Source: Acidobacteriota bacterium (lineage in GTDB: Bacteria; Acidobacteriota; Vicinamibacteria; Vicinamibacterales; UBA8438). From it: a stretch of 64,000 nucleotides of DNA. How positions within the stretch are numbered: the stretch's first letter is position 1; each line of letters opens with the position of its first letter. This document shows positions 1-64,000 of the stretch, in pieces. Location of the stretch: contig WTFV01000225.1 of assembly GCA_011523845.1 (NCBI GenBank), positions 8,747 to 72,746 on the forward strand. Reading direction: 5' to 3'. The notes beneath the pieces are model-generated. The model saw nothing but the letters and a program-made list of their open reading frames with translations. It was not told the origin of the DNA and ran no database searches. A program made the translations under genes and the position numbers.

Positions 1-2
1 TC

Positions 3-272
3 AACGGTTTCAGCGGCGGCGAGCCGCGCGGGTTCCGGCGCACGCTGCAGGCTCTCGACGCCCTGCCGGAGGACCGCGGCGTGGCCACGCTGGCCGAGCT
101 GCAGATCGATCTGGTGGCGATTCACCGCACCGCGCCGCCGGACGAGCGCCGCTCCCTGACGGCTTTCTTCGAGGCGGCGCCCTGGGCCTCGGTCTACCGG
201 ATCGGTGACGAGCGCCTCGTGCGCATCGACCAGGCGTCCCTGCAGACCGCGCTGGCCCGCCAGCCACGCTAG
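3..272 (+). CDS. C-terminal part of hypothetical (probably membrane, YfhO/glycosyltransferase-like) protein, truncated at window start
   Basis: Open frame from position 3: NGFSGGEPRGFRR...IDLVAIH...ARQPR*. NG(F/Y)SG is a motif common near the C-terminus of such membrane proteins. Confidence 0.5.
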   Translation, partial: NGFSGGEPRGFRRTLQALDALPEDRGVATLAELQIDLVAIHRTAPPDERRSLTAFFEAAPWASVYRIGDERLVRIDQASLQTALARQPR

Positions 273-309
273 CGGTGTGCCCCGGAACCCGGAACCCGGA
301 CGCCAGCCG

Positions 310-338
310 TTGACAGGCAATTGCCGTGCGCCTAGGAT
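310..338 (+). promoter_or_regulatory. sigma70-type promoter for the tRNA-Arg pair
   Basis: TTGACA-N17-TAGGAT upstream of the tRNAs. Confidence 0.7.
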
Positions 339-482
339 CCAGAGGCTTGCAGGACGCCCGTGTAGAGGCCGAACGGCTGCACGACCCCGGAACCCGGGGG
401 TCGATTCACCAGGCTCGGCGCCGCACCGGCGATTCGGCTGGCAGTCCGGACGTATGTGACGCAGGTTGTCGATTCCAAACGC

Positions 483-559
483 GCGCCCGTAGCTCAGCTG
501 GATAGAGCGCCGGGCTTCGAACCCGTAGGTCGGGGGTTCAAATCCCTCCGGGCGCGCCA
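483..559 (+). tRNA. tRNA-Arg(TCG)
   Basis: GCGCCCG acceptor stem, D-arm AGCTCAGCTGGATAGAGC, anticodon loop CT-TCG-AA, T-loop GTTCAAATC, encoded CCA; 77 nt. Confidence 0.93.
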
Positions 560-615
560 ACGCAGTCACCGCTCGCCGCCGCCGGAGACCGGCCGGCGCG
601 CGAATCGTGGGGAAC

Positions 616-692
<77 letters not shown>

Positions 693-870
693 ACTCTTCT
701 GGCCCTTTTCCCCAGTCGCTGCCCGCCCCGTGCCCGCCGCACGGATTCGGTTCCCTGCCGGAGCGCGAAAGGACCTGCGGAGCGCTCCATCGCGCGGATG
801 ACGGGAGCGGTATACTCTGGGTCGGAAGGGCGGGAATCGTCTGGCGCATTCGGACGTGGAGGGAGTGGCC

Positions 871-1170
871 ATGACGTGGCAGAGAGCGGGCCTCGCGGCC
901 GGCATCGCATTCGGGTTGACGCTGGTGCGAACGTGGCCTCACGTCGCCACCATGGTCATCGCCTGCATCGCCTTCTACATCGTCTCCAGGACCCTGGCCG
1001 GCAGGCCCGTGCTGGCGGAGGGCGCGCCCATCACCGTGCAGAGCGGCGTGCCCGTGGCCGCCGTCCTGATGGGGCTGACGCTGATGGACCTGTGGCCCCA
1101 CGCGGTCACCCTGGGGATCGGCGTCGCCGTCCTCTGGGCGATCTCCGCTCGCCTGAAGTCGTCGGCCTGA
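871..1170 (+). CDS. small hypothetical membrane protein (3-4 TM)
   Basis: GGAGGGAG RBS before the ATG at 871; hydrophobic 99-aa product. Confidence 0.65.
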   Translation: MTWQRAGLAAGIAFGLTLVRTWPHVATMVIACIAFYIVSRTLAGRPVLAEGAPITVQSGVPVAAVLMGLTLMDLWPHAVTLGIGVAVLWAISARLKSSA

Positions 1171-1185
1171 CCCGTTGGCCGGGGG

Positions 1186-1298
1186 CTCAGTCCTGCGGGG
1201 CGGCGGCGCCTCCTGCTGCTGCCCGGAGGTTGTCACGACGCCACAACCGGCCGTAGCAGTGGGGCTCTCAGTCCTGCGGGGCGGCCTCCTGCTGCTGC
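1186..1298. repeat. direct duplication of the 3' end of the adjacent secreted-protein gene
   Basis: CTCAGTCCTGCGGGGCGGC..CCTCCTGCTGCTGC at about 1186-1222 and about 1267-1298. Confidence 0.75.
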
Positions 1299-1729
1299 AG
1301 GCACTGGCTGACGATCTGATCGCTCCCGAACACGTCGAAGGACAGTTGCCGGCTGCCCGCGCGGACGGTCAGGCTCGCGGCGTTGCGCAGCATCCGGAAC
1401 ATGAAGTCGCGCCCGGGGCCGCTGGCGATGGCGAGGAAATACCCCCCGGACTGCCACCGGACCGCGATGTTGCGCTGCCCGCCGGGAACGCCGCGCATCG
1501 TGACCCCCCGGATCGACTCGATCGGCTGGGCGAACTGGAGGGCCGCTCCGGTACCCCGAGTCAGGCACTGCAGGAAAATCGCGTCGCCCGCCGCGGTGAA
1601 GAGCCGAAACTCCTTCCCGCCCTCGACATCCGTTTCGATCCACGGCGCCTGCCCGGCGGCCGGCGCCGCGGCCAGCGTCGCCAGCGCGCCGAGCAGCGCG
1701 AGAGCCGTGACCGTCCTCTTCACCATCAT
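1268..1729 (-). CDS. secreted hypothetical protein, paralog 3 of tandem triplet
   Basis: Signal peptide MMVKRTVTALALLGALATLAAAPAAGQ; shares GGKEF, L-x-C, RGxPG, RDF and F-x-VFGS-x4-C with its neighbours. Confidence 0.8.
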   Translation of the reverse strand: MMVKRTVTALALLGALATLAAAPAAGQAPWIETDVEGGKEFRLFTAAGDAIFLQCLTRGTGAALQFAQPIESIRGVTMRGVPGGQRNIAVRWQSGGYFLAIASGPGRDFMFRMLRNAASLTVRAGSRQLSFDVFGSDQIVSQCLQQQEAAPQD

Positions 1730-1737
1730 TTCCCGCC

Positions 1738-2253
1738 TCATTCCGGTTGCTGATTCCCGAACGTCACGAGCGCCGGCTGGTCGGTGTCGCGGCTCATCCC
1801 CGCCGCCCGATCCTCCATCTGCTCCACGCACTGCTCGACGATCGTGGCGCTGCCGAACACCGCGAACGACGCCGATTCGCTGGAGGCCCGCACGTAGAGA
1901 CTCGACGCGTTACGCAGCATCGCCAGCGTGAAGTCGAGACTCCGGCCTCCCGCGACCTGCACCGTATAGGGACTGACGGGCTCGACCACGATGTTCTGCC
2001 GCGCGCCCGGAATGCCGCGCACCATCGCCCGTTGCGTCGGCTCGATGGGCTCGACGAACTCGAATCCGGCCCCCATGCCCTGCAGGCGGCACGCGAGGAT
2101 CAACACGGCGCCCTCGTCGTTGTGGAGCTGAAACTCCTTGCCGCCGCCCTCGAGGTCACGCACTTCCCACCGGTCCTGCTGTCCGGCGGCCGGCACCGCA
2201 CCGACCGTCGCGAGGACGCCGAGCACCGCCATCGCCGTGCCGCAAGTCCTCAT
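1738..2253 (-). CDS. secreted hypothetical protein, paralog 2 of tandem triplet
   Basis: Signal peptide ending PAAGQ; same conserved motifs; GAGGAGAGG RBS. Confidence 0.82.
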   Translation of the reverse strand: MRTCGTAMAVLGVLATVGAVPAAGQQDRWEVRDLEGGGKEFQLHNDEGAVLILACRLQGMGAGFEFVEPIEPTQRAMVRGIPGARQNIVVEPVSPYTVQVAGGRSLDFTLAMLRNASSLYVRASSESASFAVFGSATIVEQCVEQMEDRAAGMSRDTDQPALVTFGNQQPE

Positions 2254-2263
2254 GGTCCTCTCC

Positions 2264-2734
2264 TCAGAATTGCCGGCGCGGGTCCCCGATCAGGGACTCC
2301 TGCAGCTCGATGCACTCCCTGACGGTCGACTCGCTCCCGAAGACCTGAAAGTCGACGTTCTGTCCGGCCGCGCGCACGGAGAGTCGGGAGGACGACTGCA
2401 GCAGGTCCAGCGTGAAGTCGCGCCCGCGGGCGCCAACGACCTGCAGCAACTGCGCGGCGACCTGCGCGACCTGGACGTTCTCCCGCCCCCCGGGCGTACC
2501 ACGGACGGTGGCCCGGTCCGCCGACTCGATCGGCTCGGGAAACTGGAATGCCACGGCCTGCCCGTTGACCAGGCACAGAAGCACGATCGCAGACCCGTCG
2601 TCGTTGTTGAGCTGGAACTGCTTGCCGCCGCCCTGAACGTCCATCGAGTCCCACTGCGCCTGCCCGGCGGCGGGCGCCGCTCCGAAAATCGCGAGCACGC
2701 CGAGCACCGCAACCGCCGTCATGGTCTTCCTCAT
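2264..2734 (-). CDS. secreted hypothetical protein, paralog 1 of tandem triplet
   Basis: Signal peptide ending PAAGQ; same motifs; GAGGGG RBS. Confidence 0.82.
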   Translation of the reverse strand: MRKTMTAVAVLGVLAIFGAAPAAGQAQWDSMDVQGGGKQFQLNNDDGSAIVLLCLVNGQAVAFQFPEPIESADRATVRGTPGGRENVQVAQVAAQLLQVVGARGRDFTLDLLQSSSRLSVRAAGQNVDFQVFGSESTVRECIELQESLIGDPRRQF

Positions 2735-2809
2735 GCGTTCCCCCTCGGGTCAGGCTGGCCGACTCCTGCCCCGACTCTACCGGAAAGCGGCCCTCATGGC
2801 GACAGGTTT

Positions 2810-5077
<2,268 letters not shown>

Positions 5078-5506
5078 TTACTCGCCCGCGGGCTTGTCGT
5101 GGCAGTCGGGGCAGTACCCCCAGTAGATGACCTCGGCCTCGTCGATCGCGAAGCCGTGATCGTTCTCGGCGGTGAGACAAGGCGCCTCGCCGACGGCGCA
5201 GTCGATGTCGACCATGACGCCGCAGGCGCGACAGACGAGGTGATGGTGATTGTCACCGACTCGGTCCTCGTATCGCGCGGGCGACCCCGCCGGCTGAATC
5301 CTGCGCGCCAGGCCCCTCCGGACCAGCGTCCCCAGGGTGTCGTACACCGCCTGGCGGGAGATCGACCCGATGCTCTCGCGCACGTGGTCGGCGAGCGCGT
5401 CGGCGGTGGCGTGCGGCCGGGTCGACACCGCCCGCAGCACGGCGAGCCGCTGGGCGGTGACCTGCAACCCGTGCCGCCTCAGGAGCCGCTCGGCGTCCTC
5501 GTTCAC
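5078..5506 (-). CDS. furA: Fur-family peroxide-sensing regulator (FurA/PerR-like)
   Basis: [57 protein letters not shown]; directly upstream of katG. Probable leaderless GTG at 5506. Confidence 0.9.
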
Positions 5507-5514
5507 CGCGCGAA

Positions 5515-5546
5515 AGTCTATCACTTATTCTGGACTCCATCAAGTA
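5515..5546 (-). promoter_or_regulatory. furA promoter with overlapping FurA-type box
   Basis: Minus strand TTGATG-N17-TAGACT, 8 nt before GTG. CTTGATGGAGTCCAGAATAAG resembles the mycobacterial FurA site as I recall it. Confidence 0.7.
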
Positions 5547-6058
5547 TTTGCCTCAGTCGACTTGCGCAGACGGCCGCGAGGAAGTCATGGACGGCCGCGA
5601 CCGCATCAGGCGCCATCGCGCGTGTCCCGAGCAACCTGCGGGTCGTGCGCGCGGGGCGACCGTGGTCCGGCGTGGCGCGTCCCTTCGGCGAGAGTGACTA
5701 CAATGAGGCTCGAAGGAGCGGGCTCGGGCGGGCGCCCGAGGGAAGAACCGAGGCAGACATGGCACGATCCTCGGAGCCCATCTCCATCCCGAAGCGTCGT
5801 ACCCGAAGCCCGTGGACCGGGTTCCTGAGCGACTGAAGCAGCTTCGGTTCCGGGCCGTCCAGGAGGCGGCATGGTAGGATCTGATGAGGCTTTGTCGATG
5901 CGACCGAGGGGCAATCCGTGTCGCCACTGAATCGGTCCGGGCTGCGCCGGCCGGCGCTCGGTCCGAGCGCCTCCGCCAGCCGCCTTGCCGCTGGTTTCCG
6001 GGCGGTCCGGCTGGCGGCGATGGCGACCATCGTCGCAAGTCCTCTGTCTTGAACGAGT

Positions 6059-6134
6059 GGGCCGCTAGCTCAACTGGTAGAGCAGCAGACTCTTAATCTG
6101 CGGGTTCGGGGTTCGAGTCCCTGGCGGCTCACCA
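6059..6134 (+). tRNA. tRNA-Lys(CTT)
   Basis: GGGCCGC acceptor stem, GCAGA-CT-CTT-AA-TCTGC anticodon arm, GTTCGAGTC, ACCA end; 76 nt. Confidence 0.96.
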
Positions 6135-6529
6135 CTTTTTCCTCAGCAAGTCGCGACTTTCGCCCTCCGGTGGCGGACGGGTTGACACCCTAACTCGGGG
6201 AAAACGGCTCTGGAATCCGGTGTGCAAGAAATGATCTCGAGCGCCGCCGCGGCGGTCCGGCCGCCCCCCGGCGCCGGACCGCCCGCGACGGGCGGCTCAT
6301 CCACCGCCGCCGGCCCACCAGACCCGTCGCGGAGCGGGCCCAGCGCCTCCCCCTCGTCGGCTACACGCACCCGCCCCGAGGCCGCCAGGTCGGGCAGGCC
6401 CCACCGGTCACGCTGGTCGCCGGCGGTGACCACGTAGCCGCCGTATGCGCGCCTGTTCGGCTCCAGGCCGCCGTCGGGGCCGTGGCGGCCGGTCGCACCG
6501 CCCGGACGATCGAGCGCGGCCAGCGCACG

Positions 6530-6662
6530 GCCGTCGACGCCCGGAATTTCCTCGGCCTGCGCAAGCTGGCCGGCGCCGCGGGCGCGCGGTTCGCCGGCGG
6601 GGTCGTCCTCTACGACGGCGGCGCCGGCATCGAGGTCAAGGCAGGCGCAACGGTGAGGGCAT
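6530..6662 (+). pseudogene. rearranged fragment of an AAA+/DUF4143 ATPase C-terminus
   Basis: Encodes NFLGLRKLAGAAGARFAGGVVLYDG followed by GIEVKAGATV. Both are typical C-terminal motifs of that family, here in reversed order. Confidence 0.55.
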
Positions 6663-6682
6663 CGCGTGCACGGCCGGAACGA

Positions 6683-7516
6683 TCAGGCGTGGGCCGCCGC
6701 CTGCGGCCCGCACCATGCCACTCTGCCCACGACCCGATCGCATTCGCCCATGGGCCTGGACGGGTGGGATGGATTGTCGCTGATCAGGTTCCAGCGATCG
6801 CCCGCTCGCCGCAGGCGCCTGACGACGACGCCCTCTCCGGTCCACACCGCGAACAGCTCGGCATCGAGCGGCGCCGGCCGATCCCGATCGAGCACGACGA
6901 GATCGCCGTCCCGGACCGTGGGCTCCATCGACCGACCGACCGCCCGGATGCACGTGAGGCGATCGGCTCGGGCCCAGGACGGCAACACGCTCTCGGCCAC
7001 GGCGATGGACAGCTCGGCCGACTCCTCGAACTCCACCTCGCCGGTATCGGCCCTCGACCGGACTTCCCGAGCGAACGGCACCATGCGCGTCGTGGAGAGC
7101 TCCCTGAAGGCCAGCCGGGGAATCAGCTCCGCTGCCGCCGCCGCGCGATCCGTCAACTCCTGCACGACGCTCATTCCCTCGCGCAGCCTCGACGCCATGA
7201 CGTCCTTGTCGATCCTGCTGACCGCGTCCGCGACGCTGGCGTCCGAAGGCAGGCGCAGGGCCTCGGCGATCTCGGACGGAAGCCCCCGTTCGGCCGGGTT
7301 CCCCCGGAGCCCCCGGCCGATATAGAGTTGCAGTCCCATGACGGACGCGATCGACGCCAGGGTGGTATACCGCGCGGCGCGGCCCTCGACCAGGCTGCGA
7401 AGCTGCCCCACGGGAATGCCGGTGCGCGCCGCGAACGGTCTCAGCCCCTCCTTCTCGATCTTCTTCCGGACCGCCCGCCTCAGGTAATCGACGTCACGCA
7501 GTGTCACGAATGACAC
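6683..7516 (-). CDS. XRE-like HTH + S24 peptidase domain repressor (CI/LexA-like)
   Basis: N-terminal HTH (GLRPFAARTGIPVGQLRSL); C-terminal VGRSMEPTVRDGDLVVLD...LISDNP...VVGRV. Start uncertain (7516 or 7507). Confidence 0.8.
   Translation of the reverse strand: MSFVTLRDVDYLRRAVRKKIEKEGLRPFAARTGIPVGQLRSLVEGRAARYTTLASIASVMGLQLYIGRGLRGNPAERGLPSEIAEALRLPSDASVADAVSRIDKDVMASRLREGMSVVQELTDRAAAAAELIPRLAFRELSTTRMVPFAREVRSRADTGEVEFEESAELSIAVAESVLPSWARADRLTCIRAVGRSMEPTVRDGDLVVLDRDRPAPLDAELFAVWTGEGVVVRRLRRAGDRWNLISDNPSHPSRPMGECDRVVGRVAWCGPQAAAHA
7501..7516. promoter_or_regulatory. palindrome GTGTCA-N4-TGACAC, putative operator at the divergent repressor/xth junction
   Basis: Perfect 6-bp inverted repeat within an AT-richer junction of divergent genes. 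Confidence 0.5.
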
Positions 7517-7526
7517 GATACACGAT

Positions 7527-8300
7527 ATGCGCGTCGTGAGCTGGAACGTCAACGGCCTGCGCGCCTGCGCGCGGAAGGGATTCCTCCGTTTCCTGGAGGA
7601 CTCGGAGGCGGACGTCGTCGGGATCCAGGAGGTGCGCGCGTTCGAGCACCAGCTCGAGCCGGCGGTGCGCGCGCCGCTGGGCTGGCAGGCGACGTTCTCT
7701 CCCGCCGAGCGGGCCGGCTACAGCGGCGTCGCGATCTACTCGCGCGAGACGCCCACCCGGGTCGAGACCGGGCTGGACGAGCCGCGGTTCGACGCCGAGG
7801 GCCGCCTGGCCATCGCCCGCTTCGGCCGGCTGAGCGTGGCGTCGGTCTACTTCCCGAAGGGCAGCGGGCGCGACCGGGACAACCGCCGCGTCCCCTACAA
7901 GCTCGACTTCTACGCGGCGCTCTTCGACCGCCTGCAGGCGCTGCGGCGCCGCGGGCCGGTCCTCGTCGTCGGCGACTACAACACGGCCCGCGAGCCGATC
8001 GATCTCGCCCGCCCGGCCGCCAACACGAAGACCAGCGGCTTCCTGCCGGAGGAGCGCGCGGAGCTGACGCGCTGGATCGACGCCGGCTGGGTGGACACGT
8101 TCCGCGCCCGTCATCCCGGCGAGGCGGGCCACTACACGTGGTGGCGGCAGTGGGGCGGCGCCCGCGAGAAGAACGTCGGGTGGCGGATCGACTACGTGCT
8201 GGCATCCCCGGCCGCAGCGCGGCGGGTGGAGGACGCGTTCATCTGGCCGCACGTGAACGGGTCCGACCACTGCCCGGTCGGCGTGGACCTGTCCTGGTAG
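7527..8300 (+). CDS. xth: exodeoxyribonuclease III
   Basis: SWNVNGLRA, IQE, GYSGVA, GDYN, SGFLPEER, YTWW, GWRIDY, GSDHCP. Confidence 0.96.
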   Translation: MRVVSWNVNGLRACARKGFLRFLEDSEADVVGIQEVRAFEHQLEPAVRAPLGWQATFSPAERAGYSGVAIYSRETPTRVETGLDEPRFDAEGRLAIARFGRLSVASVYFPKGSGRDRDNRRVPYKLDFYAALFDRLQALRRRGPVLVVGDYNTAREPIDLARPAANTKTSGFLPEERAELTRWIDAGWVDTFRARHPGEAGHYTWWRQWGGAREKNVGWRIDYVLASPAAARRVEDAFIWPHVNGSDHCPVGVDLSW

Positions 8301-8539
8301 CGCCGCAACGGCTTCCCTCTGGCCGCACGTGAACGGGTCCGACCACTGCCCGGTCGGCGTGGACGTGTCCTGGTAGCGCCGGCGCAGCGGTTCCCCCTGT
8401 TCCGCGTGCGGCGGTAGATCGTCGCGCAGATGGACCTGGCCTGGTAGCGCCGGCGTAGCGGCTTCTCTCTGTTCCGCGGCCCGCAGTTGATCGTCGCGCG
8501 GATGCACACCTGTCCTGTAGTGCCGGCGCAACGGCTTCC
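8242..8539. repeat. tandem 71-76 bp repeats seeded by the xth 3' end
   Basis: 8242-8305 is repeated at 8318-8381 with one mismatch; degenerate units follow with TAG at about 8445 and 8518. Confidence 0.85.
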
Positions 8540-8677
8540 GGGGACCGCGTCGGCCCTTCCCCCGGAGCCCGTCCGGACAGAAACTTCAGACAAACTTCAG
8601 AATCCGATGCTCCGCCGTCTCTTGCTGCCCCGCCCGGTCTCTGCTAGCGTCAACGACTGATGGTCAAAGGAGGACCC

Positions 8678-8965
8678 ATGCACACAGGGCTCGCGCGACG
8701 TAGCCCTGGCTGGCGCACCTGGATCGCCGTTCTGGCGATCGCGCTGGTCGGTGCTGCATCCGGCGCGGCCGCCTGGCACGAGGAGCACGCAGCCGACCAG
8801 GACTGCGCGATCTGCCAGCTCCGTCACCAGCCAGCCGCCGAACTGTCCGGCTCCCTGCAGATCGGACTCGCGGACGCTCCGGAGCCGCCCGAGCAGGCTC
8901 CCGCCCCCGGATGGATCGAATCCGGTCACTGCCGCCGCCTCCCGGCCCGCGCCCCGCCCGCCTAG
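8678..8965 (+). CDS. DUF2946-like leader protein (TM/signal, His-CxxC, C-terminal RAPP)
   Basis: AAAGGAGG RBS; HEEHAADQDCAICQLRH; ends LPARAPPA*; upstream of a TonB receptor. Confidence 0.8.
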   Translation: MHTGLARRSPGWRTWIAVLAIALVGAASGAAAWHEEHAADQDCAICQLRHQPAAELSGSLQIGLADAPEPPEQAPAPGWIESGHCRRLPARAPPA

Positions 8966-9240
8966 TTCCCGTCACGCGCAGCGTTCTTCCGTCGTATCGC
9001 GATCGCCGTAGCCCGGCGCGCAACCGAGGTCCTTCTCTCCGTGCGCCGCGGCGCACGCGCCGTGGCGCACGCGCAGCGGGTCAACGACCCGTGTCGAGGG
9101 TTTCCGCCCGCGGCGCCGCCGTGAGGCCCTCCTCCGGACGCCGTCAGCAGGGTTACCCCTTGCACGCGCGGCCGATCGCACAGCGGGAGCAGGGACAGGC
9201 TCATGAGCAATTGGAAACCTCGGGAAGGGGATTCGAATCG

Positions 9241-11520
9241 ATGCACCGATTGATTGCGACAGGCTTCGCGGTGGCCCTTGCGGCGGCCGCCCTCGGGACG
9301 GCTACCGTCTTCGCGCAGGAGACGGGCGCCGTACGCGGCATGGTGACGCTGGAAGAGAACGGCGATCCCGTCCACGGCGCGGTGATCCTGGTCGTCGGAA
9401 CGGGCGACTTCGCTCTGACCGACGAGCAGGGGATGTTCGAGATCGACGACGTGCTGGCCGGTTCCTACGAGGTGCTCGCGCAGCGCGAGCACCTGACCGC
9501 GGGACGCCGGATGGCGACCGTCGATCCCGGCGCGACGGCGACGGTGGACTTCGTGCTCGGCCTCTCGCCCGTTCACGAGGAAGTGACCGTGACCGCCTCG
9601 GTGGGAGGAACGGAAACGACGTTCGAGGCGTTCAACGCCGTCACCACCCTGGACTCGTTCGACATCACGAGAGAGTCGGCCGCCAGCCTCGGCGACGCGC
9701 TGCGGAACGAGCCGGGGATCGCGAGCCGCAGCTTCGGACCCGGGTCGAGCCGCCCGATCATTCGCGGCTTCGACGGCGACCGCGTCCTCATCCTCGAGGA
9801 CGGACTCCGCACCGGCGACCTGTCCAGCCAGTCGGGCGACCACGGCGTCACCATCGACCCGAACGGCGCCGAGCGGATCGAGATCGTGCGCGGACCGGCG
9901 ACGCTGCTCTACGGATCGAACGCGGTCGGCGGCCTCGTCAACGTCATCACGCCGCACGAGAGCTACCGCGAGTCGCTGTTCGAAGGCACGCGGGCGCAGT
10001 TCGGCACGAACGTCGGCAGCGCGAACGCCGAGGCGGGCACCACCGCCAGCCTGCAGTACTCGCAGAACAACGTGCTCGTCTGGGGCGGCGGCAGCATGCG
10101 GCGCACGGACGACTACGCCACGCCCGCGGGAGCCGTCGAGAACTCCGCCTCCGAGCTGACGAACGCGCGGGCCGGCCTCGGCTGGTTCGGCGACCGATTC
10201 TTCGCCAGCAGCGGGTTCACGCTGGAGGACGGCCGCTACGGGGTGCCGTTCGCGGACGAGTTCCACGCGGCGCACGGCGTGCACGGGGCAGGCGCCGGGG
10301 AGACGGAGATCGACATCGCGTCGCGCCGCCGCGTCGGGCGCTTCGACATGGGCCTCCGCAACCTCGCCAACACCGTCATCGAGGGGGTGCGCGTGGCCCT
10401 GAACGTCATCGACTGGAACCACGACGAGCTGGAGGTCCAGGACGGCATCGAGAACATCGGCACCCGGTTCACGAACCGGACCTACATCATGCGGGCCGAC
10501 GTCGACCAGCGGCAGACCGACCGGCTCTCGGGCCGGTTCGGGGCCTGGGCCCAGTTGCGCGATTTCGAGGCAGTGGGCGTCGAGGCGCTCGCGCCCCGGA
10601 CCGACCAGACGTCCTTCGCCGCGTTCGCCTACGAAGAGATCGACTTCCGACGTACCCGGCTGCAGTTCGGCGGGCGCGTCGAGCAGAACGCGTACCGGAC
10701 CACGGACCGCGTCGGAGCCGCTCACTCCCATGGTATCGAAGTGCCCGACGCGCGCGACCGGCAGTTCCTCGGCGCGTCGGCCTCGGTCGGCCTGCACACC
10801 GACATCGGCGCCGGCAGCGCGTTCGTCGCGAACCTCACCCACTCGCACCGCGCGCCGGCACTCGAGGAGCTCTACAACTTCGGTCCGCACGTCGGCAACC
10901 TCGCCTTCGAGGTGGGCAACACGAATCTCGACGCCGAGACGACGCTCGGTCTCGACGTGAGCTTCCGCCACCAGACCGACCGCGTGCGCAGCAACCTGAA
11001 CGCCTACGTCTACTCCATCGACAACTTCATCTTCGGCGACCGCACCGGCGAGGTGCAGGGCAGCCTGCCGGTCTGGTACTTCATCCAGGGCGACAGCCGC
11101 TTCGTCGGCGTCGACGCCCGCAGCAGCGTCCGGTTGGGCGGGAATGCCTGGGCGACGCTCGGCATCGGGTACGTCGATGCGGCGCTGACCACGACCGGCG
11201 AGCCGCTGCCGCGCATCCCACCGTTGCGTGGGACCGTAAGCCTCGACGTGCCGTACGGCGGATTCACGTTCAGTCCGCAACTGGAGTTCGCCGGGCGGCA
11301 GGCCAACGTGTTCCGGGACGAGACGGAGACGAACGGCTACTCTGTCGTCAACCTGCGGGCGTCGTACGTCTGGCCGCGGCAGCACACGGCGCACATCCTG
11401 TCGTTCACCGGCTACAACCTGACGAACGAGCTGTATCGCAACCACACCTCGTTCATCAAGGACCTGGCTCCGGAGATGGGCCGCGGGGTCAGGGTGAACT
11501 ACTCGTTGCGGTTCTTCTAA
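9241..11520 (+). CDS. TonB-dependent receptor, ZnuD-like metal uptake
   Basis: Signal peptide, carboxypeptidase-regulatory-like N-domain, plug (SRPIIRGFDGDRV, RIEIVRGPATLLYGS), His-rich loops, NHTSFIKD, C-terminal Phe. Confidence 0.92.
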   Translation: MHRLIATGFAVALAAAALGTATVFAQETGAVRGMVTLEENGDPVHGAVILVVGTGDFALTDEQGMFEIDDVLAGSYEVLAQREHLTAGRRMATVDPGATATVDFVLGLSPVHEEVTVTASVGGTETTFEAFNAVTTLDSFDITRESAASLGDALRNEPGIASRSFGPGSSRPIIRGFDGDRVLILEDGLRTGDLSSQSGDHGVTIDPNGAERIEIVRGPATLLYGSNAVGGLVNVITPHESYRESLFEGTRAQFGTNVGSANAEAGTTASLQYSQNNVLVWGGGSMRRTDDYATPAGAVENSASELTNARAGLGWFGDRFFASSGFTLEDGRYGVPFADEFHAAHGVHGAGAGETEIDIASRRRVGRFDMGLRNLANTVIEGVRVALNVIDWNHDELEVQDGIENIGTRFTNRTYIMRADVDQRQTDRLSGRFGAWAQLRDFEAVGVEALAPRTDQTSFAAFAYEEIDFRRTRLQFGGRVEQNAYRTTDRVGAAHSHGIEVPDARDRQFLGASASVGLHTDIGAGSAFVANLTHSHRAPALEELYNFGPHVGNLAFEVGNTNLDAETTLGLDVSFRHQTDRVRSNLNAYVYSIDNFIFGDRTGEVQGSLPVWYFIQGDSRFVGVDARSSVRLGGNAWATLGIGYVDAALTTTGEPLPRIPPLRGTVSLDVPYGGFTFSPQLEFAGRQANVFRDETETNGYSVVNLRASYVWPRQHTAHILSFTGYNLTNELYRNHTSFIKDLAPEMGRGVRVNYSLRFF

Positions 11521-11627
11521 GGAGCTTGCGCCGCGGAACGCAGCGACGCGAAGTGCTGAGGCGCAAGGTCATGGAGCGGGGGGGATGGCCCGAAACGCCG
11601 AGCCTGCGAGGCGTTTCGGGGCGCTAG
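11517..11627 (+). mobile_element. dispersed ~110-bp two-hairpin element, family A copy 1 (MITE/REP-like)
   Basis: Highly similar to 46906-47015; hairpins CTTGCGCC/GGCGCAAG and CCCGAAACGCC/GGCGTTTCGGG. Confidence 0.75.
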
Positions 11628-11711
11628 AAGCGGACCGCCCTCGCCCCGTCCACGCGTGGCCGCTCGCCGGAGCCCCTCCCCGACGGGCGGCCGCGCTGTA
11701 TCTTTCAGCCG

Positions 11712-14327
11712 ATGCCCCTCCCGCTCCGGCAATCGAGCCCCGCCCTGCACCGGGCCCTGCTGGCCGCGCTCGTCTTCCTGTCCGGGGCGGCGAGCCTCGT
11801 CTACGAGGTGCTCTGGCTCAAGGAGCTGGGCCTGCTCTTCGGCAGCACCGCCTACGCCGCCTCCACCACGCTCGCCATCTTCTTCCTCGGCCTGGCGGTC
11901 GGCGGCGCCGTGTTCGGCCGCTGGTCGCCGCGCCTGCGGTCGCCGTTGCGGACCTACGCCTGGATCGAGCTGGGGATCGCGGTGTCGGCCGCGGTTTACT
12001 TCGGCCTGCTCGACGTCTACTTCCAGCTCTACGGTCCGCTGTACGACGCGCTCGCCGACCGTCCCGCGGCCTTCAACGCAGCCAGGATCGGCCTGGCGAC
12101 GCTGGCGCTGCTGCCTCCCGCCGCCCTGATGGGGGGCACGCTGCCGGTCCTGGGCCAGCACCTCGTGCGCCGTCCGGACGAGCTGGGCCGCATCGGGTCC
12201 TTCCTGTACGCAGTCAACACGCTCGGCGCGGCCGCCGGCGCGTTCCTGGCCGGGTTCGTGCTGCCGCTGGCGCTCGGCTTCGACCGGGCGTATCTGCTGG
12301 CCATGGCCGTCAACGTCGCGGTCGCGGCACTCGCCTGGCGGCTGGCCGGAGCCGCGGACGCGGGCGGCGCACCCGGCCCGGAGCCGTCGGCCGACCGCCG
12401 GCGGCACTCGCCACGTCGGGAGAAGGGCCTCCGAGGACGGCCGGCGGTTCCGACCACCGCCGACACGGCCTGCCCCGCGTGGCTCCTCGCCACCGTCGCC
12501 TGTCTGTCGGGAGCCTTCGCGCTCGGGCTCGAGGTGCTCTGGACGCGGATGTTCGCGCAGGTCCTGCAGAACTCGGTCTACACCTTCTCGATCATCCTCG
12601 TGGTGTTCCTGGCCGCGCTGGCTGCCGGCTCGGCCATCGCGAACCGCCTTTGCCGGGTGCGGGCAGCGCCGGCGCAGGTCCTGTGGCTGCTGCTGACGCT
12701 GTCGGGCCTCGGCGTGGCCGTCATACCGTTCGGGTTCCACGATCTGACCGGCGGCCTCGGCACGCTCGTGACCGGCGACGGATGGCTGCTGTACGTCTTC
12801 TCGATCTTCGCCAACACGGCGCTGCTGCTGTTCGTCCCGGCGGCCCTGCTCGGCAGCGCGTTCCCGTACCTGCTGCGGGCCGCGGAGGGGTCGCGCGCCG
12901 CACCGGGCGCCATCATCGGGAGACTCAATGCCCTGAACACGGGCGGTGCCGTGGTCGGGTCGCTGGCCGCCGGATTCGTCCTGCTCGGGAGCATCGGACT
13001 GTGGAACAGCATGCGGCTGTTCGCCTTCGGCTACCTGGTCCTGGCGCTGGCAGCCTGCTGGAACGGCTGGCGGACGCTCGGCGCGCGGCTCCTGCCGGCG
13101 GCGGCCACGATCGGCGCCGTGGTGCTGCTCGGCACGCTGGTCGACGCCTCCCGCCTGCCGGTCGTCAACGTCAACACGGAGCGCGGCGAGCGGCTGCTCG
13201 CAACCTGGGAGGGCCCCGACGGGGTCGTCGCCGTCGTCGAGCGTCCCGGGAACCGGCGCATCAAGGTGAACAACTTCTACACGCTCGGCGGCACGGCCTC
13301 CATCGAGCACGAGCAGAACCAGGCCCTGCTGCCGCTGATGACCCACCCGCGGCCGCGCGCGGTCTTCCTGCTGGGCCTGGGTACCGGCATCACCGCGGGA
13401 GCGGCCCTCCGGCATCCCGTCGAGCGGCTGCTGGTCTGCGAGATAGCCGCCGACGTGATCGCCGCCGCCGCGGCCTGGTTCGATGTCCCGAGCGGCGGGC
13501 TCTTCAACGACCCGCGCGCGACCGTCCGCGCCTGCGACGCCCGCAATCACCTGCTGGGCACGACCGAGCGCTTCGACGCGATCATCGCCGACCTGTTCGT
13601 CCCGTGGCGGGCCGGCGTCGGCAACCTGTACAGCCGCGAGCACTTCCAGGCCTCCCGCGAGCGTCTCGCGCCCGGCGGAATCTTCGTCCAGTGGCTGCCG
13701 CTCTACCAGCTTTCGCGGCGCGAGTTCGAGGTGGTCGCCCGCACCCTGCTCAGCGTCTTCGAGCAGGTCACGGTCTGGCGCGGCAGCTTTGCCGCGGAGC
13801 GGCCGGTCCTGGCGCTTGTCGGCGCCGCCGGACCGACCACGCTCCACCCGGACGTGATCGACCTGAACGGGGAGTACCTGAGCGGCGGCCGCCAGTTGCC
13901 CCCGTCCACCTCGCTCGCGGTCACGCTCCCGTTCTATGCGGGGAACCTGTCGGCGGCCGACGGGCTGATTCCGCCCGGGCCGCTCAACACCGACGACCGG
14001 CCGCTCGTGGAGTACCTGACGCCGGTGACGCAGCGGGAAGAGCGCGCCGGGGCGACCGAGTGGTTCAACGCCGCCGAGCTGGCCGCCTTTCTCCGGCGCC
14101 TCCACGAGCTCGTGCCGCCGGAGCGCGACCCGCACCTGAGGCTGCTGACCGCCGCGCAACGCGACTTCGTCGTGGCCGGGCTCCGCTACCACGAAGGCGC
14201 GGTCGCCAGTCTGCTCGGACGGGAAGCCGACGCCGACGCGCACTTCGGCGAGTTCACACGGCGCATCCCCATCGAGTTCCGCCCGGCGACCGACGAGAAC
14301 GACGCCGATGCCGACGCCGTCCCCTGA
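11712..14327 (+). CDS. fused MFS-like membrane / spermidine synthase-like protein
   Basis: SGAASLVYEVLW, LMGGTLP, LYAVNTLG repeated membrane halves; LLGLGTGITAG SAM-binding motif; DARNHL, FDAIIAD, FVQWLPLYQ. Confidence 0.9.
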   Translation: MPLPLRQSSPALHRALLAALVFLSGAASLVYEVLWLKELGLLFGSTAYAASTTLAIFFLGLAVGGAVFGRWSPRLRSPLRTYAWIELGIAVSAAVYFGLLDVYFQLYGPLYDALADRPAAFNAARIGLATLALLPPAALMGGTLPVLGQHLVRRPDELGRIGSFLYAVNTLGAAAGAFLAGFVLPLALGFDRAYLLAMAVNVAVAALAWRLAGAADAGGAPGPEPSADRRRHSPRREKGLRGRPAVPTTADTACPAWLLATVACLSGAFALGLEVLWTRMFAQVLQNSVYTFSIILVVFLAALAAGSAIANRLCRVRAAPAQVLWLLLTLSGLGVAVIPFGFHDLTGGLGTLVTGDGWLLYVFSIFANTALLLFVPAALLGSAFPYLLRAAEGSRAAPGAIIGRLNALNTGGAVVGSLAAGFVLLGSIGLWNSMRLFAFGYLVLALAACWNGWRTLGARLLPAAATIGAVVLLGTLVDASRLPVVNVNTERGERLLATWEGPDGVVAVVERPGNRRIKVNNFYTLGGTASIEHEQNQALLPLMTHPRPRAVFLLGLGTGITAGAALRHPVERLLVCEIAADVIAAAAAWFDVPSGGLFNDPRATVRACDARNHLLGTTERFDAIIADLFVPWRAGVGNLYSREHFQASRERLAPGGIFVQWLPLYQLSRREFEVVARTLLSVFEQVTVWRGSFAAERPVLALVGAAGPTTLHPDVIDLNGEYLSGGRQLPPSTSLAVTLPFYAGNLSAADGLIPPGPLNTDDRPLVEYLTPVTQREERAGATEWFNAAELAAFLRRLHELVPPERDPHLRLLTAAQRDFVVAGLRYHEGAVASLLGREADADAHFGEFTRRIPIEFRPATDENDADADAVP

Positions 14328-14339
14328 CCACGACTACCC

Positions 14340-14450
14340 CTGGCGCCGCCAGGCCCGTCGCAAGGCTCCGTGTTCGGCCCCATCCTCCACCGCCCCGGGA
14401 GCTTGCGCCGCAGAACTCACTCCGTTGCTGTCTGCGGAGCAAGCTCCTGG
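14340..14450 (-). mobile_element. family A element copy 2 (diverged, inverted)
   Basis: Reverse complement aligns end-to-end with the 11517 and 46906 copies (GGAGCTTGC..GGCGCAAG..GGATGGG.CCGAA..GAGCC..GGCGC). Confidence 0.6.
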
Positions 14451-14499
14451 CCCGACAATCGTCCGCCTGCGGTTCCGATTGCCGCCCGGCCGGGCCTGA

Positions 14500-14538
14500 C
14501 CAGGAGGTCTGCGCCGCTTCTACGGCGCAGCCTCCTGG
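14500..14538. repeat. REP-like palindrome, family C
   Basis: CCAGGAGGTCTGCGCCG-N6-CGGCGCAGCCTCCTGG; related copies at 21705 and 26295. Confidence 0.6.
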
Positions 14539-14629
14539 GCCGAAGTCGTCCCCTCTGAGCCGTGGTGATGCGCGCGGCGTCAAGGCAGCGAGGCGCTCCG
14601 ACACCCCGGCCCGACGCGACGAGCGGGCA

Positions 14630-15352
14630 TCACGGGAGCGGGAGCGTGAGCTCGCTACCGGGCGGTCGCTGCACGTCGAACGCCTTGAGCGTGTAGTTGA
14701 CCAGCGTGTAGTGGCCGATCAGGCCCGCGATGTCCATCAGACCCTGGTTGCCGAAGATGCGCTGCGCCGCTTCGAACGCCTCGTCGCTCAGCTTCGGATC
14801 CCGGATCAGCTCGCGGACGACGCGGATGATGGTGCGTTCCGGCTCGTTCAGTCCGGGCAGATCACCCGCGTCGGCCAGCGGGGTGTCCCACCGCAGCAGC
14901 TCGATGATCTCCTCCTCGAGCCCCGCGTTCCGGCCCAGGCCCTCGTGCGCCGACCACTCGTACTGGCTGTTCAGCGCGCGGGCGGCGGTCAGAATGGCGA
15001 GCTCGGCGAGCCGCTGATCCCGGTTGCCGTCGGCGCCGAAGCGCAAGTAGCTGCTGGCCGGGAACAGGTGCTCGGCCATGAGCGGGCTGTTCATCCACAT
15101 GCCGATCGGACCCCGCAGGCCGGTCGAGTAGCGGCTGTCCGGGTTGACGATGACGTCGTACGCCCGCTGGCCGTCGGCGTCGAGCGACTCGCGCGTGATT
15201 TGCGGCACGCGCGCCCAGGAATCCTCGTGGATGCCCGGCGGGATGTCTTCGGCCGTCACGACGTGCGGCGTGAATTCCCGTTCCTGGGCCGGCGCGGACG
15301 CCGGCACGAGGAGGAGAACGCATACGGCGAGCGTCAGGTGATGCAACTTCAC
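14630..15352 (-). CDS. secreted carboxymuconolactone decarboxylase/AhpD-like family protein
   Basis: Signal peptide; GLRGP, ELAILTAAR, YEWSAH, LIGHY. GTG start at 15352. Confidence 0.8.
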   Translation of the reverse strand: MKLHHLTLAVCVLLLVPASAPAQEREFTPHVVTAEDIPPGIHEDSWARVPQITRESLDADGQRAYDVIVNPDSRYSTGLRGPIGMWMNSPLMAEHLFPASSYLRFGADGNRDQRLAELAILTAARALNSQYEWSAHEGLGRNAGLEEEIIELLRWDTPLADAGDLPGLNEPERTIIRVVRELIRDPKLSDEAFEAAQRIFGNQGLMDIAGLIGHYTLVNYTLKAFDVQRPPGSELTLPLP

Positions 15353-15484
15353 GGGGGACCTCCATTCTTCACGCCGGGGCGGGACCGCTGCACGCAGGCC
15401 CCGCCATGCGGCGCGACGTTGTCGAACCGTTGCCGGCTGCCTGTATGCTCTCTCGCCACCCACCCCCGAGGCAACCGTGAACCG

Positions 15485-16783
15485 TCACGCGTCGCGGGCG
15501 GCCCGCTCCAGCACCCGGCGGGTCCGGGCGGCGGCCTCCGCCCAGTCGAACCGCGCGACCCGCTCGCGTCCGCGCGCACTGAGCCGGCCGCGCAGGGAAA
15601 GGTCCGCCGCCAGCTCGACGAGGGCTCGCTTCCATGCCGCGGCGTCGTCCACCGGCAGAAAGATGGCCGCATTGCCGGCGACCTCCCGAAAGACCGGAAT
15701 ATCGCTCGCAACGACCGGGGTGCCGACGGCCAGCGCCTCGATCAGGGGCAGTCCGAATCCCTCGTAGAGAGACGGACAGGCAACCGCCAGCGCATGCCGG
15801 TAGAGCGCGGCCAGCGCGGCATCGTCGACGTAGCCGGGATGGTGGAGCCAGCCGGCCGCCCGGGCACGCGCCAGCGACCGATGCAGCGCGTCGCTCTTCC
15901 AGCCGCGCCGACCGCACAGCACGAGGACCGGAGCGGACGGATCGTCCTCGACCCATTCCTCCCAAACCGCGAGCAGCAGCCCGATGTTCTTGCGCGGCTC
16001 GATGGTGCCGACGTGCAGCACGTAGCGCTCGGGAACTCCGTCGGGCAGCCTGCCGTTCTGCCCCGCAAGGTGCCCGGGGCCGTGGAGGATCGCCGTGACC
16101 CGCGTCGGATCGAGCGGCTCGACCGCCAGCAGCTCGTCGCGCACCGCGCGCGACACCGTGAGCACCTCGCGCGCGCGGGCCAGGGTGCGGTCCATCCCCC
16201 ACTCGAGCTCCGCCCGCGTGTCGTCGGCCACGGTCCAGGGCAGGCGGCGGAACGCCAGATCGTGCACGGTCACCACGACCGCGCCCGGCGCGAGCCTGAA
16301 CTTCGGCCGCAGCACGAAATTGGGCGCGAAGAGCACGTCGTTGCGCTGCAGGGCGAACAGCAGCGGCTCGATCGGACGCAGCGCGCGCCGCAGCAGGCGC
16401 CGGGGAATCCAGGGCGCCGCCGGCAGGGGGCAGGCAACCCGCTCGATCGCCTTCCCGAACGGCGCCTCCACGACCGGTCCGGGACCGTCCGGATCGGGGA
16501 ACAGCGTCGGGCCGTAGAGCCGCAGGCGAAGGCCCTCCTCGTCGGCGAGATGGACGAGCGTCTGCTGGAGGTAGCGGCCGACGCCGGTCAGCGGCTCCCA
16601 GAAGGGGCTGATGTCCACGGCGACCTTCAGACGTCCGCCGGGGTTCGGATCGAGCATCGAGTCCACCGCCCACCACAACCACCCGAACGTGGTCCGGTAG
16701 CGCTCCGGAGCGGAGCGGCGGCGTTCCAGCGCGTCCAGCACGGCGCGCAGGGCTCGTCGACACCAGCGGCGCACGTGCCGCAT
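15485..16783 (-). CDS. glycosyltransferase family 4 (GT-B)
   Basis: LTGVGRY, VTVHDL, VGTIEPRKN, PSLYEGFGLPLIEA. Confidence 0.92.
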   Translation of the reverse strand: MRHVRRWCRRALRAVLDALERRRSAPERYRTTFGWLWWAVDSMLDPNPGGRLKVAVDISPFWEPLTGVGRYLQQTLVHLADEEGLRLRLYGPTLFPDPDGPGPVVEAPFGKAIERVACPLPAAPWIPRRLLRRALRPIEPLLFALQRNDVLFAPNFVLRPKFRLAPGAVVVTVHDLAFRRLPWTVADDTRAELEWGMDRTLARAREVLTVSRAVRDELLAVEPLDPTRVTAILHGPGHLAGQNGRLPDGVPERYVLHVGTIEPRKNIGLLLAVWEEWVEDDPSAPVLVLCGRRGWKSDALHRSLARARAAGWLHHPGYVDDAALAALYRHALAVACPSLYEGFGLPLIEALAVGTPVVASDIPVFREVAGNAAIFLPVDDAAAWKRALVELAADLSLRGRLSARGRERVARFDWAEAAARTRRVLERAARDA

Positions 16784-16799
16784 TCTAGTGTGACGGTCG

Positions 16800-17050
16800 T
16801 CTTCGAGCCCGCTCGCGGCGCCGGCGAACGGGCGGCGGGAACCCCTTCGACGCGTCGCCGCGGCGCCGGCCAGTGGGACGGCAGGCCCCCTTCGACGCGT
16901 CGCCGCGGCGCCGGCCAGCGGGGCGGCAGGCCCCTTCGACGCGCGCCGCGGCGCCGGCCAGTGGAACGGCGGGCCGGCCCCTTCGACGCGCGCCGCGGCC
17001 CCGGCCAGTGGAACGGCGGGACCCCTTCGACGCGTGGCCGCGGCGCCGGC
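16800..17050. repeat. tandem ~45-bp GC-rich repeats (5 copies plus one degenerate)
   Basis: Unit CCCCTTCGACGCG(T)CGCCGCGGCGCCGGCCAGTGG(A)ACGGC. Confidence 0.9.
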
Positions 17051-17143
17051 GTCTCGATGGACAGCCGCGCGCCTCTTCGCGATTGGAGGGATAATGCCCG
17101 CGTCGAAACATCACCGGGAACCCGTATCGGGGGGAGCACGCAG

Positions 17144-18139
17144 ATGACCCGCAGGTCCAGCACACGAACGGCCAGGCTCGCCGTCGTCGCCGTCGCCGCC
17201 GTCGCCTTCGCGGCCGCCGCGACCGTCGAGACGCAGGAGCCGCGCAACCCGCGCAACGTCGCCGAGTTCGACGCGATGTTCCAGGAGCTCAACAACTGGG
17301 GCCGCTGGGGCGCCGACGACGAGCTCGGCACCATGAACCTGATCACGCCGGAGAAGACGCGCGAGGCGGCGGCGCTGGTGCAACGCGGCATCACCGTGTC
17401 GCTGTCGCACAACCCGATGCCCGACCCCGCCCCGGACAACCCCGACACGGCCTTCAACCACACCATGGCCGAATCGTTGCGGAGCGATACGTACGAGTTC
17501 CGGTACCACGGCTACGGCGTCAGCCACATCGACTCGCTCTGCCACTTCCTGTGGAACGACCGGATGTACAACGACATCCCGCCGTCGGCGAGCTCGCTGG
17601 AGGAGGGCTGCGGCAAGCTCGGCATCCAGAACCTGAAGCAGGGCATCGTCACCCGCGGCATCCTGCTCGACTTCGCGCGCCTGAAGGGCGTGCCGTACCT
17701 GGAGCCGCAGACGCCGATCTACGTCGAGGACATCGAGGCATGGGAAGAGATGGCGGGCGTCAGGGTGTCGCCGGGCGACGTCATCTTCGTGCGGACCGGC
17801 CGCTGGGCCCGCCGCGCCGCGCTCGGGCCGTGGCAGGTCTCCGGCAACAGCGCCGGGCTGCACGCGTCGGTGCTGCCCTGGATCAAGGAGCGCGGCGTCG
17901 CCATCGTCGGCAGCGACGCGGCCACCGACGTGATGCCGTCGCTGGTCGAAGGCGTCACCCAGCCGGTCCACACGATGCTCATCGCCGGCTTCGGCACGCA
18001 CATCTTCGACAACATGGACCTGGAGGCGCTCGCGGAGACGGCGGCGCAGGAGAACCGCTGGGAGTTCATGCTGACCGCCGGGCCGATCCCGGTCGAGGGC
18101 GGCACGGGGTCGCCGCTCAACCCGATCGCGATCTTCTGA
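17144..18139 (+). CDS. secreted cyclase-family metallohydrolase (kynurenine formamidase-like)
   Basis: NWGRWGADDELGTMN, HGYGVSHIDSLCH, RGILLD, GTGSPLNPIA. Confidence 0.9.
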   Translation: MTRRSSTRTARLAVVAVAAVAFAAAATVETQEPRNPRNVAEFDAMFQELNNWGRWGADDELGTMNLITPEKTREAAALVQRGITVSLSHNPMPDPAPDNPDTAFNHTMAESLRSDTYEFRYHGYGVSHIDSLCHFLWNDRMYNDIPPSASSLEEGCGKLGIQNLKQGIVTRGILLDFARLKGVPYLEPQTPIYVEDIEAWEEMAGVRVSPGDVIFVRTGRWARRAALGPWQVSGNSAGLHASVLPWIKERGVAIVGSDAATDVMPSLVEGVTQPVHTMLIAGFGTHIFDNMDLEALAETAAQENRWEFMLTAGPIPVEGGTGSPLNPIAIF

Positions 18140-18250
18140 GCGCAGACCAAGGCACCGACCCGTAACGGCGGGCGGCTCCGTGCATCCGCTATCATCCTGT
18201 CCACCCGATGCGGGTCGGGATTCCGACTTGGTGTCCAGGGCAGGTCACAC

Positions 18251-19381
18251 ATGCCGAGTCATCATCTCGATCGCGTCGAGATCCGCCGCTTCCGGGGACT
18301 GTCGGAACTCGATCTCGACAGCCTGGGCAGGTTCAATGTCCTCCTCGGGGCCAACGATGTCGGCAAGACGTCGGTCCTGGAAGCCCTCTTCCTCCTGACC
18401 GGCTTTGCCAACCTGACCGTCCCGGTTCGCATTCAGCAATGGCGACGCCTCCCCATTGATCGGTTCGAGTACTTCGAGGCTCTGTTTCATCAGATAGATC
18501 CGGATCAGCCGATTGAGCTCGTGGCACATTCTGCTGGTGCCATCGTTCGCCGCACTCTCCGGATCTCCGCGCCGTACACGGAACTGGAAGTGGAGCCGGA
18601 AGCCCCGACGTCGACTGGGGGCGGGGACGGCCGCTCCCGCACCTCGGCCAGGGCCGGTCCCGCCGGCGGTCAGTCGTCTTCTTCTCTTCTCTCGGCGCGG
18701 CGGCGACTCTTGCGGTACGACGTCACGCTGCAGCCTCGCGATGGGGACGCTGCCTCGTATTCCGCCACATTGCGTCGCCGGGAAGACGGGTTCCAGGTGA
18801 AGCAATCGGCAGAACCCGCGGACGAAGCGACCATTTCGGCGCGGTACATGACGCCTGGGGTCGACTACGACGGCGCTGCGATCGGCGGTCTGATCGTTCG
18901 CAAGGAAGTCGGCAGGCTCGTTCAGTTCCTGAAGGAGGTCAATCCGCGTATCAGGGACGTCGCCGCCAGTGGCGACCTCGTGTACCTGGACGTTGGTCTT
19001 GACCGGATGGTTCCCTTGAACCTGTTCGGCAGTGGCATGGTCCGCGCCGCCAGCGTTCTCTCTCATTGCATGCTGGCGAACGAGCGCCTTCTTTTCCTCG
19101 ACGAGCTGGAGAACGGCCTCCACCATGCGGCCATCCGTCCGTTCATCGAGGCGCTCTTGGTCTTGTCCCGCGATCAGGACATGCAGGTGTTCGTTACGAC
19201 CCATAGTCTGGCGGTGCTCCAGAGCCTGCTGGACGTACTCGGCTGCGACGGCTTTGCATCCCATCGTTCCACCACGCACTGCTACACGCTCAAGCGCGAC
19301 CGCGAAGGGCGTGTTCGCCCCTACCGCTACGAGTACGCACAGTTCGAGCACTGCGTGCGACACGGGATCGAGATCCGATGA
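18251..19381 (+). CDS. ABC-type AAA ATPase (AAA_15/AAA_21)
   Basis: Walker A GANDVGKTS, signature FGSGM, Walker B LFLDELENGLH, QVFVTTHS. Confidence 0.9.
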   Translation: MPSHHLDRVEIRRFRGLSELDLDSLGRFNVLLGANDVGKTSVLEALFLLTGFANLTVPVRIQQWRRLPIDRFEYFEALFHQIDPDQPIELVAHSAGAIVRRTLRISAPYTELEVEPEAPTSTGGGDGRSRTSARAGPAGGQSSSSLLSARRRLLRYDVTLQPRDGDAASYSATLRRREDGFQVKQSAEPADEATISARYMTPGVDYDGAAIGGLIVRKEVGRLVQFLKEVNPRIRDVAASGDLVYLDVGLDRMVPLNLFGSGMVRAASVLSHCMLANERLLFLDELENGLHHAAIRPFIEALLVLSRDQDMQVFVTTHSLAVLQSLLDVLGCDGFASHRSTTHCYTLKRDREGRVRPYRYEYAQFEHCVRHGIEIR

Positions 19382-19986
19382 GCTGGGCGTTGTTCGTCGA
19401 GGGCGACTACGACGAGGTGTTCGTCCAATGGCTGTTGGGATTGCTGAACGTCGAAGACGTCCAGGTCAAAGCTATTGGGGGTGGCGTCTCGAAGCTGCGC
19501 CATGCCGAGAATGAGATTCGCAAGAGTCACGACGAGGGCAGGCGCGTAGCGCCTCTGTTGGATGCGGACACCGATACCGAAAGCACGCGCGCTCAGTTGA
19601 TGCAGGAGGTCCGTCGGCTCGGTCAACCCATTGAGCGTTCATTCCTGCTGCCTGACAACACCGGGGGAGGCGACCTTGAGACGCTGCTGGAGCAGATGGC
19701 TCCGGCAGCGCATCAAGGGGTCTACGGCTGTCTTGACCAGTACGAGAAGTGTCTGCGCACAGCCGACCGCAACTACAGGACCCCGAATCGCAAGGCGCGG
19801 GTCCATGCGTACTGTGACGCGGTAGGCGCCAAGTCCGGACCCGACAAGAACTATGCCGATGCCACTCATTGGGACCCTTCGGTCCCTGGCTTGGAGCCGT
19901 TGCGCCGCTTCTTGCGCGATCTGAACCGGGTCGACGAGACCGCCTTGGATGCGACGCCGGAAGACACGGACGTGGATGCCGACTAA
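19378..19986 (+). CDS. TOPRIM-fold protein, DUF3226-like
   Basis: FVEGDYD, LLDADTD, FLLPDN..GDLETLL; ATGA overlap with the ATPase. Confidence 0.75.
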   Translation: MSWALFVEGDYDEVFVQWLLGLLNVEDVQVKAIGGGVSKLRHAENEIRKSHDEGRRVAPLLDADTDTESTRAQLMQEVRRLGQPIERSFLLPDNTGGGDLETLLEQMAPAAHQGVYGCLDQYEKCLRTADRNYRTPNRKARVHAYCDAVGAKSGPDKNYADATHWDPSVPGLEPLRRFLRDLNRVDETALDATPEDTDVDAD

Positions 19987-20194
19987 CCGTCTCGGCGTTG
20001 CAGCGTCCGCCGGGACGCCTCGGCGACGTCTACGGCGCCTTGTCGCGCGCGACCCTCCTGCTATTCGCCCGGTGTCGCGTTCCGGACAGCTTCGTACCGC
20101 TGAACCGTTGCCTTGATTGGCGCGGCAGCGCTGGCCCGGGCGCCCGCAACCCCACCTGAGCAGTCAACGAGCGACGGGCTCGCGATCGAGCCCG

Positions 20195-21535
20195 TCAGAC
20201 CTCCGTCAGCCGTCCCGTGCTGTCGCCGAGGCGGTCGCGGTGGACGTCCACCTTGTCCAGGATCGACAGCAGCAGGTTGGTCATCGGCGTGCCGTCCGCG
20301 CAGACGACGTGCCGGCCGCCCTGCAGCCGACCGCCGGCGCCGCCGGCCAGCAGCACCGGCAGATCGGTGTGCAGGTGCAGGTTGCCGTTGCTGATGCAGC
20401 CGCCGTAGAGCAGCAGCGCATGATCCAGCAGCGTGCCGTCGCCGTCCGGCGTGGCGCGCAGCCGATCCAGGAAGTAGCGGAACAGGCTGACGTGGTACGT
20501 GTTGATCTTCGCGTGCTTGGCCACCTTGTCGGGCGCGTTGCCGTGGTGCGAGATGGCGTGGTGCGGGTCGGGCACGCCGATGTGGCTGTAGGTGCGCGTC
20601 GACGCTTCCCGCGCGAGCATGAACGTGCTGACGCGCGTGACGTCGGTCTGGAACGCGAGCACCTGCAGGTCGTACATCAGCTTCACGTGGTCGTCGAACA
20701 GCTCGGGCACCCCGACGGGCATCGCCGGCAGCTCGATGTGCTCGCCCACGCGCGCCTCCACCTTCCGGACGCGCTGCTCGACGTCGCGGACGCTGTCCAG
20801 GTACTCGTGCACGCGCGCGGCGTCGGCGGCGCCGAGCCGGCTCCGCAGGCGGCCCACCTCGCCGACGATGGCGTCCAGGATGCTCCGGTCCCGGCCGAGC
20901 TGTCGCCGGCGCGCTTCCGGACCGAGACCCTCGCCGAACAGGCGCTCGAAGACGACGCGCGGGTCGGTCTGCATCGGCAGCGGCGTCGTCGCCGTGCGCC
21001 ACGACAGCGTGTTGACGTAGCTGCACGAGTAGCCGATGTCGCACCCGCCGACGGCGGTGAAGTCCTCGGCGGCCACCTCGAGCGAGCGCAACTGCGTCTC
21101 GCGGCCCATCTCGTCGGCCGCCAGTTGGTCGATCGTCTTGGCTCCGCGAACGTCCGCCCCCTGCGTGCGCTTGGGGTGCACGCCGGTCAGCCAGACCGCG
21201 CTGGCCCGCGCGTGGTCCCCCGAGCCCTCGCCTTCGGCCGCCTCGGCCGGCCGCGAGTCCAGCCCCGACAGGACGACCAGCCGGTCGCGGTGCGGCTCCA
21301 GCGACGCGAGAATCGGCGGCAGATCGAACGCCGTCCCCGCGACGGCGGGCGTCCACTGCTCCATGATCGCGCCGTTCGGGATGTAGGAGAACGCGAGCCG
21401 GCGCACCGGGGCGGCCGCCGTGCGGGACATCGCCGACAGGGCGGGCACCATGGCGTCGAGCAGCGGCAGCGCCACCGTCGCGCCGGCACCGCGCAGAAAC
21501 GTCCGCCGCGGCAAGGCTCTCTTCGTGATGATCAT
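20195..21535 (-). CDS. DUF1552 domain protein (Tat-type signal)
   Basis: RRTFLRGAGATVALPLLDAM, GYSCSY, PRVVFERLFG, FQTDVTRV, HHAISHH, GNLH. Confidence 0.92.
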   Translation of the reverse strand: MIITKRALPRRTFLRGAGATVALPLLDAMVPALSAMSRTAAAPVRRLAFSYIPNGAIMEQWTPAVAGTAFDLPPILASLEPHRDRLVVLSGLDSRPAEAAEGEGSGDHARASAVWLTGVHPKRTQGADVRGAKTIDQLAADEMGRETQLRSLEVAAEDFTAVGGCDIGYSCSYVNTLSWRTATTPLPMQTDPRVVFERLFGEGLGPEARRRQLGRDRSILDAIVGEVGRLRSRLGAADAARVHEYLDSVRDVEQRVRKVEARVGEHIELPAMPVGVPELFDDHVKLMYDLQVLAFQTDVTRVSTFMLAREASTRTYSHIGVPDPHHAISHHGNAPDKVAKHAKINTYHVSLFRYFLDRLRATPDGDGTLLDHALLLYGGCISNGNLHLHTDLPVLLAGGAGGRLQGGRHVVCADGTPMTNLLLSILDKVDVHRDRLGDSTGRLTEV

Positions 21536-21589
21536 CTGCGTCGCTCCCTCCGATTCACCGGCGAGACTCCGCCGGCGGCGTCTCGCCCG

Positions 21590-21691
21590 GCAATCGTCGC
21601 CTGACGGCACCTGTTGCCGCCGACGACCCGCGCCGGAAACCCGGCTGCCCGCTTCGCCGGCGATCGTCGCCTGACGGCGCCTGTTGCCGCC
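21590..21691. repeat. 70-bp-period direct duplication
   Basis: ATCGTCGCCTGACGGC(A/G)CCTGTTGCCGCC present twice. Confidence 0.75.
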
Positions 21692-21704
21692 CAACCAAGC
21701 CTTT

Positions 21705-21743
21705 CCGGACGTCTGCCCCGCTGCTACGGCGCAGACCTCCCGG
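21705..21743. repeat. REP-like palindrome, family C, containing the DUF1592 gene stop codon
   Basis: CCGGACGTCTGCCCCG-CTGCTA-CGGCGCAGACCTCCCGG. Confidence 0.55.
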
Positions 21744-24357
21744 GCGCCCCTGCCGCGTGATCCGCCGCATCGTCCGGCGCGCGCCGCTTCATCTTCATGC
21801 GGAACGCATCGCTCATGACGATGCCGGCGACGATCGACGAAAACCGATAATCCTGCTCGGCGGCCCGCGCGACGATCCGGCGCACCGCGGGCGCGTCGTA
21901 GTACTCCAGCCCCCGTCCGACGGCGTATGTCAGCAGCTTGCGCGTGAACGTCTCGACGAACGTGCCGGGCCGCTTCAGGATCGCCTCACGCAGCTCGCGC
22001 GGTCCGTCGAACGCGGTCCCGTCGGGCAGCACGTCCGAGGCGTCGATCGGCCGGCCGTCGGCGCCGGTGCCGCGCCAGCGGCCGATGGCATCGAAGTTCT
22101 CGAGCCCGAACCCGTACGGATCCATGCGCGCATGACACGTGGCGCAGGCGGGGTTCGCGCGGTGCCGCGTGAGGCGCTCGCGGATGGACAGGCCCGCGGC
22201 GCTGCCCGTGTCCTCGAGGTCCGGCACGTCCGGCGGCGGAGGAGGCGGCGGCGCGCCGAGCAGGTTCTCGAGAATCCAGTTCCCGCGCAGCACGGGGGAA
22301 GTCCGCGTCGCGTAGGAGGTGACCGTCAGCACACTGCCGTGGCCCAGCAGCCCGCGCCGCGCCTCGTCGGTCACCGGCACGCGCCGGAACCGGTCGCCGT
22401 AGACGCCCCGCATCCCGTAGTGGCGCGCCAGGCGCTCGTTCACGAACGTGTAGTCGGCGGTCAACAGGTCGAGGACGCTGCGGTCCTCCTGCACGATGCT
22501 CTCGAAGAACAGCTCGGTCTCACGCTGCAGCGCACGCCGCAGGTTGTCGTCGAAGTCCGGGAACGTCGGCGGGTCGGGATGGGTATTGCCCAGGTTCCGC
22601 AGATAGAGCCACTGCCCGGCGAAGTTCTCCACCAGCGCCGCCGCGCGGGGATCGGCCAGCATGCGCCGCACCTGCCGCGTCAGCTCCGCCGGGTCTGCCA
22701 GGCGCCCGCGCTCGGCCGCCGCCAGCAGCTCCTCGTCGGGGATGCTGCTCCAGAGAAAGAACGACAGCCTCGAGGCGAGATCCAGGTCGGTCAGCGCATA
22801 GACGGCGCCGGCCTCGACAGCGGCGGGCTCGGTCTCCAGCCGGAAGATGAACTGCGGGCTGGCCAGGACGAAGCGCAGCGCCAGCTCGATGCCGGCCTCG
22901 AAGCCGCCGTCGCGGCTGCCTTCCCGGTAGAAGTCGATCAGCCGGTCGAGCTCCGGCGTTTCCAGCGGACGGCGGTAGGCCTGCCGGCCCAGCCGCGAGA
23001 GAATCGAGCGGGCGCACGGCAGCTCGCCGGCGGGAGCCTCGGGACGGCAGGTGAAGATGCGCCGCCGGCTCGGCGTGTCCTCCGGCCGAACGGCATCGAA
23101 CGGCCCGGCGATCAGCACGCTGTCGACATCCGGCAGGCCCCGCCGGCTGCTCGTACCCACGAAGCTGCGCAGAAACGGCCGCGCTACCTCTTCCGACAGC
23201 GCCGCGGGCCGGCCGACGAACGCGGCGACGATCTCGTGACGTCCGGCCGCGATCGGCAGCCGGACGCGCATCGAGTCGTCCGCGGTGAACGCCTTCGTGG
23301 CGGTCTGGCCCGGGTTCTGCTCGTTGATCACGATCGGCCGGTAGGCGTCCTCGCTGCCGACCGGGAACAGGGCGACCCGCTCGCCGTCCAGCGTCAGCTC
23401 GACCTGGTGCTCCTCGCCGATTCCGCGGATGGCGCCCACCGCGGTCCGCCGCAGCCGCACGCGAATCTCGTACTCCGCGTCGACCGGGAAGTGCTCCGCG
23501 ACGCGGACGCCGCCCCGGGTGCCGAGCGGCAGGTCGCGCAGGTGGTAGTCCTGGGTCAGGTCCTCGGGCGTCTTGTGGGTGACGGTGACGGCCGGGATTG
23601 CCGGGCTGCCGACGGCCAGCCGGCTGACCTTGCGCGCCGTCGTGACGGTGCTCTCGATGAGCAGCGGCGACACCCCCAGGGCGTCCGCGATGTTGTCGAA
23701 GCCGTAGGTGGAGTCGTCGGCGGGCAGCGCGCTGACGTCGGCGGCCACGCCCAGCAGATCGCGCACGGCGTTGCGGTACTCCGTGCGGTTCATGCGGTGG
23801 AGCAGCGGGCGTCCCGGGGCGGGGCGCTCGAGCGCGGCCGTATCGAGCGTCGTCTCCAGCCAGGAGGCGAAGGCGCTGTACGCGGCCCCCGCCGGCCGCG
23901 GGCGCCCCACCGGCGGCATGGTTCGGCTGCGAAGCTTCTGCACCACCTTCTCCCACAGCTCGGGGTGGGCGGCGACGTGCTCCGCGGAGACATCGACCTC
24001 GTCCAGGGCGAGTCCGGCCGTCCGCAACCGTCCGTTGTGGCAGGTCACGCAATAGCGCTGCACGAGCGCGGCGTGGTCCCCTGGCGCCGCCGCGGCGCGT
24101 GCCCCGGCGGGTTGCGGCGCCGGCGCCGTGGCCGCTCCGGCGGCGGGTGCGCCGGCGGCGTGCGGCGCCTGCGCCGTGGCCGTCGCCGCGGCAGCTACGG
24201 CGGGACCCGCCGCGGCGGCGGGTGCGCCGGCGGCGTGCGGCGCCCGGGCCGCGGCCCCTGCTCCGGCCGCCTGCGGCGGCGCCTGGGCCGTGGCCACTCC
24301 CGCCAGCAGGCTGCCGACCAACCACACTGGCAGCCCGTAGCGAATGCCCCGCTGCAT
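21724..24357 (-). CDS. DUF1592/DUF1587/DUF1588-domain c-type cytochrome protein
   Basis: CVTCH and CATCH, RMNRTEYRNAVRDLLG, GFDN, LASRLSFFLWSSIPD, RTSPVLRG. Start uncertain; the ATG at 24357 precedes a signal peptide. Confidence 0.9.
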   Translation of the reverse strand: MQRGIRYGLPVWLVGSLLAGVATAQAPPQAAGAGAAARAPHAAGAPAAAAGPAVAAAATATAQAPHAAGAPAAGAATAPAPQPAGARAAAAPGDHAALVQRYCVTCHNGRLRTAGLALDEVDVSAEHVAAHPELWEKVVQKLRSRTMPPVGRPRPAGAAYSAFASWLETTLDTAALERPAPGRPLLHRMNRTEYRNAVRDLLGVAADVSALPADDSTYGFDNIADALGVSPLLIESTVTTARKVSRLAVGSPAIPAVTVTHKTPEDLTQDYHLRDLPLGTRGGVRVAEHFPVDAEYEIRVRLRRTAVGAIRGIGEEHQVELTLDGERVALFPVGSEDAYRPIVINEQNPGQTATKAFTADDSMRVRLPIAAGRHEIVAAFVGRPAALSEEVARPFLRSFVGTSSRRGLPDVDSVLIAGPFDAVRPEDTPSRRRIFTCRPEAPAGELPCARSILSRLGRQAYRRPLETPELDRLIDFYREGSRDGGFEAGIELALRFVLASPQFIFRLETEPAAVEAGAVYALTDLDLASRLSFFLWSSIPDEELLAAAERGRLADPAELTRQVRRMLADPRAAALVENFAGQWLYLRNLGNTHPDPPTFPDFDDNLRRALQRETELFFESIVQEDRSVLDLLTADYTFVNERLARHYGMRGVYGDRFRRVPVTDEARRGLLGHGSVLTVTSYATRTSPVLRGNWILENLLGAPPPPPPPDVPDLEDTGSAAGLSIRERLTRHRANPACATCHARMDPYGFGLENFDAIGRWRGTGADGRPIDASDVLPDGTAFDGPRELREAILKRPGTFVETFTRKLLTYAVGRGLEYYDAPAVRRIVARAAEQDYRFSSIVAGIVMSDAFRMKMKRRAPDDAADHAAGAPGRSAP

Positions 24358-24465
24358 TCGAGCGGCGATGCATCCCGTCTGGACGGCGCTCCCCTTCGGT
24401 CGAGCACGCTCGACGGCCGCCCCGCCGCTCTCGGTGCCGCGCGGCGTTCCACCCCGGACTGCCAG
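24327..24465 (+). mobile_element. MITE-like family B copy (terminal inverted repeats)
   Basis: TIR CTGGCAGCCCG / CGGACTGCCAG; core CCCCGCTGCATTCGAGCGGCGATGCATCCCG shared with the 57610, 58666 and 63456 copies. Confidence 0.75.
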
Positions 24466-24616
24466 GACGGCGCATCCCACGAACCCGGTCCGCCGTCCGC
24501 TCCGCATCCTCACCTCCGTGCCCCGCGGCGTCGCGGCAACGACGGACGGCTCACCCCGAGCGGCGCCCGCCGTCCGCTCTGAATCGTCACCCGTGCCCTA
24601 CGCAGGTCGCATGGCA

Positions 24617-26155
24617 TCACCGAGAGGCCGCGCGATCCGCCTCGCCCTCGGGAGCCGGAGTCGGCTCGGCGCCGAGCTCCCGCAGCAACGCCGCCGCGTT
24701 GTCGCGCCGGATCACGCTGGCCACCTGGTTGAACCCCTGCTCGGCGAGATCCAGCGCGTTCCTTTCCAGCTCGTCCTGGAAGTCCGTCCGGGCGCCGGCC
24801 TCGACCAGGCGCCGGATGATGCTGTTCGCGGCCCGGTAGACCGCGCCGTGCAGCGCCGTCTGGCCGTTGGCGTTGCTCGCGTTGACGTCGACGCCGGCAG
24901 CCAGCGCGATATTGACCGCCTCGAGCGCATCGTGCTCGGATCGAAACTGCCGCGACCCCTCGACGTGCCCCACCCCGGCGGCCAGCATCACCGCCGTATT
25001 GTTGGCGTAGGTCGCCAGCCGCTCGTCCGCGCCATGCGCCGCCAGTACCCGCATCGCCTCCACGTCGGCCGCCTGGGCGGCCAGCACGTACGGCGTCGCC
25101 CCGCCCAGGTTGACGCGGTTGTCCATGAGGGGCCGGCCGGCGCTGAAGATCTCCTCGTCGGTCCACCGCTCGTGCACTATCGGCACCGGCTCCGTCCGGG
25201 CATTCGGATCCGCGCCGCGCTCCAGGAGCATCCGCATCAGCTCCAGGCCGTCGAGCTGGGAATGATCCCGCCCCGTGCCGTCGACGAACTGGTTGGCCAC
25301 GCGGCGCTGCGGCGCCCGGGCGCGCACCAGGTCGTGCAGGATGGCGTTGCCCCGGCCGTCGCGCGCGTTCGGGTCGGCGCCCGCGTCCAGCAGCATCGCC
25401 GCCGCCGTGTAGTGGCCGATGGTCACGGCCAAGCTCAGCAGACTGCCCGTAGCGGGCTCCCGGCCCGCGGCCCGCGCGGCGGGGTCGGGTATGCGCGCGT
25501 TCACCTCGGCGCCCGCCGCAATGAGCAGGCGCAGCGCATCGCGGGCGTCCTGCCGCACCGCGAACATCAGCGCCGTGAAGCCGCCCGTCGAGGACGCGTC
25601 GACGGCGGCGCCGCTCTCGAGCAGCAGGCGCATGACCGGGACGTGGTTCTCGGCAGCGGCCCACATCAGGGGGGTCTGCCCGCGCCAGGCATCCACCGCG
25701 TCGATGTCGGCCCCGCGGGCAAGCAGCGCCCGCACCGCGGCGACGCGCCCGGTGCGCGCGCAGGTCAGGATGGGAGGTTCCCCGGTCTGCGCCAGATGCG
25801 GGTCCGCACCCGCGTCCAGCAGGCGCGCGACCACGGCAGTACCGGCGTTGGCGCAGGCGAGCGCGAGCGGGGTGGATCCGTTCCGGTTGACGGCGTCGGG
25901 ATCCGCGCCGGCACCGAGCAGCAGGGCCGCCAGCTCGGCATCGTCGCCATAGGCCGCCCAGTGCAGCGCGGTGGTGCCGTCCACCTGCGACGCGTCGACG
26001 TCTACGCCTTGCTCTTGCAGCAGACGTGCGACCGCGGCGCGATCACCTGCCCGCGCCAGCTCCGGCAGCCGGGAATCGGGCTCGTTGCCCTGGAGCCCGG
26101 CGCTCGCGAGCGGCAGCAACAGGAGCAGTGACGCGAGCCTTCCTGGCTTTCCCAT
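24617..26155 (-). CDS. secreted ankyrin repeat protein
   Basis: Signal peptide; repeated GTTALHWAA, GQTPLMWAA, GFTALMFAV, GQTALHGAV units. Confidence 0.93.
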   Translation of the reverse strand: MGKPGRLASLLLLLPLASAGLQGNEPDSRLPELARAGDRAAVARLLQEQGVDVDASQVDGTTALHWAAYGDDAELAALLLGAGADPDAVNRNGSTPLALACANAGTAVVARLLDAGADPHLAQTGEPPILTCARTGRVAAVRALLARGADIDAVDAWRGQTPLMWAAAENHVPVMRLLLESGAAVDASSTGGFTALMFAVRQDARDALRLLIAAGAEVNARIPDPAARAAGREPATGSLLSLAVTIGHYTAAAMLLDAGADPNARDGRGNAILHDLVRARAPQRRVANQFVDGTGRDHSQLDGLELMRMLLERGADPNARTEPVPIVHERWTDEEIFSAGRPLMDNRVNLGGATPYVLAAQAADVEAMRVLAAHGADERLATYANNTAVMLAAGVGHVEGSRQFRSEHDALEAVNIALAAGVDVNASNANGQTALHGAVYRAANSIIRRLVEAGARTDFQDELERNALDLAEQGFNQVASVIRRDNAAALLRELGAEPTPAPEGEADRAASR

Positions 26156-26294
26156 GGTGTATTGCCCGTTTACGCTCGTCGCCGAAGGCCGACCACACAT
26201 ACAGGGGCCCGCCTGGCGTCGCGCGCAAACACACGGAATGCCGCATCCTATCCGAGCGGCGCCCGAACAATCAACGGTTGGCCCGCGCTGGCTC

Positions 26295-26332
26295 GGCGTC
26301 TTCTGCGGGGTTTCCACGACGCAGACTCCTGG
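26295..26332. repeat. degenerate family C palindrome
   Basis: TCTGCG...CGCAGACTCCTGG matches the right arm of family C. Confidence 0.35.
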
Positions 26333-26336
26333 CGCT

Positions 26337-27491
26337 TCAAAGCGCCGCGATCCGGGCACGCAGATCGACCACGTCGGTGTCCGGCAGCATCGTGATGCCG
26401 TGGTCGATCCGTGAGGCCTCGCGCGTGGGGCACACGATGAACAGGTGATCGAGCGCGAGCGTTTCCATGGCGGTCCGCATCGCCTTCGTCACGCGCGGCG
26501 CCTCGTTGAACTTCACCTCGAATCCGATGCGCCGGCCGCGCTCCACCACCATCAGGTCCAGCTCGCCGCCGCCGTGCGCGCCCCAGAACCAGGCGTCGCG
26601 GCACCGCAGCGCACGCAGGATCTGCTCGATGGCGAACCCCTCCCAGGACGCACCGACGCGGGGGTGGCCGAGCAGCGCCATCGCGTCGGGGATGCCGAGC
26701 AACGCGTGCAGGAGACCCGTGTCGCGCAGGTAGACCTTCGGCGCCTTCACCTGGCGCTTCGCGACGTTCTCGAACCAGGGCTGAAGCTGGCGGACCATGT
26801 AGGTGCCGGTCAGCAGGTCCAGGTAGCCCCGCACGGTCTTGTCGGACACCCCGAGCGCCCGTCCCAGCTCGGACGCGTTCCACGTCTGACCGTGCCAGTG
26901 CGCCAGCATCGTCCAGAAACGTCGCATGGCGGGGGCGGGAATACGAATGCCGAGTTGCGGCACGTCGCGTTCCAGAAACGTGCGCACGAACCCGTCGCGC
27001 CATGCCATGCTGTCGTCATCCGACGCAGCCAGGTACGATCGCGGCAGCCCGCCGCGCAACCAGAGCCTGCGGCGGGTCTCCGGACCGGTCTCGCCGAGGT
27101 CGAAACCGGTCAGCTCAACGAACTCCACACGACCCGCCAGCGACTCCGACACGCCGCGCACCAACTCCGGCGACGCGCTGCCCAGGATCAGGAAGCGGGC
27201 TTGCCTGTCGGGCCGATCCACCAGGACGCGCAGGGCGCTGAACAGTTGCGGGAGGTGCTGGATCTCATCCAGCACGACAAGTCCGTCGAGGTCGCCCAGG
27301 ACCAGCTCCGGGTTCGCGAGCCGGCGCACATCCGGCGCCGAGTCGAGGTCGAAGATGGTCGCTTCCCGGGTCGCGGCGAGTTGCCGGGCAAGAGTCGTCT
27401 TGCCGCACTGCCGCGGTCCGAGCAGCGCCGTGATCGGAGACCTGCCGAGCGCAATCTCGAGTTGCTTCAGATAGGTGACGCGCTCGATCAC
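26337..27491 (-). CDS. AAA_14 ATPase with DUF4143 domain
   Basis: GPRQCGKTT, LDEIQ, LGSAS, SESLAGR, RGGLP, KAPKVYLRDTG, ELDL..GFEVK. Confidence 0.93.
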   Translation of the reverse strand: MIERVTYLKQLEIALGRSPITALLGPRQCGKTTLARQLAATREATIFDLDSAPDVRRLANPELVLGDLDGLVVLDEIQHLPQLFSALRVLVDRPDRQARFLILGSASPELVRGVSESLAGRVEFVELTGFDLGETGPETRRRLWLRGGLPRSYLAASDDDSMAWRDGFVRTFLERDVPQLGIRIPAPAMRRFWTMLAHWHGQTWNASELGRALGVSDKTVRGYLDLLTGTYMVRQLQPWFENVAKRQVKAPKVYLRDTGLLHALLGIPDAMALLGHPRVGASWEGFAIEQILRALRCRDAWFWGAHGGGELDLMVVERGRRIGFEVKFNEAPRVTKAMRTAMETLALDHLFIVCPTREASRIDHGITMLPDTDVVDLRARIAAL

Positions 27492-27504
27492 TCAGTCAGT
27501 CTAC

Positions 27505-27539
27505 CTTGAAAACTCGGAGGAAGACTCCGAATTTTCAAG
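27505..27539. promoter_or_regulatory. AT-rich inverted repeat upstream of the AAA/DUF4143 gene (putative operator)
   Basis: CTTGAAAACTCGGA-N7-TCCGAATTTTCAAG, next to the -10 TAGACT (minus strand, 27498-27503). Confidence 0.6.
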
Positions 27540-27564
27540 ACGAAACGTTGCCGGCACCCAGTTC

Positions 27565-28530
27565 CTAGCGCCCCGACCCTTGCACGCGGCGCTTGATCTC
27601 CAGGTTGACGCGCGTGCCGTACAGGGTGATGCCCGACAGGCGCGAGAAGTAGTCGTAGGCCACGGCCGAGACCGCCTCCACCACCGCGCCGCCGTTGCCC
27701 CCGTAGTTGGACATCACCGAGATCACGTAGGGGCGGTCGGGCACATCCACCAGTCCCCAGACGGTCGCCACCCCGGTGATGCCGCCGGGCTTGAACGCGA
27801 TCGGCACCTGTCTCGGCACCGGGTTCCGTATGGGTCCGCCCTTGTAGATTTCGAGGATCTCCCGCACGCGCGCACAGCCGGTCTTGCTCATCGGCAGATC
27901 GCAACTCGCGATCCGCTCCATGATCAGCGCCGCATCGCGGGGCGTCGACAGGTTCTCGTCGCCGCGCACGGACGCCTCCGGCCGTTGCATCTTGCGCGCC
28001 AGCCGCGTGCGGCCGGCCCCGAGCGAAGCCGAGAGCGCGTTGACCGCGTCCATCCCCAGCACGTCGATGAGCACGTTGGTGGACGTGTTGTCCGAGTAGA
28101 CGATCATGTAGATCGCGTGATCCTCCAGGGAGAGAGAAGACCCGCCGTCGGTAAGATGACGCAGCACGCCGCTCCCGCCGGTCCGCACCTCGTCGGTGAC
28201 GTCGACGCGGCGGCGCAGCAGGCCCGGCTCCGACTCGGCCCGCCGGAAGAGCTCCAGCAGCATCGGGACCTTGATGGTGCTGGCCTGCGGGAACAACAGC
28301 TCGTCGTTTACCCCGAAGCGGTCGCCGCTGGTCAGATCGACAAGGTGCACGCCGGCAACGCCCTCGTATTCGTCGACGATGCGCTCCAGCTCCGCCTGGA
28401 GCTTGCCGTGCAGGATCTCGAGGTGCTTCTCCTGGGCCGCCAGCGGAGCCGCCAGCCACAGCAACAACGCGGAGGCCGCGACACCAAAACGCACCGTCCG
28501 GGTCGACGCCATGCGCTGGAACAACGTCAT
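27565..28530 (-). CDS. class A beta-lactamase-like serine hydrolase
   Basis: STIK (SxxK), YSDN, FKPGG; signal peptide. Confidence 0.88.
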   Translation of the reverse strand: MTLFQRMASTRTVRFGVAASALLLWLAAPLAAQEKHLEILHGKLQAELERIVDEYEGVAGVHLVDLTSGDRFGVNDELLFPQASTIKVPMLLELFRRAESEPGLLRRRVDVTDEVRTGGSGVLRHLTDGGSSLSLEDHAIYMIVYSDNTSTNVLIDVLGMDAVNALSASLGAGRTRLARKMQRPEASVRGDENLSTPRDAALIMERIASCDLPMSKTGCARVREILEIYKGGPIRNPVPRQVPIAFKPGGITGVATVWGLVDVPDRPYVISVMSNYGGNGGAVVEAVSAVAYDYFSRLSGITLYGTRVNLEIKRRVQGSGR

Positions 28531-28855
28531 CTCGATGCCTCCTGACTGTCTGCCTGCCCACCTGCCCGTGCGGGTTCTTCGCTCCATCGTCGTCCGCTCG
28601 CCATCCGACGTGCTCCAGAGTGCCGCATCGTACACGAGGGGATCGGCCTCATCATTGCATATTCATGACGACCCACCTGCTGCTCGGCGGTGCGTACCAG
28701 CACATCGCGGACCGGTGGTGTGGCGCGGGCAGCCGCACGCGGGCGTCGGGCAGCCGCACGCGGTGCGCCCCGGCGGAGGAGCCTCGCCCGATCCGCCACG
28801 CCGTATCCACGCGACTCAGTGATGACATGAAGCACACAATCTGCTAGATTCCGGC

Positions 28856-29131
28856 ATGAAGCACTTCAACTGGGATCCGGAGAAGAACGGCCGGTTGAAG
28901 CGGGAGCGGAACATCTCCTTCGAAGAGGTGGTCTTTCACATCGAGAACGGTGACGAGGTGGACGTCTTCGAGCATCCGAACCAGGATAGATACCCGGGGC
29001 AGAGGGTGTCTGTCGTAGCCGTCGACGGCTACGCGTATCTCGTCCCGTTCGTCGAATCGGAAGCAGAAGTGTTTCTCAAGACCATCATCCCGAGTCGAGC
29101 GGCCACGAAGCGGTACCTGGGAGAGTCATGA
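28856..29131 (+). CDS. BrnT-family toxin
   Basis: FNWDPEKN..LKRERNISFEE, YAYLVPF, LKTIIPSR. Confidence 0.88.
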   Translation: MKHFNWDPEKNGRLKRERNISFEEVVFHIENGDEVDVFEHPNQDRYPGQRVSVVAVDGYAYLVPFVESEAEVFLKTIIPSRAATKRYLGES

Positions 29132-29403
29132 TGGCGCAACTGACCAGGGAGGAACGGGAAATCGTCAAGGCCTTCGAGGCCGGTACGCTGCAGTCCCCGC
29201 CGGACCGGTCGGCGATCCTGAAGGCGCACCGGGAGTACGCCGCAGCGACGTTCCGCAAGGATCGGCGAGTGAACGTGAGGATCTCCAGTCGGGACCTCGA
29301 TGCCCTCAGGAAGAGAGCTCTGTCGGAGGGCATCCCCTACCAGACTCTGATCTCCAGCGTGCTGCACAAGTATGTCGAGGGTACGCTGCGGCCGACCGAC
29401 TGA
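29128..29403 (+). CDS. BrnA/CopG-like RHH antitoxin
   Basis: KDRRVNVRISSRDL..EGIPYQTLISSVLHKY; overlaps the toxin. Confidence 0.88.
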   Translation: MMAQLTREEREIVKAFEAGTLQSPPDRSAILKAHREYAAATFRKDRRVNVRISSRDLDALRKRALSEGIPYQTLISSVLHKYVEGTLRPTD

Positions 29404-29519
29404 ACGGGCGCTCGGTTCGCGGTAACGTCCACGAGCGGCACCGCCCCTCCGGCCCTCCGGCAACCCCGTGGATGGCGTTGCCCGAATGCCGGAAGCCAGC
29501 GTCGTATCATGACGAGGCC

Positions 29520-31496
29520 ATGAGAACCCCCATCTTCGTCGCCGTTCTCGTCCTCTCGATGACGAGCCTCGCCGCGGCCGACGGCGAGGAGTCGTACCGG
29601 ACCCGTTGCGCGCTCTGTCACGGCGTGGACGCCGCCGGCAGCGACCGCGCCGGATCGATCCTCGCGACGCTGGATGCGAGCGGACCGGAGCAGTTGGCGC
29701 GCATCGTCACCGAGGGGGTGCCGTCGCGGGGCATGCCCGGGATCGAGATTCCGGACGAGGAGCTGACGCCGCTCGTCGCCTACCTGAAGGAGCTGGCCCC
29801 CGCGGCGCCGCCGGCGGCCCGCGATCCGCGGGCGCCGCAGCCGCGCGCCGCCTCCATTGCGCTCGCCGGGGGCGATGCCCTGGAGGGCACCGTCCTCAAC
29901 GAGAGCAGGTTCGACGCGCAGTTCCGGACGGCCGGGGGCGACATCCTGCTGCTCCGCCGGGAGGGCGACGCCTACCGCGAGGCGGCGATCGAGCCGTACG
30001 TCGACTGGCCGTCCTACCACGGCAGCTATAGCGGGAACCGCCACAGCCCGCTGGACCAGATCGACCGGGACAACATCGGCCGGCTGGCGATGCAGTGGTT
30101 CTATCCCATCCCCGACATGCCGATGATCGAGGGTACGCCGGTGGTGATTGCCGGCGTGATGTACGTCACCGCGGTCAACCAAGTGTACGCGCTCGACGCG
30201 GCGACGGGCCGCGAGATCTGGCGCTACGCGCAGCCGCGCACGGAGGGTCTCGTCGGCGACCCGGGCATCGGTCTCAATCGCGGGGTCGCGGTGCATGGCG
30301 ACCTCGTGTTCAGCGTCACCGACCACGCCCACGTCATCGCCCTCGACCGCTTCACCGGCGAGCTGGTCTGGGACACCGAGATGGACGACTACCGCGAGCA
30401 CTACGGCGCCGTCGTGGCGCCGCTGGTGGTCGGCGATCTGGTCGTCGCCGGCATCAGCGCGGGAGACACCGGGCTGCGCGGTTTCCTCGACGCCTACCAC
30501 GCCGAGACGGGCGAGCGCGCGTGGCGCTTCTGGACCATTCCCGCGCCCGGGGAGCCGGGATCGGAGACGTGGGGCGACCCGGAAGTGCTGCGCCGCGGCT
30601 GCGGCGCCACCTGGCTGACGGGCAGCTACGACGCCGAGTTGGACCTGCTCTACTGGGCCACCGGCAACCCGTGCCCGGACATGAACGGCGACCGGCGACC
30701 GGGCGACAACCTGTACACGAACTCGGTGGTGGCGCTCCGGCCGCGCACCGGGGAGATGGTCTGGTACTTCCAGTTCACGCCGCACGACACGCACGACTGG
30801 GACGCGCAGGAGCCGCTGCTGCTGATCGACGAGGAGTTCCGGGGCCAGCCGCGCAAGCTGCTCATCCAGGGCAACCGCAACGGCTTCTTCTACGTGCTCG
30901 ACCGGACCAACGGGCAGTTCCTCCTCGGCGAGCCGTTCGTCAACCAGACCTGGGCCGAAGGGCTCGACGATTCCGGGCGCCCCATCGTCCTGCCCGAGTC
31001 CGTCCCGACCGAGGAGGGCACCGTCACCTGCCCGGCCATCTACGGCGCGACCAACTGGTGGTCGTCGAGCTACCACCCCGGGACCGGGCTCTTCTACATG
31101 ATGGCCCTCGAATCGTGCAACACGTACACGAAGACCGACGAGGAGTGGCAGCGCGGCAGAAACTGGATGGGCGGCACGACCTGGCTCCCGGACGGTGCGC
31201 CGAATCAGAAGTTCATCCGCGCGCTCGACATCCAGACCGGCCGGACGGTGTGGAGCTATGCGCAGTCCGGGGAGGCGCGCACCTTCTCCGGCGTCCTGTC
31301 GACCGACGGCGACGTGGTGTTCTTCGGCGAGAACAGCGGGGCGTTCGCCGCGCTGGACGCGCGGAGCGGCGAGCCGATCTGGCACGTCCCGATCAACCAG
31401 GAGTGGAGGGCCTCGCCGATGACCTACATGGTCGGGGGGCGGCAGTATGTCGCCATCGCGTCAAGGCTCGGGTTCTGGGCGTTCGCCCTGCCTTGA
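29520..31496 (+). CDS. PQQ-dependent dehydrogenase (alcohol/methanol family) with N-terminal cytochrome c
   Basis: CALCH; RHSPLDQI, tryptophan-docking repeats, WATGNP, DNLYTNS, HDWDA, SPMTYMVGGRQYV. Confidence 0.92.
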   Translation: MRTPIFVAVLVLSMTSLAAADGEESYRTRCALCHGVDAAGSDRAGSILATLDASGPEQLARIVTEGVPSRGMPGIEIPDEELTPLVAYLKELAPAAPPAARDPRAPQPRAASIALAGGDALEGTVLNESRFDAQFRTAGGDILLLRREGDAYREAAIEPYVDWPSYHGSYSGNRHSPLDQIDRDNIGRLAMQWFYPIPDMPMIEGTPVVIAGVMYVTAVNQVYALDAATGREIWRYAQPRTEGLVGDPGIGLNRGVAVHGDLVFSVTDHAHVIALDRFTGELVWDTEMDDYREHYGAVVAPLVVGDLVVAGISAGDTGLRGFLDAYHAETGERAWRFWTIPAPGEPGSETWGDPEVLRRGCGATWLTGSYDAELDLLYWATGNPCPDMNGDRRPGDNLYTNSVVALRPRTGEMVWYFQFTPHDTHDWDAQEPLLLIDEEFRGQPRKLLIQGNRNGFFYVLDRTNGQFLLGEPFVNQTWAEGLDDSGRPIVLPESVPTEEGTVTCPAIYGATNWWSSSYHPGTGLFYMMALESCNTYTKTDEEWQRGRNWMGGTTWLPDGAPNQKFIRALDIQTGRTVWSYAQSGEARTFSGVLSTDGDVVFFGENSGAFAALDARSGEPIWHVPINQEWRASPMTYMVGGRQYVAIASRLGFWAFALP

Positions 31497-31645
31497 CCTC
31501 AGGCCGCGGGTGTGAGGCGTACGGGCGCCTCGCCCGGGGGCGTCTTGCGGCGGCCGGCGCCGCGAAAGCCGTCCGGTGGTAGCACCGTACCGTTATACCC
31601 GCGTGTGGAGAAACACGGCGTGGGCCTCCGTGGAAGCGTGATACG

Positions 31646-31891
31646 ATGATTGAGGTGAAGGCGACGGTTGACATTGCTGACGAGTTGCTTGCCCGAGCTC
31701 GCGCGCAGGCCGCCAGGGAACGTACTACGCTAGCCGCCGTGGTCGAGGAGGGGCTAGTCCTCCGCCTGCGTTCGACAGCACCGCGTGGCGGGGCCATGAA
31801 CCCGTTGCCGGTCTCTTCGCGCCGCGGTGGTTTGCGGCCCGGCATAGATAGCTCCTGCAATCGCTCCCTTCTGGATGCGGCGGACCGGTGA
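31646..31891 (+). CDS. VapB-like RHH antitoxin
   Basis: KATVDIADELLARAR..AA..RTTLAAVVEEGL..GGLRPGID. Confidence 0.8.
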   Translation: MIEVKATVDIADELLARARAQAARERTTLAAVVEEGLVLRLRSTAPRGGAMNPLPVSSRRGGLRPGIDSSCNRSLLDAADR

Positions 31892-32326
31892 TTCCGGACG
31901 TGAACGTACTCGTCGCAGCATTCCGACCCGACCACGAACACCATGTCGTTGCGGCAACTTGGCTCAACGATACCCGAAGCGCCTGCGCGAGAGGTGACGC
32001 CACGCTCGTTCTGCCACCCATGGTGATTGCCCGGTTTCCTGCGGGTCGTCACGAATCACCGCGTGTTCATCGATCCCGATCCTCTTCCAGACGCCATAGC
32101 GTTCGTCGACGCTCTACTGGAGACCCCGGGTGCTGAAGTCTGCGCGTCCGGCCACGAGTGGCCTGTGGTGCGAAAAAAACTGATAGACGGGAACCTGGAA
32201 GGGAACCTCGTTACCGATGCGTGGATAGCAGCAGTCGTCCTGCATCAGTCTGAGTCCCTGGTCACGTTCGACAAGGACTTCCGGCAGCTATTGCCAGCCC
32301 ACGCGCTTACCTTTCTTGGTAGATAA
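31888..32326 (+). pseudogene. VapC PIN toxin with +1 frameshift at about 32030
   Basis: IPDVNVLVAA..H in one frame continues as GFLRVVT..LVTDAWIAA..LVTFDKDF in the next; extra C in GCCCGGT. Confidence 0.8.
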
Positions 32327-32643
32327 AGCTCGCCGTTCGCGACGGCAGGCGCGTGAGCCCGTAGTCGGACCAGAGCCGCATGGCCGGGAAGCGCACTTCC
32401 TTCCCGGTCCGCACTTGATGCTTGCGACAGAGCCACTGGCGCAGCCGCCGGGTCGCGTGCCGGTCAACCGCCTCGTGGGCCGGACTGACCTGCCCCACGG
32501 CGGGTTGGCTGCCGGCGACGCCGAGGACCGAGAGTCCGGCGACAAACGCGACGGTCAGGAACCAGGAAGACGGAGAAGATCTGTGCTGCATGGGCGTCCG
32601 TGTTGCGTAACCCGGGATCACTTGTCGCACTATCGGCCCGCAC

Positions 32644-35361
32644 TCAGTCGGTCCGCAGCGCCACGACGGGGCTGACGCGGCTGGCGCGGCGGGCCGGCAG
32701 CCAGGCTGCGAGGAGGGCCGCGGCGCCGAGGACCAGCGGCACGCCGGCGAACGTCAGCGGGTCGAGCGCGTCGATCTCGAACAGCAGTCCGCCCAGCAGG
32801 CGGGTCGCGACGACGGCGAGCGCCAGCCCGAGCGCGCCGCCGAGGACCACCAGCTTCAGGCCACCGGCGACGAGTAGCCGCACGACGCGGGGGCCGTCGG
32901 CGCCGAGCGCCTTGCGGATGCCGATCTCGCGCGTCCGCCGGGCCACGCCGTAGCTGACCACGCCGTAGAGGCCGACCGCGGCGAGCGCCAGCGCCAGCAC
33001 CCCGAACGCCGACAGGACGAAGGCGGAGAGCTGCTGCGGCAGCCGCATCAGCGCCAGGTGGCGGTCCATCGTCTTCGTCTCGAGAACCCACAGGTCGGGA
33101 TCGAGCTCGCGGCCGGCGGCCAGCAGGGCGAGTGCGGTTCGCTCCGGGTCGATGGACGTCCTCGCCACGACCGTCAGCGACGACGTGAACCGCTGCGAGT
33201 AGGGGAGATAGATCATGTTGCGGGGCGACTCGCCGAGCGTTCGCACCTTCGCGTCGCTCGCGACACCCACGACGAGCCAGGGGGGAGCGTCGCCGCGCCG
33301 CCGGACGAGCCGGCCGACGGCGTCGCCGTCCGCCCAGAAGCGACGGGCCATCGCCTCGCTGACGATGACCACGGGCCGGGTGTCCGGCCGGTCGGCGTCG
33401 TCGAAGTTGCGCCCGCGGACGATCTCGATACCTGCGGCGTCGAAGAACCCCGGCTCGACCTCGGCCCGGTCGGCTGTGAACGCGCCGTGGTCCGCCGGCG
33501 GCTCGAACCCGTCGACGTTGAAGTCGCTCGAGCTCGTGCTGAGCGGGTTCAGGTGCAGGTTGCCGATGGCGCCGACCGCCTCGACGCCGGGGAGCGCCCG
33601 GAAGCGATCCAGGAGGCGCCGCGTGTAGACGCGCGCCTCGTCGGGCGTGAACCGGGTCGCCGGCGTCAGGAAGGTCATCAGGGCGGTCGGCTCCCGGCCG
33701 AAGCCCGGGTCGACCGACTGCACCCGCTGAAAGCTGCGGAGGAACAACCCGGCGCCGACCAGCAGCACCAGCGAGATCGTAAGCTGCGTGACGACCAGCG
33801 CGTTGCGCCACCGGAGCCGGCCGGGCTGGCCGCCCCCGGCGCTCTCGCTCCGAAGGGCGCCGGCGACGTCCGGCCGGGTGCTCTGCAGCGCCGGCACCAG
33901 ACCGAGCAGGGCGCCGGCCGCGACCGAGACGCCGAACGTGAACCCGAGGACGTTCCGGTCGAGACGCAGGTCGAACGTGAGCGGCGTCGGCAGCGGCAGG
34001 TCCGCGGTCAACAGCAGGTCGAGCAGCCAGAACGCCAGCCCGACGCCGGCGCCCCCGGCCACCAGGCTCAACAGCGTCGTCTCGGTCAGGAGCCGCCGCA
34101 CCAACGACCCGCGCGACGCGCCCAGCGCCAGGCACACCGCGACCTCCTTGCGCCGGTCGAGGGCGCGCGCGAGCAGGAAGCCGGCCAGGTTGGTGCACGC
34201 CAGCAACAGCACCAGCCCGACGACCACCATCAACAGCCACGCCGCCGCCCGGATGAAGACGTCCATCGGCGGGAAGAGCAGCACGTCGGTGAGCCGCACG
34301 AGCACGAACTGCCCGGCCGGATCCCAGTTCTCGATGCGGTCCCGGGTGAGCTGCGCGGCTACCGTCCCGACGGCCGCCTCGGCCTGCGGCACGGTGACGC
34401 CCGGCCGCAGACGCGCCCTGGCGAAGAGCGCGTGGTGGCCCCGATCGTCGAACACGGGAGATCCGTTCAGCTCCTCGGCCATCATGTACGGGACGTAGAA
34501 CGTCGGCGTGAGGCCGCGGACGGTGCCCGCGAACTTCGGCGGCCCTACCCCGATCACCGTGTACGCGCGGCCGCCGACGCGCATCTCGCGGCCGACGACG
34601 TCCGGGTCCCCGGCGAAGGCGCTCCGCCAGTATCGATAGTCGAGCATCACGACCGGATGCCCGCCGCGCGAGACGTCGTCGTCCGGCAGCAGGGTGCGTC
34701 CGACCGCCGCCTCGATGCCCAGCATCCGGAAGTAGCTGCCGGTGACCGCCTCCGCGGGCGCCATGCCGACGCCTCCACCCTCCCCGCGGTCTATCGTCAC
34801 CGGCACGAACTGGGAGGCCGCGATATCACTGAAGACCTCGGCGGTGCCGTCGCGGACGTCCTCGAAATCGGGATAGGACAACGTGCTGAACGCGAACGAT
34901 GCCTGGTGCAGATAGAGGTTGACGACCTCCTCCGGCCGCTCGACCGGAGAATCGCGGAGGATCACCGCGTTGACGAGGCTGAACATGGCCGTGTTGGCCC
35001 CGATGCCGAGCGCGAGCGAGAAGATGGCAACCGCCGTGAACGCCGGGCGCCTGGCCAGGGACCGAAGCCCGTCGCGGATGTCGCGACCGACCCCGAGCTG
35101 GAGTCCCGACAGCCGGGCCCAGCCGCCGCGGCCGTCACGCACCGCGTCCTTGTGCGCTTCGACGCCGCCGAACGCCGCGCGCGCCCGTCGACGCGCCTCC
35201 CGCGGGTCGACTCCCGCCTCGCGCACCAATCGCGCCGTTTCCATGTCGAGGTGAAAGCGGAACTCCTCTTCCATCCGTTGCTCGACCTCTTCACCCAACA
35301 GCAAGAGGCGGAGTCGGGCGCGGGCAGCTCCCATCCACCGCATCACCAGCCACCGCATCAC
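32644..35361 (-). CDS. acidobacterial duplicated orphan permease (ADOP; MacB/FtsX-type)
   Basis: EEEFRFHL, ALGIGANTAMFSLVNA, LLLACTNLA, GLYGVVSY, RTREIGIRKALGA. Confidence 0.95.
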   Translation of the reverse strand: MMRWLVMRWMGAARARLRLLLLGEEVEQRMEEEFRFHLDMETARLVREAGVDPREARRRARAAFGGVEAHKDAVRDGRGGWARLSGLQLGVGRDIRDGLRSLARRPAFTAVAIFSLALGIGANTAMFSLVNAVILRDSPVERPEEVVNLYLHQASFAFSTLSYPDFEDVRDGTAEVFSDIAASQFVPVTIDRGEGGGVGMAPAEAVTGSYFRMLGIEAAVGRTLLPDDDVSRGGHPVVMLDYRYWRSAFAGDPDVVGREMRVGGRAYTVIGVGPPKFAGTVRGLTPTFYVPYMMAEELNGSPVFDDRGHHALFARARLRPGVTVPQAEAAVGTVAAQLTRDRIENWDPAGQFVLVRLTDVLLFPPMDVFIRAAAWLLMVVVGLVLLLACTNLAGFLLARALDRRKEVAVCLALGASRGSLVRRLLTETTLLSLVAGGAGVGLAFWLLDLLLTADLPLPTPLTFDLRLDRNVLGFTFGVSVAAGALLGLVPALQSTRPDVAGALRSESAGGGQPGRLRWRNALVVTQLTISLVLLVGAGLFLRSFQRVQSVDPGFGREPTALMTFLTPATRFTPDEARVYTRRLLDRFRALPGVEAVGAIGNLHLNPLSTSSSDFNVDGFEPPADHGAFTADRAEVEPGFFDAAGIEIVRGRNFDDADRPDTRPVVIVSEAMARRFWADGDAVGRLVRRRGDAPPWLVVGVASDAKVRTLGESPRNMIYLPYSQRFTSSLTVVARTSIDPERTALALLAAGRELDPDLWVLETKTMDRHLALMRLPQQLSAFVLSAFGVLALALAAVGLYGVVSYGVARRTREIGIRKALGADGPRVVRLLVAGGLKLVVLGGALGLALAVVATRLLGGLLFEIDALDPLTFAGVPLVLGAAALLAAWLPARRASRVSPVVALRTD

Positions 35362-35687
35362 GTGCTCCGCAACACCGCGCCGAGGCCCTCGGCGAAGCGC
35401 TGCCAGTTGTCGATCTCCTCGCCGAGCGCCCGCCGGCCCGACGGCGTCAGCCGGTAGTAGCGCGCCCGCCGGTTGTTGTCGGTCGTTCCCCAGTCGCTAC
35501 GGATCAGCCCCTGCTTCTCGAGGCGCTGGAGGGCCGGGTACAGCGAGCCCTGGTTGACGTCCAGCACCCCCGAGGACATCTGCCGGATTCGCTGGCCGAT
35601 GCCCCAACCGTGCATCGGGCCCAGCGAGAGCGCCTTGAAGACCACCAGGTCGAGCGAGCCGCGAAGGTCGTCCGGTCTTCTAGCCAT
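35358..35687 (-). CDS. PadR-family regulator (acidobacterial type)
   Basis: LRGSLDL, PMHGWGI, GSLYPALQRLE, NNRRARYY. Confidence 0.95.
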   Translation of the reverse strand: MARRPDDLRGSLDLVVFKALSLGPMHGWGIGQRIRQMSSGVLDVNQGSLYPALQRLEKQGLIRSDWGTTDNNRRARYYRLTPSGRRALGEEIDNWQRFAEGLGAVLRST

Positions 35688-35729
35688 CTAGAGGAAGGAT
35701 GCACCATCGCTCCTCTAGATGTCAAGAGG
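35677..35729. promoter_or_regulatory. padR promoter with two related 18-bp palindromes
   Basis: CTTCTAGCCATCTAGAGG (over the ATG) and CCTCTAGATGTCAAGAGG (over the -35 TTGACA). Confidence 0.7.
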
Positions 35730-35769
35730 TCCGGCGCCGGCGTGGTGACCGGCTCGGGGATTCGTCGGC

Positions 35770-35900
35770 CAAGCCGCAGTGTCGGCTCCGCGTCGCCCGA
35801 TTCCCGGGGCTCGACGGCCTGGAGTTCCTCGACAACCGGCAGGTTCTGCGGCAACGCCTTCGCGCTGCTCGTCGCGGCCGAGCGTTTCCTGCCCGAGACT
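35770..35900 (+). pseudogene. frameshifted internal fragment of an AlbA/RecG-like HATPase protein
   Basis: PQCRLRVARFPGLDGLEFLDNRQ, then in another frame FCGNAFALLVAAERFL. Confidence 0.5.
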
Positions 35901-36069
35901 CGCCGGGCGGTATACGCTTGTCTCGCAGGCCCGTTCCGGGACGTGCCATTCCGCCCAGGGGTGGAGGAAGACGATGTGGATTCGGCTGAGCGCGCTCCCG
36001 AGGCGAACGGAGAAACGACAGATCCGGACCCGAACGCCGGACGGGACTCGAAGGATGGGAGGATGAGTC

Positions 36070-36735
36070 ATGCGCCCGATTGCAATCGCCTCGGCGGCCG
36101 TCGTCGTCCTGTTGGCATCCGGGCCTTCCTTCGCCCAGGAATGGAGCGAGTACATCGATCGGACCGATCTCTTCACCGTCAATTTCCCGACGGAACCCGA
36201 CGTGCGGGACATCACCTGGCCGACGGAGTACGGCGTCACGTTGCCGGGGCGCGTCCACAGTGTCGAAGATGGTCCGTATCGCTACTCCGTCACCGTGGTG
36301 CAATACGCGAACATCCAGGCGATACACGCGGAGCGACTCCGGGGATGCACGGCCTATCCGAATCTGTGCAACAACCCCTGGATCGGTGAGCTGCGAGGCG
36401 CGCTCGACTATGCGGCGTGGGGTATCCTTCAACGGGACGCCAGGGTGACGCACTACGCGTACTACTACAACGACCGAGTCGAGGGACGTCGGATTCAACT
36501 CACCAACGCCGATCGATCCCGCACCTTTGCTGCGATTCACATGCACCAGGATCGCCTCTACGTGCTGGAGGAGACCGCACCACCCGGTGGACCGCCGCCC
36601 GGGCTGTTCCAGCAATCGCTCGGGTTCGTAGACGAGGAGGGGATCAGGGTTCGCTACGAGGCCATCTACTCGAACGCGTACCCGCCCCCACCGCGCCTGC
36701 AATACGGCCAGCAGGGTGGCTCACCCGACAGATGA
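36070..36735 (+). CDS. secreted hypothetical protein
   Basis: GGAGG RBS; signal peptide ending SFAQ; F(T)VNFP, GRRIQL, RLYVLE, FQQSLGF. Confidence 0.8.
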   Translation: MRPIAIASAAVVVLLASGPSFAQEWSEYIDRTDLFTVNFPTEPDVRDITWPTEYGVTLPGRVHSVEDGPYRYSVTVVQYANIQAIHAERLRGCTAYPNLCNNPWIGELRGALDYAAWGILQRDARVTHYAYYYNDRVEGRRIQLTNADRSRTFAAIHMHQDRLYVLEETAPPGGPPPGLFQQSLGFVDEEGIRVRYEAIYSNAYPPPPRLQYGQQGGSPDR

Positions 36736-36949
36736 TCCGGTCATCCGACGGGGTTCGTATCCTGTTCAGCAGCTCGCGTCGGATTCAAGGACGAAGCGCC
36801 ACTTCCGGATATCCCGAACCCTGCGGTGAGCCTTTCGTCATGAAGACCGGTGGCTCGGTGCAGCGGGCGCGGACGGACAACCAGTGGGAGGAGGGCACAC
36901 CGGCGTGGTTACCCGCGCCGTCGAGGTGTCGACTCACAAAGGGGGGGCA

Positions 36950-37978
36950 ATGCGAGCTACTCTTCCGATTCTTCTCGGTTGCGGAATCAGCCTTCTTCCC
37001 GTGGTGACACCGGGGAGCAGCGGCCGGCTCGTCACCGGTACGGGTTCCGCACAGACGACGCCGGGCGCAGGTGACCCAGCCGGCGAGGTCGGCATCGTCA
37101 CGACGGGTCTGGCATCGGACCTCAGGCCCGGCGCTCCGCTGACCGAGTGCACGTCCGGACTGGTCAATGAAGCGCAGGGTGGCAACAACTTCAACGCCGC
37201 ACTCGTCGGCTTCGTGACGTCGGCCGACGGCCAGCGGTTTGCAGTGCCCGCGCCGGTTCACGACGGTCCCGCCGCGGTGGACGTGTTCAACAACTGCTCC
37301 GGACAGGGCGACAACCGCGATTACCTCTCACAGCTCGAGACCGTCATCATCGACCCGGACGGAGTGGAAATCACCGGGTTCATTTTCGGAGACAACTACT
37401 TCGAGCTCTACGTGAACGGCCAGTTCGTCGGGCGCGATCCCGTCGGGATGACGCCATTCAATTCCAACGTGGTCCGGTTCCGGGCCAGATACCCCATGAC
37501 GTATGCCGTGATGGGTGTCGACTGGGAAACACACAACGGCGTCGGAATGGAATACGACAGTTTCAACCTGGGCGACGGGGGGCTCATCGCGTACTTCAGC
37601 GACGGCCATGGCACCGGCGGCGACTGGCGTGCCGAGACCTTCTACATCGCGCCGCTCGACGATCCCGGTTGCGTGCGAACCGCGGGCGGCCGCGATTCGA
37701 CGTTCTGCTCGCAGGCCGTGCGCCCCGCATGCGCCGAGAACGACCCCAACACCTGTCAGGCCCTTCACTTCCCGGTGCCCTCCAACTGGACGGCGCCAGC
37801 GTTCGACGATGCGCACTGGCCACGTGCGATCGTGTGGCCGCCCGAGAGGGTGACGGGGCAGCGCGCGTATACCGGCTACACCCAGTTGTTCGGCGACGCC
37901 GAGTTCATCTGGACCCGGAACATCAGGCTCGACAACCTTGTCCTGGCCCGCTACACGGCGACCGGCCCACGACGGTGA
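36950..37978 (+). CDS. secreted Cys-containing hypothetical protein (beta-rich)
   Basis: Hydrophobic N-terminus; FGDNYFELYVNG, GDGGLIA, WTAPAFDDAHWP, FIWT..LDNLVL. Confidence 0.78.
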   Translation: MRATLPILLGCGISLLPVVTPGSSGRLVTGTGSAQTTPGAGDPAGEVGIVTTGLASDLRPGAPLTECTSGLVNEAQGGNNFNAALVGFVTSADGQRFAVPAPVHDGPAAVDVFNNCSGQGDNRDYLSQLETVIIDPDGVEITGFIFGDNYFELYVNGQFVGRDPVGMTPFNSNVVRFRARYPMTYAVMGVDWETHNGVGMEYDSFNLGDGGLIAYFSDGHGTGGDWRAETFYIAPLDDPGCVRTAGGRDSTFCSQAVRPACAENDPNTCQALHFPVPSNWTAPAFDDAHWPRAIVWPPERVTGQRAYTGYTQLFGDAEFIWTRNIRLDNLVLARYTATGPRR

Positions 37979-38112
37979 AGGGCCCGGTCACCGACTCGCC
38001 GCGGCGCGTTCCCGTACCGGACGGGTTGCGGCCCCGTGCCGTCGGCACGGCCATGTCCGGCGCTCCGCGGACGGCGGATCGCCGAGTACGACGTCGCTTG
38101 ACCTCGTGATGG

Positions 38113-38355
38113 ATGCGCGTGTGTCCGGACCAGGCGGCCCACGAGTCGTGCAGGCGTTCGCCTGCCTTGACGCTGTTGGCGGCGATGCGCGAGATCGCCC
38201 GCAGCGACGGACGTCACTTCCAGTCCGTGCTGGAAGACGCCATGACCGGCTGCGTCGAGGCCAGGGCTCGCCAGACGGTGCGTCCCGAGGTGATGGCGCA
38301 CTATCGGGCGAGCGTCGAGCGCAACCGGCTCCTGGCCGAGCTGCTGGCGAAATGA
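38113..38355 (+). pseudogene. degraded antitoxin partner of Doc
   Basis: LLAAMREIARSDGRHFQSVLEDAM..RPEVMAHYRASVERN..LAK; N-terminus looks disrupted. Confidence 0.55.
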
Positions 38356-38576
38356 GCCGCAGCTTCCCGACCATAGAAGAGATCCTCGCCATGCACGCCG
38401 ATCTCATCGCGCAGTTTCGGCGGATCGCCGGGGCTGCGCGACATGGGAGCGCTGGAGTCCGCGGCCACGCGCCCGCAGATGGCTACTACGACAGCCTGTT
38501 CCAAGAGGTAGCCGCGCTGATGGAGAGCCTCGCCATGAATCACCCGTTCGTGGACGGCAACAAGCGGGTGGCTTGA
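38352..38576 (+). pseudogene. truncated Doc/Fic toxin
   Basis: FPTIEEILAMH; GGSPGLRDMGALESA is out of frame; NHPFVDGNKRVA is followed by a premature stop. Confidence 0.8.
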
Positions 38577-38701
38577 TCGCGTTCGGCTCGCGTCGGCTTG
38601 AGTCGCGGCCGGAATCGGCGTAGATTGAGCACCCGTTCGAGTCTGGACCCCTCGCCGCGGCACGGGCCGGCGAGGCCGCGCTCGCAGGAGGCATTCGACC
38701 C

Positions 38702-40630
38702 ATGGTTACGAGCTTGCTGACGTCAGTTCATAGAGCGGCCCGGCGTTCCCCGCGGTTGCCGATCGTGATCCCCGCGCTGCTGGCCGCGACCCTCGCCGTG
38801 CAGCCGCTGCACGCGCAGGACGACTGGCGGCACTGGGGGCGCGACGCCGGCAACCAGCGCCACTCGCCGCTGACGCAGATCGACGTCGACAACGTCTCGA
38901 CCCTGGTGCCGGCCTGGCGCTACGAGATGACGAAGGTGGGCGTGCCGTCACGCCCGAGCCAGTCGACCCCGCTCCTGGTCGACGGCGTGCTGTACCTGTC
39001 GTTCCCCTACTACCGCGTGGTGGCGCTGGAGCCGGAGACCGGCGACGAGATCTGGGAGTACACGGCGCCCGGCGACTGGAACTCGCCCGAGCACCAGTTG
39101 CACTGGACGGGCGGCTCGATGCGGGGGCTGGCGTACTGGGAGGGCGACGACCGGACGCCCCCGCAGATCGTGTTCGGCACCGAGGAGGGCGAGCTGATCT
39201 CGCTGAACGCGGCCACCGGCATCCCCAACCCGCGGTTCGGCAGCGACGGCTTCGTCGACCTGAAGACCGAGGACGTGATGAACGGCTTCCCGAACATGCA
39301 TTACGGGATCTCGTCCGGCGTGGCCATCTGGAAGCACCTCGTGTTCACCGGGGTCCACAACGCCGACGAGACCGGGTCGAAGGGGCCGGCGGGCGACACC
39401 CGCGCGTGGGATCTGCGGACGGGCGAGCTCGTCTGGACGTTCCACACCGTGCCCCGGCCCGGCGAGTTCGGCAACGAAACCTGGCTCGACGACTCGTGGC
39501 GCAACGTCAGCGGCGCCAACACCTGGTCGTTCTTCACAATCGACGAGGAGCGCGGCATTCTGTACATGCCGCTGGGGTCCGCCCACAACGATTTCTACGG
39601 CATGGACCGGCCCGGGGACAATCTCTTTTCGGACTCCATCGTGGCCGTCGACGCCCTGACGGGAGAGCGGCTGTGGCACTTCCAGGCCGTCCATCACGAC
39701 CTGTGGGACCTGGACATGCCGGCGCCGCCCATCCTGTTCGACGTCGAGCGGGACGGCGAGACGATTCCGGCCGTCGGCGTCGTGACGAAGTACCCGGTGC
39801 TGTTCATCTTCAACCGGGTCACCGGCGAGCCGATCTACGAGATCGAGGAACGACCCGTCCCGCGGGGGAACATGCCCGGTGAGTACTACTCGCCGACGCA
39901 GCCGTTCCCGGTGAAGCCGCCGCCCTTCGGACGCATCGATTTCACGATGGACGACATCGCGACGGTGACGCCCGAGCACACGGCCGCCTGCCGCGAGCTG
40001 CTGATGCAGTACGACGGCGGCCGGAACCGCGGCCCCTACACGCCGCCGTCCGCGGAGGGCGCGCTCGTGTTCCCGTCGACCGGCGGCGGGACGGAGTTCA
40101 CCGGCGGGACCTTCGATCCGAGCCTCGGGTACTACATCATCAACTACGCGGACACCGGCCACATCAGCCAGCTCGTGAAGGTGGAGGACGATCCCGATCG
40201 CCGCGGCTACGTGGGTCCTCCCGAGTCGCGCCGGATCTACTGGCACGTCGTCACCCGGCCGTCCGTCAACGGCTGGCCCTGCTGGCAGCCGCCCTGGTCG
40301 AGGCTGGTCGCCGTGGACGTCAACCGCGGCGAGATCGCCTGGATGATCCCGTTCGGCACGGTCGAGGGCGCGCCCCCCGGCCTGCTGACCGGTGCTCCCA
40401 ACTCGCAGAAGGGCGGCCCGACCTCCACCGCGGGGGGCGTGCTCTTCATCGGCGGGGCCAGCGACCGGCGGTTCCGCGCCTACGAGACGAAGACCGGGCG
40501 CGAGCTGTGGAGCGTCGAGACCGAGCAGATGATCAGCGGCGCCAACCCCATTACCTACATGGGCAAGGACGGCAAGCAGTACGTCGCCGTGGCGGCGGGC
40601 ACGACGCTGCTGACCTGGACGCTGCCGTGA
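38702..40630 (+). CDS. PQQ-dependent glucose/quinate dehydrogenase-like protein
   Basis: RHSPLTQI, FGSDGFVDL, GANTWS, HHDLWDLD, SPTQPFP, PPWSRLVA, ITYMGKDGKQYV. Confidence 0.92.
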   Translation: MVTSLLTSVHRAARRSPRLPIVIPALLAATLAVQPLHAQDDWRHWGRDAGNQRHSPLTQIDVDNVSTLVPAWRYEMTKVGVPSRPSQSTPLLVDGVLYLSFPYYRVVALEPETGDEIWEYTAPGDWNSPEHQLHWTGGSMRGLAYWEGDDRTPPQIVFGTEEGELISLNAATGIPNPRFGSDGFVDLKTEDVMNGFPNMHYGISSGVAIWKHLVFTGVHNADETGSKGPAGDTRAWDLRTGELVWTFHTVPRPGEFGNETWLDDSWRNVSGANTWSFFTIDEERGILYMPLGSAHNDFYGMDRPGDNLFSDSIVAVDALTGERLWHFQAVHHDLWDLDMPAPPILFDVERDGETIPAVGVVTKYPVLFIFNRVTGEPIYEIEERPVPRGNMPGEYYSPTQPFPVKPPPFGRIDFTMDDIATVTPEHTAACRELLMQYDGGRNRGPYTPPSAEGALVFPSTGGGTEFTGGTFDPSLGYYIINYADTGHISQLVKVEDDPDRRGYVGPPESRRIYWHVVTRPSVNGWPCWQPPWSRLVAVDVNRGEIAWMIPFGTVEGAPPGLLTGAPNSQKGGPTSTAGGVLFIGGASDRRFRAYETKTGRELWSVETEQMISGANPITYMGKDGKQYVAVAAGTTLLTWTLP

Positions 40631-40904
40631 GGGCGAACTTCGCGCGTCCGGTGAGGGCGGTCGCGGGTTTCTCCCCGGCTGTTGACGGTGAAATACAATT
40701 CAGAACGATGGCTCTGGTGAGCAGTCGGGGAGGGGCGGGGACAGTGAATCTTGTCCATGCACAGGATCAACGAACGGCGCCGGCGATTTCGCTGCACGGG
40801 CTCCGGCGGCCACTCCGGGCCCCGAGCAGTGCCAGTTTCGCGGGGCTGGCGAAAACCAAGAGCTGGTGGACGCGCTTGGTCGTCTGCTCGAACAGCCTGA
40901 GCCT

Positions 40905-41045
40905 CCCCGGACGTGTCTCGATGTCGCCGATCGCGACGCGTAGCTGGTCGGCAGCATGGCAGACCATCTGCGTGACCGGCATCGTCCCCCACTGTCCGAC
41001 GTTCTCCGGCGAGAGCTGTCAATCCTCGTGTGGATGGCCGCCCGT
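40905..41045 (-). pseudogene. frameshifted N-terminal fragment of a DUF1569/DinB-like protein
   Basis: AIHTRIDS / SPENVGQWGTMPVTQMVCHAADQLRVAIGD. Confidence 0.5.
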
Positions 41046-41131
41046 ACGGAGCGTCTGAGGAGTGTGGGGGGCATGGGGCTCAGATGGCCCTCGTCGACTG
41101 AGTCGAGTTGAGCTGGCAGCATGTGACTGTC

Positions 41132-41395
41132 TCAGAGGTTCCTCTGGACGTCATCGGCCCTGCCTGTGGTCTCGCCTGAGACATCGATCGGCGTCAACCG
41201 ATACACCCGCTCCGCGAGCCTGGATGCGCGCTCCACGTCGCCTCCACGTAGCGCATCCCGAACGTCATCGAGCTTGTACGCGTCGTCCAGAGACAAATAC
41301 GGCGCCCAACCTCCCTCGCCTTCGAAGATCTCGACGTTGACCTCGGCCGCGAACGCGCCGCCGCGGACGAATTTCGTGATCGGTCTGACATTCAT
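41132..41395 (-). CDS. small protein, putative partner/antitoxin of DUF4258
   Basis: AAEVNVEI..GWAPYLSLDDAYKLDDVRDALRGGD; overlaps the DUF4258 stop. Confidence 0.75.
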   Translation of the reverse strand: MNVRPITKFVRGGAFAAEVNVEIFEGEGGWAPYLSLDDAYKLDDVRDALRGGDVERASRLAERVYRLTPIDVSGETTGRADDVQRNL

Positions 41396-41715
41396 TTCCG
41401 CCTCCTCAGCCACATCTGATCCCACCGCGCGGGATCGGGTCTGTATGCGGTGACGACGACGGCAGGCGACTCCCGTCCAGAGGGAATGCCCCAGACTACA
41501 TGAACCGGGCGATCCGCCGCATCCCGCTGCAGCACCGGGCAGCAGCGACCCTTCGGATAGTCCGGATAGTCCTCGACCATGACGGCCCTCGCAACTCCGG
41601 CGATGACGTCGCGAACCTGTACATGGTCCGCCGCCAGTTCCTCAGTTCCGTGGAGCGACACCCGCACTTCGTTGCGTGCCACCAGCGTCTGAATGCGCTC
41701 AAGGGTCGTGCTCAT
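41392..41715 (-). CDS. DUF4258 domain protein (putative RelE-like toxin)
   Basis: VRVSLHG..EL, VEDYPDY, PVHVVWG, VVTAYRPDP..W. Confidence 0.85.
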   Translation of the reverse strand: MSTTLERIQTLVARNEVRVSLHGTEELAADHVQVRDVIAGVARAVMVEDYPDYPKGRCCPVLQRDAADRPVHVVWGIPSGRESPAVVVTAYRPDPARWDQMWLRRRK

Positions 41716-42248
41716 GCTCGTGCGAAGATCCCATCCTCGCGCACGATGGCGTACAGCAACTGGTCCTGTACGACCCCGTCCTTGACGGCGCTCCGGCGCA
41801 TGCGGCCCTCCAGCCGGTAGCCGGCCTTCTCCAGCACGCGGCAGGACGCGGTGTTCCCGGCGAGGGGCACGGCAAACAGCCGTTCCACCTCGTAGGTGGC
41901 GAAGGCATACTCGGTGAAGCTCACCAGTGCACGTGTCGCAATGCCCCGACCCCAGTACGACTCGCCGAGCCAGTAGCCCACCTCCGCCGAGCAGCGCTCC
42001 ACATCCTCGCCGAGCACGGCACCGATGGAGCCGACGGGCTGGTCGTCAACCGTCACGGCGAACGCCGTCTCCGGATTTGCGCCGCCCGCGAACGCGATGA
42101 ACCCGCGCGCATCGTCGATTGTGTAGGGATGGGGAAACCGATCCCGCAACTGCAACCACACCTTGTGGTTGTTGGCGTGCCGGGCCAGCTCGGCGGCGTC
42201 CGACTCGCGGAACGACCGCACGCCGCATGACTCCAGATCGAGTTGCAT
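41712..42248 (-). CDS. GNAT N-acetyltransferase (RimJ/RimL family)
   Basis: LRDRFPHPYT, AEVGYWLG..YWGRGIAT, NTASCRVLEKAG. Confidence 0.92.
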   Translation of the reverse strand: MQLDLESCGVRSFRESDAAELARHANNHKVWLQLRDRFPHPYTIDDARGFIAFAGGANPETAFAVTVDDQPVGSIGAVLGEDVERCSAEVGYWLGESYWGRGIATRALVSFTEYAFATYEVERLFAVPLAGNTASCRVLEKAGYRLEGRMRRSAVKDGVVQDQLLYAIVREDGIFARA

Positions 42249-42275
42249 CGGCTGTTCCGGCCGGCCCGGTTCACG

Positions 42276-42671
42276 CTACGGCGTGATCGCCAATGGATGT
42301 CCAACGAGGCGACGATCCACGGTAAGCAGCCGCAAGCCTTCCTCCTGGGCCTGCGCGAGCAGCAACTCGTCGAACGGGTCGCGGTGCGGAACGGCGACCT
42401 CCAGGCTCCTGCACGCGTGCACCATCGTCATCGGCAGAAACGTAACGTCCTGCTGTTCGAGCGCGGCGACCACATCCTCCGGATCGAAGCGACTCTTGCG
42501 GACTCCGGACCCGTGCCGCGCCTGGAACTTCAGGCGCATCTCCCGGATCGACACGGCGCTCACGTAGATGCGCGCCGCGTGGTCATCGAGGAACCCGCGC
42601 TCCGCGTCCGTGAACAGACCGAGCGATTCCATCAGGTCGTAGAGGTAGGACGTGTCGAGCAGAACACGCAC
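42276..42671 (-). CDS. VapC PIN-domain toxin
   Basis: VLLDT, VSAVSIRE, HRDPFD..LLAQA, LTVD. Confidence 0.9.
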   Translation of the reverse strand: MRVLLDTSYLYDLMESLGLFTDAERGFLDDHAARIYVSAVSIREMRLKFQARHGSGVRKSRFDPEDVVAALEQQDVTFLPMTMVHACRSLEVAVPHRDPFDELLLAQAQEEGLRLLTVDRRLVGHPLAITP

Positions 42672-42677
42672 GAGCGC

Positions 42678-42944
42678 TCATCCGTCCTCCGGTTCGAGAC
42701 CGAGCACACGCCGGCTGAATGCCGGATCGTTGAACTCGTCCGGCCACCGCTCACCATCTCCTTCGATGCCGAGCCGCCGGCGCGCCTCCTCCAGCTTGTC
42801 GAAGTCGATGCCGCCTCGGCGGCGACAGCGGACCAGCTCCACGGCCGGGACGCCGTGCCTGGTGATTACCACGCGCTCGCCCTTCTCGGCGGCCGCGATG
42901 AGCTCCGACAATCGAGCCTTGGCTTCACGCACCGCGAGTTCCAT
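42678..42944 (-). CDS. Phd/YefM antitoxin
   Basis: VREAKARLSELI..AEKGERVVITRHGVP. Confidence 0.92.
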   Translation of the reverse strand: MELAVREAKARLSELIAAAEKGERVVITRHGVPAVELVRCRRRGGIDFDKLEEARRRLGIEGDGERWPDEFNDPAFSRRVLGLEPEDG

Positions 42945-43135
42945 GAACCGCCTCCTCAACCACCCGCCCGTCGATTCACCATACGGCAGGTTCGACCACA
43001 GACAAGACTACACCGTGACTACACCTTGCGTCGCCGTCTACAGGCGGCTGCCGCCCTGGTGAGCGCTGTCCTGCAGAGAGAGCCGGCGCGGGTACGGCCA
43101 GGACCTCGATAGCCGGGCTCCGCGTGCCGTAGCAG

Positions 43136-45973
43136 CTACCCACCCCAACCGTAGTTGAGCCGCGCGTAGTAGTACCCGCCGCTCAGGCCCCACGGCGTGA
43201 ACTGGCTGTAGGGCAGGCCGAACCGCGCGGCGAACAGGTCCATCCGGTCCGAGAAGGTGTCGAAGACGTTCTGGCCGCCGACCGCCAGCGTGACGTCCGG
43301 AGCAAGGGCGACGCTGGCCTCCAGGTCGAGGATGAAGCGGCCGCCGAGCACCTGCGCGTCGGCGCCCCGCGCGGAGCGCGCGTCGAGGTGGTCGACCCAC
43401 GACCCGAAGTAGTGCAGGCGGCCGAGCAGGCCGACCCGCCCGGCGCGCTGGTTGACGGCGACGTTCCAGCGCGTCTCCGGCACCCCCCGTTCCAGGGCGA
43501 GCACGTCGCCGGGGCTGAGCAGCTCCGACTCTTTCGTCACCTCCGTGTCGGTGTGGTTCAGGGCCAGGCTGAAGACCGTGTCGCCTCCCAATCCGGGGGG
43601 CGCCCAGGTCGAAACGACGTCGATCCCCCGCGTCCGGGTCGAGAAGTCGTTGATGAAGAACCGGAAGAAGGCCAGGGTGCGCGCCGACGTGATGCCTTCC
43701 GACAGGAGCAACGCGCGCTCGTCGGCTCCCAGCGTGAAGTTCTGCGACAGGGCGAGGCGGTTCACGACGTCGACGTGGAAATAGTCGGCGGTGAGCGTGA
43801 ACCCGCCGGTGTCGACCACCAGCCCGGCCGTCGCGTTGGTCGACGTCTCGGGATCGAGCGGCCGGCCGCCCCGGAGCTGCGCCGCCCGGTAGGTGGACGG
43901 CACGGTGGCGCTGTCGACCAGGTCCAGCGTCCTGGGGTTGATGGTCGACTGCACGTTGAACGTGTTCTGCTGGCCCGGCGTGGGGGCGCGGAAACCGGTG
44001 CTGACCCCGCCGCGCACCGAGACGGTGTCGCCCAGCCCGTAGCGGGTGGAGAGCTTGCCGTTCGCCGTCGCGCCGAACACGTCGAAGCGTTCGACCCGCA
44101 ACGCCCCGCCGACGGTCCAGCGGTCGTCGGGACTGCCCAGCTCCACGTCGCCGTAGAGGGCGACGTTGGCGCGGGTCCAGGTGCCGGCGGTGTAGTCGGG
44201 AAAGCCCGCGAAGCCGTTCGAGCCCGAGACGAAGCCCTGCGCCGCGAACGGACCGACCTCCCAAGACGGCCGCTCCCCGGCGCGGATGGTGAAGCGCTCG
44301 TCCCGCCACTCGGCGCCGCCCGCCAGATGGACCAGGTCCGTGGCGGCGTAGGAGACGTCGAAGTTGAGGTTGACCTCCGCCTGCCGGTAAAGCCCCGGGT
44401 CGAAATTGCGCGGGGTGTCGGGACCGAGCGACGCGTTGACGGTGTTGAACAGGAAGAAGTCCGCCTGGTGGGCGCCGTAGCTCGCGCTGGCGTCCCAGGT
44501 CAGGCCGTTGGCGGCGGCGCGGCGCAGGCCGGCGACGGCCGACAGGTCCGTGATCACGCCGCTGTAGGACGGGGTGAACCCGCCCGGGGCGATCTCCTGA
44601 AACGAGAAGCAGTTCGGGTCGGCGAACACCCGCGCCAGGGCCGCCTGGTCCGGCCTGTGGTCGATGATACTCACCGTGGGACAGTTGGCCGAGCCGTCCC
44701 GGATGCCGTCGCGCGCGTCGATCACGTCCCCGACGAGCAGCGTCCGGCCGCCGTCGAGACTGAAGATGTTGGCCCGCGTGTTCGGGTTCCGGAAGTAGAA
44801 CCCCTGCGCCGACGTCTTGTGCGCGTAGTTGGCGTGGCCGTAGAGTTGCATGCCGTTGGCGTGCAGGTGGCCGAAGTTGCCGAACAGCTTCAGATCGTCC
44901 TCGCTCGTCGTGTTGCCCCACGGCTGCGCCGGGTCGGCCACCGCGGTGTTGCCGGCCGCGATGAGCGCCGCCGCGTCGGCGCGCTGCACGCTGCGGTCGG
45001 TGGGACCGGCGTTGCCGTACTCCAGGCTGAGGTTGGCGAAGCCGTTGTCGCCGAGCGGGAGTCCGACGTTGCCGGCGACGTTGTACGCGCCGCCGTCGCC
45101 CGCGCGGTAGGTCCCGGTGTCGAACTCCAGGCTGCCGCCCTCGCGGGCGTCCTTGAGCAGAAAATTCAGCACGCCGGCGATGGCGTCCGAGCCGTACTGC
45201 GCCGAGGCGCCGTCGCGCAGCACCTCGACCTGCCGCAGCGCGATCGCCGGAATGGTCGAGATGTCCGGCCCCTGCGTGCCGTCGGTGACGCCGCCGAACC
45301 AGACCAGGATCGCCGAGCGGTGGCGGCGCTTGCCGTTCACCAGCACCAGCGTGTGGTCGTGGGCGAGGTTGCGCAGGCTCGCCGGCCGCACCAGCGAGGC
45401 CGCGCCGCTGATCGGGTGCGTGGCGACGTTGAACGAGGGCACCAGGTTCCGCAACTGGTAGTCGAGCGTCGTGGCGCCCTGGCTCATCACGTCGCGGAAC
45501 GGAATGGCGTCGATGGGAACCGGGGATTCGGTCACCGAACGGGGCTGCGCCCGGCTGCCGACGACGACCACCTGCTCTTCGAGCTGCACCGAAAGAACGA
45601 TGTCCAGGGCGATGGTTGCTCCCGCACCGAGCGCCACGTTGCGCCGCACGTCGGGCTGGAAGCCGGGCAGCGTGGACGTCACGTCGTAGGTGCCCGGCGG
45701 GAGTCCACTGAAGGCGAACACGCCAGCGCCGTCGGTGAAGGTGATCTCGGTCGGGCCACCGGGCTGCGTGCCGCGCGCCTCGACGGTCACGCCCGGCAGC
45801 ACGAGACCCGTGGCGTCGGTGACGGTACCTTCGATGACTGCTTCCTGCGCGTGGACGACCCCCGGCACAACGAGTCCCGCCAGCAGCGCAAGAAGGATCA
45901 CTCTACGAAGAAACTCGGCTTCCGCTTCTACCCTCAGGATGTCCGCCGCAGACGGGAATGGCCAACTTGACAT
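43136..45973 (-). CDS. TonB-dependent receptor with carboxypeptidase-like N-domain
   Basis: GTVTDATGLVLPGVTV, LVLVNGKRRH, VEVLRDGASAQYGSDAIAGV, TGFRAP. Start uncertain. Confidence 0.92.
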   Translation of the reverse strand: MSSWPFPSAADILRVEAEAEFLRRVILLALLAGLVVPGVVHAQEAVIEGTVTDATGLVLPGVTVEARGTQPGGPTEITFTDGAGVFAFSGLPPGTYDVTSTLPGFQPDVRRNVALGAGATIALDIVLSVQLEEQVVVVGSRAQPRSVTESPVPIDAIPFRDVMSQGATTLDYQLRNLVPSFNVATHPISGAASLVRPASLRNLAHDHTLVLVNGKRRHRSAILVWFGGVTDGTQGPDISTIPAIALRQVEVLRDGASAQYGSDAIAGVLNFLLKDAREGGSLEFDTGTYRAGDGGAYNVAGNVGLPLGDNGFANLSLEYGNAGPTDRSVQRADAAALIAAGNTAVADPAQPWGNTTSEDDLKLFGNFGHLHANGMQLYGHANYAHKTSAQGFYFRNPNTRANIFSLDGGRTLLVGDVIDARDGIRDGSANCPTVSIIDHRPDQAALARVFADPNCFSFQEIAPGGFTPSYSGVITDLSAVAGLRRAAANGLTWDASASYGAHQADFFLFNTVNASLGPDTPRNFDPGLYRQAEVNLNFDVSYAATDLVHLAGGAEWRDERFTIRAGERPSWEVGPFAAQGFVSGSNGFAGFPDYTAGTWTRANVALYGDVELGSPDDRWTVGGALRVERFDVFGATANGKLSTRYGLGDTVSVRGGVSTGFRAPTPGQQNTFNVQSTINPRTLDLVDSATVPSTYRAAQLRGGRPLDPETSTNATAGLVVDTGGFTLTADYFHVDVVNRLALSQNFTLGADERALLLSEGITSARTLAFFRFFINDFSTRTRGIDVVSTWAPPGLGGDTVFSLALNHTDTEVTKESELLSPGDVLALERGVPETRWNVAVNQRAGRVGLLGRLHYFGSWVDHLDARSARGADAQVLGGRFILDLEASVALAPDVTLAVGGQNVFDTFSDRMDLFAARFGLPYSQFTPWGLSGGYYYARLNYGWGG

Positions 45974-46114
45974 CTACCAAGACTACGCGAAAGTTCGTGT
46001 CATCACGAAACCGACGTCGTGCATCGACGCTCTCGTACGGGGTTCACGGGCCCAACTGCCCGCGTGGGTAGACCACGAATCCCTTTTGCTCTTCTTGGGG
46101 GGCGTCGGCAGCAC

Positions 46115-46897
46115 TCAGCGCCGTCGCCGCACGAACGCCAGGCCGGACCAGTCCTCGTCCACGGCGCAGACCTTGAAGTCGACCAGCCCACCGGCGAGTG
46201 CGACGCGCCGCACGTCGTCGCCGGTGTGGTCTGCGGCCAGCGGCGAGGTCTTCTTCGGCCAGCAGATCCAGAGCCGTCCGTCACCTGCAGCCTCCGCCAT
46301 CCGGGTCATGCCGCGTTCGAGCTCCCGCCGGGAGCGCGTGAACCACAGCGTGACGTCGCGAGGGCCGCGGTTCGTCGCGCGGAGCGCCACGTCGGGCGGC
46401 AGCGGATCGAGGATTGCCGCGAAACCGTCCGGGGGCTTCACCAACACCACTCGCATCCCCGGCTTGATGCCGAGCTTGCGGGGCAACGGCGTCCCGGAAT
46501 AGCCGGCAGTGGCCGCGGGCGCGGGCGCGGCGCCGCTCGGCGGCATGGCGAGCGCGCTGGCGACCGCGGTGACGACGTCCTCCGGCGCCGCGTGCATGGT
46601 CTCGAGCGGCAGCGCCTTGAGCCGTCCGAAAACGGACCGGTCCGTCGCGACGAAGACAATCGGGATCCGCCGCGTCGCCACCCGCTGGCGCAGGGCCAGG
46701 GCGATGTCGCGGCCGCGCGCCGGCGCCCGGTCGAGATCGATCACGACCGCGCGCGGCGGTTGCGTGGCGATACGCTTGAGGTCGTCCGGGCCGGTAACCG
46801 GTTTCCGGTCTATCGTGTAGCCCGCGTCCGCCAGGCGTGCGACCCAGGTGGCCGCCGCCGTCGACGCCCCGATGACTCTGACCGATCCGCGCGGCAT
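46115..46897 (-). CDS. DUF3052 domain protein with N-terminal receiver-like domain
   Basis: C-terminal GYSGTPLPRKLGIK, LWICWPKK, GLVDFKVCAVDEDWSG; N-terminal AVVIDL..IPIVFV. Confidence 0.8.
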   Translation of the reverse strand: MPRGSVRVIGASTAAATWVARLADAGYTIDRKPVTGPDDLKRIATQPPRAVVIDLDRAPARGRDIALALRQRVATRRIPIVFVATDRSVFGRLKALPLETMHAAPEDVVTAVASALAMPPSGAAPAPAATAGYSGTPLPRKLGIKPGMRVVLVKPPDGFAAILDPLPPDVALRATNRGPRDVTLWFTRSRRELERGMTRMAEAAGDGRLWICWPKKTSPLAADHTGDDVRRVALAGGLVDFKVCAVDEDWSGLAFVRRRR

Positions 46898-46905
46898 GCG
46901 GTAGT

Positions 46906-47015
46906 CTAGGAGCTTGCGCCGCAGAACGCAGCGAAGCAAAGGTTCTGTGGCGCAAGGTCATGGAGCGGGGGGATGGGCCGAAACGCCGAGCCAGCGAGGC
47001 GTTTCGGGGCGCTAC
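46906..47015 (+). mobile_element. family A element copy 3
   Basis: Highly similar to 11517-11627; begins with CTAG. Confidence 0.75.
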
Positions 47016-47032
47016 GAGGGAGGAGGCCATGC

Positions 47033-47287
47033 ATGGCGCTGGTCAAGAAGAGCATCACCATAACGGACCGTCAGGAGCAGTGGATCAGGGCGCAGGTCGC
47101 AAGCGGCGATTACGGCAGCGACAGCGAGTACTTCCGCACGCTGATCCGCCAGGACCAGGAACGAAACGCCACCTACCGGGCCTTGAAGAAGGCCATTCAG
47201 GAAGGTGTGGACAGCGGTGTCAGCGACAGGACGGTGAAGGAGATCTGGGCGGAGGCGGAGCGGCGCTACGAAGCCAGGCATGGCTGA
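47033..47287 (+). CDS. ParD-family antitoxin
   Basis: KKSITIT..WIRAQVASGDYGSDSEYFR..AIQEGVDSG. Confidence 0.9.
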   Translation: MALVKKSITITDRQEQWIRAQVASGDYGSDSEYFRTLIRQDQERNATYRALKKAIQEGVDSGVSDRTVKEIWAEAERRYEARHG

Positions 47288-47576
47288 CTTCCGCCTGTCG
47301 ACTCGCGCCGCGTCCGACCTTGGCGGCATCGCCCGTTACACCATCGAGACCTTCGGCATCGAGCAGGCGCGCCGGTACCGTGACGATCTGGAGGCCTGCT
47401 TCCGGACTCTGGCGGAAACGCCACGGCTGGGCAGGAGTGCGGAACGGCTTCGCCCCGGCCTGCGACGCTTCGAGCATCGCTCGCACACCGTGTTCTACAC
47501 GCAGGATGAAGACGGAATCCTGATCGTCCGTATCCTGCACGTCAGGATGGATGCCACGCGCCGCGTTGGCCCGTGA
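47280..47576 (+). CDS. ParE/RelE-family toxin
   Basis: FRLSTRAASDL..YTIETFG..QARRY, ILIVRILHVRMD. Confidence 0.92.
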   Translation: MADFRLSTRAASDLGGIARYTIETFGIEQARRYRDDLEACFRTLAETPRLGRSAERLRPGLRRFEHRSHTVFYTQDEDGILIVRILHVRMDATRRVGP

Positions 47577-49816
47577 CGCGCATGGAACCGACTACCACGA
47601 GGCCGCCGACCGAATCCCTGGACGCCTTGCTGCGCCCGGCGTCGGTAGCCATCATCGGCGCCTCGAACGACCCGACGCGCATCGGCGGGCGTCCGCTTCG
47701 ATACCTGCGGGAAGCCGGCTTCCCGGGACAGGTCTATCCCGTCAATCCGAAGCACCGGGAGGTGCAGGGACTCCCGGCGTTTCCGCACATATCCGGCGTG
47801 CCGGAAGCGGTCGATCTGGCGATCGTCGCGGTGCCTGCCCCGAGCGTCGTCGACACCGTCGAGGCGTGCGCGACCCGCGGCGTGCGGGTGGCGGTCATCT
47901 ACAGCGCCGGCTTCGCGGAGATGAGCGCCGAGGGTCGCCGGCTGCAGCGGCGGCTGAGTGACATCGCGGCGGAGACCGGCCTCCGCATCGTCGGGCCCAA
48001 CTGCCTCGGCGTCTACAACTCGGAGCTCGGCTTCTTCGCCACGTTCAGCACGACGCTGGAGGACGGCTTCCCCGCGCCGGGCGGCGTCGCGCTGGTCAGC
48101 CAGAGCGGCGCCTACGGCAGCCACCTGTCGCTGCTGGCCCGCAAGCGGAACATCGACGTCCGCTACTGGGTGACGACCGGCAACGAGGCGGACGTCTCGG
48201 TGCCGGAGGTGCTCGGGTGGCTGGCGGAGCAGGACGACGTGTCCGTGATCATGGCTCACGCCGAGGGCATCACGGACCGGGACGCGCTCGTGCGCGCCCT
48301 GGGCACGGCGCGCGCCCGCCGCAAGCCGGTCGTGTTCCAGAAAGTGGGAACCACCGAGGTGGGCGCGCAGGCGGCTCGCTCGCACACCGCCTCGCTCGCC
48401 GGCGCCGACCCCGTCTACGAGGCGGCGTTCCGGCAGTTCGGCGCCTACCGCGCACGCGATACGGACGAGATGCTGGACGTCGCCTACGCGGCCGGCTTCG
48501 GCGTCTTTCCGGAGAGCCCGCGCGTCGCGCTCGTTTCCATCTCGGGCGGCGTCGGCGTGCAGATGGCGGACGCGGCGGTCGGCTTCGGCCTCGACGTGGC
48601 GCCGCTGAGCGAGTCGGCGCAGAACCGGCTGAAGGCCGCCCTACCCTACGCCTCGCCCCGCAACCCGGTCGACATCACCGCGCAGGCGTTCAACCGGATC
48701 GACCTGATCGCCGACAACCTGGGGATCGTCTTCGAGGAGGAGCGACACGACGCGGTGGTCGCCTTCTTCACCTACGTGGCGGCCGCCGAAGGCATGGTCG
48801 AGCCCATCCGCCAGGCGATCCACGCCGCCCGCGAGCGGCGGCCCGGCTGCGCGCTGGTGCTGTCCATCGTCGCTCCGCCGGACGTCGTGCGTCAGTACGA
48901 GGCGGTCGGCTGCCCCGTGTTCGAGGATCCGACCCGCGCCGTGCGGTCCGTCGCGGCGCTGCACCGGTTCAGCCGGATCTTCGCAGAGAGTGGGGACGAA
49001 GTCCTATCGGAAGGCGTCGGCGGAACGGTGGGCGTTCTCGCCGCGGACGTTCCCACCGCGGATGCCTCCACCGTCGAGCCGCGCACCGGCAGAACGGCGA
49101 CTCCCCCGATCATCGCACCGCGCAGGAGGAACCTCCCCGACGGTCCCCTCTCGGAGCGGCAGGCGAAGCGCCTCCTCTCGGAAGCGGGCGTGCCGGTGGT
49201 CCGGGAGGAGCTCGCACGGACCGCCGACGAGACCGCGCGCATCAGCGCCGCTTTCGATGCGCCGGTGGCGGTCAAGCTGTGCGCGCCGGGAATCCTGCAC
49301 AAGACCGAAATCGGCGGTGTCGTGCTCGACGTGTCGAACGATGCGGAGGCCCGCAGCGCCTATGAGGCGATCACTTCCCGCGCCCGCGCGGCGGACCCGT
49401 CAGTTCGCATCGAGGGCGTGCTGGTGGCGCCGATGGTCACCGGCGGCGTCGAAACGATCCTCGGCGTCCGCTGCGACCCGACGTTCGGACCCGTCGTCAT
49501 GTTCGGTCTCGGCGGGACCCTCGTGGAGGTGATCGAGGACGTGAGCTTCCGCGTGGCGCCGTTCGGCGAAGCCGAGGCCCGGCGGATGATTGCAGAGACG
49601 CGCGCCGGCAAGATACTCCGCGGAACGCGCGGCAAGGGTCCGTACGACCTCTCCGCCTTGGCAACGACCCTGTCACGCCTGTCGGTCTTCGCGGCGGAGC
49701 ACGGCGACACCATCGAGAGTGCGGAGATCAACCCGTTCGTCGTGCTCCCGGAAGGTCGCGGCGCCGTCGCGCTCGACGCCGTGATCGTGACCCGCGCCCC
49801 GGAGATGCCGGCCTGA
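47573..49816 (+). CDS. acetate/acyl-CoA ligase (ADP-forming) family protein
   Basis: LLRPASVAIIGAS, GPNCLG, SQSG, SHTASLAG, NPVD, HKTEIGGV, EINP. Confidence 0.92.
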   Translation: MTRMEPTTTRPPTESLDALLRPASVAIIGASNDPTRIGGRPLRYLREAGFPGQVYPVNPKHREVQGLPAFPHISGVPEAVDLAIVAVPAPSVVDTVEACATRGVRVAVIYSAGFAEMSAEGRRLQRRLSDIAAETGLRIVGPNCLGVYNSELGFFATFSTTLEDGFPAPGGVALVSQSGAYGSHLSLLARKRNIDVRYWVTTGNEADVSVPEVLGWLAEQDDVSVIMAHAEGITDRDALVRALGTARARRKPVVFQKVGTTEVGAQAARSHTASLAGADPVYEAAFRQFGAYRARDTDEMLDVAYAAGFGVFPESPRVALVSISGGVGVQMADAAVGFGLDVAPLSESAQNRLKAALPYASPRNPVDITAQAFNRIDLIADNLGIVFEEERHDAVVAFFTYVAAAEGMVEPIRQAIHAARERRPGCALVLSIVAPPDVVRQYEAVGCPVFEDPTRAVRSVAALHRFSRIFAESGDEVLSEGVGGTVGVLAADVPTADASTVEPRTGRTATPPIIAPRRRNLPDGPLSERQAKRLLSEAGVPVVREELARTADETARISAAFDAPVAVKLCAPGILHKTEIGGVVLDVSNDAEARSAYEAITSRARAADPSVRIEGVLVAPMVTGGVETILGVRCDPTFGPVVMFGLGGTLVEVIEDVSFRVAPFGEAEARRMIAETRAGKILRGTRGKGPYDLSALATTLSRLSVFAAEHGDTIESAEINPFVVLPEGRGAVALDAVIVTRAPEMPA

Positions 49817-49855
49817 AGCTGGTACCATGCGTTCGGTTCCAGGACGGGCCTGCAA

Positions 49856-51217
49856 GTGAGTGGTACGTCGAGTTCGCCATATACGCCGCCTGACGATCTC
49901 TGGGAGGTCAACCGCTCGTTGCAGATCGATGAGCCTCTCGACGGATCGAACGATCCCCGCTGGGTCGACACGGGAGAGGCGCGAGGCGAGTACAGCCTTC
50001 GCTCCCTCTATCGAGCGCTCGGCGTGGAGGACGCGGAGAGCCCTTCCACGCGGCGGCTCAGGACGCCGCCTGACCGCGGCTACTACCTGTTCTGCGGGCA
50101 CCGCGGCTGCGGCAAGAGCACCGAGCTGCGACGTATCCGGAACGACCTGCACGCGCCGGACGTCTACTACGTCGCCTTTGCGGATGCAGCCCGCGACCTC
50201 GACCCCAACAACCTGCGCTACCAGGACGTCCTGCTGCACCTGGCCGCAACGCTGACCAGGCGGCTCGAAGACGACGGGGTCGCCATCGACGACGTGCACC
50301 TCGAGCGGCTCCGAAGCTGGTTCGATCAGCGGGTGGAGGAGCAGGCGGACATCGAGGAATTGACACGGCAGGTCAAGGCCGGCGCGCAGGTTGCCGCAGG
50401 GCTCCCCTATCTCGGGAAACTCCTGGCCGCGATCAGCACCGCCTTCAAGACGAACGCCACCCACAAGGAAGTGCTGCGGCGCACGTTGAAGAACTACTTC
50501 AGTGACTTCGCGGAAGCGTTCAATCATCTCATCGCGGCGGCCGAGGACGCCCTGCGCGAGGCGGACAGGGGCAGTCGGATCCTCTTCATGATCGACGGCA
50601 CGGATCAGCTCAGCGAAGAGGATGCACATGCGTTCTTCATCACCGACGTTCATCAGCTTCAACAGGTGCGAGCACTGTTCCTCTACTGCGCGCCCATCCA
50701 CCTGATCTACGAAGCCGCGGCCATTCAGCAGAACTTCGGCGTGTTCCGACTGCCCATGCTCAAGACCCAGAACGAAAGCGATGCCGCCAACGAGGCCGGG
50801 CGCCGCGCGATGCAGGATCTGCTCTACCGGCGCGCCGCACCCGAACTATTCGACGACGGCGTAGCCGACTATCTGATCGACCACAGCGGAGGACACCCGC
50901 GCGACCTGCTGCGGTTGTTGCAGCAGGCGTTCCAGTACGCCGAGCACGATCGGTTCGACGATGCCGCCGCGCAACGCGCCGTACGCGAAACGGCCTCCAT
51001 GTTCCGACGTATCCTGGAGCCCGAGGACTACCGGCTTCTGGCCGAGATCGACTCGAGCGCGGAGCAACCTCCCAGCACCGAGCGCACCCGCCACCTGCTC
51101 TACAACCTCGCGCTGCTGGAGTACAACGACTACTTCTGGCGCAGTCATCCCGCTATCAGGACGACGGATGCCTACCGCAACGCAAGGCGCCGGATCGATG
51201 GGACCGGCAACGGATAG
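49856..51217 (+). CDS. P-loop ATPase (STAND/KAP/AAA_16-like)
   Basis: GHRGCGKSTEL, FMIDGTD, SGGHPRDLLRL, winged-helix-like end LLYNLALLEYN..HP. Confidence 0.88.
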   Translation: MSGTSSSPYTPPDDLWEVNRSLQIDEPLDGSNDPRWVDTGEARGEYSLRSLYRALGVEDAESPSTRRLRTPPDRGYYLFCGHRGCGKSTELRRIRNDLHAPDVYYVAFADAARDLDPNNLRYQDVLLHLAATLTRRLEDDGVAIDDVHLERLRSWFDQRVEEQADIEELTRQVKAGAQVAAGLPYLGKLLAAISTAFKTNATHKEVLRRTLKNYFSDFAEAFNHLIAAAEDALREADRGSRILFMIDGTDQLSEEDAHAFFITDVHQLQQVRALFLYCAPIHLIYEAAAIQQNFGVFRLPMLKTQNESDAANEAGRRAMQDLLYRRAAPELFDDGVADYLIDHSGGHPRDLLRLLQQAFQYAEHDRFDDAAAQRAVRETASMFRRILEPEDYRLLAEIDSSAEQPPSTERTRHLLYNLALLEYNDYFWRSHPAIRTTDAYRNARRRIDGTGNG

Positions 51218-52706
51218 CCCGCTCCCGCCCTGGACCCTGCGCTCGGAGCACTCCGGGACCTTCCTGCGCCTTCAGCGCCTGCTGAACGGTCGAGCATCGT
51301 TCACGCTGTGCTTCCTGACCTTTTCGGACAGCGTGTATCGCGACGAAGTGGCCGACTTTCTGGGAGGACGGCTGAAGGCGCTCGTCCGCGTGGCGATCGA
51401 GCCGGAGGAGCGAATCGGTACGGAGGTTCTGTTCGACCGGCTGAGTGCGGATGCAGACAGCGGGCCTGCCCAGGTCATGGACCTGGAGTCCTGGCCAGAC
51501 GGATTCGACAACCTGTTGGGTCGCCTCAACCAGCGCCGAGAGGCGCTCGCCGAGCGTTGCCCGCGCCCACTGCTGGTCTGGGTGCTGTCCAGCAACCTGA
51601 AGAAGGTCGCAACGCGCGCCGCGGACCTTTGGGCCTGGCGTTCCGGGGTGTTCGATTTCACCCTGCCGCTCACGGGCGTCCGGACCGACCGGCATCAAAC
51701 TCACCTCGGCGGTCCGGCAATGTTCACACCCGATCGCCAGGGGCGTGTCGACAGATTGCAGAAGTACCTGGCGAAACACTCTCCTTCAAGCCCGGCCGAC
51801 GTCGACCTGCTGCTCGATCTCGGGGATCTGCAGAGGTCGCTCGGAAACGTGGCGGAAGCAGAATCCGCTTATTCGCGCGCGTTGAAAACGGTCGCAAGGC
51901 TGGACGATCCGAGACGACGCGCCATCACGTACGGCAGAATCGCCGACATCCGGCAGGAGCGCGGGCAACTCGACGAAGCCCTGCGTATACTGACCGAAGA
52001 ACAACTGCCCGTCTTCGAGAAACTCGGCGACGCTCGTCAGCAGGCCATCACGCAGGCCAGAATCGCCGATGTTCTGCAGGTCCGCGGCCAACTCGACGAA
52101 GCCCTGCGCATCCGAACCGAAGAACAACTGCCCGTCTTCGAGAGACTCGGCGACATCCGCTCCCGCGCCATCACCCAGAGCAGAATCGCCGACATCCTGC
52201 AGGCACGCGGGCAACTCGACGAAGCCCTGCGCATACTGACCGAAGAACAATTACCCGTCTTCGAACAGCTCGGTGACGCCCGCTCGCAAGCCATCACACA
52301 AGGGCAAATCGCCGACATCCTGCAGACACGCGGGCAACTCGACGAAGCCCTGCGGCTCCGAACCGAAGAACAACTGCCCGTCTTCGAGAAACTCGGCGAC
52401 ATCCGCTCCCGCGCCATCGCCCAGGGCGAAATCGCCGACATCCTCCGGACACGCGGGCAACTCGACGAAGCCCTGCGCATACTGACCGAAGAGCAACTGC
52501 CCGTCTTCGAGAAACTCGGCGACGTCCACGCCCTCGCCATCACGCAGGGCAGAATCGCCGGGATCATGCAAGAGCGCGGGCAACTGGACGATGCCCTCCG
52601 AATCTATGAACAGCAGGTGCTGCCCACCTTCGAGGCACTGAATCTCCCCGTGGAGATCGACCGCGTCCGAGCACGTATTGCGGCACTGCGGGCGAGCCTC
52701 GGATGA
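51198..52706 (+). CDS. TPR-repeat protein with N-terminal degenerate NTPase-like domain
   Basis: LNQRRE..PLLVW..A.DLWAWRSGVFDF followed by six 41-aa repeats; overlaps the ATPase. Confidence 0.88.
   Translation: MGPATDSPLPPWTLRSEHSGTFLRLQRLLNGRASFTLCFLTFSDSVYRDEVADFLGGRLKALVRVAIEPEERIGTEVLFDRLSADADSGPAQVMDLESWPDGFDNLLGRLNQRREALAERCPRPLLVWVLSSNLKKVATRAADLWAWRSGVFDFTLPLTGVRTDRHQTHLGGPAMFTPDRQGRVDRLQKYLAKHSPSSPADVDLLLDLGDLQRSLGNVAEAESAYSRALKTVARLDDPRRRAITYGRIADIRQERGQLDEALRILTEEQLPVFEKLGDARQQAITQARIADVLQVRGQLDEALRIRTEEQLPVFERLGDIRSRAITQSRIADILQARGQLDEALRILTEEQLPVFEQLGDARSQAITQGQIADILQTRGQLDEALRLRTEEQLPVFEKLGDIRSRAIAQGEIADILRTRGQLDEALRILTEEQLPVFEKLGDVHALAITQGRIAGIMQERGQLDDALRIYEQQVLPTFEALNLPVEIDRVRARIAALRASLG
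51921..52655 (+). repeat. intragenic 123-bp tandem repeats (six, last diverged)
   Basis: GCCATCACG at 51921 and 52044; GGGCAACTCGACGAAGCCCTGCG recurs with 123-bp period. Confidence 0.92.
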
Positions 52707-52832
52707 CGTTTTCGCCAGCGTATTCGACGCCGGCTCGCGGGCGCAACAGGAAACAGGCAGGCCGCAGGGAAACTCCCCACCACCTGCCTGCCCATCGCGA
52801 CTCGACGGCGATGAGAGCCGGAATCGATCTCG

Positions 52833-54968
<2,136 letters not shown>

Positions 54969-55079
54969 CTTGGATGTGCCTCTGGGAACGGATTCCTGCA
55001 TTCACGGTCCGACCGTGGACGGACCGGTTTCTCACCCTCTTGTACTGTTTCCGGAGCATACTCGCGGTTCGGGGTGCCG

Positions 55080-55095
55080 ACTACAAGATTGTAGT
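55080..55095. promoter_or_regulatory. palindrome ACTACAA-GA-TTGTAGT overlapping a TACAAT -10 of the radical SAM gene
   Basis: Perfect 7-bp arms, AT-rich in GC-rich context. Confidence 0.6.
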
Positions 55096-55139
55096 GGAGG
55101 GGCGGAACCACGGCCTGAGTGGTCGTTACGACGCCTGAA

Positions 55140-55393
55140 CGGACCGCACGTCCGAGGCGAATTCCCCGCTGCCACGGACCGGCGGCGCACCCGGTCCGGC
55201 ACCGGGAGACGCCGGACCGCGCGTCCGAGGCGAATTCCCCGCTGCCACGGACCGGCGGCACGTCCGGCCCGGCACCGGGAGACGCCGGCCGCGCGTCCGA
55301 GGCGAATTCCCCGCCGCCACGGACCGGCAGCACGTCCGGTCCGGCACCGGGGGACGCCGGACCGCACGTCCGAGGCGAATTCCCCGCTGCCAC
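55140..55393. repeat. tandem ~73-bp repeats (3.5 copies)
   Basis: CGTCCGAGGCGAATTCCCCG(C/T)GCCAC-type core appears four times with similar linkers. Confidence 0.9.
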
Positions 55394-55586
55394 CGGGGAC
55401 AGCGCCCGGCTCGGCGTGCCGGGACGGAGTCCCCGACGTCCGCGCGGCTACGTGGGACGTGTCCAGGACCTCCTGCGCCCGGATCGGCGTGCCGGAACCG
55501 AGTCTCCGACTTGCTCCGGTCGCCTCGCGAGAACGCGAGGCGGGGAGACGGGAAGAGACGGGAAGACGCGCCGAGGAAGGGGTGGG

Positions 55587-56243
55587 TCAGGACCCACCCG
55601 CGGCCAGCGCGTACTGCCGGAACGTCAGGCTGACTCGCCCGCGCAGCCCCAGGACCGGCGGTCCGGACCCGCGCAGGATGCGGGCGATGCCGTGGTAGCG
55701 CAACCGGCCGGGCCCGCCCATCACGAACGCGTCCCCCGAGCGCAACTCGATTGCCGTGGTGGGTTCCCGGCGGCGAAGGCCGCCGAGCAGGAACCGGCCG
55801 GAATCCCCGAGCGAGAGCGAAACGACCGGCACGCCCGCGTCGAGTGTGGACGCGTCCTCGTCCTTGTCCTGGTGCAGGCCCATCCTGCCGTCGTCGCCGT
55901 AGCGGTTGACGAGGCAGATGTCCGGGTCGATAGTGAAGCCGGCCGCGGCGGCCGCGTCCACCGCCAGGCGGGCCAGCGCGAGCGGCAACGGAGGCGCCGG
56001 CAGTCCATCGTGGTCCGACCGCTGCCACTCGTACGTGTAGGTTCGCGCGTTCCAGTGGCGGCCGAGGCAGAGCATGTCGCAGTGCATGAAGCCGCCGCCA
56101 CGGACTCGAGGGCGATAGAAGCCGGCCGCTCCGTCAGCCAGCGCCTGCACGGTCGCAAGGACGCGACGCTGCTCGGGCGGCGACAGGTATCCGGGCAGAT
56201 GGAACGTGCCCGGCGCAAGCTCGACGGTCTCGGCGGCAGACAT
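55587..56243 (-). CDS. alkB: AlkB-family 2OG-Fe(II) dioxygenase
   Basis: PDICLVNRY, MGLHQDKDE, VVSLSLG, RLRYHG, RVSLTFR. Confidence 0.88.
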   Translation of the reverse strand: MSAAETVELAPGTFHLPGYLSPPEQRRVLATVQALADGAAGFYRPRVRGGGFMHCDMLCLGRHWNARTYTYEWQRSDHDGLPAPPLPLALARLAVDAAAAAGFTIDPDICLVNRYGDDGRMGLHQDKDEDASTLDAGVPVVSLSLGDSGRFLLGGLRRREPTTAIELRSGDAFVMGGPGRLRYHGIARILRGSGPPVLGLRGRVSLTFRQYALAAGGS

Positions 56244-56310
56244 GACGATCGGACAATCGGCAGCGTTCGGACCGGCACTCGCACGGGCGCGTCCGTGCTC
56301 GACCGGTGCG

Positions 56311-56418
56311 GTGCCGAAACGGTCCCCCGCAATCGTACCGCTATCAGACGCCCGGCCGGCTCCGGACGGCGGTACCGCGGGAGTGCCGAAACAGTCCCCG
56401 GCAATCGTACCGCTATCA
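56311..56418. repeat. 72-bp-period duplication of a promoter region
   Basis: GTGCCGAAAC.GTCCCC.GCAATCGTACCGCTATCA present twice; the second copy ends in the -10 TATCAT. Confidence 0.8.
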
Positions 56419-56426
56419 TCACCGGC

Positions 56427-57578
56427 ATGCCGCGCTCCCCCGATGTCGTGGTGGTCGGCGCCGGTACCTTCGGCGCCTGGACCGCCTGGCACCTGCGCCG
56501 GGCCGGGCATGCGGTGAAGCTCGTCGATGCGTTCGGAGCCGGCCATTCGCGGGCGAGCTCGGGGGGCGAGTCGCGCATCATCCGCATGGGCTACGGAGAC
56601 CGGACGCTCTACTCCCGCTGGGCGCGCGAGTCGCTTCCGCAGTGGAAGCAGTTGCTCGACGAGGCCGGCCGGCCGGACCTGTTCCATGAGACCGGCGTCC
56701 TGTGGCTCGGCCGCGATGCCGACCCGCACGTCGGCGCAACCGCCCTGACGCTCGACCGGCTCGGCGTGGTCGCGGAATCGCTCGATCCCGCGGACCTGCG
56801 GTCGCGGTTTCCCGCACTGGACTTCACCGGCATCACGCGGGGCGTGTTCGAGCCCGGCAGCGGAGTGCTGCTGGCCCGCCGGGCCGTCAACGCGGTGGTG
56901 GATCAGGCGGTGCGCCACGGCGTCGACTACCGTGTGGCGTCCGTCGACCCGTCCGGCCTGTCCGGGGGCGCGGATGCCCTGCGGCTCGGCGGCGGCGCCC
57001 GTCTGTCGGCCGGCACGTTCGTCTTCGCCTGCGGCCCCTGGCTGCCGGCGCTCTTCCCCGATCTGCTCGGTCCGCTGCTGCGCACGACCCGCCAGGAGGT
57101 GTTCTTTCTCGGTACGCCGGCCGGGGATCGGCGATTCAGGCCGCCGGCGCTGCCGGCCTGGATCGACTTCCACGCGGGAGCCTACGGTCTCCCGGACATC
57201 GAGGGCCGCGGCGCCAAGGTGGGCCTCACCGCGCTGGGCCCGGCCTTCGACCCGGACCGCGGCGACCGGGCGCCGTCCGCCGAGGGGCTGGCTGCCGCAC
57301 GGCGATTCGCCGCCACCCGGCTGCCGGCTCTGCGCGATGCGCCGCTACTGGAAGCGAGGGTCTGCCAGTACACGAACACGCCGAGCGGCGACCTGCTGAT
57401 CGATCGCCATCCCGACCGCGACAGCGTGTGGCTCGCCGGCGGCGGATCCGGCCACGGATTCAAGCTCGGGCCGGCCGTCGGGGCCTACGTTGCCGCCCGG
57501 GTTGCCGGAACCGTCCCCGGCGAAGACCTCGTCGGCCTGCCAGCAAAACGGCACGGGCAGGAGCGCACCGTCCTGTGA
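56427..57578 (+). CDS. FAD-dependent oxidoreductase (sarcosine oxidase/SolA-like)
   Basis: VVGAGTFG, SSGGESRIIR, VCQYTNTP, GGSGHGFKLGP. Confidence 0.9.
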   Translation: MPRSPDVVVVGAGTFGAWTAWHLRRAGHAVKLVDAFGAGHSRASSGGESRIIRMGYGDRTLYSRWARESLPQWKQLLDEAGRPDLFHETGVLWLGRDADPHVGATALTLDRLGVVAESLDPADLRSRFPALDFTGITRGVFEPGSGVLLARRAVNAVVDQAVRHGVDYRVASVDPSGLSGGADALRLGGGARLSAGTFVFACGPWLPALFPDLLGPLLRTTRQEVFFLGTPAGDRRFRPPALPAWIDFHAGAYGLPDIEGRGAKVGLTALGPAFDPDRGDRAPSAEGLAAARRFAATRLPALRDAPLLEARVCQYTNTPSGDLLIDRHPDRDSVWLAGGGSGHGFKLGPAVGAYVAARVAGTVPGEDLVGLPAKRHGQERTVL

Positions 57579-57609
57579 AGCCATAGCAGTGATGCACCCG
57601 GCCCCGCGC

Positions 57610-57766
57610 GACCTGTGGCAAGGGCCCCGCTGCATTCGAGCGGCGATGCATCCCGCGTGGACGGCGTTCTCCTCGGTCGAATATGCCCTCTCTGCCCCCT
57701 CGTCGCGCCTTGCCACGCGGGCGCCTCGCCGCGCTCGGCGCCACGCGGGTTCACCACGGACTGCCG
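57610..57766 (+). mobile_element. MITE-like family B copy
   Basis: Shared core; right end TTCACCACGGACTGCC. Confidence 0.7.
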
Positions 57767-57882
57767 GGCCGGCCCCGCCGTTCCACCTCCCAAGGGCGGC
57801 ACTCTCCTTGCAACGGAACTGCCAGGCCGGCCCCGCCGTTTGACCTCCCAACCCAAGGGCGGCACTCTCCTTGCAACGGAAT
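57764..57882. repeat. ~63-bp-period direct duplication
   Basis: GGCCGGCCCCGCCGTT..CCCAAGGGCGGCACTCTCCTTGCAACGGAA present twice. Confidence 0.8.
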
Positions 57883-58017
57883 CGGTGGTATGATGCCGGC
57901 CCTGCACGAGCAGAGCGCTGATCACCAGCCGCGGCCGGCCGGGAGCGCTGCAATGAACCGGGAATCCGTGGAAGACGTACTCGGAAGTCTCGATCGGCGC
58001 ATCGGAAGGATCGGCGT

Positions 58018-58659
58018 TCACCGAGCCGCGGAGCGAGCGGGACCTGCCGCCCCGGCTCGCATCGCGCCGCCCTGCCCGCGGTAGCGGTACGCCACGCGGG
58101 CGCCCAGCAGGACGGTGAGAATCGCCGCGTAGATCAGCGGCTCGCCGATGTCGATCTTGACCAGCCAGAGAAAGTGCACCACGCCGGCGACGGCGCTCGC
58201 GTAGACCAGGCGGTGCAGCGTCGCCCACCGCTTCCCCAGCCGACGGATCCAGCCCTGCGTCGAGGTCACCGCCAGGGGAATCATCAGTACGAAGCCGACG
58301 AATCCGGCCGTCACGTACTTCCGTTCGGCGACGTCGTCGATGATCAGCAGCAGATCGAAGAAGTGATCGAAGACCAGATAGGTCGAGAAATGCAGCACGG
58401 CGTAGAAGAACGCGAACAGGCCGAACATCCGCCGGAAGCGGACCAGCGCGTGCCAGCCGGCGAGCCGGCGCAACGGGGTGACCGCGAGCGTCACCAGCAG
58501 GAGCCGGAGCGCCCAGTCGCCCGTGCGGTGCGTGATGTCCTCGATCGGGTTGACGCCGAGGCCGCCGGTGAACGCGTCCCAGCCCAGCAGAAGCGCCGGA
58601 ACCAGACAGGCGACGAAGACGAGCGGCTTGACGCGGGGCATCCAGGACACTGTGGACAT
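58018..58659 (-). CDS. msrQ: methionine sulfoxide reductase heme subunit
   Basis: TGDWAL, RRMFGLFAFFY..LH, LAVTS, WATLHRLVY. Confidence 0.93.
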   Translation of the reverse strand: MSTVSWMPRVKPLVFVACLVPALLLGWDAFTGGLGVNPIEDITHRTGDWALRLLLVTLAVTPLRRLAGWHALVRFRRMFGLFAFFYAVLHFSTYLVFDHFFDLLLIIDDVAERKYVTAGFVGFVLMIPLAVTSTQGWIRRLGKRWATLHRLVYASAVAGVVHFLWLVKIDIGEPLIYAAILTVLLGARVAYRYRGQGGAMRAGAAGPARSAAR

Positions 58660-58665
58660 GCGCTG

Positions 58666-58835
58666 TCAGCAACCCGTGGTGGAACCCCGCGTCGCACCGA
58701 GAGCGGCGAGGCGCCCCGACACCCGGTACCCGGCGTGAGGAGGGCGCATATTGGGCATATTCAACCGACGAACAACGCAGTCAGGCGGGATGCATCGACG
58801 CCGAATGCACCGGGGACTCTCGCCATGCGCTGCCA
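58666..58835 (-). mobile_element. MITE-like family B copy between msrP and msrQ
   Basis: Reverse complement is closely similar to 63456-63621. Confidence 0.8.
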
Positions 58836-58860
58836 TGGTGCCGCGGGCCGGCACGCCGGC

Positions 58861-59823
58861 TCAGTAGTTCCTCGCCAGGTCCATCCCTTCGTACATCCGG
58901 GCGACCCGGTAGCCGTACCCGTTGAACATCTGCGTCCGCTGGCGGAAGAAGTTGCCGATGCGCCGCTCCATCGCCTGCGACCAGCGCGGGTGATCGACCT
59001 CCGGATTGACGTTCGCGTAGAACCCGTACTCGTGGGGGATCGCGACGTTCCAGGTGTTGCGCGGCTGGTCCTCGACGAACTGGATCCTGACGATCGACTT
59101 GATGCTCTTGAAGCCGTACTTCCAGGGCACGACCAGGCGAATCGGCGCCCCGTTCTGGTTCAGCAGCGTCTTGCCGTAGATGCCGACGGCGAGAATCGTC
59201 AGCGGGTTCATCGCCTCGTCCATCCGCAGCCCCTCGACGTACGGGTACTGGAGGTTGCGGGCGCGCTGCCCCCGGAACTCCGACGGGCGGTAGAGGGTCT
59301 CGAAACGGACGTAGTTCGCCCGCGACGTCGGTTCGAAGCGCCGGATGAGGTTGCGGAGCGGGAAGCCGACCCAGGGGACCACCATCGACCAGGCCTCGAC
59401 GCAGCGCAGCCTGTAGATGCGCTCCTCGAGCGTGTGCGGACTCAGGATGTCCTCGAGCGTGTAGTCGGCATCCGGGCGGTTCATGTGGCCCTCGACGCGC
59501 ACCGACCACGGCTCGACGGTCAGCTCGTCGGCGTACCGCTTCGGATCCTCCTTGTCGAGACCGAACTCGTAGAAGTTGTTGTAGCTGGTGATCTCCTCGT
59601 AGGAGTTCAGTCGTTCGTCGGTACTGAACTGGCTCGGCCGCAACTCGCCGAGATCCTCCTGCGGCGCGGCCTGCAGACCGCCGTCCGGCTGGCCGAGCAC
59701 GGTTGCGCCGGCCGCGCCGAGCGCGGCGCCGGAAGCGGTCCGGATGAACTGCCGCCGGTTCCAGTAGAGCCGCTCGGGCGTAATCTCGGAAGAGCGGATG
59801 TCGGGCGCCTGTTTGATCAGCAT
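58861..59823 (-). CDS. msrP: methionine sulfoxide reductase molybdopterin subunit
   Basis: SEITPE, RRQF Tat motif, YNNFYEFG, RLRCVEAWS, PWKYGFKSIK, HPRWSQA. Confidence 0.96.
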   Translation of the reverse strand: MLIKQAPDIRSSEITPERLYWNRRQFIRTASGAALGAAGATVLGQPDGGLQAAPQEDLGELRPSQFSTDERLNSYEEITSYNNFYEFGLDKEDPKRYADELTVEPWSVRVEGHMNRPDADYTLEDILSPHTLEERIYRLRCVEAWSMVVPWVGFPLRNLIRRFEPTSRANYVRFETLYRPSEFRGQRARNLQYPYVEGLRMDEAMNPLTILAVGIYGKTLLNQNGAPIRLVVPWKYGFKSIKSIVRIQFVEDQPRNTWNVAIPHEYGFYANVNPEVDHPRWSQAMERRIGNFFRQRTQMFNGYGYRVARMYEGMDLARNY

Positions 59824-59903
59824 CGGTCTACCCCTGCCTCGTGCCGCGCGTGCGCTGCCATTGCCGTGTCCCTGATCATGGTCCCCCCGCGACCAATCGC
59901 TTG

Positions 59904-61361
59904 TCAACCGCGCCGGCTGCTCCCGGCCGCACCCGCACGGTTCCACCACGTCCATCCGGCGACCGCCGCGACCATCCCGTACTCCAGCGGCTCCACCCAG
60001 ACCGGCAATACCCACCCGTCGCCGGCCAGGTGCGGGGTCCAGACGGTGTAGGTCAGCATCGAGGCCAGCGTCCAGGCGACCAGCGGCCAGTTGACGGCCG
60101 GGGCGAGAAACGGAATCAGCCAGACGAAGTACCACGGGTAGACGGCCGGCGCCAGGCAGAGCGTGACGGCCAGCGGCCAGGCCCAGGCCGCCGCGTCGTC
60201 GCGGCCGCGGGTCCGCCGCGCGTGCACGGCCATGGCCAGTCCCGCCGCGACGGCGAGCGCGATGACCGGCGCGGTGCCGGTCGCCGCGGCCAGCCACCGG
60301 AAGAGCGGCCCGTTGAACCGCCACTGCGCCAGGTAGGTGTCGAGCGATCCGATCGGAAGCCGCCCCCCGTCGAGGAAGGGCATGTACAGGAGCACGACCA
60401 GCAGCGCCCCGACCGCCGCGTCGGCCAGCCGGATCCGCCTCCACAGCAGCGGCGCCAGCACCAGCGGCAGGAACTTGACGGCGAACGCGCCCGCGAAGCC
60501 GACCGCCGCCAGGAGCGAACGGCGGCGGGAGAGCGCGCAGGCCGCCGCCACCAGCAGCAACGTGCCGGCCACGTCGACGTGGGCCCCGCCGGCTCCTTCC
60601 AGCGCAACCAGCGGATGCCAGGCGTAGGCGAGGACCCACCACGGACCGCGGCCCGTCGCCGCGAGCCAGCGCCAGATCAGGCCGACGAGCAGCAGGTCGC
60701 AGGCCAGCACGGCGACGGCCATCGCCGGCACCGACTCGTGCAGCGACGTCACGCCGAGAAAGAAGCGCTGGGCGAGGGGAGGGTAGATGGAGGGCAGGAC
60801 GGCGCTCGTCGGATCGATCCGCCGGGTCAGGTCCGTGTGCAGGTGCGCCAGGGCGGGATCGGCCGGCGCGGTCTCCAGGGGATTGAGGCCGTGCTGCTGC
60901 ACGCGCCCGTCCCAGACGTAGCGGTAGACGTCGTCCGAGACGAGCGGCGCGGATCCGAGCAGGATCACGCGCCAGACGAGGGCGAGGAGCAGGCAGGCGG
61001 CCAGGGCCGGGAAGCCGGCCGGCCGGCCCGGTCCGCAGGCAGCGAGCCGGTCGAGCAACCGGAGCGCCGCGACGTAGGCGAGCGACGCGACGCCGAGCAG
61101 CGCCACGAACGCCTCGGCCTGCCGGCGCGCGTCGAGCGCCGCCGCGGCGGCCAGCGCAATCAGCAGCACGACCCCGCAGGCCAGGATTCGTCTCCGCACC
61201 GACTCGTCGGCCGACCCGCCGCCACCGAGCAGCAACTGGACCACCCGCGCACCGACGATGAACAGCACGACGAACGCCTCGGCCTGCCAGCGCGATTCGA
61301 GGCTGGCCGCGACCAGCGCCGCCAGCAGCGCGACGCCCAGGACCACGAGCCTCCAGCTCAT
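59904..61361 (-). CDS. GT-C type membrane glycosyltransferase (GT87/DUF2029-like)
   Basis: SDDVYRYVWDG, SIYPP, YAWHPL, AVKFLP, VYPWY. Confidence 0.82.
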   Translation of the reverse strand: MSWRLVVLGVALLAALVAASLESRWQAEAFVVLFIVGARVVQLLLGGGGSADESVRRRILACGVVLLIALAAAAALDARRQAEAFVALLGVASLAYVAALRLLDRLAACGPGRPAGFPALAACLLLALVWRVILLGSAPLVSDDVYRYVWDGRVQQHGLNPLETAPADPALAHLHTDLTRRIDPTSAVLPSIYPPLAQRFFLGVTSLHESVPAMAVAVLACDLLLVGLIWRWLAATGRGPWWVLAYAWHPLVALEGAGGAHVDVAGTLLLVAAACALSRRRSLLAAVGFAGAFAVKFLPLVLAPLLWRRIRLADAAVGALLVVLLYMPFLDGGRLPIGSLDTYLAQWRFNGPLFRWLAAATGTAPVIALAVAAGLAMAVHARRTRGRDDAAAWAWPLAVTLCLAPAVYPWYFVWLIPFLAPAVNWPLVAWTLASMLTYTVWTPHLAGDGWVLPVWVEPLEYGMVAAVAGWTWWNRAGAAGSSRRG

Positions 61362-62122
61362 CGCCCCTCGTGCACGCCGACCGTCGAAGCACGGCGCGCC
61401 GGCGCGGCCGGGCGCGGGCCGTAGTACCACCGCGCGAGCCGCTCGGGGGCCACCCCGGCGGCGTAGAGGCCCAGCAGCGCGAGGTTCAGCGCCGTTCTGC
61501 GAAACCACCCGTCGCGCTCCCAGCGACGCGCCGACACCCGGACCGGCACGTTCGGGAACCAGAGGCGTCCCCGGCGGCGCAGCCGTCCGATGAAGTCGAC
61601 GTCCTCCATCAGCCCCAGCGGCCGGTAGCCTCCCAGGGCGTCGAACCCGGCGCGACGGACGAAGATGGCCTGGTCGCCGTACGGCAGCCGCAGCCGGCGC
61701 GTGCGGATCGCCACGCCGCGTTCGATGACGCGGGCCGCCCAGTGCGGCGAGGCGAGGGTCAGCCGATAAGCGCCCCCGGCGACGTCCGGCCGCTCGTCGA
61801 CCTCGGCAAGCGCGGACAGCCAGCCGGCGCCGAGGCGGGCGTCGGCATGCAGGAACAGGAGCCAGCGGCCGGACGAAGCGCGGGCGCCGGCGTTCATCTG
61901 GCGGCCCCGGCCGGGCTCGCTGTCGATCCACCGCACCGCGGCGAATCGCCGGCGCAGCGCCTGCAGCGAGCGATCGGCGGCGTCCCCGTTGACGACGACG
62001 ACCTCGACGCGCGCGTCGAGGCGGTCCGCCGCCAGTGCGTCGAGCAACCCGGCGAGCTGCGGGGTATCCCGGTACACGGGAACGACGATCGAGACGAGCG
62101 GCCGGGAACCGTCCGGGGGCAC
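61358..62122 (-). CDS. GT2 glycosyltransferase, TIGR04283-like
   Basis: VSIVVPV, GRGRQMNAGA, LLFLHAD, PYGDQAIF, LMED, SARRW. Confidence 0.9.
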   Translation of the reverse strand: MPPDGSRPLVSIVVPVYRDTPQLAGLLDALAADRLDARVEVVVVNGDAADRSLQALRRRFAAVRWIDSEPGRGRQMNAGARASSGRWLLFLHADARLGAGWLSALAEVDERPDVAGGAYRLTLASPHWAARVIERGVAIRTRRLRLPYGDQAIFVRRAGFDALGGYRPLGLMEDVDFIGRLRRRGRLWFPNVPVRVSARRWERDGWFRRTALNLALLGLYAAGVAPERLARWYYGPRPAAPARRASTVGVHEGR

Positions 62123-62242
62123 CGCCGACAGGGTATCAGGCGGACGCGACCGCGGGCGGCCAGGAGTCCGCGCCGTGGAACGGTGCGGACTCCTGGAGGG
62201 TTGGTTGGGCGCCAGGCGGAACCGTAGGCGACGATCGGCGGG

Positions 62243-62902
62243 CTACGACAACCCGAGGAAGCGCGCCGACTCCGACCAGACCCGCTCGAGACTGGCGCCG
62301 AGCTGGTGATCGTCGTCCAGCACGATCAGGGTCACGTGCGCCCGGGCCGCGGCGTAACGGGCGACCCTGTCCGGATCGACCACGTCGTCGCGGCTCCCCT
62401 GCAGCACGAGGGTGGGAACGGCCCGCCGCGCCGCGAACGCGTCGTAGCGCTGCGCGTCGCGGAACAGCTCGTAGTGCACGCGCGCCGGCTCGCCGGAAGC
62501 GTAGTGGGTCAGCTCCCACCAGCCGGTATCGCGCCAGCGGGCCATGCCGGCCGCTCCCAGATCGCCCACCGGCCGGCGGCCGAAGTCGAGCGCCGGGGCC
62601 AGAAGGACGAGGCGCGTTATCGGCTGCTTCGTCCTCGCCGGAGCCCGCTCGGCCACCTGCAGGGCCACGAAGGCGCCGAGGCTCGAGCCGAACAGCACCA
62701 CCGGCCCCGCCGGCAGCCCGGCGATCAGCGACTCCGTTTGCTCGATCATGCGCGTCGCCGTCAGCGTCGAGAAATCCGGCGCGTTCAGATCCGGGCAATG
62801 GAACGGGACGCCGTGCGCGGCGAGCCGCCGCTCCACGAACCCGGCCTTCGACGATGCCGGGGACGACGCGAACCCGTGCAGGTAGACGACGTGCGGCGTC
62901 AC
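62243..62902 (-). CDS. YqiA/YcfP (UPF0227) alpha/beta hydrolase
   Basis: YLHGFASSP.S.K, GSSLG, DDVV, DDDHQL; GTGA overlap with the SET gene. Confidence 0.9.
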   Translation of the reverse strand: MTPHVVYLHGFASSPASSKAGFVERRLAAHGVPFHCPDLNAPDFSTLTATRMIEQTESLIAGLPAGPVVLFGSSLGAFVALQVAERAPARTKQPITRLVLLAPALDFGRRPVGDLGAAGMARWRDTGWWELTHYASGEPARVHYELFRDAQRYDAFAARRAVPTLVLQGSRDDVVDPDRVARYAAARAHVTLIVLDDDHQLGASLERVWSESARFLGLS

Positions 62903-63408
62903 AGTCGATACGGACAACCCGGCCGGCAGCGGCACGGGATCTCGCCGTCCCCTTCGGTGTTGTAGTGGAAGGTCAGCTCCTCGCCCGCCGCGATGTTGCG
63001 CGCGGCGACGATCCAGATCGTGTCGACGACGACGGCCGCGTAGCAGTTCGGCCTGCAGGAGTGGTTGATGAACCGCGAAAGATTGCCGCCGACGTATCCG
63101 TCCCGCACGAACAGGTGGTTGATCCGGAAGCACCAGATCTCGCCCCGGGTGAGGTAGCGATCCTCGCGCTCGAGGCTGTCGCGCACGCGGAGCTTCTCGC
63201 CCGCGTAGTGGATGATTCGCTTGTTCTTGTTGATGTCCTCGAGCGCGAAGACCCCCCAGCCGTGCAGCTTCGACCGCTTCCGCCGGATCCGCGGAAAGTA
63301 CAGCCCCGTGGCGTACGGATCCGAGTGATCGCGGGGCCGTCGGGGGACCGCGCGCGTCCCCGCCTCCGGCCGGCGGCCGCGTCCGGCCGCTCTGGTTGCT
63401 TCCGTCAT
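62899..63408 (-). CDS. SET-domain protein-lysine methyltransferase
   Basis: HGWGVFA, RFINHSCRPN, GEELTFHY, post-SET CRCRPGC. Confidence 0.92.
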   Translation of the reverse strand: MTEATRAAGRGRRPEAGTRAVPRRPRDHSDPYATGLYFPRIRRKRSKLHGWGVFALEDINKNKRIIHYAGEKLRVRDSLEREDRYLTRGEIWCFRINHLFVRDGYVGGNLSRFINHSCRPNCYAAVVVDTIWIVAARNIAAGEELTFHYNTEGDGEIPCRCRPGCPYRL

Positions 63409-63455
63409 GCCGCCGATTCCCGGGAGCCCCGTGTGGTGTGCCCGGATCGCTGGTT

Positions 63456-63621
63456 GACAGCCCGTGGCAATGTCCCCGCTGCATTCAAGCGGCGATGCAT
63501 CCCGCCTGACCGCGTTGTTCGTCGGTTACATATGCCCAATATGCGCCCTCCTCACGCCGGGTACCGGGTGTCGGGGCGCCTTGCCGCACTCGGTGCGACG
63601 CGCGGTTCACCACGGGCTGTC
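63456..63621 (+). mobile_element. MITE-like family B copy with perfect 12-bp TIRs
   Basis: GACAGCCCGTGG ... CCACGGGCTGTC, 166 bp. Confidence 0.82.
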
Positions 63622-63723
63622 GAGGAACGCCCGTGCGGCCTATTGTAGCCGGGCCGGGAACCTGCGCCCTCAGGACCGCGCGGACGGGCGCCGGCCGGAG
63701 GCGCGCATCTATAATGCCGGCCG

Positions 63724-64000
63724 ATGCCCGCCTGGTGCGAAGAGCCGCCGCCCCCGCTGCTCCTGGCCGGCGTGCAGCAGTTCAACCGCGGCGAGTTCTT
63801 CGAGCAACACGAGACGCTGGAGGACCTCTGGCGGGAGGAGACGCGCGAGGTGCGCCGCCTGTATCAGGGGATCCTGCAGATCGGCGTCGCGATGTACCAC
63901 GTCACGCGCCGCAACCACCACGGCGCCGTCTACATGCTGACCCGCGGACCCGCGTATCTCCGCCCGTTCGCCCCGGCCTGCCAGACGGTCGACGTGGCGG
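63724..64000 (+). CDS. DUF309 domain protein (runs off window)
   Basis: GVQQFNRGEFFEQHETLEDLW..YQGILQIGVAMYH; TATAAT 8 nt upstream. Confidence 0.88.
   Translation, partial: MPAWCEEPPPPLLLAGVQQFNRGEFFEQHETLEDLWREETREVRRLYQGILQIGVAMYHVTRRNHHGAVYMLTRGPAYLRPFAPACQTVDVA

Follow-up and report, generated by a model that had tools for sequence, protein, structure and literature searches.

The closest description in print to the gene pair reported here is that of the nSTAND2 two-gene operons, computationally predicted mobile operons with one active STAND-type NTPase and a partner that has eroded NTP-binding motifs and bears a variable module, the two being proposed in the operon description to form a hetero-oligomer (Kaur, Iyer, Burroughs and Aravind 2021, eLife, PMC8195603). 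In BREX, the Orc/Cdc6-type ATPase BrxC is accompanied by a compact inactive STAND-like protein, BrxB, in a solved complex (9zll); BrxB is described as a compact five-stranded alpha/beta/alpha domain with no Walker motifs and no helical bundle (PMC12839542). STAND and NLR proteins with TPR sensors (Avs, MalT, NB-ARC-TPR proteins and fungal TPR NLRs) form a third point of comparison, and the highly internally conserved (HIC) repeats of fungal NLRs are near-identical tandem units whose number changes by recombination and of which a few positions are under diversifying selection. Csx29 of type III-E CRISPR is an example of a TPR-CHAT protein. TPR/caspase-like conflict proteins have also been described (PMC7159879).

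The pair lies in a window of 64,000 nucleotides from an Acidobacteriota bacterium, the whole stretch of DNA that was analysed, and its features are as follows.

47573..49816, plus strand: ADP-forming acetyl-CoA-synthetase-type gene (Pfam ATP-grasp_5, Succ_CoA_lig, CoA_binding_2), left border of the slot, outside the system
49856..51217, plus strand: gene A, an ORF of 453 aa, Orc/Cdc6-STAND-like AAA+ P-loop ATPase
50096..50119, plus strand: Walker A motif of A (GHRGCGKS, aa 81-88), regex match, single copy in A
50582..50605, plus strand: Walker B region of A (LFMIDGTD, aa 243-250; hhhhDGxD form), conserved motif
51198..52706, plus strand: gene B, translation of 502 aa in a frame different from that of A, unnamed N-domain and TPR array
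51198..51217, plus strand: overlap of the A 3' end and the likely B start, 20 nt with ATG 51198 (50 nt with ATG 51168)
51198..51731, plus strand: B N-domain (aa 1 to ~178; ~175 aa), alpha/beta, five predicted strands, no P-loop
51918..52655, plus strand: six tandem TPR units of 123 bp (41 aa) each, units 1-5 similar, unit 6 diverged
52833..55001, minus strand: radical-SAM gene with an HMPTM-type zinc ribbon (Pfam Radical_SAM, Zn_ribbon_HMPTM), right border of the slot, outside the system

The two genes overlap, as a sequence-only reading of this DNA had stated, since both candidate start codons of B (ATG 51198 or 51168) precede the stop of A. The database's own call for B is 512 aa long and corresponds to a start at 51168; we favour 51198 because the B homologues of cable bacteria begin 4 nt past the A stop. 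A promoter and terminator scan found no promoter-like sites and one terminator-like site inside B, numbers not above those in shuffled sequences.

Gene A has a nucleotide-binding domain, a helical lid and a C-terminal helical/winged-helix-like part. In an alignment of 38 homologues the Walker A columns G81, H82, G84, G86, K87, S88 and T89 are invariant, as are L243, F244, D247, G248 and D250 of the Walker B region; the patterns GxxxxGK[ST] and hhhhDG[TS]D are found in 119 and 114, respectively, of 120 listed homologues. Two features liken A to the STAND/NLR proteins with TPR sensors: a Walker B of the hhhhDGxD form, which resembles the NACHT 'DGxDE', and a GGHP motif in the lid, which resembles the NB-ARC 'GLPL'. 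A weak Pfam NACHT match covers aa 237-265. The only Pfam model that A passes is AAA_22 (27.9 vs a cut-off of 27 bits); AAA_16 (24.3 vs 32.6 bits) and the curated STAND models NACHT (18.8 vs 26.7 bits) and nSTAND_NTPase5 (17.3 vs 34 bits) fall below their cut-offs, and the same scan detects no HTH family in A. Scores to Orc/Cdc6, Paby2304 and TnsC equal or exceed those to STANDs, and a search with the A sequence against PDB sequences gave no match under E 0.03. The intact P-loop ATPase of the earlier reading is borne out by the Walker A motif at aa 81 and by NTPase motifs conserved across homologues. On its sequence A is an intact, conserved NTPase of Orc/Cdc6-STAND type, and the 453-aa polypeptide holds no sensor repeats, effector or further domain.

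The N-terminal domain of B had been described as lacking a Walker A motif, and a regex search agrees: both [AG]xxxxGK[ST] and the GK dipeptide are absent from the whole of B, and a Walker A pattern occurs in just one of 119 B homologues. Across 31 diverse sequences of the domain, residues N111, R114, D143 and F154 never vary. Its profile matches 508 representative clusters at E<=1e-3, and in 143 of the 150 best listed clusters the match begins within the first 30 residues of the protein. No Pfam family is found among the 31 members scanned (nothing below E 0.19), the profile has nothing below E 0.58 among PDB sequences, and named ESM Atlas clusters give no usable match; the ESM Atlas matches are to unnamed clusters, with Cyanobacteriota the most frequent source, and score 0.89-0.92. 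An AF2 model of B has pLDDT values of 83-98 in the TPR part and 26-68 in the N-domain, and a fold search with the whole model is taken up by TPR proteins, with no match bearing on the N-domain. That this domain is an inactive NTPase (a pseudo-ATPase), as had been proposed, is plausible given the spacing of its motifs and the order in which strands and helices are predicted; against it stand the low confidence of the model and a profile-profile comparison with A (hhalign, Prob 1.1-1.2%) in which no similarity is detectable.

The remainder of B (aa ~180-502) passes TPR models at threshold (Pfam TPR_12, 88.4 vs 30.1 bits; TPR_MalT, 49.2 vs 45), with aa 1-180 left blank, and is modelled by AF2 as an alpha-solenoid. 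In the fold search it resembles MalT domain III and a Podospora protein of nearly identical repeats.

The ORF directly downstream of the A homologue matches the B N-domain profile in 61 of 67 loci (60 of 80 metagenome loci and 7 of 12 genome loci, short or truncated loci having been dropped by eye beforehand), and the pairing extends to loci with A at an identity as low as 23-30%. Of the six remaining loci, four have no usable downstream ORF and two have a non-matching one. Homologues of A number more than 800. The ATPase and repeat genes had been supposed to form a unit, and these counts carry the pair across phyla: A and B make up what is, by sequence comparison, a conserved cassette found in many phyla, and the N-domain is the constant module of B, accompanying the A ATPase almost always. 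The C-terminal region of B is exchangeable, consisting of 3 to 11 or more TPR units, of TPR and CHAT, of Lcl_C, or of a second NTPase and WD40. In B homologues of 1252 and 1285 aa the C-terminus is CHAT (E 2e-39 and 4e-51), and in another it is Lcl_C; an Acaryochloris plasmid encodes an overlapping partner of 1830 aa that has the N-domain (E 2e-27), a Walker-A module and then, according to its record, WD repeats. The window pair and its close relatives have no effector recognizable by Pfam or PADLOC, as the earlier reading had remarked for this copy. Among the longer proteins searched none is an A-B fusion, a blank that is weak evidence; the lone longer match (P0243) is a 1034-aa chimera of the N-terminal 290 residues of A and an unrelated C-terminus without TPR.

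Structure prediction weakly supports an interface between the two proteins. The modelled complex of A with B(1-205) has an ipSAE of 0.49 (runs 0.60, 0.42 and 0.49), the best of three controls scoring 0.00; of 157 solved complexes 116 reach the ipSAE mark, as do 2 of 215 mismatched pairs, but values that reach it without exceeding 0.60 account for just 18 of the solved complexes and for both of those mismatches. The runs share at least 90% of their contacts, with a partner pLDDT of at least 73.

These properties both relate the cassette to the described systems and separate it from them. Like nSTAND2, it couples an active NTPase to a partner without an NTP-binding motif that carries a variable module; unlike it, in the published operon description, where both proteins are recognisable members of one STAND family and the inactive module, helical parts included, measures ~320 aa, the B N-domain is ~175 aa with no detectable similarity to A, and B carries TPR where the nSTAND2 partners carry GT4 or HEPN, which sets the two apart as far as that description extends (PMC8195603). 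The layout of the B N-domain, judged from the predicted order of its strands and helices, appears to be the same as that described for BrxB (PMC12839542); no BrxB model in PADLOC or Pfam matches B, and a Pfam scan of 17 neighbouring window genes shows no PglZ, PglX/methyltransferase or other BREX gene. STAND/NLR proteins with TPR sensors also resemble the B family in the high internal identity of the TPR array in many members, but here switch and sensor are on separate polypeptides, the first ~175 aa of B are an additional domain outside any known family, and the window pair has no effector. TPR-CHAT proteins resemble the distant B homologues composed of N-domain, TPR and CHAT; they differ in that the window B has no CHAT and the known TPR-CHAT systems have neither the A ATPase nor the B N-domain. 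Neither Avs nor any other model in PADLOC-DB v2.0.0, for known systems or candidates, matches A or B apart from generic TPR (best for A, ZorC with E 0.014 and mad8 with E 0.02; for B, only the generic 'TPR' model at 1.6e-17 and PDC-S39 at 1.6e-5). The literature and libraries searched contain no named system of this architecture.

The repeats of B had been read as six 41-aa units (123 bp) nearly identical in DNA. Their number and length are correct (Tandem Repeats Finder reports 51920-52597, period 123, 5.5 copies, 81% matches, score 881), but the identity is lower than supposed, at 80-86% between pairs of units 1-5 and 59-65% between unit 6 and the others. Variation is confined to some positions, as had been stated, with 15 of 41 amino acids variable and 26 constant in units 1-5, and several codons are the same across all five. 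A higher-order alternation can also be seen as a weak two-unit periodicity: units two apart are 85% (1-3), 86% (2-4) and 85% (3-5) identical in DNA, and adjacent units 80-81% (1-2, 2-3, 3-4) or 85% (4-5).

The shuffling of these repeats by recombination, which had also been suggested, is not seen in this lineage. In the relative G010, whose protein is 84% identical, the pair is syntenic and the unit number equal, and the repeats correspond unit for unit, as orthologues by position, to the six of B, with identities of 86-93% on the diagonal and 58-87% off it (78-87% among units 1-5). No sign of positive selection is seen among the B units, with a dN/dS of 0.32 overall and 0.26 at the variable positions. 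Against G010 dN/dS is 0.17-0.21, with 0.117/0.563 for the B N-domain and 0.055/0.330 for the repeats; the window copy is under purifying selection and probably functional. To set beside the fungal HIC repeats, the window B offers units of 80-86% DNA identity, a stable array and a dN/dS of 0.32, and other members of the B family offer identical units, 3 to 11 or more of them, and an assembly gap within one array. In 120 proteins the array has anywhere from 0 to 10 units, and one relative has 11; close relatives of B are 420, 461, 502 and 543 aa long, in steps of 41 aa, and in one relative identical units are interrupted by the assembly gap. Among 97 B-family proteins with at least 3 units, the mean unit identity is at least 0.70 in 43 and some pair of units reaches at least 0.90 in 25. 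The comparisons bear out a TPR array that differs widely among family members, both in its number of units and in the identity between them. Four sponge-metagenome runs from one study contain 73-95% of the stretch's words; their contigs all break within the array (52003-52523) and show no joints, and because such contigs are unable to show rare variants they are uninformative on repeat-number variation in either direction. No RNA data set is listed as containing the stretch.

In the chromosome the pair comprises accessory genes in a variable slot. The acetyl-CoA-synthetase-type gene is 79-87% identical in genomes of the same genus, and the radical-SAM gene is 92-99% identical in 10 of them and 94-96% (tblastn) in four more. 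Among 15 same-genus genomes the slot contains the pair in 3 (G000, G010 and G004), decayed remnants of it in 4 (G008, G005, G007 and G001), and, in 2, a helicase of the PADLOC PDC-S41 / Schlafen type at full length (E 3e-121 and 1e-119); it is empty in 3, has a 2.1-kb insert of unknown nature in 1 and is rearranged in 2. The alternation of the pair with a defence-candidate helicase in a Vicinamibacterales-like genus provides a useful natural comparison. To our knowledge, almost nothing is known about phage defence in this phylum. The placement of the pair between housekeeping genes is right for its immediate flanks and not further upstream, where a ParD/ParE pair lies just beyond the left border gene and a PIN/Phd pair follows at ~7 kb.

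The best explanation of these observations, which we hold to be evenly balanced between right and wrong, is that A and B form a split two-protein NLR/STAND-like sensor-switch of an immune or biological-conflict type (anti-phage or anti-mobile-element), effector-less in this copy. The B N-domain would dock on A, much as BrxB accompanies BrxC in BREX, and the TPR groove of B would bind a foreign or stress-derived protein or peptide; ligand binding might then release or trigger nucleotide-dependent oligomerisation of A. The output could be ligand sequestration, ATP consumption or the activation of a factor encoded elsewhere, and in relatives it may be the fused CHAT protease. The sequence-only reading had arrived at a split NLR-like sensor, and to this the conservation of the pair, the intact NTPase, the P-loop-less domain joined to TPR, the CHAT and WD40 relatives and the NB-ARC/TIR neighbours lend weight, while the housekeeping flanks at other loci and the lack of shuffling here do not. 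The explanation also draws on the variable slot, on the unit-number differences across the family, on the purifying selection and, though weakly, on the predicted interface. It is weakened by the lack of positive selection and of an effector here, by the missing PADLOC match and A-B fusion, by an N-domain whose pseudo-ATPase nature is no more than plausible, and by the failure to find relatives of A or B in viral contigs or phage records. Of the observations that the sequence-only reading had named as refuting it, two are partly at hand, namely synteny with an equal unit number in one relative and flanks at 20 other loci that show no defence enrichment.

A broader proposal, which we advance more tentatively, is that A and the ~175-aa B N-domain constitute a widespread unnamed 'switch + adaptor' cassette mounted on interchangeable bodies (TPR arrays, TPR-CHAT, Lcl_C and whole STAND-WD40 receptors). 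They would make up a family of split NLR-like immune receptors in which, as with BrxC and BrxB, the switch acts on the sensor in trans by way of a docking domain of degenerate P-loop-like character; TPR-only forms would capture ligand or recruit effectors encoded elsewhere. If so, bacterial NLR/STAND-type sensing would extend beyond single giant polypeptides, one small conserved ATPase could serve many sensors through one docking domain, and the pair would offer a tractable two-protein model for the coupling of a nucleotide switch to a repeat sensor. As the N-domain can be followed although it has no Pfam family, it would also be a simple genetic handle for further sensors and effectors.

It is somewhat unlikely, by our estimate, that the pair serves as a cellular module outside immunity, acting with ATP as a scaffold, chaperone or regulator (compare the MalT/AfsR and Rap/NprR types) in which the TPR part binds an endogenous client and A is the nucleotide switch. 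The gene neighbourhoods speak for it, in that the immediate neighbours at most loci are metabolic or housekeeping genes and the flanks of 20 other loci show no enrichment in defence genes: 8 of 146 ORFs (of 190 listed) match PADLOC at E<=1e-8, several of them generically ('mad2' models matching RsmB/MraW methyltransferases, and one Ser/Thr-kinase-type PD-T4-6). The pair has no effector, both genes are under purifying selection, the array is stable between two species, and A follows a metabolic gene on the same strand after 39 nt. Such a module fits poorly with the patchy distribution of the pair (any match in 5 of 41 relatives searched, and retention in 3 of the 15 same-genus genomes), with its repeated decay, or with the helicase in the same slot in two genomes. 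The CHAT and WD40/NTPase partners in relatives also count against it, as do the NACHT, NB-ARC, TIR, HicAB and RelE genes that adjoin the pair on two of three cyanobacterial plasmids inspected. No DNA-binding output domain was identified, and the lower GC previously noted is confirmed (A 64.6% and B 63.9% vs 69.6% in the window and 71.3% in the upstream gene), GC3 being 0.82 in A and 0.75 in B against 0.90 and 0.97 in the two flanking genes.

The co-orientation and 39-nt gap would also suit a transcription-type switch, in which the winged-helix-like part of A contacts DNA like that of Orc/Cdc6 or TnsC, with B tuning it, to regulate neighbours such as the acetyl-CoA synthetase operon. We consider this improbable: outside the genus the neighbours vary at nearly every locus, leaving no conserved regulated target, the acetyl-CoA synthetase and radical-SAM genes are kept without the pair in same-genus genomes, and A has no detected HTH family. 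Four same-genus genomes carry broken or incomplete copies in this slot, which might suggest that here, too, the pair is decaying and has no current function. Such a relic is very improbable indeed, both frames being open and full-length, the conserved motifs all present and the dN/dS against G010 low (0.17-0.21).

Beside the pair no third conserved gene recurs family-wide. Two cable-bacterium loci encode a trypsin-like protease downstream of B, and at two other loci RsmB-like methyltransferases adjoin B.

Genes A and B form a real, intact and unnamed two-gene cassette that we rate as STAND/NLR-like, and the architecture described for it in the sequence-only reading is largely right. The features of the region are as follows.

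42276-43007, strand not given: Phd/PIN type II toxin-antitoxin pair, ~7 kb upstream of A and B
46973-47576, strand not given: ParD/ParE type II toxin-antitoxin pair, directly upstream of the acetyl-CoA-synthetase-type gene
49856-51217, + strand: gene A, an ORF of 453 aa
51198 (ATG) or 51168 (ATG) to 52706, + strand: gene B, an ORF in a frame other than that of A
51918-52655, + strand: six tandem TPR units in B, 41 aa (123 bp) each, from the sequence
52833-55001, - strand: radical-SAM gene with HMPTM-type zinc ribbon, right border of the slot

The two genes overlap by 20 nt if B starts at ATG 51198 and by 50 nt if it starts at ATG 51168; a weak AGG-type motif lies 5' of each candidate, and homologues starting 4 nt past the stop codon of A favour ATG 51198.

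Gene A has a single Walker A motif (GHRGCGKS, residue 81). Its Pfam matches are weak and generic, with AAA_22 alone narrowly exceeding the cut-off and AAA_16, ORC-CDC6-like, NACHT, NPHP3_N and nSTAND_NTPase5 falling below; an NCBIfam match to the Sll1717 family is also below threshold, and a PADLOC scan of A gives no meaningful match. An AF2 model built with 38 homologues as input is confident (pLDDT 84.5, pTM 0.86), and because Foldseek ranks Cdc6/Orc, RdrA, TnsC, BrxC and RFC first (E 7e-6 to 1e-4), we place A in the Orc/Cdc6-STAND neighbourhood as a predicted AAA+ switch with a nucleotide-binding domain, lid and C-terminal helical module; PDB 9zll, the solved BrxC-BrxB complex, is among its matches. 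Walker A is kept in 119 of 120 A homologues and hhhhDG[TS]D in 114, and the SGGHPR and C-terminal LLEYND..W.SHP blocks are invariant or nearly so in the aligned homologues. The DGxD, GGHP and SHP motifs may be NACHT-like, GLPL-like and MHD-like respectively.

Neither a Walker A motif nor a GK dipeptide is found in B by sequence pattern search, and residues 1-~178 (the N-domain) have no match in Pfam, NCBIfam, PADLOC or PDB. Among 31 diverse aligned N-domains N111, R114, D143 and F154 are invariant and L25, R48, L110, W128, A141 and W145 nearly so, with conserved motifs LNxxRE, FWL and DxWxW. The domain models poorly (pLDDT 26-68), with a beta-alpha-beta-alpha-beta-alpha-beta-alpha-beta order in the low-confidence model, and the spacing of strand 1, the "hhhhxLE" strand and the "hhFWL" strand hints at a P-loop-less AAA+-type core; permissive hhalign places the same strands over the Walker B and sensor-1 strands of A, yet with Prob 1.1%.

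Database relatives of A number at least 848, the best 120 being 59-91% identical, and the B N-domain recurs in 508 representative clusters (E ≤1e-3), the match beginning within the first 30 residues of the protein in 143 of the best 150 listed. Named relatives are in Acidobacteriota (Vicinamibacterales MAGs), Spirochaetia, cable bacteria, Accumulibacter, Saprospiraceae and Leucothrix. A same-strand ORF adjoining A encodes the N-domain in 61 of the 67 loci examined, and the pairing persists where A is only 23-30% identical. Beyond the N-domain the B proteins carry TPR arrays of very different lengths, TPR plus CHAT at two loci, and Lcl_C at one. The conjugative plasmid pREB2 of Acaryochloris marina has a distant A homologue overlapped by 4 nt by a larger partner:

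L115:7224-12716, strand not given: B-type partner, 1830 aa

Residues 1-150 of this partner correspond to the B N-domain (E 2e-27); it also has a second Walker-A-bearing module (GPSGVGKS at residue 533) and, according to its record annotation, WD repeats, and among the genes nearby are those for a NACHT protein, an integrase, HicAB and RelE/ParE. When A and B(1-205) are predicted as a complex, ipSAE is 0.49, none of three controls exceeding 0.00, which is graded as weak support; at scores ≤0.60 this mark was reached by just 18 of the 157 solved complexes and also by the two mismatched pairs that passed.

The metagenome protein P0243 (1034 aa), which may have arisen by natural fusion or through chimeric assembly, is 57% identical to A over its first ~290 residues, followed by ~740 unrelated residues of helical-repeat appearance. 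At two cable-bacterium loci, and seen only in these related genomes, B is followed on its own strand by a gene for a ~460-aa protein whose C-terminus is a trypsin-like peptidase domain (L016:9258-10637, ~450 nt away; L017:5838-7208, ~1 kb away); this protein could be a separately encoded effector.

Tandem Repeats Finder detects 5.5 copies of period 123 in the B array, with 81% matches. The description of its units as nearly identical was too strong, as units 1-5 share 80-86% DNA identity and unit 6 shares 59-65% with the others; variation is indeed clustered, at 15 of the 41 positions, and the proposed alternating pattern is present as a weak two-unit periodicity. Across 120 B proteins the detected units range from 0 to 10 (mode 6), an Acidobacteria MAG has 11, and close relatives have lengths of 420, 461, 502 and 543 aa; in the same-genus genome G004 identical units are broken by an assembly gap. 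In the 97 proteins with at least three units, mean unit identity is ≥0.70 in 43 and some pair is ≥0.90 identical in 25; B itself (0.71) is close to the median (0.68). The positions most variable within proteins family-wide (5, 7, 13, 14, 29, 39) overlap those of the window's units. Ongoing shuffling, as had been suggested, does not apply to this copy or lineage: its units best match the same-numbered units of the relative G010 (86-93% identity), except that unit 2 is equally similar to G010 unit 4 (87%), and dN/dS is 0.32 among the window units and 0.26 at orthologous variable positions. In the sponge-metagenome run X3 a contig over 49856-51875 differs at 65 of 2020 bases, and therefore a second strain with the pair is present in that run; all four runs with strong matches to the stretch are from one study, with the source sample possibly among them.

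By analogy the cassette would work like a STAND/NLR receptor; it falls short of membership because no curated STAND model matches at threshold and the A polypeptide contains neither the repeats nor an effector. Of published descriptions, that of the nSTAND2 two-gene operon, a computational prediction, comes nearest: an active STAND protein accompanies an eroded one carrying GT4 or HEPN. It differs in size and partner domains, and A and B lack the mutual similarity of the nSTAND2 proteins (PMC8195603). BrxC and BrxB of BREX, an Orc/Cdc6-type ATPase with a compact Walker-less partner, offer a structural analogy for A and the B N-domain (PMC12839542).

As first noted, A and B are lower in GC than their flanks; the drop is clearest in GC3. 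They are bordered on the left by an ADP-forming acetyl-CoA-synthetase-type gene and on the right by the radical-SAM gene. A search of 41 related genomes finds matches to A in just five, all of one genus, and the slot differs among 15 genomes of that genus.

States of the slot between the two border genes
G000, G010 (six units) and G004 (ten or more units): pair present
G008: both A and B internally deleted
G005: A fragments only
G007: A absent, B split over two frames
G001: just the last ~90 codons of B
G002 and G006: Schlafen-group-3-type helicase of 639-667 aa (L106:4068-5987 and L108:4240-6243, both - strand), full-length PADLOC PDC-S41 match (E 3e-121 and 1e-119)
G011, G012 and G013: border genes abut
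G014: 2.1-kb insert with long ORFs and no Pfam match (L113:94-2200)
G003 and G009: rearranged

The pair thus behaves as an accessory one in a variable hotspot; the helicase that takes its place in two genomes is a catalogued defence candidate. The ParDE position is kept in several same-genus genomes. Beyond the genus, housekeeping genes make up most of the flanks, with PADLOC matches (E ≤1e-8) in only 8 of 146 flanking ORFs, several of them generic; distant pairs adjoin NACHT, NB-ARC, TIR and toxin-antitoxin genes on two of the three cyanobacterial plasmids inspected. A non-immune scaffold or regulator is a conceivable, if rather doubtful, role for A and B, and a DNA-binding regulator an improbable one. 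It is established that the switch ATPase is intact, that its partner domain is constant and the sensor or effector bodies exchangeable, that purifying selection acts, and that the distribution is accessory; that the pair is a relic is very improbable. We judge the chances evenly balanced that A and B are a split NLR/STAND-like sensor-switch of immune or conflict type, effector-less here. In such a sensor-switch the B N-domain would dock onto A, and a ligand bound in the TPR groove would gate the nucleotide cycle and oligomerisation of A; this copy could take effect through ligand capture, ATP use or a trans-acting factor, and in relatives the fused CHAT protease would become activated.

The radical-SAM gene is unusually conserved (92-99% protein identity across the genus) and has a GC3 of 0.97, far above neighbouring genes. 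Between it and the next genes is a 73-bp tandem repeat (55140-55393; 3.5 copies, 92% matches).
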